Source: Octopus vulgaris
Lineage: Eukaryota
Length of the DNA: 64,000 bases
Assembly (NCBI GenBank): GCA_951406725.2
Contig: OX597817.1
Location: forward strand, 23,188,001-23,252,000
Direction of reading: 5' to 3'
The position numbers were made by a program, and so were the translations under genes. The notes under the pieces are model-generated. The model did no database searches. It was not told the origin of the DNA and saw only the letters and a program-made list of their open reading frames with translations. Shown here one piece after another: positions 1 to 64,000 of the stretch (its first letter is position 1; the number at the start of each line of letters is the position of its first letter).

Positions 1-199
1 CCTGAAGAAAATTCTAACTGGGCCCCACCTGCAAGGTCATGTGCTGTTTATCTTGATATGAGATCACCATGTCGCGCACATATGGTTGTGATGCATGTGC
101 CTGGTGTACCTTTATCAGACGGATAGTCATGATGGGTATATTGGGCTTCGTATATTTTACCCCAGTGTCACTTTGATGGCATGCACTGCTCTCTCACTC
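1..199 (+). mobile_element. 3' end of a (TAA)n-tailed retroposon (same family as 13427-13795)
   Basis: Ends ...gcactgctctctcactc directly into (AAT)n; near-identical reverse-complement copy at 13427-13600. Confidence 0.75.
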
Positions 200-520
<321 letters not shown>

Positions 521-2387
521 CTTCATTGTAAAATAGTTACAGCACCGGAATATAGTTTATGATAGTGGTTCCAGCTCTTTACATTGTGAGTTGAAAACCT
601 ATCGAGGTTAGCTTTGCCATTCGTCCTTTCGAAGTCGAGAAAACAAACAGAACTTAGTTTAATACTGGCAGCGATGGTATCAGCTGAATCGATAGCTTTA
701 CACAGTTGCTGGCGTGTCCACATTAGATGTCATTATTAAAACCCAACTGTATTTGTCCGATCTCTATTAAGAGTATTTCTTAGGTAGCAGATTATTTAAA
801 TAAAGTGCACAAGTATACATTTCACCATGTAAATGGTAAATGTATGTTATTGTATATTATATTGTATGTTTATATTTATACCCGTGGAACTCCTTTCGAA
901 TGATTTCAGACCGAGGGGAACTAAAATCTTGCAGCAAAGAGTCTCATATTCTATGAATTATATTGCATCGCCTAAATGTAACTTATAAGAATGCTACACA
1001 CTCTAACATTCATATTTCGTGATTAAAACGTTGATAACTGAACCAACTTGCCATTCACGTATTTTTCTCCTTAGATGGTAGCAGTATCTCCTGCCAACGA
1101 TCATTTAATATATCATGAGGAAACAGCATGTCTGTCATTATTACTTCAACCTATTTTACAGAATATTGTCAAAAATATAGTATGCAAATGTGTTATACAA
1201 AATTACATTTTTATGGAAATATATTTGGTCTTATTTTCTGCTTTTTTGTTGACCTCCATATTTTCTAATCCAAGAAGGAAAAAATAGTTACACCGATATT
1301 CCTTCTACTCACTGACTAACACTTTATAGGATAAAGCTAATAGTCTCTCTCACATTTCCGGAAAAACAAAATGCTCTTTTGTTTATGGCGCCTTTTAAGA
1401 AGTGCTTTTATCCTAGTTGGAGACACTAAGCATCTCGTCTGGCATTTAAATGACCTTTGTTATATCAATCATTATTATATTAGGAACAGTTTCTCAACTA
1501 TGGGAATCTAATAAGGTTTGAAGCAACATTAGTAGAGAATAATAAACGAAAATAACGACTCATCATTCACTCTTTTTAGCACATTTTTCAAAATAATTTC
1601 CATTCTCATGATACAAAAACATAAATAAAATCTCCATGATTTTCGAAAAGCACCACTAATTATCTTGCAACCAGCTAATTTATCTATATCACTTCTTAGA
1701 AAAAATTAGCTTCTGGTGAAAAAAATATCAAGCGTATAAAGAATGTTATTGGAAATTAATGATATATCTGGATACTAGCAATATGTAGATGTGAATAAAA
1801 CAGTATTTTCCAATATACTTGGAAGAAATGAAAATGAATAAAATATTTTTTTGAAATTTTGTGGCTAGAACACGTTTGAATAACTAATAGAGAGATATCA
1901 TCAACAGCGTGTGTGTGAATCTTTGTTAACTATATTAAATCTAAATATCATTATAACTGTCTCAGAGTTCATGAAGGTTTTATCAGGATATCAAAGAAGA
2001 AAATAAATATTTCAAAAACGAATTTTTTTTTAAATAACGTAATCACAGTTAAGGTGAAATACATTATCATAGAAAATGTAGTAGCAGAATATTAAAAAAA
2101 CATGTAAAATACCTCTGTTTGTGCGTCTGATTTAATTTGTTATTCAAATAACTGAAAATGTATCCCAAGATGTTATTCTATATTATTTAGTGATAAGAAT
2201 ACATTCTAAAGCGTAGCATTCCTTTTTCATATATTCTATGTCAATTTTCCCATATTTTTGAAAACTAGAAATATTTTCCGTGGGTTTTCTAGAGAGAGAT
2301 CTGCATACGCAACATAGAGTTAAGTGCGGTATAACATAGATAATGAAATATAAATAATTAAATACACCGTTACTCATATTTAATGAG

Positions 2388-2493
2388 GTTCTATATTTAA
2401 GATATGAGGTATTATGTACATAATGTATATTATTTACATTTGATGGATATCTGTCCTCATCTAATTTGTTGACACAACGTTTCGGCTGATATA
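2388..2493 (-). mobile_element. Truncated PLE terminal repeat with 3' half of a hammerhead
   Basis: Reverse complement gtatatcagccgaaacgttgtgtcaac...cttaaatatagaac matches 25055-25173. Confidence 0.75.
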
Positions 2494-2499
2494 CGACAC

Positions 2500-3199
2500 A
2501 GAGACGCATGTGTCATGGGGAGAGACATGTGGAGTGTCCAAAGCATCATGATTTGGAGTTTTCTAGGCCTAAATCAGAGAATTGGGACCATATGTTCCAA
2601 AATGTTGATGCAGGTATAGGGAATGACATCATAGCCCAGGTTTACGTTGACCAGATCCTAAGACCTCAGATCGTGCCTTTCTTCATGCGTCACTATAGTC
2701 CCGTGTTCCAGCAGAATAATGTTCCCTCTCACACGGCCAGGGTCACCATGGACTTATTGCATCAGAACAACATAAGACCCATGCCATGGCGGGCTCTCAG
2801 CCCAGATTTGAACCCAAATGAAAACATGTGGGATGAAATCCAGAGACGGCTGAACCAGATGGTCCCAAGTCTGACAACTCGTGTGGAACAGGAGGTAGTT
2901 TTCTTCAAGGTGTGGACACAGGTGCCAATAGCTTTCGTAGACCGCCTCATGCACTCAGTGTACTGATGGTATATGGTCGTTTTGAACATGCACGGAGGGC
3001 ATACTTGGTATTGAACATGTCATGCCTTACAATCTCGATGTGTTGGATACCCCCATTACCAGATAAAAACGACCCATAGTCTGTGGTCAAAGAGCATCTA
3101 AGAAATTGATTTTTATCAAATTTATCAAAATTCATCTCTGACATAATTAAAACATATTTCACCATCACACACGTCTCGCGTTTCTTCTGCGGTTCAGTG
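2500..3199 (+). mobile_element. Tc1-family DNA transposon remnant (DDE transposase C-terminal half plus right end)
   Basis: ORF 2508-2966 has FQQNNVPSH...WRALSPDLNPNENMW (Tc1 FQQDNAP.H / SPDLNPIEN.W); ends ...ggttcagtg|ta. Confidence 0.85.
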
Positions 3200-3349
3200 T
3201 AACTAATAATTTATTTTTTATTAATTGGGTTCTTCTAAAGAGGGCTTTAACTTTTGCTACGCGTAATTAGGATTTTTTCTGAACCAGAGGCGGATATTAT
3301 ACTAGCCGCACAATGGATCCAGATAGATTTCGATATAGGAATGGGATTT

Positions 3350-3440
3350 AGTAGAAGACATTTGTCCAAGGTGCCACGCAGTGGGACTGAACTCGGAACC
3401 ATGTGGCTGGTAAACAAGCTACTTACCACACAGCCACTTC
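3350..3440 (-). mobile_element. tRNA-headed SINE family A, 5' fragment
   Basis: Matches 54820-54910 (ccaaggtgccacgcagtgggactgaac). Confidence 0.8.
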
Positions 3441-3709
3441 TGATTCTATATATTATTTTGTCGGTGTAATTTATTTGTGATTGTAAGTGTAATTTATCTC
3501 TAAATGATTCTATGATTAGTTCTGTCTACAAAATACCAGAATGCTACATGTATCGAGCTATACCTTGTGAAATGGAGTGAAATGCCATTGTATGATAAGG
3601 GACTTTTTAAAAAGGCACCAGATGTGGCGCATTCTACACTTGCGATGCAAGATAATGTTTCCATTATTTTGTCAAACCCGTGTATATATGTACAAACATT
3701 CATGCATAC

Positions 3710-3776
3710 TCACACACACACACACTAACACACACACGCACACACCACACACATACACACACACTAACACACACAC

Positions 3777-3844
<68 letters not shown>

Positions 3845-3860
3845 GGAGAGAGAGAGAGAT
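3710..3860. repeat. Compound (CA)n-(TA)n-(GA)n microsatellite
   Basis: Direct reading. Confidence 0.95.
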
Positions 3861-4574
3861 ACAAATATAAATAAATATTTATATAATACGAAGTATATAA
3901 TTTTATAACTATAATTGTAAAATTTTAATAAGGACAATTACGAGAGGTAATGCCACACGCTGGAAGAAGACGCCAAATGGCTCTAAACTAATTTATCACA
4001 TACACACACGCGCTGAAGTTAAGAGAATTAACAGAAGACAGTTTGAAAATGTTTAGTCATGTATCGAACGATTTCAAGGTTAGTGAAGTAATACACTCTC
4101 GTATCATCAGTATGACATAATCACAAATACATGAATATAAACATTTATATATACTATACGAACACGACTTATCCACAGAGGATGTACAAATATCATATTA
4201 GTATATGCTCTTATATACAAGTGAGAAATCTAGTTTGTTCATCTCAGCCACTTGTGAATAACCACAATAATGCACTGAATGAATTCTGGTTTTAATATTT
4301 ATCAATAAAACTCAAGTATATATATAATATTTTATCTATATAAGGTTTTATCAAGTAGCCAGTGTGAAAATTAATACGAAGTATATCATTTTATAAATAT
4401 AATTTTAAAATTATAGTAAGTGCAACATATACACACGCGCTGAAACGCGCTGAATTGCCAAATATACACATACATAAGCACATACATAACTGTGTGTGTG
4501 GGGGGGGCATGCGTGTGCTCCTGTTTTCTCTGTGTATGCCTATATCTACTTTGTATAACTTTATCCTTTATATT

Positions 4575-4870
4575 TTTCTGTTTCAGTCATTGGACGCAGC
4601 CGTGCACGTTTTATTGTAGCAAATCGCCCCAATGTTTATTTCTTAAGTCAGGTATTTATTATATCACCCTCTTTTGCGAAACACGGATGCAAACAAATAA
4701 ACCCCGGTTGTCAAGCAATGGTGGCGGACAAACATAATAAAACGCACAGATACACACATACATATACAGAAAGTGTCTTACAGTCTCCATTTGCCAAATA
4801 CACAAAGAGAGCTTTTGTTAGCATAAGACTATTGTACACTGGACCCGGGGCCATTTGGTTGCCATGGTAT
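4575..4870 (-). mobile_element. Degraded SINE family A
   Basis: tgtttcagtcatt...cggttgtcaagcaatg...acaaaca is similar to 54545-54730. Confidence 0.6.
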
Positions 4871-5865
4871 AACTCATAATATATCTCATAATATAACCCG
4901 TAATATAACTCACCCTGTAGATCAGCAATTCCTTCTTTCTCTCCCCGTAAAACAGCATTTCCATGTGGTCCTTAAATCCTGGGTCATTTTTGTGTTTTCA
5001 ACCGCATTTCCTGATCAGCATTTGACCTGTAATAAGAAACACACTATTGATAACGAGTAACGAAATCGTAAGGAATGTAAATAATTTCTCCTTTCGCCAT
5101 GGCGAATTAAAACTAAAGGGACTGTTTTAGATACACTTCAAAATGCAACAAATTCTCTCTCTCTCACACACAAACACACACACACACAAACTCTCTCTCT
5201 CTCTCTGTATATATTTCTCTTTCTCTCTCTGAACACGTATGCATATGTATAACCAAGGATTTGGAGAACGAAAGAAATAATGATTGATCTATAGCGAACT
5301 ATAATTCTTCTGGGATTATTAATCGTATGCATACACAGTAAAGAACTTCACTTCTAACTAAAATATGGAAATGCAAAACGTAGGAAATGTTGGGAAATAA
5401 AAAAGGAGACTACTGCAGTATGAATTGATCACTCTTAAACAACTTGCCAATGCATAAACCTGGCACCAGTAGAAAACAGCTGACAGAAAACTAAGCAAGA
5501 AAAAAATTCAGTTGAACCTAATCAGTAATTTACGTACAGACATTTGGACAACAATTTCATGTTGGATTCATTTGAAGGAAAAATTGTGAAGTTAGAAAAA
5601 GAGGTTTAATAATGATGCACAAAAAAATTAATAATGATGCAAAATATTTCGAAACGATAGTTATCTCTCTATTAGACTGATAACATCCCTTTTTAACCTT
5701 GGTATTCTCATGATTATTATAGAAAAACTTCAGAAAAATAAAGAGTCAAGAGAATAGTCAATTGTCAAATATTGCTACAAAAATACAATTTCTATCGAAA
5801 ATATCCTATTAAGATTTATGCGCAACCTCTGAATTCACATAGATACCTGCATGCATCCATAAATG

Positions 5866-5951
5866 CATACACACATACATAGATACATACATACATAGAT
5901 ATATACATACATACATACATACATATATACATACATACATACATACATACG

Positions 5952-5985
<34 letters not shown>

Positions 5986-6010
5986 CATACATGCATACAT
6001 ACATACATAT
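5866..6010. repeat. (TACA)n microsatellite
   Basis: Direct reading. Confidence 0.95.
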
Positions 6011-8817
6011 TGTTTTGACAGAAACAGATGTTACAAAAGAAGATCGTGCCTTAACAAATGACGTCTAATGGCATACTATATTAAAATGTATAACATGTAC
6101 GCAGCGTTCCTGAACCTATTGTTAGTATATTAACACCATATCAGCAAAGCTTAACAAGCAAGCTTTTGGATCGAGACTTTGTGCGGGCTATGGTTTATGA
6201 CTTTTATTAACTCTGATTCCCTTAGGTAGAACCAGATTATGTTCTCGTTTGATTACAAGAAGGTATAGGCTCCTGTTTCTTATTTTTGAATGCCAAATGC
6301 CCTAGAATTTGCTAAAGTTTAAAAAATAATTACCTGGTCTACGGAACTGTGAGTTTGCCATGATCAACCACCTTGAACATGCATAATGGAAATGATTTTA
6401 GCTTTCCTTTTCAGATAAATTACCAGAGGTGTAAATCTGAGGGTGTCAGTGAATTATATTGCTGTTAATAATTTCAGTATAAGACAAACTTATTTTCATG
6501 TTTTGAGAGGAAATCTGATGTGTATGATTGGCTAATTGAAAAACCAGATGGCAAAATCTTAGGAAACCGCTTTGTCATGGGAACCTGAAATTGGGTGCAA
6601 AAATTATCAATAGTATGAAGATGCAACCTGAACAAGTAAAAATTTTAATAAAGTTTACTGAGATTGGTTTGGTTTGGACCATGATAATTATTTCTGCCAA
6701 TATCACTGTCAGTTGCCTGTTTCTCTGATAATTGATGTGGAATGCCCCTGATACTTAGGAACCATAATAATATATATTATGATGAAACTTGGAGCATGGA
6801 AAATATAGCCAGTGAATTTCAGAAAACAATATGTTATCGTAATCTCTCTGCATGTACTGAATGAATAGTCCATTATAAATGTACTGCATTAGTACTGATA
6901 TCCATATTTTGGAAATTCGACTGGGTGCTATATGTAATCTAGATTGCTGATGTTAAAACTCGAATGCTATTCACCAGAAAAATAAATTTTCACTTCAATA
7001 GTTACATAACATCCCTCTTCCTGATGCGTAACGAAAGACATACAGATTTAACAAACACTTAAGTGGGATTTGAATGTTGCATCAATGTTCCTCTGCAACA
7101 TCTATTAACCACAAAATGTCGAAATGCTTCCATGGATCAAACAAACATTCATGAGACAAATATAATGATGGAGGTTGGAATAGAATATCTCTGATAGTAT
7201 TCCCTGGATGATGACCAAGGATACACAGACAGAGGGTTGTTTTTGGCGTTCCTGCGACAGAACTTTAGATGAAAGGCCATTTACTTATGTGCAGAGAGTC
7301 ATGCGTGGCTATGCTGCCAGGAAGCTTCAAAGTGTCAGAAATGTAGATATCCGAAATAGTCAATATTGGATCAACAATCAATATATCATATCTCAATTTG
7401 AATATTTTTGATATTTTTGCAATCTCTCATATTTATGATTTTGAAAAATGAGAGCAAAGGAATAACGACCATATAACGAATGTACAAAAGGAAACGGGTA
7501 TATGTAGATAAAATACCTAGATGTGACGACTGACGTAAACTCCGTGGAATTAACACTGAAAGAATTTATAATCGTAATCACCTATCTAAAAATCATATGA
7601 TAATATTTGTTTATCAAGTAGGTATAATGTATATTCAAATATTCTGCAATATAATCAGTTAAACGGTGCGAGGCGATGATATGAATATAACAGTGTTGTG
7701 GAAAGCATAATCATACACAAGGTGAAACAATACTTGTGGGTCAAGCAGAGTGATCTTCGGGTTCAATTTACTTCGAGAAATGGTCAGTGTGATGAACAAA
7801 ATATCATTGCGTCTAAGAAAATAATTTTTGTGGCTCTTGTATGTTTTTAGTATATTTCAATCATTCTCAACTTTTGTGTTTACAGGAAATATTCGACTTT
7901 AAAACATGGCATAAAATGTTCATGGTATGGAACAAAATCTCTGGCTATACAGTAAAGCTTAAGCTACAAATTTTCGAAAGTTGGTAATTATTTTTCCAAA
8001 TTTCCAAAGAATCTTAAGATGCACATGTTTGTCTTTTAAACACGAATTTGGTATGAGCGGTTTGGTTGTTTCTGTAGCATCTATATGGTAATCTATTTAT
8101 TGAAAATAAGATAGCTTAAAGCAAAATAATGTTCAATTTTCACTGACATATTGGTAACTTCTCAGCGTGTTATGTATCTGTGGTGAAAGCTGACATTAGA
8201 ATGAAGTTCGTTTATTACATTCCAAGGTGGAGTGTCAGGTATCCATTAGTACTGAGAGAGTTGCTTTTTTGATACTAAAAGAGTGTCGGTGTATAATTGG
8301 AAATGATGGAATTCTTGACTTCAGTCAATATTATTTCTTTATTAATATTGTGATTATTAGATAAGTGCGCTTAGTGTTTATAATTTTCCTGGCGAGGGAT
8401 GCGCATAATTCTAAGTTATAAAGAGAATTATACGATAATATTTTAAATTTCTTGCTTTTGCCTCTAGTTCTGTCGTCATTTTTAATTATTTTATTTGATC
8501 TTTAAAATCATTCTTTCCCTAGAGTTTCCTAATAACGACTACTAATCAAAGTTTTATCATACGATAAGTTAGGTAATTAGGAATAAATGTAAAAGCAATT
8601 GTAAACTCCATCGTCTATCAAATTACTTTCCGCTGTCTCTGCTCTTTGCAAATAACACGCAAAAACACACGAACACACACACACACACATACACGCACAC
8701 GCACGCATACATACACTCATACGTACAGATATGCATGCATACATACATGCATAGATACACACACATACATGCATACATTCATTCATTCATTCATACATAC
8801 ACATATATAAATGTATA

Positions 8818-9630
8818 CAGAAGAGGGCACCCAAAAGTAACCGGAAACGTTCTATGTGGGACAAGCCCGTTGTAGTTCAGACTTCCGCTGTTAGAAGCCA
8901 CTTGATGCAACTCTCGTACATCAGTCTGCCGACCGGCATCCTCTTGATGTGTCTTTGATTTGCAATGCATCTCTTCTGTTCAAAGAATTTTACGACTGCT
9001 CAAAGGAAGGAACAGTGTGCTTCCGTGAAATTCTGTTTTCTGCTGAGGAAAACGGCGGCTGAAACAGTTATAATCCTTCAAACACCTCATAAGGAAGCTG
9101 CCATGAGCAAAACATATGCTTACGAGTGGTTTTCATGCTCCAAGAATGGTCACTTGTCGATTGAAACCAACCACGTTCAGAGCGTCAATCGACCTTCTGA
9201 ACGGATGAAAACCTGAAAATTCTTGGACTGATGTGGGAGGACAATCACTCAAAAATGGATGAACTTGTTGATATGACTGGTATGTCCTGAATCTCCAGCC
9301 AATGAATTTTTAACGGAGAATTGCGAAAGAAAAGATTTGCAACAACATGTGTGCCTCGCTTGCTCGGAAATTGATCCGGATCTTTCTTCGGAGGTTATCA
9401 CAGGGGACGAAAGTTGGTGCTATAGAAGAGGTGAAGTAAAAAAACGACAAAGGCCTAAAAAACCATCACTTTGCATGAGTTCCAGCTGTGCTTCGACCAA
9501 TGGGAATTGCATCTGGAACAATGCATTGCTTCAAATGGAGAATACGTTGAAGGCGATAAAAATGTAAACATGCAAAACTCAGTGAATAAAATACTCTTGC
9601 ACAATTCCGGTTTCTTTTGGATACCCCACG
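8818..9630 (+). mobile_element. Internally deleted mariner element with TIRs
   Basis: TIRs gggcacccaaaagtaaccggaa / ttccggtttcttttggatacccc flanked by TA. Peptides EQCASVKFCFLLRKTAAET...YEWF (mariner HTH), ITGDESWCY (first catalytic D) and CIASNGEYVEG (C-terminus). Confidence 0.9.
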
Positions 9631-9634
9631 TATG

Positions 9635-9682
<48 letters not shown>

Positions 9683-9780
9683 CTTAATCATACCGAATGG
9701 AAATGGTAAGTAATAGAAAATGTTACTTCCAGTGGTCTAGCATGTAAAAATTTAGTCCAAATATTATATATTACTCATAA

Positions 9781-10122
9781 AATACAGTGTACATTTAAAC
9801 ACATAAGGAATCCACTCGTGGAATTCAACACGCTAGAAATAACACCTAGGTTCAATAACCATAAAATTAGGGATAAAATCCCGACAGGAAAGAAATGACA
9901 AAATAAGCACTTTTACCATCCAGTTTCCTGGACCAATTGGTTTCTGATTTTAGTTTTTAAGCTGAAATCAGAAGTCAATTGGTCCAGGAAACTAGATGGT
10001 AAAAGTGTTTACTTCTTCATGTCGAGATTTTATCCCTAAAATGTGGTTATTGAAACTAGCTGTCCTTTCTAGCATGTTGATTTCTATTAGTGGATTCCTT
10101 ATTTGTTTAAATGTACACTGTA

Positions 10123-10124
<2 letters not shown>
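9781..10124. repeat. About 340-bp imperfect fold-back palindrome
   Basis: aatacagtgtacatttaaac...tttcctggaccaattg pairs with caattggtccaggaaa...gtttaaatgtacactgtatt; apex at about 9955-9960. Confidence 0.9.
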
Positions 10125-10181
<57 letters not shown>

Positions 10182-11599
10182 TATATATATATATACACAT
10201 AAATATATGTATGTATGTATTATGTATATATATATATGTATTATCTATCTATCTATCTATATATATATTATGTGTATATGTATATGTGCGCGTCTGTGTA
10301 TGTATATATATACATACATATATATGTGTGTGTATGTATATGTATGTATGCATATGTGGGGTTGGACTGGGTGGGTATACGAAGAAAGTCAGAGTTTGCT
10401 TCGTTCTTTCAGTATATCTAAGATGGACTTCTCAGTTTTTGACAGAACATATACGGGCTTAATTCAGCAAAACGAAAGAAACTTTTAAATAAATTAGTAT
10501 AATAAATTAGTAAATAAATTAGTATAATTCACAAAATACAGAAGAAATGCACAAAGGATGGAAAAACGTGCACACTTTAATTTGCTTACGCACGTTTCAC
10601 AATCGTTGGCATTTAAAAAATTCTGCGATGTAGTAATCTTGCATATTAATCGATCACCATATTTAATGGATGATGATTCTATAGCGATAGAGAAAATTAA
10701 CACCACCCTAGCTTTATCAAAGGTATATCACATCTCTTTTGGTATTTCACCAGCGTAAAACGTATGGGAGGTATATCTACAGACCTACTTGAGAACAGTG
10801 TTTATTAGATAATGCTACAAGTGTTACATATTTAATATCCTAAGTTCCACACGACAACTTAAAGAGTGATCATGACAAAAATTATTATCCTATTTAAATT
10901 ATTGATGACCATCGCAAATAGAGAGGGTAGGAAAGTAGAACCAAGTTAATCAGTATGTAATAATTTAGGTTCCAAACGAGATGTCATTCGATCAGTATTA
11001 AATCTAGAAAATAAACTATAAGTAGAAAACAAGAGAATAGTTACTGTAAGAACTAACGGAAAATAACTGCAATATTATTTACATGGGAAGGTATTATATT
11101 CCAAAAGAATTATTTTCCTTAAAGGAATAAAAATGAGAAATTAAAATACTTGTAACGAGGTTAAGATTCAAGTTCAGTTAAAAACTAAGCTAAAAATAAA
11201 TCAATAAATTATAAAATAAATTTAAAGGCAATTAAGAATAAAAGAGTAATTAAACATAATTAGAAAAATAACAATTAAAGAATTTAATTAGAATTAACTT
11301 TAAAATTACTTAAGAATAACAATAACCTCAACTAGTTAAGCTCAAATAGAATGTAATGAGAATAATTAACAATAATAGTATTTAGATATTTAACTAAAAT
11401 CATTAATAAAACGATTAGAAGAAATAAGCAGATAAAATTGATAAATAACGAGATAAAATAATCAGATAACATACCTAAATAAAACGAATATTTGTATAAC
11501 TACTAGTTATTACTGGTTAACTAATATACTAACTATACTTGAAGAAGGAAAGCAGACACTAGAATTTATATTAGGGAACACTAATAAGTCCTCCGTTTA

Positions 11600-11960
11600 T
11601 TCGAGAAGGTTTTAAAATTCTAAGTTATATTAATTCTTTCCTTTTCTTTAATATGTTAGATTTGGATCTAATGATATGCAATGTCCTTACATTTTAGTCT
11701 CCTCCCATTATATGGCAATGTACTTCTTATTACAGACCATTTAATACCGCCTCTAATATTCCTGGTTTCGGGGCTCCCAGAAAAATTTATTTTCAGAAGT
11801 GGTGTTTTCATTTCCTATGTTTGAAAGCAAAGATTTTTCTAAATAAGTTTTCATCTAGTGAAGCGTTTTTGAAGATTTTTGACAGTTTCAGAAACGGTTA
11901 AGATTATAATAAAGAGATTTCTCGTCAGGGGACACGTTGTTTCTTCTACTGTCAATATTA
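11600..11960 (-). mobile_element. Highly decayed PLE GIY-YIG endonuclease region (Cys-rich, Neptune-like)
   Basis: Minus-strand IKWSVIRSTLPYNGRRLKC and NILKKRKELI resemble the W.I...PY....C..C...LNKR.E motif; many stops. Confidence 0.5.
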
Positions 11961-12094
11961 AGTGCTAAGCAAGCAATTTCTCCTGCAATATGATACACAT
12001 GATATACACATGCTTTCCCGCTTCGAACTAGATATTTAATTTTCGTTAAACATAGCGTTAGACTACTATAATCTTACTATAATTAATATTCCTA

Positions 12095-13318
12095 TTATTA
12101 TTATTGTTGTGTTTGTTGGTTATTTTTAATCTGCATGTTTATTGCAATCACTTGCCAGGATACATCCAGCGTCCTAGTGTGAGTAAAGGATAAGAACTGT
12201 TAAAGTATGACTCAAAGATTGAGGAGGGGAAGTGGCAGGAGCAGTAACGAAATATTTTCATGTAATACAATATAGACATTTAAATTGATAGGATTGTTTT
12301 AAGGATGTGGACAGTACGTCTCAGAACAATCATTTGGATTTTTCTGAGGCATGCTTCTCTTGAGCTTTTGCCTATATGGTTCTAAAATCCATTTTTTAAT
12401 ATCAAATTTAGGGCACCCACAATAACAGGAACAGTTCTTTCTCTGAGAAATGGTTCTCCTGGTATTTTATTTAGATGTTTCTGACATCCCTTTTATATCA
12501 TATATTGGGCAACCACAATAACAGTAACATTTCTCGCTTTAAGATGCCACATATTTTGCATTTCAATTTCCAGGTACTTATATTTATTTAATTTCTCAAG
12601 TTCTTTACAGATATATTTACACCTATACATCTACAAGTATTTTCTTCCCTGTCCTTATTGATAGAGTCTGGTCGATTAGCCTTCATCATTCTGTCGGTAT
12701 TGACTGGAAAATCCAAGAGGATTGTAACATTTTTGCCTTCAACGACTGTCTCAGGATGATGTTCATACCTGTAAGCAGGAGTGCTGATTTTGTACTGTTT
12801 CCACATTTTCCAATGTAAATACTGTTCTACCCTATCGCGGCGGTTTCTGTATTCGTTTGTTGTCGGCACAGGGCATCTCGAAATGAGATGGTTTATTATT
12901 TCGTCAAATGTTTCACTGAATCTATGTTTAGATGATAGCAGTTTTCTTGCCTTCCTATCCTGGCGTTGGCGCTCCGTAGGATTCCAGTGAATGATGTTAA
13001 TACTGCATTGGACTATTGGAAGTGCTAGGATGTTAGTGGCCTCGATGCTAATTTTGGAATTGTGTTCAGTTTTAAATATAAGTCTTATTCTCTTATAGTA
13101 CACCTTTGTTATTTTTTCCCTTTATAGTAGCATGTTGTATACTCACTCTTTCATTTATCCCCAGGTATTTGTAACTTTCATGTTGGTCAAGCTCCTTGAT
13201 GGTAGTGTCGGTGTCTAATTTAATAGAAGTCTGTGATTGTCTCTTAGAAACGTTGCTTTAGCACACTTATCGAGGCCAAACTCCATCACGACGTCATTGC
13301 TAATGAGTTTAAGCGTTT
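12095..13318 (-). mobile_element. 5'-truncated R4/Dong retrotransposon (end of RT plus restriction-like endonuclease)
   Basis: MEFGLDKCAK; ORF 12588-13103 with HLISRC...YRNRRDRV...HW...LDFPVNTDR..ANRPD; KYKYLEIE; begins at (TAA)n and ends in a short TAA tail. Confidence 0.85.
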
Positions 13319-13322
13319 GTTA

Positions 13323-13353
<31 letters not shown>

Positions 13354-13354
13354 A

Positions 13355-13410
<56 letters not shown>

Positions 13411-13426
13411 CATTATTATTATTATT
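13319..13426. repeat. (TTA)n microsatellite between two retroelements
   Basis: Direct reading. Confidence 0.95.
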
Positions 13427-13795
13427 GAGTGAGAGAGCAGTGCATGTCATCAAAGCCCAGTATACCTATCATGACTACCCGTCTGATAAGGGTACACCAG
13501 GCACATGCATCACAACCATATGTGCGCGACATGGTGATCTCATATCAAGATAAACAGCACATGATCTTGAAGATGAGGCCCAGTTAGAATTTTCTTCAAG
13601 TCGAGTAGCCTATTCCACTCAAAAGGTCTCTGGATAGTTTGTCAAAATATTCCTCTCAACACATGGTTATAATGCTTCCCTACCACTTCTGCTCGTGATC
13701 AGAGATGCACATATCGTCAACCACTAAGAGACATGCTCAACTGGTTATGGTTAAACAAGGGACAAGCAAATCTGTGGTATCGAGCAGAATATTTG
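13427..13795 (-). mobile_element. 3' end of (TAA)n-tailed retroposon (family of 1-199)
   Basis: Reverse complement of 1-199, extended further 5'. Confidence 0.75.
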
Positions 13796-14100
13796 TTGCT
13801 GCACAGTCCTGGCTAAGAAGGACTCGTGAGAGTTGGGATCTATATACACTAGAAACTATGCCAACACTGAAAGAAACGGAGACACTTTAAAATACAAAGA
13901 TCTGGAAATGGAGGTAACTTGAATGTGGAGTCGAAAAACAGAAACAATTCCTATCATAGCAGGCACATTAGGTATGACAAAATGCTGTTCAGACAAAAAC
14001 ATAACAAATATACCAGCAGTTACTAGTGTATATAACATACTGAAAATAGTACTACTAGACACCGCACACATCCTATGTAAAACACATTCAATACAGTAAA
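13796..14100 (+). mobile_element. R4/Dong endonuclease fragment with internal deletions
   Basis: CTVLAKK...RVGIYIH*KLCQH...KYKDLEMEVT*MW...TIPIIAGTLG...KIVLLDTAHIL. Confidence 0.75.
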
Positions 14101-14925
14101 AATAAGTGTTTCACAACAAACTATTGTGTATACGTTACGTAACGTATATATAATACAGAAAACCACTAAAACTGAATTTGTCTTTGGTGAGCATCGCATG
14201 TAGACGTAAGAACTAAAATTCAGAAAAATGTGTCAGTATCAAACAAAAATTCTTCACCAGCGTTGGGGAAATTATTAAATCAGAATTTCTATTCCTTTGC
14301 ATGTCATCAGTAGCAAGTATCTACAATCAATCTTATGCTTTCCTTCTACTGATATTGCAAAATTGTGATTAACAAAGCACTAGCATTGCAAATAACTCAC
14401 AGTATAGGTAAAAATTCGTCTTTAGCGACCGAATACATATTGGCCCAATAAAGCATTCTCTATATCCCCCTTAACGTGTGTTTTACAGAAAGATAATAAA
14501 CTGATGTATTCTTCTTGAAGCAGCTCATTGCATAAACGTATAGTGTTAAAACGCACAGACTTTCCTCAGTGAGAAGCAATGGTCGATAATTTAAACTCTT
14601 GGCTTTGAAGCACATAAAGAAAATATATCATAATCTGGCGATTCAACCATCGTTACTAGACACTTTTCGTCTGCTACCAATACGTTTTTGTTTGCTTTTC
14701 AGCACTATACGTCTATACATGAAAACCTCTTGAGGTGAATATTGCAGCAATATGATTTCCTATACTATATATACGTTAAGTAAGATATATATATGGAATT
14801 CTATATTTGTATATATTTGTATATACATTCACACACACAAACCCATATAAAAAATACACACAGACGCACACGCACACACTTATATGTACTTATATGTGCT
14901 TGTATATTTATGCATACACAGAAAG

Positions 14926-14963
<38 letters not shown>

Positions 14964-15607
14964 GTATATGTATAAGTATCATGAGATACACAGACCCATA
15001 CATACATATCTTCATCTATATTTACGTGAATGGTTGAGGGCTCTCTCTCCATATATGCTGTGATTGTATGCATATACATGCACATACATGTATGCATATA
15101 CAAATAAACATCTTGAGTCAGATAGAATGACAGAGGCAGAAAATGAAATATATTTACATAAAACATTGTAACAGCATATCTTACTGGAAGTGCATAAACT
15201 CAATGTCGATTTGAATTAACGTATGCATTTGTTAATCCTATAGTTATTAAGAAACGATAGGGTTAGTTTACATACGAATACACTCGCGTTTATCAACATA
15301 CAAACATACATACATACAAACATACATACATACAAACATACATACATACTGACACACGCACTCACACGCACATGTAGAACAGCCTTTCTTTCCTTCCCTG
15401 CGCGTCTTTTAATACTTTGCATTACCACGTCCTTGCGTTGTTGTTTATCCTATCTTCATTTTTTGGGATTAATTATATATATATGTGTGTGTGTGTGTGT
15501 TTGTGTGTGCGTGTGCGTGAGTGTGTGTGTATGTATGCATGTATATATATATATATATATATAAACATATAAATATATATACATACATGTATATATCTCT
15601 CTATATG

Positions 15608-15690
<83 letters not shown>

Positions 15691-15692
15691 CT
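15608..15692. repeat. (TCTA)n microsatellite
   Basis: Direct reading; another tract at 16506-16600. Confidence 0.95.
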
Positions 15693-16505
15693 ATATATAT
15701 ATTATATATATATATATATATGTATGTATGTGTGTTTATGTATGTATATATACTTACATAATCATAAACTCTCACATATATATTCATATACATGTGTGTC
15801 TGTGCTTATGTACGTATATAAATCTACCTACATAGACATACATACAAACTCACACATGCTCTTAGTATATAGGTGTCAATTTGCACATGTACATCGTCGT
15901 ATATGAAATGACGGGTTTCAATGGCATTAGTTTTCTCGGTTGTCGTCAAGATATTCGTTCGCTCACAGTTTAATTGCAGGCATATATTAGCACGAAATTA
16001 ATTACGTCCTTTTCTCCTAGTTTTGACGTATTCACATTCAGTATACACACTTACAGAACCTCAGCATAGACTTCATAAACTGTTCTCTGACACTTGGAAG
16101 TAATGGTGATGGAGAAACATAAAAATAGCATATATCTATATAGCCGTACAAGTATATGGTTACATACAACCCTACAGCTAGGGTTTCGCCCCGTCATTAT
16201 CAGAGATGCAAGGGCTAATTTGTAGCTGCATATAATGATTGCCTAATAAATCTGATGTTGATGTTTATTACACCTATTAGAAGCAGGACTTGACTTTGAA
16301 ATAAAAGCGAATAATTTGGTATGAAATTTCTGGTGTGCAGAATAAAACGAATACAAAAGATAGAAATGAAAGAACTTCATATACACAACAAACGAAATAT
16401 AAACGAACGGTGGATAGATCTTGCTCTAGAATAACATGTAATTGTTCATTAAAACAGAATTATTCTTTATTTGCCCTGAAAGTATATTTCCAAGTTTGTT
16501 CATTT

Positions 16506-16600
<95 letters not shown>

Positions 16601-16741
16601 GTGTGAACACTAGCAAACAGACACATATCTGCATATATATGAATAGTTGTGTATGTGTGTGTGCTTTACTGTTTAAGGTTTAATTTTTACGCCTCTGTAC
16701 TTACGTTCTTTCAGATGTTATCTAGTGTATATATATAACTA

Positions 16742-16942
16742 TCGTCAGGTCGCTCTAGTGTGCTATTGGTAACATGTAATACAGTACAACCTGTTGCATG
16801 GTCAGGTCGTGTGCGACTAAACTGGCAACCCCACCAGACTTGCTTGGTGAGGAGGGTGTGTTGGACACCCTACGAGATAAAAAAATAAGAGCCGTGAAAG
16901 GGCGGAGGAATTCCATGAACAGTCAACGGCGATCCAACAAAA
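16742..16942 (+). mobile_element. GC-richer interspersed repeat, possible LINE 5' UTR fragment
   Basis: Compositional island with gcgactaaactggcaacccc; family assignment is by resemblance only. Confidence 0.3.
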
Positions 16943-17199
16943 TGTTTGTGAAAATAAAAATAAATAAAAATGAATGTTTGTAATATATATGTCATATTTT
17001 AAATTTTAAATCGTATTTCTACTTATATATTTTTACTTTTATGTATATATTATCTTCTAATTCTCAGTGGTATATCTTATCTATATATATCATTTTACAC
17101 TTTATTTTTATTTTTGTTTTTATGTATATCCTTGCGTGTGTGCGTGTGTGTGAGCGTGTGTGTGTTTCCTTGTGTGTGTGTGTGAGTGTTTGTCTGTGT

Positions 17200-17540
17200 C
17201 AGGTCAGGCTACCGCTGCTACCAAAATGGCAGTAGATGGTACAACCTGCGCCTGTTTCTGCTGCCTTGTAGACACATGCAGGAGTACGAAATGCTATGGG
17301 AGTAAACCCAAACAGAAAATCCGGAGAGAGGGCCCCTAAGGCAGTTAGTTGATGGGGAGGGATGATCCAAACCATGTTCTGGCAGCCCTTGCAACATTGC
17401 GGGTTCCAAATGTATTGACCTTGTCTCTCTTTTGGAGTAAATCAGTGAAGTCGAGAAGGAGTGCGTGTAAATTGCACGTTCTCCATGCATTCAGAGCATT
17501 TAGCTTAGCCAAGGACTTCGAATTTCTGGGAGGAGGCTGC
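17200..17540 (+). mobile_element. Probable RTE-clade LINE 5' UTR fragment
   Basis: gctatgggagtaaaccc...gaaaatccggag...cccctaaggc resembles RTE/BovB-type 5' regions; bounded by (TG)n and (GA)n. Confidence 0.4.
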
Positions 17541-18409
17541 AAGAGAGAGAGAGTGAGAGAGAGAGAGAGAGTGAGTGAGACAGAGAGAGAGCATATGGGG
17601 AGGACACTTCATACTTGCTGTAACAGGCAAGGAAAACAACACGAAAGTGGCAGTTTACGGGTTATGAGGCATCCTTACTTGGTGAAGTGGGATGTCGCCA
17701 CGGATCATCTTCGACGATACGAGTGATTTGACTAAATTGACAGCTACTCACATTACTCGCAAATACATCTGAAAAGAGAATGTTATACTGGTTATTATAA
17801 CAAATTCGGAAATTGTTGAAGTAGAAATCCTCCGCGGCTCTTTGAATATAATTATAGAAATGTTATTCCACTACTTACAACCAGTTTGAAGATAATGATT
17901 TTTTAACAGTCCTAGCGTCCATATCGTATTCCTTCTATGCTCTTTCATCACTGTGAGTATTCAACGCCGCACTATATTTTTACTGCGTTAGTCAGCATGT
18001 ATTCTACAGCCTATAACGTTACATAGTTAAAAATATATATAGTAAAATCAAATCAATTTATGTCTTGCTATATACATCCTTCTGCGACTGTATTAAATTA
18101 ACGTTCACAACAGCAACATATTCCCTTGTATACACTCGTTCAGCGTTTGTCAAAATTGTAAAATAATAAATAAGTATTCTATGAAAAATTATCCCTTGTT
18201 GAGTTGCATTTTGTTTTTGTTTGCCCATTGACTCACAGCGTGTAGATTAGACTGGAGTTCACTTCGATCTTCTTCATTGATAATTTCCTGGATGTTCGGA
18301 GTCTTCAGCGAATATTTACACTTTGCTGCGTTTTATGACGCTCGAATGGTCGTTTATTTAGACTATAAGAGAAGTTCCCTGAGGAACACCACTGGTAACT
18401 TTTGCTGGC

Positions 18410-18475
<66 letters not shown>

Positions 18476-18514
18476 ATGTGTGTATGTGTGTGTGTGTTTG
18501 TGTGTGTGTGTCTG

Positions 18515-18556
<42 letters not shown>

Positions 18557-19309
18557 CGTACCTTAAAATCCTTAAATCCTTAAAAATGTTTCAGCGCCAA
18601 AGCTGGGGCCATTTTAACACATTGAAACTTCAACAGCTAATATGTAATCCAAATAAAACGCAGGTTTGATACAGGCGCAAGGTTATGTCATCATTTGGTT
18701 TCCTCGTTGATATTAAGTGGAAAGTTTGTTAGTCCAATAGAGAGACCAGTAAACCGGCAAACAAAGCACTCACTGATTTGAGCGAAAACTGGTTAAACTA
18801 GAATTATATATATATATAATCTCTCGTAAGAAGCATTGCTCTAAATTTACGATGTACGTGGCATTTTCCTGCACATACTAACGCAGACAGGTCGAGCTCT
18901 AATACTTTGTGTTAGAAACTTCTCCAGAGTCTAGAGTTATGTATTCAATACACATACACATAATCACACATAACTATCTCAAACATAGTTGTGTACCTGT
19001 GTGCGTGTGTGTGTGTGCATGTGTGTGTTTGTATCTGTGTGTCCGTGCGTTTGTCACTACGCATGAAATGGTGGAAGCATGTGTGGCTGTATGTACACCA
19101 AATATAGATAAAGAGATAGATCAAGGCGCAGAAAATATATAAAACTGATATATGGTGTGTTTCAATGATTTATATGTATTCACATACTTTAGAAATACTA
19201 GAAAAGAGGTAGATACTTAATCTACATATCTACATTCATACATAAAGACACACATGTCTGGATATCCATCTATTTACACACATCTGCACACTCATATAGG
19301 TGCGTGTGT

Positions 19310-19424
19310 GTGAATATATATGTATGTATGAGTATCTTTATATATACATCAGTATATATATATATATATATATATGTTTATATTATATACGTATACATAT
19401 ACTTTTATATGTATATATACATAC

Positions 19425-19507
<83 letters not shown>

Positions 19508-19544
19508 CATATACACACATATATATAGATATATATATATATAC

Positions 19545-19576
<32 letters not shown>

Positions 19577-19654
19577 CATATATATATACATATATATATA
19601 CATGTATATATACATATATATATACATATATACACATATATATATATATATATA

Positions 19655-19725
<71 letters not shown>
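19310..19725. repeat. Long degenerate (TA)n/(TACA) tract
   Basis: Direct reading. Confidence 0.95.
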
Positions 19726-19727
<2 letters not shown>

Positions 19728-20383
19728 TATATCATATGTGTGTGCGAGCGTCTGTGCGGTATTACCTGTCCTTTTGTGTATTGTGCTGGCTGTTTCAATT
19801 CGCAAATATGTTTCTCGGGTTTTGATACTATCAGCGTTGCAGCGCAATTTTAATACCTACGTCTTCTTTCTTGTTCCTAACAATAAAGTAGATCTATTTA
19901 TATGTAATCTTCTTCTTGTATCGAAGCAGATCAGTTGATGACAGTCTCTATGGAGCGTAATACCATTCCTAAGAGAACCTTTTCATATAACATAGAATGC
20001 AACCAATGAGCTTTCGGCAAACCTTCTACAATTCTACTTTAAGTAACATACCATGAATCAGTTGACAGATTTATGACAGTCTCTGCTTTCTTTGTTTTCG
20101 TTAATGCACGTACATACTTGCTCTCACACATGCACACATTCACACGCACACACACACATACACACACACACATGGTATTATGTGCATAAGTCTTTCTATG
20201 TGTGTCAAACGTATAGAATAAAAGCACAAAAAATTACATACGTACATACACTCACAAACACAAATATATACTTTCGTGTTTATTGACTATTCACTTGTCC
20301 ATGAATTGCTAAAGACATATTTACTTATAAATGTAGTTAAAACTAACACAAATGGATATGTATGTATATGTGTGTGTTTATAA

Positions 20384-20439
<56 letters not shown>

Positions 20440-20529
20440 CTCTGTGTATCTCTGTGTATATATGTGTATATATGTATACATGTGCATATGGATACATATA
20501 CAGATATATACATATATACATACATACAT

Positions 20530-20594
<65 letters not shown>

Positions 20595-21013
20595 ATAGAT
20601 AGATAGATATAAATATATATATTTATTCATTTATACACACTCTCTCTATAAATTACATATATATTATTGTGTCTGGGGAGAGTAATACTGTTTTAATGCC
20701 TTATTAATTAGCACACTTACTGGTTCGATATCCACTTATTTATGTTTTCCTAAAAGTTTTCTTACTTCTTGCAATCTGTTCAATAGTTTTAGAGTCAACG
20801 ACTATTGAAGAGGTTGAAAGAAGCAACGGGAATTTTAGAAAAAAATAAACAAGCATAGGCATAGGAGTGTGGTATGTAGCTTGCTTACGAACCACATGGT
20901 TCCGGGTTCAGTCCCACTGTGTGGCCTCTTGGGCAAATGTCTTCTACTATAGCGTCGGGCTAATCAAAGCATTGTGAGTGGATTTGGTAGACCTAAACTG
21001 GAAGAAGCCCGTC

Positions 21014-21072
<59 letters not shown>

Positions 21073-21076
<4 letters not shown>

Positions 21077-21266
21077 ATCCACACATAAAATCACAAAGAG
21101 AAAACACAACAACGCGAGGACGTGGAACAAGTTTAGTGTTATTGGACGCTCAGGAAAGAAGACGGGTTTAACGTTTCGAGCGGAGCTCTTCGTCAGAAAC
21201 ATAGGAAAAGGAAAGATCCAAAGAAGGGAAGACGGAGGAAAAAATCGCCAACGGTACACACGTGAC
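21073..21266 (-). mobile_element. PLE-type terminal fragment containing a hammerhead
   Basis: Abuts (TA)n; shares aacgcgaggacgtgg-like sequence with 44400-44420; contains an HHR motif. Confidence 0.6.
21166..21200 (-). ncRNA. Minimal type I hammerhead ribozyme motif
   Basis: gttt-CTGACGA-a-gagc(tcc)gctc-GAAA-c-GTT-aaac; stems I and II pair; palindromic ACGT stem III. Confidence 0.75.
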
Positions 21267-21317
21267 GTATGTGTGTGTATACGTTTGTGATTGTGTTTGT
21301 CCCCAACAAATAACAGC

Positions 21318-21473
21318 TTACACAAAATAGCTGCACTCAGCTCCCACCACGGCTTCAGGACTGCCCTGGAACCTGATGCATACTTTCCTCACCGTATCCC
21401 GGGGAAGATCTTTGAACACTTGCTTGATGTTGCGCTCTGTGTTGCAAGCAGTGTGGTTAGTGTCTTTTTCAAT
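21318..21473 (-). pseudogene. Tc1/mariner (maT-like) transposase C-terminal fragment
   Basis: IEKDTNHTACNTERNIKQVFKDLPRDTVRKVCIRFQGSPEAVVGAECSYFV* resembles ..ACxRFxxRLEAVVxAxGxYF termini. Confidence 0.65.
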
Positions 21474-21489
21474 AAAGGAATATAGATAT

Positions 21490-21871
21490 GGAAGCACTCC
21501 GTCGGTTACGACGACGAGGGTTCCGGTTGATCCGAATCAACGGAAAAGCCTGCTCGTGAAATGAGCGTGTAAGTGGCTGAGCACTCCACAGACACGTGTA
21601 CCCTTAACATAGTTCTCGGGGATATTCAGCGTGACACAGAGAGTGACAAGGCCGGCCCTTTGAAATACAGGTACAACAGAAAGAGGAAGTAAGAGAGAGA
21701 AAGTTGTGGTGAAAGAGTACAGTAGCGATCACCACCATCCCATGCCGGAGCCTCGTGGAGCTTTAGGTGTTTTCGCTCAATAAACACTCACAACGCCCAG
21801 TCTGAGAATCGAAACCGCGATCCTATGACTGCGAGTCCGCTGCCCTAACCACTGGGCCATTGCGCCTCCAC
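21490..21871 (-). mobile_element. Full-length tRNA-headed SINE family C with 12-bp TSD
   Basis: Head ggaggcgcaatggcccagtggttagggc...gtttcgattc; TSD gaatatagatat at 21478-21489 and 21872-21883. Confidence 0.9.
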
Positions 21872-22819
21872 GAATATAGATATACACAAGAAATCGCTAC
21901 GCGTAAAATGAACTTTGCCCGTTCAGTTTAATATTCTCTAATCTATCACTTATCGATGCATTACTCACAATAACACATATTTTCAAACATTGAAACTACT
22001 GTAAGGTCCTTCATGCTATTCTAATTTTGTATTAGGGTCTTCTCTTATTCTAAGCACTCACCCGCATTGCATGTATTGTAATGTGTAGACAAAAATGTCT
22101 GTGGGCAATCGAAGATTTACGATCACCGATCTCTCTTCAGCTTAATGTGTTTAATATATAGGAATGTAATTAATATGAGGCAGACATATTACAAAGGAAT
22201 CAATCTAATACTAAATATTAATTAAATGCAATTGCAATCCAATACAATGTGTTTCCGGGAACATCTACGGCAGTAATCAACTGGAAATATATTTTAATTA
22301 GGTGAGTATAAATGGAGATGAGATAAAGGCATAGCGGTGTTACCATGAAACCAAGTAGTTATTGATAAAGTATATTTGCTATAAACAAATGACTTGAATG
22401 TTTCTGAAATTGCAACTTAGAACCATCGACAAAGACACGAAGAAAACAAGACAGCGTATCTAAATTCAAGTATAATCATTTAACGCATCAGGCACTCGAG
22501 AGAACGATATAGTCAAGAGCATATTGAAAAATACGAAAGAAAATTCCGTTTAATCCCGTAAACTAAAGATATCTTTTGAAATTGATTTTGGTAAGTCTAT
22601 AAAAATATTTTACTTCTACAGAAAATTTTTTTTAAATGTAAAAGAAAAAAGAAAAAGCTCCCTTATCTTTGAATTTAATTCTTGTCTTGATCACTTATCG
22701 ATATCGAGACAACGTTTTCGATATAATTTGCAAACAATTATTTAATTATCTTGTGTTAAAAATGAACTGTTTATATAGAATTCTTGGAAATCTAAACAAA
22801 ATATTTATATATATTGGTT

Positions 22820-23020
22820 TCACATTTTGGCAAATGGACTGTAATTTCGAAGGATGAGGCAATTCAATTACATCTGCTCCAGTGCTCAACTTAATTTATC
22901 GATCCCGAAGATATGAAAGGTAAATTCGACCTCGGTAGAATTGGAACTCAGAACGTAAAGACGGCCGAACTGCCGCAAAGAATTTTACCGGATGTGCTAA
23001 CGATACTTCCAGCTCACCGA
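22820..23020 (-). mobile_element. SINE family B, diverged
   Basis: gaaaggtaaattcgacctcggtagaattggaactcagaacg is similar to 53165-53210. Confidence 0.7.
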
Positions 23021-23234
23021 TATTAAAAATTATTTATAATTTGTGCTAAAATTTCAAATGGATCTTTGTTAACTGGAGTACAAAAGGAAACGTGATAGCC
23101 GCATTATTACAATGGTTACTCTGGCACAAGAATCGGTGCATTGGCTTATACTATACCTATACTATAAAAGAGATACCTGCTTATTGATTAGGTATGTAAC
23201 AATTACTAAAAGTACTAAAAGAAAGCAATATTTT

Positions 23235-23705
23235 TATACCTTTATTGCCCACAAGGGGGCTAAAGATAAAGGGGACAAACAAGGACAGACAAAGGGACTA
23301 ATTCGATTACATCAACACCAGTGCGTAACTGGTACTTATTTAATCGACCCCGAGAGGATGAAAGGCAAAGTCGACCTTATCAGAATTTGAACTCAGAACG
23401 TAGCGGCATGTGGCGCAATGGATAACGCGTCTGACTACGGATCAGAAGATTCCAGGTTCGAATCCTGGCAAGCTCATACTCATTTTATTTCGGTATCATT
23501 TGGGAGAAAGTCGTGCTAATGAACATTTTACACTATACATGTTAAAAATTAAAGCACATATTCATGATTATGCGTATGCACGTTGTGTGTGTGTGTCAGC
23601 ATGCGCGCTTATCTGTCTCTCTGACAGTAAATAGAGGTCAGTAAAGAGATCAGCGCGCAAGCAGTAAAGGTTAAAGCCTAGCGTGCTAACAATTCTGCCA
23701 GCTAG
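23235..23705 (-). mobile_element. SINE family B interrupted by a tRNA-bearing insert
   Basis: Matches 53047-53263 up to gaacgtagcggca (23408) and resumes at gcctagcgtgctaac (23677). Confidence 0.85.
23404..23476 (+). tRNA. tRNA-Arg(ACG), probably pseudogenic (imperfect acceptor stem)
   Basis: tggcgcaatggataacgcgtctgactACGgatcagaagattccaggttcgaatcctggcaagctc has canonical D, anticodon and T arms, followed by a T-run at about 23483. The 5' acceptor strand cggcatg has two mismatches. Confidence 0.9.
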
Positions 23706-24179
23706 TCTGGAAATATTTTTATAAAAACATGTTTTAAGAAATTGCATATAATTTCGATTTCTGAAGTTTATTGACGCAAATTTAAATATTCATTGCATTC
23801 ACTGCAGAGTAGATTTTAATGGGTAATAATAAACACTATTAATTCGTTGCAAGCAGAATTTTACGTTTATATTTGCCCCAGTCTCTCATTCTCGCTCGTC
23901 TCTATTTTCATTAATGATAATTTAATAATAGCTACATAACTTTGCTACGAGACGATTTCAAGAATATTATCAGTTTCCGGAGTTTGATAAATGAATATTT
24001 TTATAAAATGAATATTCTGTAATATGCAGGTATAATATTTTTTAAATGAAGAAGTGATTTTGTTGGTATTGCTACTTGGAACGCTATAAGCCTTACAATA
24101 ATCGTTGCTATTTCTAGCACGTTAAACAAGATAGTGTTTAACGAACTTTCATTTATATATAATATGCGACTGAAAAAGA

Positions 24180-25174
24180 AAATTTCGAACTAGGTTCTCA
24201 TTCCTAAGGTATTTTTCGATGTTATTATTATCGAGGTCACTGCCTCGATTTAGACTCGGAACATTGGGGTTAGTAGCCCGGGATCTTAAACGCTACGCCA
24301 TATACCTGTGGGTAATTGCGGAGTGAATTTTTAGGGCTTATAAATCTAATATTTTCGTATCCTTCCTTAATACCGGTTCCTCTATGCTATTCATATCTGC
24401 ACTCGGTCTGATTCTGAAGTTGTTGTGCTGCTTCTTTTAGTTTTCGTATTTTCCAGTGTTTTTTTTCTGTCTATTATATTAACTTCATCCCACAGGGGGA
24501 GGTGGTCCCTATTTTTCCATACATTATCAGCTATAACTGATTTATCAATATCTCCTCGTGTCACAGCTTTGCGATACTCCTTTACCCTTATTTTGAGAAG
24601 GTTGCATGGATTAGGAGTACACGCAGCTTTTGGTCATATTCCCTTCTATTGTCGATTTTACCCGAAGGAGATATTTGCGAAGTGTTGTATTACTCATGAA
24701 TACTGTCATGATGTCATATGGGCAGCATATCTTTTTGTATCTTTTCGGAGAGGCCTTAGACAGAGTGTAGACACTTTAGCCAGTTTATTGGTTTCAACCT
24801 CTAATTTCTGCATAATTGGAGTCGATAGTATCTTTTGGGGGGAGTTGTTGCTTAATAGTTTGTTATTGAACTTGATCATTTCTTCGTGGTGGGTATCACG
24901 ATCGCTGCTTATATTCTTTGATCGATGTTTTACACTGTATGGATGGTGGGAATTGAAGGTAAGGTATCGTCCAGTGAAGGTCGGCTTGCAGTATACCTTA
25001 AGAATGAGAACCCAGGTTCGAAATTTCCCCAAGGCACCTGATGAAGGCTGGAGGGTATATCAGCCGAAACGTCGTGTTAACATCAAACAAGATGAGGACA
25101 AATATCCGTCAAATGTAAATGATATAAATAATGTAAATAATGTACATAATTCTTCATCTCTTAAATATAGAACT
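24180..25174 (-). mobile_element. Penelope-like retroelement, 5'-truncated, with inverted pseudo-LTR
   Basis: Minus-strand VYCKPTFTGRYLTFNSHHPYSVK (PLE RT thumb) and KIRVKEYRKAVTRGDIDKSVIADNVW (GIY-YIG). 24180-24211 is the reverse complement of 24994-25026. Confidence 0.9.
25033..25078 (+). ncRNA. Type I hammerhead ribozyme in the PLE pseudo-LTR
   Basis: ggcac-CTGATGA-a-ggctg(gagggtatat)cagcc-GAAA-c-GTC-gtgtt. Confidence 0.85.
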
Positions 25175-25177
25175 GAA

Positions 25178-26485
<1,308 letters not shown>

Positions 26486-27258
26486 GCTATGGATGACTAA
26501 AATGATTTAAAACCGGAAATGGAGGCCCTAACCTGAGCTGCGCAAGAGCAAGCACTAAGAACCAATTATATCAAATACAGAACAGACACCACAGCAGAAA
26601 GTGATAAGTGCAGAATTTCTGGACAAAATGGTGAAACCGTATGGTATATTACCAGTGAATGTACGCCACTAGCCCAGAAAGAATGTAAGAGACGTGATGA
26701 AAATATAACAAGCACTGTCCATTGGACACTTTGCAGCATGTATGGACTTGACAGATCAAAAAGGTGGTATGAAAATAAATTCGAAAGCATCATCGAAAAT
26801 GATAATGCAAAGATCCTATGGGATTTTATGATTCAGTGCGACCATGAGATAGAGGATAGGAAACTAGACATAGTGTTAATTGAGAAAGAAAGCAAACGTT
26901 GCTGGATCATAGATATATCATGACCAGCTGACAACAAGGTATGCGATACGAAAGAAAAAAGTCCATAGAAATAACAAATTAGCTTGGGAGGTTAAGTAGT
27001 TGTGGTCATTGAAAAGTTGGTAGTAGTACCAATAATTGTCGGAACCCTGGCAATAGTGAATAAAAATCTTGAGAAGTACATGGAATAAATAGGAGCTGCA
27101 ATAAGGGTGGAGCACTTGCAGAAAACAGGACTGCTTAGAACTGCTCGAATACTCCGGATGGTGCTTGAAAAATGAGGGGTGAACCTTAGTGAACAGCTGA
27201 CACCGTAGTACATCTCCAGCGTTAGAATCTGTGCAAATAAAATAAAATAATAATAATA
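26486..27258 (+). mobile_element. 5'-truncated R4/Dong retrotransposon
   Basis: AAQEQALRTNYIK...DKCRISGQNGETVWYITSECTPLAQKE...KILWDFMIQCDHEIEDRKLDIV...LQKTGLLRTARILR; starts at (TAA)n and ends aaataataataat. Confidence 0.9.
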
Positions 27259-29186
27259 GGCTTATAAAGATAATGTGTGTACTACCAGAGAGACTGTCAA
27301 GTTCGGAACTGTTTGCCATGTCTACGGTAGAATCTGTTTTTCAATTAGTTTTTGTAATATCTGATAAAAGTAAAAGGAAAGAGATAAAAGGAAAAGAAAC
27401 TATCAAATCCTTTTTTTTATTGAAGGAAAGTGAAACTATTATCAACAAAAAAGATCGGTGTTTGTTGCAGAATTCATAAAATAACAGATAATAATCAGTG
27501 CTATGAACGAATTCTAACAAACCTTTCAACTTGCTATGAAAATGGCGTTCGAATGTACATTAGAGGGAAGTGTTAAAAAGAAAGAAAGAAAATAATGTAA
27601 AAAAGAAAGAGAAAATGGAAAGTGGCGCTTGATGACCAATTAAAACTATTTTGATATCTAATTATATTTTAGATATGATAACTTTCTCCATCACCGAAGT
27701 AATCTTTTCTTTCTTTCGCTCTTTATTTTTTTCTCTTTAGATACTTTTTTTTGATGGTCATCCCCCCCACTCCTACGTGTTTTAGATGGTACTTGAGTTT
27801 AACAGCTATAACAGATATAATTAGCACAACTACAAATCTTATCTAAGATGCAGCATCATTAACTGAGAGTAATGAAAATTAAAAAAATAAAAATAAAAAC
27901 AAAAGAGGAAAATGGTGGTGGTGGTCAGAATGATTTCAACATTAATACTGCAATAGAAAAATAAAATAAATAAACAGAAATTGAAAATGATAATTGATAA
28001 AAAACGAGTGAAAACAAAAGCTCAAAATCATTATCAAAAATGATGTAAACATTATAATTCAACGACTGATTGTTTGTTTGGTTAGTGTTGTTTATTTTTT
28101 TTCTTGACGTTAAGAAAGCTATGAAATAAAACACTAATAATATTTAGAAAACATTGACAAACCTATAATATGCATATCGGAGAAAAAATATTAGACTAAT
28201 TATACTTTTATTCATTTTAGTATTTGGTATTTAAACATCATTTGTTTCTGTCTGACATATGAATGAAATAAATGTATGTAAAAAGAACACACACAAACGT
28301 ACGAACACACACGCACACAATATGTATGTATATATGTATGCATGTATGTGTGAATATATGTATGTATGTATCCATCTATCTCTCTATCTATATATGTATA
28401 TGTATGTATATCTTCACACACACACACACTCACATATATATAGACACATGAATACATATACAAACATATAGTGCGTATGTGTGTATGTTTGTACGTTCGT
28501 GTGTGTGTGCATGAACGAAGATTTCCTTGTGTCCACTTTTCCCTCTACCCTCTCTTTTATAAATACGCTCACACCTTGAGATATACAATAATGTGTTCGC
28601 GTCAGATTTTCATAAGTTTGCGTGTGTATATCTATAAATGTATGTAGTAGTGTATATGCAATCTATGTATTTATATACGTATGTATATGTGCGTGCCTGT
28701 AAGCGTCTATATATGTACGTCTGAGGTTTTCAATATTTGTGTGATTTGTATTCAGAGAAACTCAACATATTTATCATATTTAATTGCAACTAACTGTCTA
28801 GATAAAGTCATTAAAAGAATTTCTAAAAACCAAAATTAAAACGTTATATTAATAATATTATTGGCTGGAAGAAAATATAAATATCGAACCGCCATTCTTT
28901 CTGGAAAACAAAAGTAGAAAAAAATAAAAATATTTAAAGACAAACAAAATGGAAATTTAACAAGTACGAAAAATCTCCTATTAGATTACGATAACAATCT
29001 TGGTGATTGATAATGCCGTTAGGGTTTGATATTCGATTAGATTAATGTTACACCTTCCATAAAATATTATCTTTCATTTGTATCATTATATCTATGTGAA
29101 TTTATATAATTTACAATCACATCACCTTTGTCTTTCACTCCCTTCTTTATCTATTTACACACACACACACACATGTATATATAGAA

Positions 29187-29236
<50 letters not shown>

Positions 29237-29393
29237 GTTTTTATGCATGTATATGTATGGAGATGTACATGCATAAATGTGCTGGCGTGTAAGAATACAT
29301 ACAAACGTACGTACGTAAGTGCGTATGAGAATACGTACATAGAATTATATATATGTGTTTATATTACATTTCCTTCTCTCTCTCAGTACATAC

Positions 29394-29427
<34 letters not shown>

Positions 29428-29819
29428 GTGTGTGTGAATGCAAGTTTGTGTGTGTATGATTACATATGTATACATGTATATGTGCTTGTCTGTGTGTGTG
29501 AGACTGTACTTGTGTGAGAGCAAGAGAATATATATTTCTTTATGTGCATATGTAAGACTGAATTAAGTGGTATATATGTAGCACGTTTGTCTTACTCTTT
29601 CTCCCTCTACGTATACATATACGCATGTATACACAGATTCAAAGTACACATACATGCATATACATTTTTGTATATTTATACATGCATATTTATATTTATA
29701 AGCATAATTAGATGTAAATATAGATATACATAAGTAGAGTTATATATTGATATGCATTAGTTACGTCTTAAAGAACTGTTTAACCTAAATGTGATGTTGC
29801 CTTCTTTCTATCTATCTGC

Positions 29820-30020
29820 CTGGGCGAAATGCGTATCCATATTTCGTCTGTCGTTACGTTCTGAGTTCAAATTCCGCCGAGGTCGACTTTGCCTTTCATC
29901 CTTTCGGGGTCGATAAATTAAGTACCAGTTACGCACTGGAGTCGATGCAATCGACTTAATCCGTTTGTCTGTCCTTGTTTGTCCCATCTGTGTTTAGCCC
30001 CTTGTGGGCAATAAAGAATT
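29820..30020 (+). mobile_element. SINE family B
   Basis: gttctgagttcaaattccgccgaggtcgactttgcc...ccccttgtgggcaataaagaa. Confidence 0.85.
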
Positions 30021-30254
30021 ATATCTCTCTGCCTGTCGGCTTATATGTCTGCTTATCCTTCTTCTTGTCCGTGTAACTGTCTGCCTCTTTCCTTCCTTGT
30101 CTCAGTCTCTCTTTCTTTCTTTCTTTCTCTCATTCTTTCTATATGCTCATAGAAGAGCATTACACATGTAAATTTATTGTTATTCTTATAGTCATTACAT
30201 GTCCGTTTTACATCTTGATATATATTTCCTTTGAACATTGTTTGTAATTGTTAC

Positions 30255-30460
30255 AAGGCAGCGAGTTGGGAAAATCGTTACCACGCCGGGGAAAATGCTT
30301 AGCAGCATTTCGTCTGATTTTACGCTCTGAACTCAAATTATGCCGAGGTCGATTTTGCCTTTCATACTTCTGGGTCGATAAACGAAGTGCCATTTGAGCA
30401 CTGGGGTCGATGTAATCAACATACACCATCTCTGAGAATTTCTGGTCGTGTGCCAAAATG
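30255..30460 (+). mobile_element. SINE family B variant
   Basis: aggcagcgagttgg...aactcaaattatgccgaggtcg. Confidence 0.75.
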
Positions 30461-31064
30461 TTAAATCAGCATTTTGCAATTCTTCCTCGCTTAGCTCTCT
30501 ATGAGTCTACGTCTCCCATTCTGTATTTCGTAACCCATTTTATATAAACCTTCTACCATCTGAATATAATATTCGTTTGATTTGCTGCCACGCAAATACG
30601 CCACCGAATTATTTTTAAAATAAGTACAGTGTCGATGACATTCATACTTTTAAGAATGCATACACACAGGAATATATATATATATATATAAAATTAATGC
30701 ATACACACACATATACACATAAATATATATGTGTACATAAATACACAAATATAAATATATAAATATTATGATGCCTTGTAATAATTACTTAGTGTAATCA
30801 GATAGACAAACGAACCACACAAGATTCACTACAGTAAATCAGCATTTATAAAACTTCATTTATAACTAGGAGAACGACAACTTGGGGAAAGTAGAATATG
30901 AATGACTTAATCAATAGTCTATCACATGAAGGCTTATGAACCCACCAACGAATACTTGGGAAATAAATAATCAAGTAGTATAAGTCTTTTTAGAACAGAA
31001 TACATTTACATTTGTAATTCAGTACGACGACTTATTGACAATGAGAGCTAAAGAATGATAATCT

Positions 31065-31195
31065 TTTCTACTATAGGAACAAGGCCTGAAATTTTGGGGG
31101 ATGGTGCCAGTCGATTACATCAACCCCGGTGTTTCACTGGTGCTTAAATTTTCGTTCCCGAAAACTTAAAAGGCAACATCAACCTCGGTGGAAAA
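31065..31195 (-). mobile_element. SINE family B-related 3' fragment
   Basis: gtcgattacatcaacccc...aaaggcaacatcaacctcgg. Confidence 0.55.
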
Positions 31196-31492
31196 GCTAA
31201 AAAATTATAATATTAACAGAAACAAAAATGCGAAGCTGACCGCTGAAATATATAACATTGAAGGAAATATCAAATTAAACTAAGACATCTACAGATGGTT
31301 CTAATAAGACACCAGAAACAAGAAAGTAATAAAAACTTTCATAGACCATAAAAATGCCCTGAATAAAAAATGAATATCAAACCGTCGTGTGTATCGACAG
31401 AAAACTATTGCTGAATGGAGATTTCATTGGTTGGGGACTCGAACCACCTAAGAAAGAATTCAGTATAAATAAATAATCTGTACTCTATACAG

Positions 31493-31800
31493 TGAAGGCA
31501 CATGACTTAGAGCCTCGAGCTTACGATCGTGACGTTGTGAGTTCGAATCCCAGACCGGGTTGCGTTTTGTTTTCTTGAGCAAGACACTTTTTTTCACGTT
31601 GCTCCAGTTCACTCAGCTGTAGAAATGAGTTGCGACGTCACGGGTGCCAAGCTGCATCGGCCTTTGCCTTTCCCTTGGATAACACTGGTGGCGTAGAGAG
31701 GGGAGGCCGGTATGCATGGGCGACTGCTGGTCTTCCTTGCCCGGACTTGTAACTTTCTAGGTGCAATCCCATAGTCAGTCATGACCGAAGGGGGTTTCAG
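31493..31800 (+). mobile_element. tRNA-headed SINE family D
   Basis: tgaaggcacatgacttag...gagttcgaatccc (B box)...gcaagacactt...ctccagttcactcagctg. Confidence 0.8.
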
Positions 31801-33381
31801 CACTCCATACATTTTGAGTTTCTTTCTGTCCTCTTGAAAATATAACATTCACTGACACACACATATATTGGCAAGTTCCCATAAGCATTCATACACACAC
31901 GCACACCACGGTAGGCTTCCCTCCCCGAAACAAGCGCAAAAGGTCGTAATACTTTTCTAATTAAAATTTATAATATATCCCTCTATGTAACTTGACAATA
32001 TTTCAGTAAATGTTACAGTTTTAAATTCTTATGAAGAATATATCGTCAGAATATTTTGATAAAAAAATGTTAAAACCTATCAATATCAAATTCACATGAA
32101 GGAAGTTAGGTATTTCTTTAATCCTCTATAAATAGTAAAACAAAAATATTTTGAAAATGAGCATATGACCTGAAAACAGCACTCTGAGTTCAAGAAATAA
32201 CGATAAAATAATTAGTTGAAATTGGGAGAAAGCAGGGTTTAGCTTTGTCATTGGTGGACGTTTATAAAAGAATTAAAAAATAGAAAATAAATGAATTTAG
32301 ATAACAAAATAAACTATTGTCCGCGTGTTTGGTCAATATTAGATCGTCTGTAAAGACCTGCTACAATCAAGACCAAAACGTAAACCGTATATCTAAATAG
32401 TGATAGAAGTTGCTTACTATTTAAATGAGTATTTTGGGTGTAATCACACAAATAGTGGAACACTACCACGAACATCTCCTCTAAACGGTCATTTTTTACA
32501 TGAAAATGATAATGCACAGTATTAAAAACAAAACAATTACGAAAAACTTTTCTTAATTTTATTATAACTTTTTTCCGTATCAAATCTGTCCATATACTAG
32601 TATGGTAATACACATCGTTTTCTGCCATATTAATCAAACGGCTTTTACTGAGGTCATGAACTTCATACTCTGATTTGGACTTGACACTGTGGAACAGTCT
32701 AGACATATAAAACCTATTGAAAATGTATAGTAGATGATGAAATCGAGTCAAAATGAAGAGCTTTTAAAAGCATGGAATCTTTATGTGTTGCACTTCAGAA
32801 AGACTGATGCAAATTAGAATCTGCTTTATTAAAAACATATGCTGACCTTTATGATTTTATCGATCAAAGAAATAAAAATATAAATCGAAATATTCATGTC
32901 TAGAGAATCAATTATTAAAGAGTCAGTTATGAATAAATATGATAAATTCAACTTTTGTTAAAACTGCAATAAAATGAAAATGATTTATTCGAATACCGTA
33001 CGTTCAAAGTGAAGAATTTCGCAGAATTTGTAATTACATATACTACTAGTTGTCCTGTAAAGGACTCATATGTAGATAAGTTTGATAGAGAGAGCTCAGA
33101 CTGAACACGAGTAATCCCACTGCGCGGATATAGAGAGCTACCGTTGATATTAATAACTTTAGGACTGGCGGAATATTACAGCGCCATAGCGACTGGTTAA
33201 ACCTAATCAGAATCTGCCTTTTGTTATATCGTTACATGACACTGCCTATTTCATTCTATGTTTATTGCATTTGTTTGTCAGGAAACCAAAATATGCGTGT
33301 AACTTATAGATGAGTATGTGTATGTCGACATGACTGGATATGTATGTATATGTATATATATATATATATATCTGTGTGTGT

Positions 33382-33660
33382 GAAGGACTCCTAGCCTTTG
33401 TTAGGGCATCCTTCTAGGAGAAGGTAACTCAGGTGACTGGGATAACTCGGACATAAAACCTGCAGCTCAGTGGTTACCGATGATGTTTACTTGTTCTTCT
33501 TTTCGGATTATGGCTGCTGTTGCTTAGTGAGTGGGATTGACTCAGTGCACAGCCTTTCCTCACTTTAAAAAAAAATCTTCTTGCACAGTCATTGCATGAT
33601 AACAACATTGATTAAGCTTCATACAATGGCCATACTCGATAACGAGGGGGTGGCCACTAT
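33382..33660. repeat. Unclassified interspersed repeat between microsatellites
   Basis: GC-richer island flanked by (TG)n and (TA)n. Confidence 0.3.
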
Positions 33661-33718
33661 ATACATACATATATATATATATATATACAAGAGTTACGGA
33701 ACGGAGAACGGGAAATTC

Positions 33719-33782
<64 letters not shown>

Positions 33783-33892
33783 TTGTATATATATATATGC
33801 ATGTGCGTATATATATATGTATGTATATATGTAGATATACTTCTTTCTCTCTCCTGTTCTCTCTCAGTCCCTCTATCTATTTACATGCATAC

Positions 33893-33934
<42 letters not shown>

Positions 33935-34556
33935 ATGTGTGTGCGTGCGTGTATATATATTTTACACAAATATGTATATATTAAGCTAAACGGAACTAAG
34001 TGAAATATAAGTGGTCAGTATCCTGAATTTGAAAAGCAGCATCAAATAAAATAATATTAAGTCCCTCATTACCATTCTGGTTAACTATTTTATCTATCAA
34101 ATTTATTTCCAATACCGTATGTATATGTGCTATGTGGTTGCGTGCATTAAGCTTAGCAGAATTGTAACTGAATATACTTACATGTATGTATAATATGCTC
34201 TCGTAACGAAGTGAATAGCTGAGGAATATGTCAAAAGATTGTCTAAATAAAAGCACAGTGAACCATATAGAAAGAGGCAGAAACGAAAAATTGAACTCGC
34301 CAAAATCGAAGAATCGTGTAGTATCCGTACGAATTACGTACACATAAAACAGAAACTACATGAGTTGTTACAAGCTTAAAATCACTCTCTCCATCAAAAA
34401 TTATAAAATTACCAAATACGGTACACTCCCATATTTACTTACATACACGCACATACAAAAAACATACACACACACAAACATATCTCTATAGATACACTCA
34501 TCTATACAGACATATATGTGTACGTACATACATCATAATACATATCTATATATCTC

Positions 34557-34639
<83 letters not shown>

Positions 34640-34652
34640 CTGTATATATGTA

Positions 34653-34714
<62 letters not shown>

Positions 34715-35401
34715 CATTAATGTGTGTTTGCACGGTGGTATTTCCTGCTGTACGTTTACGTATGTGAGTATATACTAACACACATCCACACACACACATA
34801 TGTTTATATGTATAAATTATATTGTTTTCTACTTATATCTCTTTCATAGTCATTCGCACAACGGATGTTTTAGTAGGACGGAAAATTTGAATTATATAAC
34901 AAGTAATAGAGAAACTTAAGCAGTTAATCATTAAAACAAAACAAACAAGTATAATGGCAAAATGTATTTCAGTAAATATAAAATATAAGGAGACAACCAA
35001 AATAAATAGGGAATGCTATATCTCCAATACTTCAAAGATGATAATTATAGGTTTTGAATATTTTTCCCTACTATCATTTCTGAAAGCAATTTTACAAAAG
35101 ATGCAATCGTAAAGTGTTCATAGCTTTGTATTGTAAACAAAGGACTACCATACGTTAACCCATCCACGCCACACTTACTAGTTTTAATGTGGCATAGAAA
35201 TGGGTGATCGTGATGTCCATCCTGTTCTTTAGGATATTAGCGGCTAATTGAATCTACTGTTGTTTCCGAAATGAAAATTGATGCTTCAAATTTACGACGC
35301 GAATAATTCAACACGGAAGTTATAACTATTGACTGGGCATCGCAGCTGTATTAAGCGAGAGGAGATGAAAATTGAACGAGGAGCTGTTCATTCTGTATTT
35401 C

Positions 35402-36151
35402 GATAAATGACGTTATAGACACATATAATGCTTCAAATGTTTGCTGAAATCATGTCTTGAGTCTTGGTATTTATATATTCTTTTGTTTCTGAAATTATAT
35501 AGTACTTTATCATACATGAGAATATACATATGACAAAATAGATCAGCTATGCTTATGATGTTAAATACATAAGAGCTTTATATGAAGCCATCGTGGGTGA
35601 TAGGGAAGGAAGCACTCCGTCTGTTACGACGACGAGGGTTCGTGATATTAACGTGCAAGTGGCTGAGCACTCCACAGACACGTGTACCCTTAACGTAGTT
35701 CTCGGGGATATTCAGCGTGACACAGAGAGTCCATTTGAAATACAGGTACAACAGAAACAGGAATTAAGAGTGAGAGAAAGTTGTGGTGAAAGAGTACAGC
35801 AGGGATCACCACCATCCCTGCCGGAGCCTCGTGGAGCTTTAGGTGTTTTCGCTCAATAAACACTCACAATGCCCGGTCTGGGAATCGAAACCGCGATTCT
35901 TCGACCGCGAGTCCGCTGCCCTAACCACTGGGCCATTGCGCCTCCATTTAGATAAATGACCTTATAGACACATATAATGCTTCAAACGTTTGCTGAAATC
36001 ATGTCTTGAGTTTTGGTATTTATATATTCTATTGTTTCTGACATTATATAGTGCTTTATCATACATGAAAATATACATATGACAAAATAGATCAGCTATG
36101 CTTATGATGTTAAATACATAAGAGCTTTATATGAAGCCATCGTGGGTGATA
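35402..36151. repeat. 201-bp direct repeat flanking a SINE
   Basis: 35402-35602 matches 35951-36151 with 7 substitutions counted. Confidence 0.95.
35603..35946 (-). mobile_element. SINE family C
   Basis: Highly similar to 21490-21871. Confidence 0.9.
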
Positions 36152-36639
36152 ATCCTTTTTACAATAATGAATTCAAATTATCTGGATATTCACAACTGGA
36201 AAATATTCAGAAATGCATGCTTACAAAGATGCTAGCAAATATACGTAATGAATTCGATTAAGAAATCTTAATAAACTAAATTTATAACGATAATGTTACT
36301 TACTTGAGAGGGAACACAGTCCCTGAATGCTAATAACTAAAAGTTGGTGAAACACTCAATGAATTCCGATATTTGGCAGGACGTTTACACGACAAGTCAT
36401 ATTTCTGTCTTCTAAAACATCTTCAGTGAGGTGTAATTTAAATGTTAATGGCTGATGTTAAGCTGAACAGCGGGAGATTAAGATAGAAATGCATGCTGCC
36501 AGAGATATAGGCAAATTAAATTCTTCGTAAATAAAGGATTTCTTATGAAAAGAAACATGTTTTGGTCAGGTGTAATGTAATATGTATGTGTGTGTTTGTG
36601 AGTTCATCTGTTTCTGTGTGTGCTTGTGTGTGTGTGTGT

Positions 36640-36817
36640 GTGTAAGTGTGTGTATGTGTATGATAGGATTTGTTGAGTTTCTGCCTACCACGTCAACTCA
36701 CTAGTCTTTGATCGGCAAGTGGCTATAATAGAAGATACTTACCGAGGTGCTACGCAATGGCACTGAACCCAGAACCCTGCGAATGGGAAACAAACCACTT
36801 ACCACATAGCCACACCT
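36640..36817 (-). mobile_element. SINE family A, diverged head
   Basis: gaggtgctacgcaatggcactgaaccc...ttaccacatagccac. Confidence 0.65.
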
Positions 36818-37080
36818 ATATGGCCTAGTGGTTAGGACAGCGGATTTGCGGTCGTAGGATCGCGGTTTCAATTCTCAGACCGGGCGTTATGAGTATTTAT
36901 TGAGCAAAAACGCTCAAAGCTCCACGAGGCTCTGGCAGAGTGTGGTGGCGAACCCAGCTGTACTCCTTCACCACAACTTTCTCCTGTTTCTGTTGTACCT
37001 CTGTTTCAAAGGCCCAGCCTTGTCACACACTGTGTCACCGTGAATCTCCCCGACAACTACGTTAAGGATATACGTGTCTG
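36818..37080 (+). mobile_element. SINE family C
   Basis: tggcctagtggttaggacagcgg...aaagctccacgaggctc. Confidence 0.85.
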
Positions 37081-37094
37081 TATCACAACGATTA

Positions 37095-37415
37095 ACTGGC
37101 ACACCGTCGGTTGCGACGATGAGAGTTTCAGTTGATTTGATCAACAGATCGGCTTCCTCGTGTAATTAACGTGCAAGTGGCTGAGCACTCCACAGACATG
37201 CGTATCCTTAATGTAGTTCTCAGAAAGATTCAGGCTGTCACCGAATGTGATAAGGCTGGCCCTTTGAAATACAGGTACTACTCAATTTTCCCAGCTGAGT
37301 GGACTGGAGCAATGTGAAATAAAGTGTCTTGCTCAAGGACACAACGCGTCGCCCAAAATTGAACTCCCGACTTTATGACCGTGAGCCAAATAGCCTAAAA
37401 ACTAAGCCACGCGCC

Positions 37416-37418
<3 letters not shown>
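37095..37418 (-). mobile_element. SINE with family D head and family C-type tail
   Basis: actaagccacgcgccttca head; gtggctgagcactccacagac tail shared with family C. Confidence 0.75.
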
Positions 37419-37495
<77 letters not shown>

Positions 37496-37753
37496 TGTGT
37501 GTGTGTGCACTGTATTATTATATACATGCATATACTGTTAGTAATATACACATGTGCTTTTGCCGAGTTTGCGTAAATACATACATACATACATTTTGCC
37601 GATTCGCAAATTTACGAGAACGTAAACAGAGTAATATCGGCTGTCAAGTGATGGTGCGGGTACAAACACAACACAGACACACACGCAAATGTGTGTGCGT
37701 GTGTGTATGTGTGTGTGTGTATAAATACACATGCATATGCGTGTGTAAGTGCG

Positions 37754-37823
<70 letters not shown>

Positions 37824-37841
37824 GTATATATATATAGGTAA

Positions 37842-38052
37842 AAACCCCCTTCGGTCATGTGTGACCATGGGTTTGCACCTAGAGAGTTACCCTCTGAGGC
37901 ACAAGTCTGGCAAGGTTGTTTTTATGGAAGACCAGCAGTCGCCCATGCATACCGGCCTCCCTCTCCACGCCACCAGTGTTATCCAAGGGAAAGACAAAGG
38001 TCGATACAGCTTGGCACCAGTGACGTCGCAACTCATTTCTACAGCTGAGTGA
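37842..38052 (-). mobile_element. SINE family D 3' half
   Basis: Reverse complement of 31608-31795. Confidence 0.8.
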
Positions 38053-38083
38053 ACATATATATATACATATAAACGTATATAGA

Positions 38084-39954
<1,871 letters not shown>

Positions 39955-39957
<3 letters not shown>

Positions 39958-40680
39958 TAAAGGGTAAAATATAATTAATTTAATAAAATCAAAAAATTTC
40001 ACTAAGTAGTATTTTTTCGGTATGGAAAAGGACCATCTTCTGTAAAATAATATAAATAATTATAACAATGAGGGTCTTTGCAACAGAGAAATAAGCTGGA
40101 AAATAATAAAGGAGAAATATAGAGTGATATGCGAATTAAAACATAAGCTTAAAGGCTTGGAAATTGATATATCTAGTGGAATTGAAATATAAGAAGAAAA
40201 TCAATGTTCAAATTATATATAATGGTAGATATCACTTACATATGAACTAAAGGTATGTTTTTGGCAATATTTACATCGATAAGCACGCTTTATAACCGTG
40301 TTTACAAGGGGATTCTTAGAAAATAGAATGGAAAATATTTCACTATTACAAAATTGGCAGAATTTTTTGCCTTTATCATATGGTAATGAAATGGAGAGCA
40401 TCAACCTATCTAAATTGAATTGTTTATCATAGTCTTTTAAATACCAAATTAATTTACTAAGCCCTGGACTGTTGCCTTATAACTATCCCTAAATTTAGAG
40501 TAATGATTAGAAATTCTTTTAGATATCTGAGAAGAACTACTTGTATAAAAAAGACATCGGTACCTGAAGTAATTTTACACTGGTATATAGAGTTTTTAAA
40601 TCTTATAATTACTAGACATAAACTTAATTCCAACAGAATTTATCTATTTTCTCCGTGTTAATAATTGTGAACAAAGGAAA
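39955..40680 (-). mobile_element. Decayed PLE (Neptune-like) GIY-YIG region and 3' end
   Basis: SIYQCKITS...KLIWYLKDY...LPYDKGKKFCQFCNSEIFSIL...LVNTVIKRAYRCKY; degenerate HHR cagaaga-tggt...acc-gaaa at about 40012-40045; abuts (TA)n. Confidence 0.7.
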
Positions 40681-40693
40681 AATACACGCATCC

Positions 40694-40758
<65 letters not shown>

Positions 40759-40799
40759 CATACATATACATACATACGTACATACATATATATCTAAAG

Positions 40800-41165
40800 T
40801 CTTATCCTCTCCAGCGCAGGCGTGCGCGCTGCATCCTCTGCATGGTGTGGAATAAATTTCATCAGCATTGTCCAAATGATGTTAGCCTCGCCTTAAAGAT
40901 AGACCCAAGACTTAGACTCCATAATATCCGCCCACATAATAAACCATACTTGCATCACATAACAACAGTACGACACAATTATTTCACCTTAATTGGCCCC
41001 GCTCTTTTTAACATTACACCGAAGCACATTCAAGAAGAAAGAGATCCCCTAAATTTTAAGAAGATTTTGGACAAATTCCTTCAAAAAATCCCGGATAAAC
41101 CTCCTGCACCTGAATATATCTCCATAAACAACAACTATCTCCACGAGTGGGCTGTGCAATCCGAT
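40800..41165 (+). mobile_element. CR1/L2-group LINE ORF2 C-terminal fragment
   Basis: LQRRR...[12 protein letters not shown]...[16 protein letters not shown]. Confidence 0.75.
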
Positions 41166-41169
41166 TCCA

Positions 41170-42712
41170 GAACGGTCTTCCCACAGACCTAGTGCACCTA
41201 GCAAGCTGCCCGTAGAGTATGTCCTTGGGGATTCTGCCATTTTCCATACAGTTAACATGTCCAAGCCATCTCATACGGCTTTGTGTGAGGAGTGCAAACA
41301 TGCTTAGTATTCCTGCTTGCTTGAGGACATCTTTGTTGGGGACATGATTCTGCCATTTGATGCGAAGGATTTTCTGGAGACAGCGCAGGTGTATGGGCGT
41401 GTGTATGGCGTCCAATTCTCACTTCCATACAGTAGAGTGCTAAGTACACATGCCTGGTAAATCTTCATTTTTGTGGTCTTGGTCAACTTATTGTCGTCCC
41501 ATGCCCGTTTGGATAGTTGGGCCATCACAGCAGCTGCCTTGCCAATGCGTATATTGAGCTCAGCATCAAGGAATCGGTTGTAGGTGACGGTAAAGCTAAG
41601 ATAGTTAAACTTCTCCACCTCTTGTAGTCTGTGGTCTCCAATATGTACGTTTGGGATGTCCGATGTAGCCTGACCCATGATGTTGGTCTTCTTGAGGCTG
41701 ATAACTAAGCCAAAGTCGCTACATGCTTGCTCAAAACAGTTGAAGAGCCTTTGTAGGGCTTCTTCTGTGTGGGATACAAGAGAGGCATCATTAGCAAATA
41801 GCACCTCCTTGATCAGGACGCTTCTGATTTTGGTCTTGATACGCAGATGCAAGAGTGAATAGTTTCCCGTCACTTCTACTGTGCAGAAACACTCCATCAT
41901 CTGATGTCTGAAAGGCACGTGACAGCAGCAGCGAGAAGAAGATGCCAAATAATGTAGGAGCAAGGCCACAACCTTGCTTTACGTCGTTTTCTATTTGGAA
42001 GGCGGCTGACGTTGAACCATTGTGCTGTATGGTCATCATGGAAAGATTGGATGATGCTCAGCAGCTTTGGTGGACATCCGATTTTTTGGAGCAGGATGAG
42101 GAGGCCTTTTCTACTTACAAAGTCAAAGGCCTTTGTCAGATCAATGAATGCCATCTATATTGGCATTTTCTGCTCTCTGGACTTCTCCTGAAGTTGGCTT
42201 ATGGAGAATATCATGTCAATAGTTGATCTGCTTCTTCTAAAGCCACACTGCGATTCTGGATAAATTCGAAAAGCAAGCAATTGTAGCCAGGACAGGATAA
42301 CGCGAGCAAAGTCCTTTCCAACAGTGCTTAGAAGAGATATTCCACGGTAATTGTTACAATCGCCACGTTCACCCTTCTTTTTGTAAAGCGTAATGATGTT
42401 AGCATCACGCATATATTGAGAGACTACTCTCTCCCCAGCACTGACACAGAAGCTAATGAAAGTGCCGAAGCAGGATAGCGTTTTTGCCGGTTTTGATGAT
42501 ATCTAAGGGAATGACGTTTTTTCCCGGAGCCTTGTTACTTGCTAGGGAGCCAATAGTCTTGGTGAGCTCTGCTATAGATGGCAAACTGTCAAGTTCACAC
42601 ACGACTGGCAAGATCTTGACATCCTCGAGTGCAGCCTCAGCTACCGTGGTCTGCCGTGAATAGAGATCCTGCTAGTACTCCACCCATCTATCCATTTGCT
42701 TGATTTGGTCCT
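41170..42712 (-). mobile_element. RTE (BovB-like) LINE reverse transcriptase, frameshifted
   Basis: DANIITLYKKKGERGDCNNYRGISLL, ESQCGFR, FIDLTKAFD, VKQGC.LAP, LFANDA, STLLYGSE, RWLGHV..M..GRIPKDILYG. Confidence 0.95.
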
Positions 42713-43350
42713 TGGTTTCTCTCTTTCACTCTTTTTGCTTTCCTTTTTTTCTTTTTCTTTCTCTTGTCTTTTTAGTTCTTTGTCTGTTGTCTCTCTACCT
42801 TATGCCTTATGTTCTTTTCCTGTTGTTTCTTTTTCCTTCAGTGTACTATCCTTTCCTTTCTCTTGACTCTCTTTTGGTTCTTTTTCTATTGCTTCTCTAC
42901 GTTGTGACTTTTGTTCTTTTACTGTTAATTTTTTCCCTTTGTTTTCATTTTCCTTCGGTGTACTGTCATTTTCTTTCTCTTGTCGTTTTTCCGTTATTTC
43001 CGTTATTAGTGCACTGTTTTTTCCTTCGTGTTCTTTTTTTTTCTCTTTATTGTTTTCTTCTGTTGTCTCTCCAATCTGTATCTTATTTTGTTCCATTTCT
43101 TTCTCCACTGTGAATTCATATAGCGGACATCCTGCTCTTATATGACCTCTTGTTCTGCATAAGTAACAGTTCGGCCTTATTCCCTCTACAATTACGCCAA
43201 TTGTCCTTTCATTTTCTACCTCTATCTGATAGGAAATTCGTTCTATATCTTCTATTGTGGCCATCAGCCACAACTCCACACCGAATCCCTTCCAGTTGGC
43301 GACGTTGGTCTCTGTGATCGACCCCACTTCCATTTCCTCTTCAGCCGACC
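42713..43350 (-). mobile_element. Gag-like ORF1 fragment with CCHC zinc knuckle (L1/Tx1-like)
   Basis: ORF 42800-43333 contains CYLCRTRGHIRAGC (CX2CX4HX4C) followed by a K/E-rich tract. Confidence 0.6.
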
Positions 43351-43696
43351 CTAGAAATAGCAGATAAAAGTATTATAATCACTCATATTATATCTCCTCA
43401 ACTATAATCTCAGTCTGCGAGCGACATGACACATAGAATTCAAAACCTAAATAAAAATAAAAGGTTAATCCTTTATAGCAACACCGAAGTTAGGAACCAA
43501 AAGTGGATTCCTGCTTCTCTTCAGGAAAACATTCCGTACATAGATTTTAATACAAAACACATACCTCGGAGCTTAACATTTGTCCCGGTCGACAGGAATA
43601 ATGTGCCGATACAAATATCAGTGATTACAGTGGCTTTATGGCAGTTTTCATTGCTATTTACATGCCTAGAAATATATATATATATATATATATAAA

Positions 43697-43951
43697 ATAA
43701 TAAATGCGCCCTTTTAAAGCCAAGCCAGTCTCATCGGCCTGGTTTCCCAGTTTCAATGGTGTATGTGATCCCTAGCTGGACGGGACGCCAGTCCATCGCA
43801 GTGTTATTCATTTTTGCCATCTGAGCTGACTGGAGCAACTTGAAATGAAGTGTTTTGCTCACGAACCCAACGCGTCGCCCGGTCCAGGAATGGAAACCAC
43901 AATCTTACGATCATGATTCTGACTCCCTAACCACTAAGCCACGCGCCTTCA
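43697..43951 (-). mobile_element. SINE family D variant
   Basis: Head accactaagccacgcgccttca; core ctggagcaacttgaaatgaagtg. Confidence 0.8.
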
Positions 43952-44038
43952 CATTCATCTGTATATGCATATACATAAATATACATCTATATATATATAT
44001 ATAAATATATATATGCATACATGTAGATATATACAAAG

Positions 44039-44117
<79 letters not shown>

Positions 44118-44452
44118 CATTCATGCATATATGTACATAGTGAAACTATTAAAAGTAAAACAATATAAAAGTAAAAATATTTATAACTGCTACATTTCAC
44201 ATTTATTCTTCGAGTTTTGAGACGTAATACGGCACCAATACCATTGTTGCATTGTTCTAATCCAGAAAAATTACATCCTTGAGGTTTCATAACATTGCCA
44301 TGTGAAATTTGATTTCATTTTATTTGAGTTGTTTGGGAATGCATTGGGAACAGACAGAGATACAAATTAATAAAAAAATAAACGGAGGAAATGCAACAAA
44401 AAACGTGAGGACGTAGTACATGCAATATACATACATACATAGCATCCTGTTC

Positions 44453-44488
44453 CTTTCTGTTGAAGAGCGTAGGATCGAAACGTAAAAG
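44453..44488 (+). ncRNA. Minimal hammerhead motif with variant CUGUUGA core
   Basis: cttt-CTGTTGA-a-gagc(gtag)gatc-GAAA-c-GTA-aaag, in a fragment that ends in (TA)n at 44580. Confidence 0.6.
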
Positions 44489-44575
44489 ACTTTCTCACTT
44501 CCCGAGCTTGAAACTAATACATCGGTTCGTTGTTTACACACCGTCTTCGTCTTTAATTTTTTTTTGTAAATTCTC

Positions 44576-44622
<47 letters not shown>

Positions 44623-44687
44623 CGGAGTAAACACATGAATGTGAAACAAGGTGGAAAAAAGAGTACTCAAATACCAGTGGTAGAGTA

Positions 44688-44832
44688 ATATGCTTTATTT
44701 AAAGCAGCAGAAAATTCAACAAAACCTGTTACTCTGAGTTTCACGTTCCCGTTCGTCAGGCAGTTTTTGCAAAAACTGTCCTTGAAACTCAGAGTAACAG
44801 GTTTTGTTGAATTTTCTGCTGATTTAAATAAA

Positions 44833-44838
<6 letters not shown>
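44688..44838. repeat. Fold-back with about 56-bp arms
   Basis: 44688-44743 pairs with 44783-44838; inner palindrome cagtttttgcaaaaactg. Confidence 0.9.
44726..44764 (-). ncRNA. Hammerhead motif
   Basis: ctgc-CTGACGA-acg(ggaa)cgt-GAAA-ctcaga-GTA-acag. Confidence 0.7.
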
Positions 44839-44890
<52 letters not shown>

Positions 44891-44914
44891 TTGCTAATGT
44901 TTTTTTTTTATAAA

Positions 44915-45850
44915 TACGAGGAATAATTTTATTCATCGAAGTATGCAGCCATATTGTCAATATATTTTTTCCTATCAAAAGATTATCAAAATTCTAGAAG
45001 CGGTTCTCAGTGGGAGAAAGATCCGTGAATATAGCAGATGATGCAGAACTTCCACCTCCAACTCCTATAGTTTCGCCAATGTCATATTTACGATGTGTGG
45101 TCTGGCGTTTTCTTGCAATAAAATAGACGTGGATCTGTTGACTAATCCAGGCTGATTTTTTTTGTAAGTTTCTTCATCATTTGATCCAGTCGGCTGCAGT
45201 ATACTTCGGCCGTGATTGATGAGCCAGGTCTAATGAAATCACAAGGGATCACACCTGCACCAGACCACCAAACACACACCATCATCTCCTTTTGATGAAG
45301 TTCGCTTTTTGAACTGTGTTTTGGTGGTTCGACTTTGTCCAACCATTGTACTGAACGTTTACGGTTGTTGTATTGCACCCAGTTCTCATAACATGTTACA
45401 ATTCAACTGGAAAATGATTAATGTTGTAACGGAAAATAAGTAGCATAATACAGGCTTCCAAACGTTGAGTTTTTGATTTTCATTGCGTTTATGTGGAACC
45501 CACTTATCCAAAGTTTTCACTTTACCGCTTTGAAGTAGGTGAATCAATAACGTTTGCTTGCTAACACCAAACACCAACTATAATTCACGGGCACTTTGAA
45601 ATGGATCTGACTCGACTGTAGCTTTCAGTTCGTCATTATCCACCTTTGTTTCTGATCGACCGTCTTGCTCATTTGTGAGTTCCAAATTACCAGAACGAAA
45701 GTGTGTAAACAAATTTGATACTGTCTGCTGTATAATAACATTAGAATGAAATACTCGATTAAAATTCCGAGCTGTATGTGATGCTGTATTTCCAAGAAGG
45801 AACTCATATTTCAAAACTGTACGAATGTCCGACTTATCCATCTCTAAACA
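44915..45850 (-). pseudogene. Mariner transposase pseudogene (Hsmar/SETMAR-like)
   Basis: Frameshifted ORFs MDKSDIRTVLKYEF..., KWVPH, YNNRKRSVQWL...MVCVWW...ITAEVYC. Confidence 0.92.
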
Positions 45851-45972
45851 AAATTAGTAAAATCTAATTATAAATAACTAATAAAGCGCAAGATGAGCAG
45901 CTATCAAAGTTTACTATATACCTTACTATAAATTTTTATACTTGACGATCTAATATACATATGTATCTATGA

Positions 45973-46004
<32 letters not shown>

Positions 46005-46432
46005 CTCAAGAATATACCGTATTAAGCTTGTCCACCTTCAGATTTACACTGTGTCATCCAATAAGAGCATTCTACGTGATTCCAACGGTGCCGCTGGACA
46101 CCAACAAAGGTATTTCCATGTCCTCCCGCATACATACATACATACATACATACATACATACATACATACATACATACATACATACATACATACATACATA
46201 CATACATGCATACATACACACACACACACTGACATATGACAACTTCTTTCCACTTCGATTTCTTGTTACGTAGAAGTCTAATGATATGTTTAGCGTTGCG
46301 GAATTACAAGTTATGCCACAATCGTAAGAACGTAACTCCTTTGGAATTACATTAATTCCGTAAATGACTATCTAACTATCCATCCATCCATCCATCCAAC
46401 CATCTATCTATCTATCTCTTACCCTCCCCTCC

Positions 46433-46515
<83 letters not shown>

Positions 46516-46712
46516 AATGAGGGTGAAAAATTTGATATTAATTTAATAATACCATCAATTTAACACCAAGTGGCTTAGCACATAAAAACCAAGGATATAA
46601 TACAAATTTATGCACAAATATGAGAGTGGCTGTACCATAGTGTATCTATTTTTAGCACCAGAGTAGACTACATAGTGGTCGCTCTCTCATATTTATATAT
46701 ATATATATATAT

Positions 46713-47142
46713 AACGTAAGGGGGATCAGCCATCTGAATGTGGCTAGGGACAGGGCGGAGTGGTGGGGGTGTTACTGATGCTTTTAGCCCCAGGCGATCA
46801 TCAACGTCACCAGAATGACTGACACCATATCGGTGTCCCTGTTTGCCTGTAAAGGGAGGTTATCCTCCCTCAAAGATACGGATGCTACATACGGACCGGT
46901 TTCGAGGTCAACCGGTCCGTATGTAGCATCCGTATCTTCGAGGAAGGATAACCTCCCTTTACAGGCAAACAAGGACACCGATATGGTGTCAGTCCTTCTG
47001 GTGACGTTGATGATCGCCTGGGGCTAAAAGCATCAGTAACACCCCCACCACCCCGCCCTGTCCCTAGCCACATTCAGATGGCTGATCCCCCTTACGTTGT
47101 CGAGCAGTTACTGTTTATATCTCGTTCAGAGATTTATTATTG
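46713..47142. mobile_element. 386-bp near-perfect palindrome plus 44-bp tail (PLE-type inverted terminal repeat)
   Basis: Arms 46713-46901 and 46910-47098, loop tcgaggtc; flanked by (TA)n; homologous to 51920-52448. Confidence 0.9.
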
Positions 47143-47144
47143 TT

Positions 47145-47180
<36 letters not shown>

Positions 47181-47210
47181 CACGATATATATGTATTTGT
47201 TTATGGAGAG

Positions 47211-47261
<51 letters not shown>

Positions 47262-48046
47262 GAGGAGAAATAATGACAGAGATTTCTTGCGATATCTTAT
47301 ATTCAAATTTCCATGAACATAAAACTTTTGCTGTTTAAAATGAACCCGTTTTGTGCAGCACGTACATAATGTGAGGACAGTAAAAAGAAATAAAAATATG
47401 CAAATTGTTATCTCCATACCTCCCCTGCTATTCTGGGGCAAAAATAATCCATTGCTAGTTGTAGTATGGAAATTTTGAACTTAACTAACATATCCATTTG
47501 TTTTTCGACAAATGTACATTCGTTTACAACACATTAATTAATCCATATTTTACAACACTACATTTTATGTTTATCTTGATATACCATGTATATTATTAAT
47601 ATAAACACGCAGTTATCATTTTGAAACGAAATTAAATACATTGAGTTAATTAATCTATCATTGTTTTGTGAATAGATATCATGCTAATTTGAAATAAGCA
47701 GTTTAACTAAATCATGTTTTGCATACAATATAGACAGCTATGAGGTTCTAATATTTTGATGAAAGCTTATACTTTCTGTGTTCACAATTTAAAAGGACAA
47801 GGGAGAATTACCATTGGATTTAGTTTTGCTGTTGACAATGTATTAATCATGGAAATACATGGTTGTTTTGTTTAGATATTTTTTACTTTACACCGAAAAT
47901 CTAGGAGTTTTCTTATAATAAAAATGTATAACATGTATGTCAACTGATCTAAAACCATTGTTTTCTGTGCTGAAAAATATTTACAGGGACTCACAACTTG
48001 AAACACACAAACTTATAGACACACACACACACACACACACGCACAC

Positions 48047-48094
<48 letters not shown>

Positions 48095-48228
48095 CCTGTC
48101 ATTGTAGCTGAACAATTTACATTCTTGTAGCCCGCAAACGAGCTGGTGATAAGCAAAATTGAACAAAGATAAAGATGGTTCATCGAAGCACAAGTACAAG
48201 TACATATATTCATACACCAAACAATGTA

Positions 48229-48275
<47 letters not shown>

Positions 48276-48689
48276 ATGTGTGTGTGTGTATTTACATATA
48301 TATATGTATATATATAAGCGTATGTATAAATTACATACATACTTATATACATGCATATGTATTTATCGTGAAGGGTGATCGAAAGAATGGAAAAATGAGT
48401 TTTAAGTTTGGCGCAAGCCATATTCAGAATCTCTGAAAATTTCGAATTATCTAGGTTTATTCTCACAGAAAAAGCAGAACCTAAGCAAGTCAATAGAATT
48501 ACTAGGAAAATTAGATAAGTATAGCTTAACAAAGTCTATACCTGGTAACTGCTAAAGCAATCACGAAAATTATACTAGAAACTTTCGCGCAACAAATGAT
48601 AAGTTATATAAAGAAGCTTACAATTTCGGGCAATTTTCTCCCTATAATGACTTGATGCCATTGAAGCTTACAGAAAATCGAGGCTATAA

Positions 48690-49260
48690 ATTCAAAATAT
48701 ATTGATTGACAGAAATATTAAAGGACTGAATATCATAAACAAGGGGAAAAAAGACGAAGGAAGTGAGTTCCAAAGACCAGTAGCTCGAGTAAAGAAGCTT
48801 TTAGAATTAAAAGGACTTAGGAATAATAATAAGTTCAACAGAGAAACAACGCATCTTGGGAGAAAATTGAGGAATGCATTTACAAGTTTTCCTGAGAATG
48901 CCAGACCAGAATGTTCAGAGTAATAATCACTGAAATACTGAAAGAAAAGACAACGAAAATACATTTAGACGTTTGCGAAAGGCTCAATCCGATCGGATAT
49001 TAGAGGACCAACTGTGTCAATAACTCGATTCTGATTACTAGGAAGTAGTTTAAGACCTTCGGAGGATGGACTTGCCCAAAGAAGACAGCAATATTCAGTA
49101 CAATATCGAATGGTAGACTTGTAGAAATGCAAAACACTCTCGGACGTAAAACACTTGCTGGTAGAAAAGAAAGCTCCAAAATTCTTAGCAGCCGACAAGG
49201 CAATGAACCGAGAATATTTGAACCAAGGGAGATCCTTGGTCAAAGGCCTATCAAGGAGTC
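48690..49260 (-). mobile_element. CR1-group LINE ORF2 3' remnant
   Basis: LHFYKSTIRYCTEYCCLLW...SFFTRATGLWNSLP. Confidence 0.8.
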
Positions 49261-49604
49261 TAATAATTTGGCATTCTTGGAGATCAACCATACCTATGGC
49301 AATCATTCGCTTGTGCACAAAGACTATCCTCAACAAAAGCGGTTTGCTGAAGGCTACTAATTTTTTCCTGGCAGCAAAAGTACAGTGAAATCACCAGCAT
49401 AACTAGTTTAGCCATGAAATGTAATAATATAATATAGCTATGATAATGCCACTGAGCCTGAAACAATATAGGATGTGAAACATCTCAAAAAATGTTTTAG
49501 ATGGATGGATGCATCGACAAAGTATCATATATTCGCACATACATACATAGATACATACAGACAGACATTTAGGTAAATATGGGTATGTATATACGTGTTT
49601 GTAT

Positions 49605-50015
49605 ACTCTCTCTCTTTACTCTTTTACTTGTTTCAGTCATTTGACTGCGGCCATGCTGGAGCACCGCCTTTAATCGAGCAGCTCGACCCCGGGACTTATT
49701 CTTTTGTAAGCCCAGTACTGATTCTATCGGTCTCTTTTGCCGAACCGCTAGGTAACGGGGACATAAACACAACAGCATCGGTTGTCATGCAATGCTAGTG
49801 GGACAAACACAGACACACAAACACACACACACTTATATATATACATATATACGACCGGCTTCTTTCAGTTTCCGTCTACCAAATCCACTCACAAGGCTTT
49901 GGTCGGCCCGAGGCTATAGAAGAAGACACTTGCCCAAGGTGCCACGCAGTGGGACTGAACCCGGGATCATGTGGTCGGTAAACAAGCTCATTACCACACA
50001 GCTACTCCTGCACCT
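49605..50015 (-). mobile_element. Full-length SINE family A
   Basis: Highly similar to 54520-54915. Confidence 0.9.
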
Positions 50016-51181
50016 ATGTGTCTGTATATATTAGGCTTTTGCATTCTCTGTGTAAGACAAATTCACTCACTAGTCATTTCGATGCTATTGCAGCGCAAAC
50101 TTACGTAATGTTCCACGTAGTGGAATCGAACGTAGATATAGGTGAATGCAATGTAAACTTATGAATTACCAATTATCCAGACAAAGCTATAATATTTACG
50201 TATGTGTGTGTGTGACAATGTGAATGCCTTTGTATAATTGTCATTGTTTGTTTTTCATTTACTCACTATTTTATACCAGCTGTTTTGTAAAACTGAGTAA
50301 AAATATGTATTCATCTTACCCCCACACACTGCCTATGAAATATCTCAAGGAAGAACTGATATCGGGCATGAATCTTCTACTTGAATGACTATTTTATAGC
50401 TGCTAATTGCTTTCCCGCTATTATAAGGCACTTTGGAAACATTGTAAAGATAATCTTCTGTCGGAATATTCAAGGGAAGTAGCGCTGTTTGTAAGCAACA
50501 AAGAGAAAACGGACATTAATGAAGATATTACGTTCATTAAAGATGGAAATATTTTGTATTTAGATGGAAATGGACAGATAATGAAAGAAAAAAATAAAAA
50601 TCAAATAATACAATGAAAATATTTATTGTGTGCAATATTTTTATTGCGTTTATACAAAAGGTCCAAAACTGTAATAAAGTTATTTGCTTAAATTAAAATC
50701 GAAGCGGTCCCCAAGCTGAAATGTATAGCACAAAAACATACATAATAACAATTGAATAACATTTGAATGAAATATATTAAACATCATTTAACAAAACCCA
50801 TGTGACTGTGAGAAATCATTAAACAAGAATAATGGTCTGTATTTGTAATCTGTAGAAATATGACACAACAATTGATTAAGGAATGGAATTCAGCAGACGG
50901 AACTTACGAAACGGTTTCACTTCATGCGTAAACCCAAACGGTAAAACGCTTTAAATGTAGGAAATGCGCTGCGATAAATGAACCAAGAACAATGTCCGTA
51001 AATGAATTTTATCAACAAGGAATCATGGATGGCAGTAAACTCTTCGCATAAAGGAAACGGATATGCATAAGCATGTTTCTGTGCTTACATCGCATAATTT
51101 GAATCCTCATCCATAATTTCTTCCCATTTTATAAATAAGAAATTTAAACTGGTTCCTTTTCACTAGATATAATATTAATTA

Positions 51182-51575
51182 CTAGCAGTATCGCCCGGCG
51201 TTGCTAGGATTTGTAAGGGAAATAACTATAAAGCATTTTAAGAGAGTTATAGCCAAAAAATAGCAAAAAATGCATTAAAAAGGGAAAAAATATGATGGTA
51301 AATTTTTTTTTAAATCGTTGACTCATCGTAGACATTTTTAGAGAGTTACTTCCCTTATATTTAAAAGAATATGCATTAAAATGGAAAAAGATGATGGTAA
51401 ATTATTTTTAAAATCGTAGACTCATCGTAGACGCACGCTAATACCCAGAAGGGCTCGATATGAATCACGACTATAAGATACCCGGTTTTGGTTAAACTGC
51501 ATCGCAAAATGTGGGAGTAGTTAGGAATCTAAATCGGAGTAGACAGACACACAACCTTACTTTTATATATAAAGA
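51182..51575 (-). mobile_element. Non-autonomous Helitron
   Basis: Minus strand A|TCtttatatataaaag...cctagcaacgccgggcgatactgCTAG|T: 5' TC, subterminal hairpin, 3' CTAG, AT insertion site, internal direct duplication. Confidence 0.85.
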
Positions 51576-51919
51576 TTTTAGGGAGATGGGATTTGTTGAA
51601 GTTCTCACGTATCTCGTAAGAATTAAAAATATATCAGACTCGAGGAGCCTATCAACATTTACCTATTCCAAGTAACTCAGAAGCATAAGCGCATTACAAA
51701 CAAAGAGTATGGCTGAAAATCCAGTAGTGACCATCACACATATACCTTGGTCTCTATTACGACCACCTTATCTCACACAGAAAAACGTGGATATGAAAAT
51801 AAACTATGTAGTCATGTAATACACAGACTGAAAATTCTTCTGTTTTCTTTATCGTGCCCTAAATATATGTTACCCTCGGTAATGAGTAAAAAGTTTTTCA
51901 GGGATTCTCTTAACATACA

Positions 51920-52448
51920 GCAATAATAAATCTCTGAGCGAGATGTAAACAGTAGGCGCTCGACAACAGTAGTATACTAGCCATCTCAATATGGCTAACT
52001 ACTAGGGGTGGGTGTTACTCTAGCTAAAAAGCTACAGTAACAACCACCCCTAGTGGTTAGCTTTATTTAGATGGCTAGTATACTTTACGTTGTCGAGCGC
52101 CTACTGTTTACATCTCGCTCAGAGATTTATTATTGCTTTCAGACCGTTTTTCGAAATCAGTGACTGTGGTTACAGGGAAAACCATTAAATAGATATTCGC
52201 AAACAGGTCTCTCTTATCGAAAACCCGTGATTACCGTGTGTTGACAAGAGACAATAATCTCGAAACTGCAGTCCATGCGTATCACTTAAGTTTACGAGAG
52301 GGCTGACCTTCCTTTGCAAATATCATAAGAGTGTCTGGATAATTGTGTCTAAAGCCAGCTGGAGACGATGATCTCCTGGGGCTAAAAAAGCTACAGTAAC
52401 ACCCACCCCTAGTGGTTAGCCATATTGAGATGGCTAGTATACTTTACG
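51920..52448 (+). mobile_element. PLE-type insertion with 5' fold-back, decayed HHR and 11-12-bp TSD
   Basis: TSD tcttaacataca at 51908-51919 and 52449-52460; palindrome at 51920-52136; third copy of the terminal motif at 52380-52448. Confidence 0.85.
52236..52278 (+). ncRNA. Decayed hammerhead motif
   Basis: gtgtg-TTGACAA-gaga(caataa)tctc-GAAA-ctgca-GTC-catgc; core is two transitions from CTGACGA. Confidence 0.6.
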
Positions 52449-53046
52449 TCTTAACATACAATTCTTAATAATCAAAATTTCGGAAGCAGCACTGCTGAAG
52501 ATCAACCTCAACTTAGATTTTCACTCTATATGGCAGACAATCAACAATGTTACATAAATCGCGTCTTACATCACACCAGCAATTTCGTCAACATCCAAGT
52601 TTTATAGATAAACTCAACAAGTGTTAAAATATCAACAGCTACGTCAAACAGTCACAGATCAGAAAGTTCAAAGTACCTTCCATCAGACGGTTTCAGAGCT
52701 ACATTCCGATATTCGATAAATCCAGATAGATTCAATGAAATAGAGTCAGTGTTGCATTTTCTTCAAAGGATACCTTATGATTCTGCCAATTCTTAAATAA
52801 TATTCTTATTTCCAAGTTTGAAAGGTCAAGGAAACTTCAAGCATTGAATACATCTCGTACGCATTTCTTTCTGTACATGAGGTCCAGCTGCTCTTATGAC
52901 CTACAATACACACTCACATCCACTTTGTACGCATCCTTATTCTTCATGGAAACGCTCTCCACAAGGAACTTAGACACTGCATGTCAAATGTTCTCGGTCA
53001 CAGTGATTAGACGTCGGAAACAGAGTGAGTTTAGGACAATATATAT

Positions 53047-53263
53047 TTCTTTACTACCCACAAGGGGCTAAACACAGAGGGGACAAACAAGGACAGACAC
53101 ACGGATTAAGTCGATTATATCGACCCCAGTACGTAACTGGTACTTATTTAATCGACCCCGAAAGGATGAAAGGCAAAGTCGACCTCGGCAGAATTTGAAC
53201 TCAGAACGTAACGGCAGACGAAATACCGCTAAGCATTTCGCCCGGCGTGCTAACGTTTCTGCC
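53047..53263 (-). mobile_element. SINE family B
   Basis: Near-intact copy; caatata on both flanks. Confidence 0.9.
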
Positions 53264-53417
53264 AATATAGTCTCTTGCATCACCTGGATGATATAATCAC
53301 ATTCATAACAAGAAGACTTTGTTACCATCAATACATGCACACACACACATACATATAAAGCATAGTTTTCACAGTGTAATCTCAGTTATCTCATTCAGAA
53401 TTATTTTGTATATAGAG

Positions 53418-53561
53418 AATACCAAACTCATTCCCTATGGATACCGTATTTATTACAACGAGTGGCTTGTAAACGTATCTAACTCGCTTTCGCTCGTTAG
53501 ATACGTTTACAAGCCACTCGTTGTAATAAATACGGTATCCATAGGGAATGAGTTTGGTATT
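53418..53561. repeat. Perfect palindrome, 66-bp arms, 12-nt loop
   Basis: 53418-53483 pairs with 53496-53561; loop tcgctttcgctc. Confidence 0.95.
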
Positions 53562-53657
53562 TTATTTATTACACACGAATAAACGACCATATTTTATTAA
53601 CCCAATAACTAAATTCTTCACGTCTAGTTGTAACTTATGAATGACAAAAGTAGTGCC

Positions 53658-53761
53658 GTCACCGTGACCTCAAGTCATCACCATGGATTGACCAATCAGA
53701 AGCAGCGCTGTCACCGTGACCTCGGGTCATCACCATGGATTGACCAATCAGAAGCAGCGCT
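53658..53761 (+). repeat. Two 52-bp tandem repeats, each with a CCAAT box
   Basis: gtcaccgtgacctc..gtcatcaccatggattgaccaatcagaagcagcgct twice. Confidence 0.95.
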
Positions 53762-54519
53762 CGCAGTATCTGACATATGATAGATACCAAAAATATCTCA
53801 AAGTGTTCTCACTCACATGTGTGTAATAAATGTATGTTGTCAATTAGACACATTATAGGCTCCTGGCAGACGTAAGATCAATATAACTGTTTATTTGTGG
53901 CAAATGATGAAATCGGTGATAGATATCTAACGATTAATTATTATTGTCCCACTGAATATGTTGTTCCAATGTGTATAAGGGAAACATTTATTTCTAAAAC
54001 GGTTACAGAGTGGAGACACCGGATAGCCATTCAGAGATTCACAAAGGCTTTTAACTTCACATAAAGGTTTTTCGCAATATAGTGACAATAAATGTTTAAT
54101 TGAAGTTAACTGCTTTTGTGTAGTTCTGAATGGCTAACATGAGTTTTCACGCAGCAATAGTTTGCATTTCGACGCGAGGCCTCGGATCAAAACATTTGCC
54201 ATGCAAGTAGATATCCGTAATTTAAATATTAGAGTATTTTTTGTTTATAAATATGAAAAGAAATCGGTCGACACTTTAGATTTACGTAAAATATATAGCA
54301 GTCTAACCAGGAATTTCCTTAAGAGAATGATACAACACCCAACACCGCAAATGCATGTGGAAAATGTCACGTCTTTAATCACGGAACTTTAATCCATACA
54401 GCAGTACAAATACACGCCACAAATACCTATAATTCTGACTTCCACATACGCCACCGCATGTCTCTGCCAAAACCTATTTCCACTCTGTTCTGTCAATTAA
54501 AAATATCCTCACACAATTT

Positions 54520-54915
54520 ACTCTTTACTCTTTACTCTTTTACTTGTTTCAGTCATTTGACTGCGGCCATGCTGGAGCACCGCCTTTAGTCGAGGAAATC
54601 TACCCCGGGACTTATTCTTTGTAAGCCCAGTACTTATTCAATCGGTTTCTTTTGCCGAACCGCTAAGTGACGGGGACGTTAACACACCAGCATCGGTTGT
54701 CAAGCAATGCTAGAGAGACAAACACAGACACACAAACATATATACATATATACGACAGGCTTCTTTCAGTTTCCGTCTACCAAATCCACTCACAAGGCAT
54801 TGGTCGGCCCGGGGCTGTAGCAGAAGACACTTGCCCAAGGTGCCACGCAGTGGGACTGAACCCGGAACCATGTGGTTGGTTAGCAAGCTACTTACCACAC
54901 AGCCACTCCTGCGCC
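54520..54915 (-). mobile_element. Full-length SINE family A
   Basis: Head ggcgcaggagtggctgtgtggtaag...gggttcagtccc; tail of aaagagt repeats; caatttac on both flanks. Confidence 0.92.
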
Positions 54916-55263
54916 AATTTACGTATGTTATTGTATATGTGTGCTCATGGTTTTGTGTGAGAGCATTACGCATGTGTGTGTGTGCGTGTGTTTCAGTAGA
55001 AGGTAACATATTTCGATACATACGTACTATTAATTACCACTATAAACTATAGATAACCTGAGACACTTTCAAACCAGTAGCCTCTAGAAACGAGTCGCTC
55101 TGTAACTACAAATATTTTGAATAACACTTCCCCCTTATTCTATTTAGTTCTTCTGCTTGCTGTGCTTGAAGTACGATCTCGTTCAATGTTCCATTTTACA
55201 TTCTATCATCCAAGAGCTTGCGCTTCACTCAAAAGCTTTGCCTACGCACTTGACTATATATAT

Positions 55264-55307
<44 letters not shown>

Positions 55308-56349
55308 TAATATCCTCTATAAGTTAAAATCTTTCATGATTATTTTCTTATATTTACTTGTTGATGTGAAGCTATCACTAATTTCCTACACTTATCGTGT
55401 CCATCTTCAACTCTTTATTTGAAAACTAACATTATTTTCTTTTTTGCCATGCGTTTGGCTAGTACTATCTACTCTCGTTTATATTGCTTACTCATTATGA
55501 TCGAACCTCGTATTTCTGATACATAACCGCCTTGTCTTGTTCTATGCTATCATTTACATCAACTGTGTTCATCACTATTTACGTTGCATTATTCCTCATA
55601 TTTTCTTCCCTATGTTCAAGCGATACCACCCGTTTGTTTCCCTGAACTGAAGCAACAAGGTCATGAAATATTGTATTATTCATCCGACGCCTTAATGAAA
55701 ATTACCATTTCTTATGAGACAGAGGTAAAGAATAACTGAGTCGATAAACCAGCCAATTATTCAGAATAGGAAAATTCTCGAAACTTGTCAACAGTTTCTA
55801 ATTTGTCCGCTGACATGAAAGAGACAACTTTGTGACAGTCGATAAATTTATAATTTTCAGACATTATGAACAATGGACGTATTGTTAAAGTGTTAGACGA
55901 TAGTAATATGATATATATATATAAAAAAAAAATCAATGGTTGAATGTCTTGACGAATTCATTTCCAGTGATGAGTAAAATTTTAAGATTTAGAGCTTTTA
56001 CTTACCTTTTGATATTGAGAAATTAAGAGAGAAAATGTTAGTGTTTCCACAAATACAAAGTAGTAAATAAATTTGCTAGCTGACTGTGCTGCGGTTAACA
56101 TACAACCTTGAACATAATTCTGTAGCAAATGGGGCCTAGTTCCTGTTTTACTTAAATGTATAACTTGAAAGATGTCCACAGAGAGCAGACTTATGGAATT
56201 ATGTTAAAACTAACATCTATAAACAGCCAATGTAATGTTCATGTTTTAGAATTTTAAATCAGTACTCTTAATGAAATGGAGAACATCAATATTCGAAGTA
56301 ACGAAATGGAAAATAAAATATATATTTCCATAATAATTAGCATTGTAAC

Positions 56350-56575
56350 GCGACGAGGCAGCAAAATCCTTAGAATGCTTGAGAAACAGATTAGTGGTAT
56401 TTCGTTCACCCTTATATTGTGTTGAGATTTGTTTAGATTCTCAATTTCAGAGCTCAGTTTTGCCTTTCCTCTTTTGAGTTGATAAAATAAGTACCAGTTG
56501 AATACTGGGGGCTGTGTAATCGACTGATCCTCTAGCTTAAAATTGCAGACCCTGTGCCAAAATTTGAAACCATTA
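56350..56575 (+). mobile_element. Diverged SINE family B variant
   Basis: ttttgcctttcctcttttgagttgataaaataagtaccagttg...gtgccaaaatttgaaacc. Confidence 0.65.
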
Positions 56576-56709
56576 CTATTACCATTGAACCGATTCATCA
56601 AAGACTGTATATTCAAATTCATTTTTTGCAACGTTCTTACCAAAGTATTTGATTTCCACATCTATTATTTAAACACTTATGCTGTATAAATTAAAAAGAT
56701 ATATATATA

Positions 56710-56747
<38 letters not shown>

Positions 56748-58000
56748 CATGAGTAAAAGTGGGACACTACGTGGTTGTTAAAGCTGATGGAAAAGTCGCC
56801 AAAGCCTCTCAGAACACCCGGCGTCTTATATAAAATATAAACATATATTGAACTACGGAATATAAGAATATATATTATTATTAATGCTGAAACGTCATTC
56901 ATCAAATTTCTCAGCGTCTACAGGTTCAATCAAAACAACAACAGATGAAAAATAGATAAAATGGCAAACAGCCATTTTTGCAACGTAATTCATGTGTCAC
57001 ACTATGGTCGTATTGTCGGTTAGAAATTGAAAACAAATCATTTAAAAGTCACACTTTGCCGTCACCAAAAACTAAATGACATGCCAGGTAACAGAATCCT
57101 AGATACTTGGCTAGAGGAAAGTAAAATACGATATGCATACTGCAAGGAAATTGTATGTATATATTTTTCAATAGATATTAAATTGAAACGAAAATTATAT
57201 GAACTAGACAGTTATATGATGTAGATAAGAGATAATTGCATTGCAAATTTATGATATCAGTGTTGCAAATATATGGTATCCAGTATCTTAACCGACCGAA
57301 TAAGAGTAACGAAAAAACACAAGCTGTAAAAAAAAAAAACAAAAAAAAAACATAAAATACACTCTGGATTATTTCGAAAAATGCAAAGGACAGTCTTGCG
57401 ACGAACACTCTAAAATAGTTAAAAAAATAAGAAGGAAAGAAATGTCAAGCAAATAATGGAGCCTATGTTTAAACTAAGGGGTTTGTATAAAACATTATTT
57501 CTACACAAGGATTTTGTTATGGTGTGTCTCGAACCAGATATGAAAACGCAGCAATTTCATTGTCCTTTGGTTATATTATATTTCATGTCACACAGCTTGT
57601 CTGCCTAAGAATAAAGCTAGAATACAAACATTGAATATTGAAGAAAATAGTTTTATATTTCTGTATAAAAATAAACAGAATACTTGATTCTATTTCGAAG
57701 TAGATTTTCAATTCATATAACAAAATGTGAACAAGTTGAATGTTTTTGCAAGGCAATTTTAGGATATGTAATTATGGTAGAAACAGCGTCCTGAATAAAC
57801 ATGAATGAAGTAAATTCTTTGCGTTAACATCTATATAGCTGTAATCATGTGTGTGTGGTGTATGTGTGTGTGTGAGTATGTGGTGAGCGTGTGAGTGTGA
57901 GAGCGCGTGCTTGTGTGTGAGCATATGTATGCGCGCATATCTATATAAGTATATATGTGTACACACACATACACAAACATATATATGTATATGTGTATAA

Positions 58001-58050
<50 letters not shown>

Positions 58051-58058
58051 GTGTATAA

Positions 58059-58098
<40 letters not shown>

Positions 58099-58328
58099 CC
58101 ATACACATATATACACATATATACACATGCACATACATGTGTACAACTTTTCTTCTAACGCTCGTCACAAACACGTACATTGATGTATATAGATATTGTT
58201 CGTTAGAGAGAGTGTCATACAGTGCATTTTTATATGCCTCTAACGATAATTTTGCCTTTCGAATCCCCAGGTTCTCTAAATAAATAAATATTAGTTGTTT
58301 TCTTCGTTTCCCTTGTTTTTTATCGACT

Positions 58329-58345
58329 CTTCTCCTCTCCCTTTC

Positions 58346-58438
<93 letters not shown>
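58329..58438. repeat. (TA)n microsatellite (one of dozens in the window)
   Basis: Direct reading. Confidence 0.97.
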
Positions 58439-58440
<2 letters not shown>

Positions 58441-58611
58441 TCCTTCTTCCTTCCCTGTTTCAACTACCTACAATTTTGGAGTAGGACTGATTGAGGATCG
58501 AGAAATCTCAGCTCAAAAAATTACTAATTTTCTAAACTATGCAAAAGCAACCCCATATACTCAAGAATTGAATGGGTCTAGCATTATACATACAAACATA
58601 CATACATGCCT

Positions 58612-58695
<84 letters not shown>

Positions 58696-59084
58696 TAGAT
58701 AGATAGATTGATAGATAGATAGATAGATACATAGATACATAGATACATAGATAGATAGATAGACAGACAGACATATAGAAACATGCACATTTCTATATAG
58801 GTGTTTCTGCGTGTCAGCAATTCTTCATATATTTATGCATATATGCATGTTGATGCGCGAGAGCCCCAGATTAAGTATTTCTCCACTAGAACAACTGAAA
58901 ATGAATCTACATTTTTATCGTATTCTTCTTCAATACAACATGGAAGGCTTGACAAATTTCCTAAGTAGTCAGATCTTCGTGTGAATTTGTAAGTCACTTG
59001 CTTTTTCGGATTTTTTTTTTACAGCAATTATTAGTGTTATTATCGTCATCGTTTTTTTCTTATTCTTGTTATTAAGAATATTGT

Positions 59085-59181
59085 AATTATATTATTATTA
59101 TTATTATCATTATTATTATTAATATTACTACTGTTGTTGGTGTTGTCGTTGTTATAGTGTTTCTGGTTATTATTATTGTTA

Positions 59182-59255
<74 letters not shown>
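59085..59255. repeat. (TTA)n microsatellite
   Basis: Direct reading. Confidence 0.95.
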
Positions 59256-59880
59256 ATCCTTATTCATAAATAATGCATTCAACATCTCTCAATTTATGAT
59301 AATGCTGCAATGCTTTTATATTTTACATCAGAATAAGCATCCACTTCGTGCTTTGAAAGAATTACAATAAATAAATGCAATTGGTTTGAGTATACATACA
59401 TACGTATATACATATATATATATGTCCACACACACACACACAAACATATGTATATATATATATATGGCCGTTATCATAAACAATAATTCATCTATGTTTG
59501 TATATATATATGTGTGTGTTTGAGTGTGCATGAATATTTTCAAACAGATTATATGTACTTCATATAAAATTATGGAAATATATATCTCGACATATGTTTC
59601 TATATTAATATTTTTTATCTTCATTACGTACGCAAACTGATATATTTATATAGGATATCTATATGTGTGGGTAGGTATCGATTCTGCATGTGTGTGTCTG
59701 TGTGTGTGTGTTTGTGTGAGTGTGTGTGCATGGTTATATCTTATATATATGTTGATATTCGCATATGATCACCCACATATACATACATATATGCGTGTAT
59801 ATATATATATACATATATATATTTACGTATATATGAATATATATATTCCATATCTATATTTATATCTATATCCATTTTTA

Positions 59881-59979
<99 letters not shown>

Positions 59980-60353
59980 ACGTATATGTATGTGTGTAGA
60001 GAGAGAGAAAGAGAGAGAGAAATAAATAGATAGATAGACATGCAGAGAACATATCTCCGTGTGTGTATCCCTATGCATGTGACACTGTTCATGCTTCTAT
60101 GCATAATGTAGCCATGAATGTACTAACAATATGTGCAAATACTTAATATTTGATCTCTTCAGAATTTATTGGATGTGTAGTATCTATATTGCTGCAGACT
60201 TACAATTATGCAAATTATGGTAAAATGTGTGACATACAGTAACCGTACGTTTGGAATACTAGACATTGCGATATATAATATTTGGTAGTTCACATATGAT
60301 GGTGAATTCGGATGAGTTATTCTGCATAGAAATAATTAAAGCTTCCGAAACGT

Positions 60354-60430
<77 letters not shown>

Positions 60431-60540
60431 AATTCGGGGTGAGTACTTGATAATTATAAGCACCTGTGTATACCGTTTGGTGGTGTAGGTGCTGGAGTAA
60501 ATTGATCAAAATAAAATAAAAACATGATGCGAAGGATTCA

Positions 60541-60618
60541 GCGGTACATATGTTTCGGGCCTTTATTAGACAGATTTATAACAAAGCATAATGTATGTCT
60601 GTGGCCTTCTTCAGCCGC
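60541..60618 (-). ncRNA. Hammerhead ribozyme (minus-strand copy)
   Basis: Reverse complement of 60885-60962. Confidence 0.8.
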
Positions 60619-60884
60619 GCACAACAGCTTCCACAAGGACATGTGTTACATCAAAAGTTCTTGGTTGGGGATGCAAATCCTCTCGTTCACGTACGACATA
60701 ATGCGGCAGCAGCATAGAATTGAAGCGTCCATCTCTTTGCATCCCCAACCAAGAACTTTTGATGTAACACATGTCCTTGTGGAAGCTGTTGTGCGCGGCT
60801 GAAGAAGGCCACAGACATACATTATGCATAGAATTGAACCAAGAACTTTTGATGTAACACATGTCCTTGTGGAAGCTGTTGTGC

Positions 60885-60962
60885 GCGGCTGAAGAAGGCC
60901 ACAGACATACATTATGCTTTGTTATAAATCTGTCTAATAAAGGCCCGAAACATATGTACCGC
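60885..60962 (+). ncRNA. Hammerhead ribozyme with long stem II
   Basis: gcgg-CTGAAGA-a-ggcc(acagac...tctgtctaataaa)ggcc-c-GAAA-catat-GTA-ccgc; palindromic ACATATGT stem III. Confidence 0.8.
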
Positions 60963-61000
60963 TGAATCCTTCGCATCATGTTTTTATTTTATTTTGATCA

Positions 61001-61052
<52 letters not shown>

Positions 61053-63098
61053 TTGTATGTATGTATGCATGAATGTATCTGCAGGTGCAAAGTGGGTTCA
61101 TGTTTATGATTTAAATATGTCTTGTAGTTATATAAAATAAGTTAGAAGTTGTGTACTCTTAATGATTTGCCATCATATCCAGAACTAGTAATAAAAAGAT
61201 TTCTCTTTTTAAACTCTTATCTGCTTTCGTATCGTATATAAATTAATGTCCCTTGCAACATTTAGCACGATTCCTTGGATATTTCGGAGTGTAGACGGAA
61301 TTAGATCATTACGTAATACGTAGTTTTCTAAAACAAACAAGGTCACAATGAGTTTTATCTCGCAGTATATAGTGACGTAAGAATAGTCACATCTCCTGGT
61401 GCAATCACCGATCGCCATTATGTAATTGAATAAGATTATTTACCTGAGACGGTCTTAATTTCCTTTCGGTTAATTTATTCTAAATGGTTTCGTATATTGT
61501 GATTTATTACGTAGGGAAAGAAACACAATTTGTCAAAATTAAACAGTCAAATATTTCTACAAAAGTGAATGAGAAGTAATTATCTTATCGAGACCAGGAA
61601 GACGAAATACTAACTGGAACACAAGCTTTGAAAAATAAAGGTAAAAGGCAATGACTAGCAAAGCATGTTAACTGATGCTGTCATTATAGTGACGATTGAC
61701 CATGTAATATCTATTGGTTTAAAATGTTGGTACAAGGCTAGCACAATTTAATAGTGAAAATTATTTAAGCTTGTATTTTTGATGAACTGTGCATAAATGT
61801 ATAGAAGAGACAAAACTAATTATGAAATATGCATTTATGAGCTTTTTATTCATAAACTTTGATATTTATTCACACCGCTTCAAATGAAGTAATCTGTTAA
61901 AAAAGTAACAAAAAAATAATAAAAACTAAAAACTATGTAACTATGGTGAAATTTCTATTCAGAAAATGTATAAAATTTTCTTTATGGAAGTGTTTAAGGA
62001 CGGTTTCCAATTGGGCGGTGTTAGATGCTTTCATTTCAGTTCAATCACTAATTTACTTTCGGCTGTCAAGTATTAAAAGCAAGCTTACTCATTATAGATA
62101 TTTTAGAAGTTATGCCAATATAAGGTGCATATTACACATTTCATCGGTTTGAATAATGATATTCATTATATTCGACATATGGCATATAATTCATTCTCAT
62201 CTAAGATGTAAAAAGCGTCCATTTGTGTGCGTTTTCATATTTGATTGTGTGTGCGCGTTGTATGCGTGTGTGTGTGTGTGTGTGCTTATATACAGTAGAT
62301 GTATTCGTGCACACGCTTCTGGGTGCGTTTAGAGTTATAAATATTCTTTGCAACAAGCTTATTAAGTCATGCCTATATTCGAAACAAGAGAAAGTTTTCA
62401 TTACTGTCCTTCACAACTACATAGATGATCCTTATAAACTATTATGGCGCTTAGAAGACGGTATCATACGAACATACTAAGATGAACACTAAATGATAAA
62501 TGGCTTTGACTATTCGGTCTTCTTTAAAATTAGAATAAAAAACCAAATTTTATCGGAAGGTTTCATTAAAATTCATAAATATTCAATAGTTGATATAGAT
62601 TTATAGATTATATATGTTTTCTTTAAACGCAGATTTACAATCTTTTTCTGTTTTTCATTTTACAAATCATTACAAGCCTAAGTGTATTTAAATAATTTTG
62701 AATAAGAATCTAATCGTTCATCCATCTGTTTACCCTTCACTTGCACTTGCCTATGTCACTGAAAAAAAGTTAGCAAAATGAAGATTATAAATATATTTAT
62801 CATGTTACAACCTCATAAATATTTCTAATTTGTTACAAATCTACTCTGCTAGAATATGCATAATCTTTTTACTTTTTCGTTATAAAATCTTAAACAAGAG
62901 CTTCGTAAATAGCTGCTTTGAATTTCTGAAACACGACAGCCCTTGAATGTACTGCTGATAGTTGCAATAATCACTTGATAAAATATACCCTCGTATTTGA
63001 TGGACAAATACTGCTTCTTTTATATAGTTAATCATGTATATCACTTTACTTTCATTATAAAATGTACTGCGTCATATTATTTGCCAGGTGTTTCTTAA

Positions 63099-63306
63099 CC
63101 CTTTTGATACCAACCCGGCTGAAAACGCATCTGGCTCTATAGTACAAATGTCTTGTTTTCATGTTTTGAATTAAAATCTGCCACCAAACCTTAGTCACAA
63201 TTTATGTTCCTAACACTAGCTTAATGATAACTCAATTATTTTACTAAATTCTTTGTTATATTTAAAATTGATTGAAAGAAACACAGGTAATATGGTAACA
63301 AAAAGG
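63099..63306. mobile_element. piggyBac-type MITE
   Basis: TTAA|cccttttgatacca...tggtaacaaaaagg|TTAC; imperfect 14-bp TIRs. Confidence 0.7.
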
Positions 63307-63680
63307 TTACACCATATTTAAATTAATTATTATTGCTACAAAAAGATCACTTATAGAAACAACCTTCTGTTTTTTTTATTATATACTCCTTAGACTGACC
63401 GACCATGTTCGACAAATTGTGTTGCCTTATTCAGTAAGGCCAGCTCGTTCGTTTGATTCCGGGCTAGCTCACCTATTAGAGTATATATATATATTCACCA
63501 TAAAAATATACGGATGATTTAGCAGATCGCTAGTGTTTATTCAGAAGATCAATAAAAACAGCTGTTAGCTCCTATCTATAGCAATGTTTTTGTTATTCAC
63601 ACACTTAATCAAGTTTAGTTGCCGGCTATAAGTTTCCTTTATGGTATAACTTTGGAAAAATCAGTTTTTATTAATTATAT

Positions 63681-63726
<46 letters not shown>

Positions 63727-63873
63727 TAACAATTAAGGATAACCTCTTAATAAGGGATCTTAACAAGAAATTATAGTTAGCGTGAAAACCTCATAAAAGA
63801 AAATAATTCGAAAATAATTTTTTTCCTTTTGAACAAATTAATTATATCTATATTGTATAGGTTATTACCATAA

Positions 63874-63964
63874 ATGCCTCACATAAGAGGGACAAAGTCA
63901 TTTACCAAAATTATACTAGTATAATTATATAATAGTAATGACTTTGTCCCTTTTAGTGTGAGGC

Positions 63965-63966
<2 letters not shown>
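63874..63966. repeat. Fold-back centred on aattatACTAGTataatt
   Basis: atgcctcacataagagggacaaagtcatt pairs with aatgactttgtcccttttagtgtgaggcat; ends in (TA)n. Confidence 0.85.

Positions 63967-64000
<34 letters not shown>

What the first reader, a model, noticed from the sequence alone, without database searches (positions are those of the whole stretch)
46713..47142. 386-bp palindrome folded at a hammerhead stem III
Seen: 189-bp arms and an 8-nt loop. Across the apex the minus strand reads ctc-GAAA-CCG-GTC-cgtatg, the 3' half of an HHR with palindromic ACCGGT, in the same position relative to the terminal motif as the HHR at 52236 in the homologous element. Inference: cDNA snapped back at the self-complementary ribozyme stem. 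The locus could extrude a cruciform or yield long dsRNA.
Basis: partly seen in the sequence, partly recalled or inferred. Interest (0 to 1): 0.75.

Follow-up and report, generated by a model that had tools for sequence, protein, structure and literature searches.

The report
Ordinary inverted ribozyme-repeat insertion
The 386-base mirror repeat is real, but it is two truncated, head-to-head pieces of a common small repeat that carries a predicted self-cutting RNA motif, likely pasted in by a Penelope-like jumping gene, and its turning point on the ribozyme stem is probably chance, because sister copies turn at many other places.

Summary
In detail: 189-bp arms with 5 mismatches, an 8-nt loop, the 3' half of a type I hammerhead (HHR) at the apex, a 44-nt tail on the right arm only, and (TA)n on both sides.

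The locus is a sub-monomer copy of a ~360-bp non-coding tandem repeat (retrozyme / non-autonomous Penelope-like). Unfolded copies carry a covarying HHR whose core is the known U3-A8 variant, not CUGANGA. This locus holds no complete ribozyme.

Inversion is the family norm (57 of 99 loci). Junction ends are not enriched at stem III (2 and 3 of 56; 2.3 expected each). No exact ACCGGT-centred fold exists in the genome. The loop is simply family sequence reached only by the left arm. The ribozyme-directed snap-back is therefore unsupported.

One family-level lead is new to me: the tail-less arm outruns the tailed arm by 1-60 nt far more often than chance (17 of 53 vs 6.2; sister families 10 of 23 vs 3.7). 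This fits fold-back of the first cDNA at arbitrary sites, with a second primer supplying the tail.

The scan has already found such Penelope/HHR palindromes elsewhere in this genome. Verdict: new member of a known kind.

The parts
46689..46712 (.). Left target flank, (TA)n microsatellite
   Evidence: Sequence
46713..46910 (-). Inverted, tail-less arm: unit positions 317 down to 121/120 of the 361-nt family unit; likely the first cDNA, started at the family's fixed internal site
   Evidence: Viterbi parse L055 -317>121; the same end found exactly at 102 places beside (TA)n
46888..46907 (-). 3' half of a type I hammerhead (3' strand of helix II, GAAA, palindromic helix III, GUC site, 3' strand of helix I); the 5' half (UUGAUAA core) is absent
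   Evidence: the only YTGANRA match on either strand of the locus is the unrelated TTGATGA
46902..46909 (+). 8-nt loop: antisense family sequence (unit 128-121) reached only by the left arm; 1-nt microhomology (A, 46910) at the join
   Evidence: Unfolded copies continue GGTTTCGAGGTCATTGCC; a=121, b=129, mh=1
46910..47098 (+). Direct arm, unit 129-317; begins in helix III; predicted cleavage site after 46917
47099..47145 (+). 44-nt Penelope-type tail (unit 318-361, plus 3 nt of the next unit) on the right end only
   Evidence: +129>3; present in 53 of 57 inverted copies
47078..47143 (+). 22-codon ATG-started frame across the pLTR end and tail; possibly a relic of a PLE ORF start (inferred)
   Evidence: Frame; PMC3846280 passage describes pLTR+tail encoding the first 22 aa; no long ORF among 150 of 6091 genomic candidates scored
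47146..47178 (.). Right target flank, (TA)n microsatellite
   Evidence: Sequence
51919..52450 (+). Sister-family copy (separate insertion) with a complete U3-A8 HHR at 52235-52279 and its own inverted junction near 52025; context only

Best explanation
The palindrome is one head-to-head insertion of a ~360-bp hammerhead-bearing non-coding repeat, likely made when a Penelope-like reverse transcriptase primed cDNA from both nicked strands of a (TA)n site and the tail-less cDNA likely turned back onto a complementary cDNA strand at a site that probably owes nothing to the ribozyme's palindromic stem. Shown: family identity; the two fixed ends (unit 317 without tail, 361 with tail); 5' truncation of both arms (at 121 and 129); a 1-nt microhomology; scattered junctions; and the family-wide excess of small loops in which the tail-less arm is the longer. 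Inferred: (1) a PLE GIY-YIG/RT protein acting in trans nicks both strands; (2) cDNA 1 starts at 317 and stops at 121, just past helix II; (3) its 3' end switches from RNA to antisense cDNA (its own 5' part, or the sister cDNA) and copies sense sequence from 129; (4) cDNA 2, primed at the tail end from the other nick, supplies the tail; (5) the five mismatches accumulated afterwards. The locus cannot self-cleave and is most likely inert debris.
For: 99 distinct loci were ascertained by the tail-less end, independently of the junction: 57 inverted, 53 of them of exactly this form. Junction ends span the whole unit; in the stem III window 126-140 there are 2 (a) and 3 (b) of 56 against 2.3 expected each. 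Pooled with sister families, 14 of 164 ends lie in a 21-nt HHR window against 9.1 expected, p=0.11. The tail-less arm is longer in 41 of 53 (sign test p=8e-5). It is longer by 1-60 nt in 17 of 53 vs 6.2 permuted (p<1e-4), and 16 of 52 without this locus. Sister families replicate this: 10 of 23 vs 3.7, p=0.0006. Pooled, there is a sharp edge at zero: 24 at +1..44, 5 at -44..-1, 9 at +45..88, of 76. All 17 small-loop cases have a tail-less arm shorter than 317 nt, which holds no tail to copy, so a second primer is needed. Microhomology of 2 nt or more occurs in 15 of 42 non-insertion joins vs 15% null, p=0.001. Arms within an insertion differ by 1.4-1.7% vs 5.2% between loci. PAc protein cleaves and extends both strands and starts RT at two sites that bound the tail (PMC11167929). 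Inverted 5'-truncated copies with a one-sided tail are standard for PLEs (PMC8557442; PMC3846280).
Against: No autonomous element sharing this pLTR or tail was found. Arm identity does not separate fold-back from two-RNA joining: shared-variant mismatches are 5 of 25 in small-loop hairpins vs 16 of 83 in others. One near-register hairpin (L084) has 10 diagnostic differences, which means two templates. Counting the tail, the arms are balanced (25 of 53 left longer), which also fits coupled twin priming. Three of 20 small-loop apexes do centre within 3 nt of the HHR GAAA, including a sister-family copy (L213) with nearly this geometry, so a weak HHR effect is not excluded; without this locus P=0.36 for a 21-nt window. 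No contig in 8 public runs bridged the apex.
Confidence: 0.7

Rival explanations
1. One reading: the cDNA snapped back because the HHR helix III (ACCGGT) is self-complementary, so the ribozyme dictates the apex.
For: The apex lies on helix III here. Sister copy L213 has almost the same geometry (left arm stops in loop II, restart in the helix III palindrome), and L203 has a complex junction there. 3 of 20 small-loop centres lie at -2.5..+1 from GAAA.
Against: The exact ACCGGT-centred product is absent genome-wide. There is one exact hairpin here vs 11 at a control site (the control site is covered by more copies, so the comparison is not matched). Ends are not enriched. The stretch does not fold intramolecularly; the best cDNA 3'-end fold (GACC/GGTC, about -2.4 kcal/mol) would give a different junction. 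It does not explain the tail.
Confidence: 0.1
2. Two independent, 5'-truncated cDNAs from two RNAs (or two units of one tandem RNA) were joined end to end by microhomology repair, and the near-perfect register here is coincidence or reflects synchronised RT dimers. There was no fold-back.
For: Most junctions have large offsets of either sign. L084 has two different templates. A chimeric insertion joins a tail-less arm of a sister non-coding family to a 5'-truncated autonomous PLE by a 3-nt microhomology (L172/176/177/178, one junction). About 6 of the 17 small-loop cases are expected by chance.
Against: Independence is rejected (p<1e-4; p=0.0006). Equal-length synchrony predicts symmetry around +44, but 24 vs 9 are seen (p=0.014). 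The chimera has a single origin and could be a later deletion.
Confidence: 0.3
3. A longer inverted insertion lost its centre by deletion after insertion, leaving the apex at helix III.
For: Long palindromes are known to suffer central deletions (recalled). A 1-nt microhomology is compatible.
Against: It cannot explain why the tail-less arm is systematically the longer.
Confidence: 0.07
4. Assembly or library chimera (fold-back artefact).
For: No contig from 8 public runs bridged the apex (contigs only, fragmented in the repeat).
Against: Five arm mismatches, four seen in no other parsed locus. The arms end at the family's two fixed biological ends. The tail is present on one side only. 53 loci share the architecture.
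Confidence: 0.03

Closest known systems
Metazoan non-LTR retrozymes (Cervera & de la Pena 2020, PMC7229834, passages; Li, Clavereau & Pollet 2026, 10.64898/2026.07.22.740005, abstract/introduction/part of methods)
   Same: Non-coding ~360-bp tandem unit with one type I HHR per unit (mussel units are 350-390 bp); dispersed in many copies; proposed to be non-autonomous PLE derivatives.
   Different: This locus is less than one monomer and has no complete HHR; circular RNA and cleavage were not shown for the family; the passages I saw do not describe head-to-head inversions.
Inverted 5'-truncated pLTR insertions of EN+ Penelope-like elements (Arkhipova et al. 2013, PMC3846280; Craig et al. 2021, PMC8557442; Schostak et al. 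2008, PMC2377424; passages)
   Same: Head-to-head inverted copy, 30-40-bp tail (44 here) at one end, microsatellite target; palindromic junctions already interpreted as self-priming in PMC3846280.
   Different: No ORF. The partner enzyme is unidentified. The passages I saw propose self-priming on an antisense template and give no arm-length rule.
PAc (Poseidon, Anolis) in vitro TPRT (Frangieh et al. 2024, PMC11167929, parts 1-2 of 4)
   Same: Both strands nicked and extended in AT-rich DNA; two RT start sites bounding the tail; HHR cleavage not required, which matches arms that run through the cleavage site.
   Different: The text I read does not explain how inversions are joined.
PLE minimal hammerheads with U3-A8 core and palindromic helix III (Cervera & de la Pena 2014, PMC4209133, passages)
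   Same: U3-A8 in place of C3-G8; palindromic helix III for dimer folding; HHR pairs on opposite strands 100-700 bp apart.
   Different: Here U3-A8 and C3-G8 subfamilies coexist within one repeat clan, with a canonical-length helix I.
LINE-1 twin priming (recalled, from no call)
   Same: Two target-primed cDNAs give an inversion joined by microhomology.
   Different: In L1 the two cDNAs cover different parts of one RNA. Here both arms cover the same sequence, giving a palindrome.

Membership tests
Type I hammerhead ribozyme (family unit) | Core CUGANGA ... GAAA ... NUH | tested here: met
   Met as the published U3-A8 variant, not literally: among 84 distinct motifs the 3-8 pair is U-A 75, C-G 6, C-A 3; 487 exact motif matches genome-wide; variant described in PMC4209133
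Type I hammerhead ribozyme (family unit) | Helices I and II with compensatory changes | tested here: met
   98.8% of cells paired; 6 of 13 pairs with double changes; 0/500 shuffles. The 13 rows were hand-picked for diversity and the motif pattern presupposed helix II
Type I hammerhead ribozyme (family unit) | Short palindromic helix III (dimer type) | tested here: met
   75 of 84 distinct motifs palindromic, in three forms of 52, 12 and 11
Type I hammerhead ribozyme (family unit) | Rfam hammerhead match at gathering score | tested here: inconclusive
   L003: RF02275 28.2 bits, E 1.2e-5, gathering 52; none for 52210-52310; none among the 150 of 212 rows shown for the window
Type I hammerhead ribozyme (this locus) | Complete core on one strand | tested here: not met
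   5' half absent on both strands
Type I hammerhead ribozyme (family unit) | Self-cleavage | not testable with these tools
   Needs an in vitro assay
Non-LTR retrozyme | Tandem ~300-390-bp non-coding units, each with a type I HHR | tested here: met
   Met for the family: units of 357-361 nt, arrays of 2-5 units. This locus is a sub-monomer fragment
Non-LTR retrozyme | Expressed circular monomer RNA | not testable with these tools
   Only contigs of runs with guessed type were available
EN+ Penelope-type insertion | Inverted 5'-truncated copy, one-sided tail, microsatellite target | tested here: met
   This locus and 53 of 99 loci
EN+ Penelope-type insertion | Autonomous RT + GIY-YIG element sharing the pLTR/tail | tested here: inconclusive
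   A young 1312-aa PLE-like family exists, but its pLTR showed no BLAST match to this unit; the 30-aa tail peptide found no ORF over 167 aa in 150 of 6091 candidates

The most novel reading that the evidence does not exclude
Penelope-type inversions follow a quantitative rule that reveals the missing joining step of PLE transposition: the cDNA started at the inner (tail-less) site folds back on itself with a 3-45-nt loop, and a second cDNA primed at the outer site on the other nick supplies the tail. RNA stems act as pause points (a G/C hairpin at unit 169-173, weakly the HHR helix II), and arms from two different RNAs, even non-autonomous plus autonomous, can be joined in one event.
Probability: 0.4. 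Interest if true: 0.5.

Novelty: new member of a known kind. Interest (0 to 1): 0.27.

Why it matters
The locus itself is ordinary: a dead fragment among thousands of copies. Its value is as a member of a young, abundant non-coding family whose junctions can be counted. Reviews call the origin of PLE tandem/inverted structures undefined (PMC8557442, passages), and the existing in vitro system stops short of it (PMC11167929). The arm-length asymmetry gives that system a concrete prediction: hairpin products from the inner start site, completed by the outer one.

Tried and rejected
Whole-window Rfam scan: only sub-threshold miRNA-like hits at the hairpin, and no hammerhead in the rows shown. Rfam on 52210-52310 and 60860-61010: nothing.

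Public runs: no RNA holder listed. Contigs of 8 runs laid on the locus did not bridge the apex or an empty site; this is uninformative either way. A contig of a run only guessed to be RNA holds family sequence with the unfolded HHR, not this locus.

My early idea that the arm mismatches are template variants was rejected: 4 of 5 are private, 1 is shared with 2 loci.

The idea that junctions mark the HHR cleavage site was rejected: no peak at 137.

Search for the autonomous partner: ten singleton HHR loci gave no linked PLE ORF. The 1312-aa family has an unrelated pLTR; Pfam gave no hit on it, so its RT and GIY-YIG labels are my reading of motifs (recalled). The tail-peptide search found only non-coding copies. 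Five sister-family loci that seemed to diverge at the HHR were divergent subfamily copies or one mis-parsed inversion, not autonomous elements.

Rows dropped: 2 of 102 pattern hits were unlisted; 1 duplicate (L035); 1 complex locus (L102) left out of the 56; 3 tail-less joins left out of the 53; 7 multi-segment loci left out of the arm comparison (46 used); 2 of 25 sister-family junctions left out of the 23 because they ran off the locus end. L203 was added by eye.

Literature searches for an arm-length rule or HHR-directed fold-back listed none by title or abstract; no supplements were read.

Full report
1. Observation. The inverted repeat is as described: arms 46713-46901 and 46910-47098, 189 nt, 97% complementary, 8 nt apart, with five mismatches and loop TCGAGGTC. 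The right arm continues for 44 nt (47099-47142) with no mirror, and both flanks are (TA)n. The minus strand at the apex carries the 3' half of a hammerhead. It aligns with the HHR of the element at 52140-52450 (66% over 206 columns, E 6e-14). The hairpin folds at -241 kcal/mol as DNA and -386 as RNA; this is a computation, not evidence of extrusion or transcription.

2. The family. A DNA search of the genome (2.8 Gb) gave 2699 candidates, 40 scored, 30 fetched. Unfolded copies show a tandem unit of 358-361 nt. In L003 coordinates the HHR is at 100-142, ACCGGT at 130-135, the predicted cleavage after 136, the tail-less end at 317, and the tail at 318-361.

A degenerate motif matches 487 places exactly (control 0), with both U3-A8 and C3-G8 subfamilies. 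Among 84 distinct motifs in my loci the 3-8 pair is U-A 75, C-G 6, C-A 3, and helix III is palindromic in 75. On 13 hand-picked variants, 6 of 13 pairs change on both sides and 98.8% of cells pair. Rfam gives only a sub-threshold HH9 match (28.2 bits). U3-A8 and palindromic helix III are described for PLE hammerheads (PMC4209133, passages). Units of this size with one type I HHR are non-LTR retrozymes (PMC7229834, passages), argued to be non-autonomous PLE derivatives (10.64898/2026.07.22.740005, part 1 of 5). This locus lacks the 5' half on both strands, so it cannot self-cleave.

3. The apex. In unfolded copies the antisense strand continues from ACCGGT into TTCGAGGTCATTGCC. The loop is therefore family sequence: the left arm runs to unit 121, the right arm starts at 129, and they share one A.

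To ask whether helix III attracts junctions, I ascertained copies by the tail-less end beside (TA)n, independently of the junction: 102 exact matches, 100 fetched, 99 distinct. Of these, 57 have an inversion, 53 of exactly this form, and 42 have none. Of 56 junctions (one complex locus dropped), 2 left ends and 3 right ends fall in 126-140, against 2.3 expected each. Adding 26 junctions of two sister families (one re-read by eye), 14 of 164 ends lie in the 21-nt window from helix II to the cleavage site, against 9.1 expected from the flanks (p=0.11). The exact product of ACCGGT self-pairing occurs 0 times. This locus is the only exact hairpin with its apex within 30 nt of helix III, against 11 at a control site (not matched for copy number). 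The 12-nt stretch around ACCGGT does not fold intramolecularly.

Against my reading: 3 of 20 small-loop apexes centre within 3 nt of GAAA, and sister copy L213 nearly repeats this geometry. Without the focal locus this is 2 of 19 (P=0.36 for a 21-nt window), a hint at most. The one significant hot spot is elsewhere: 7 of 56 left ends at 169-173, in a G/C hairpin (scan p=0.002; two of the seven share both breakpoints and may not be independent).

4. What the junctions do show. The tail-less arm reaches further 5' in 41 of 53 (p=8e-5). It is longer by 1-60 nt in 17 of 53 against 6.2 under permutation (p<1e-4; 16 of 52 without this locus). Sister families give 10 of 23 against 3.7 (p=0.0006). Pooled over 76: 24 at +1..44, 9 at +45..88, 5 at -44..-1. 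The edge at zero fits a 3' end turning back on an antisense cDNA better than equal-length synchrony, which would centre on +44 (p=0.014). In all 17 small-loop cases the tail-less arm is under 317 nt and holds no tail to copy, so a plain snap-back is insufficient and a second priming at the tail end is needed.

Microhomology of 2 nt or more is enriched (15 of 42 vs 15%, p=0.001), and 14 of 56 joins have extra bases. Arms of one insertion differ by 1.4-1.7% against 5.2% between loci (46 loci), so both usually come from one source; L084 is a clear two-template exception. Counting the tail, arm lengths are balanced (25 of 53), which keeps twin priming with end-joining alive as a rival.

The PAc protein nicks and extends both strands in AT-rich DNA, starts RT at two sites bounding the tail, and does not need HHR cleavage (PMC11167929, parts 1-2 of 4). 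Inverted truncated copies with a one-sided tail are the PLE norm (PMC8557442; PMC3846280, which also reads junction palindromes as self-priming; PMC2377424; passages only).

5. Mobiliser. Not identified. [quoted passage not shown] That is my reading of recalled motifs; Pfam was silent. Its pLTR does not match this unit. Four loci (L172, L176-178) join an inverted arm of a sister non-coding family (about 83% identical to this one) to a 5'-truncated sense copy of that element at one shared junction with a 3-nt microhomology. This suggests, from a single origin, that arms from two RNAs can be joined; a later deletion is the alternative. The tail-peptide search found no long ORF in 150 of 6091 candidates.

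6. Artefact. Contigs of 8 public runs did not bridge the apex, which is uninformative. The five mismatches (four private), the family's two fixed ends and 53 like loci make an artefact unlikely.

7. Verdict. The feature is real and of a known kind. The ribozyme-directed snap-back is unsupported, while a general fold-back is plausible. Earlier notes of this scan describe the same class, and a short-end/long-end rule, on other pieces of this genome. I did not see the arm-length rule in the papers listed by my searches. I read passages only and no supplements, and subscription papers such as Arkhipova 2006 were not searched. Limits: exact-match ascertainment favours young copies in clean (TA)n; parses covered 1.5-2 kb; breakpoints are good to a few nt.

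Noticed in passing
window 51919-52450: Sister-family insertion with a complete U3-A8 HHR (52235-52279, palindromic helix III of 8 nt) and its own small-loop inversion near 52025; the tail-less arm is again the longer; not in (TA)n.
   Followed up: partly
window 60498-61005: Another inverted repeat (169-nt arms, 100% complementary) with, by eye, a CUGAAGA-type HHR and nested inversions: a young insertion of an unrelated Penelope-type family. Rfam found nothing on 60860-61010.
   Followed up: partly
L172, L176, L177, L178 (G000 C2:59.07 Mb; C28:6.93, 8.29, 8.36 Mb): Chimeric insertion: inverted arm of the C3-G8 sister repeat joined by a 3-nt microhomology to a 5'-truncated autonomous PLE-like element; same junction in all four, with different arm lengths.
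   Followed up: partly
L193-L198: Very young PLE-like family with intact 1311-1312-aa frames, an Asn-rich insert before the RT, and microsatellites inside its pLTR; 11,112 candidates; no Pfam hit.
   Followed up: partly
unit 169-173 (L036, L038, L042, L052, L062, L100, L110): Hot spot for the end of the tail-less arm inside a G/C hairpin (7 of 56). The 42 non-inverted copies seem by eye to end often at 183-209, another hairpin (not tested).
   Followed up: partly
L152-L160: Single HHRs with an ACUAGU helix III and a different helix I, matching this unit only over the ribozyme: a further family sharing the HHR module.
   Followed up: no
window 9892-10023: About 130-bp imperfect hairpin (83% self-complementary), MITE-like or another inverted stub.
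   Followed up: no
window 23404-23476: tRNA-like match above the Rfam gathering score (52.5 bits); gene or SINE head not determined.
   Followed up: no
window 29822-30024, 53041-53243, 23256-23408: Copies of a ~200-bp dispersed repeat, 88-92% alike, SINE-like.
   Followed up: no
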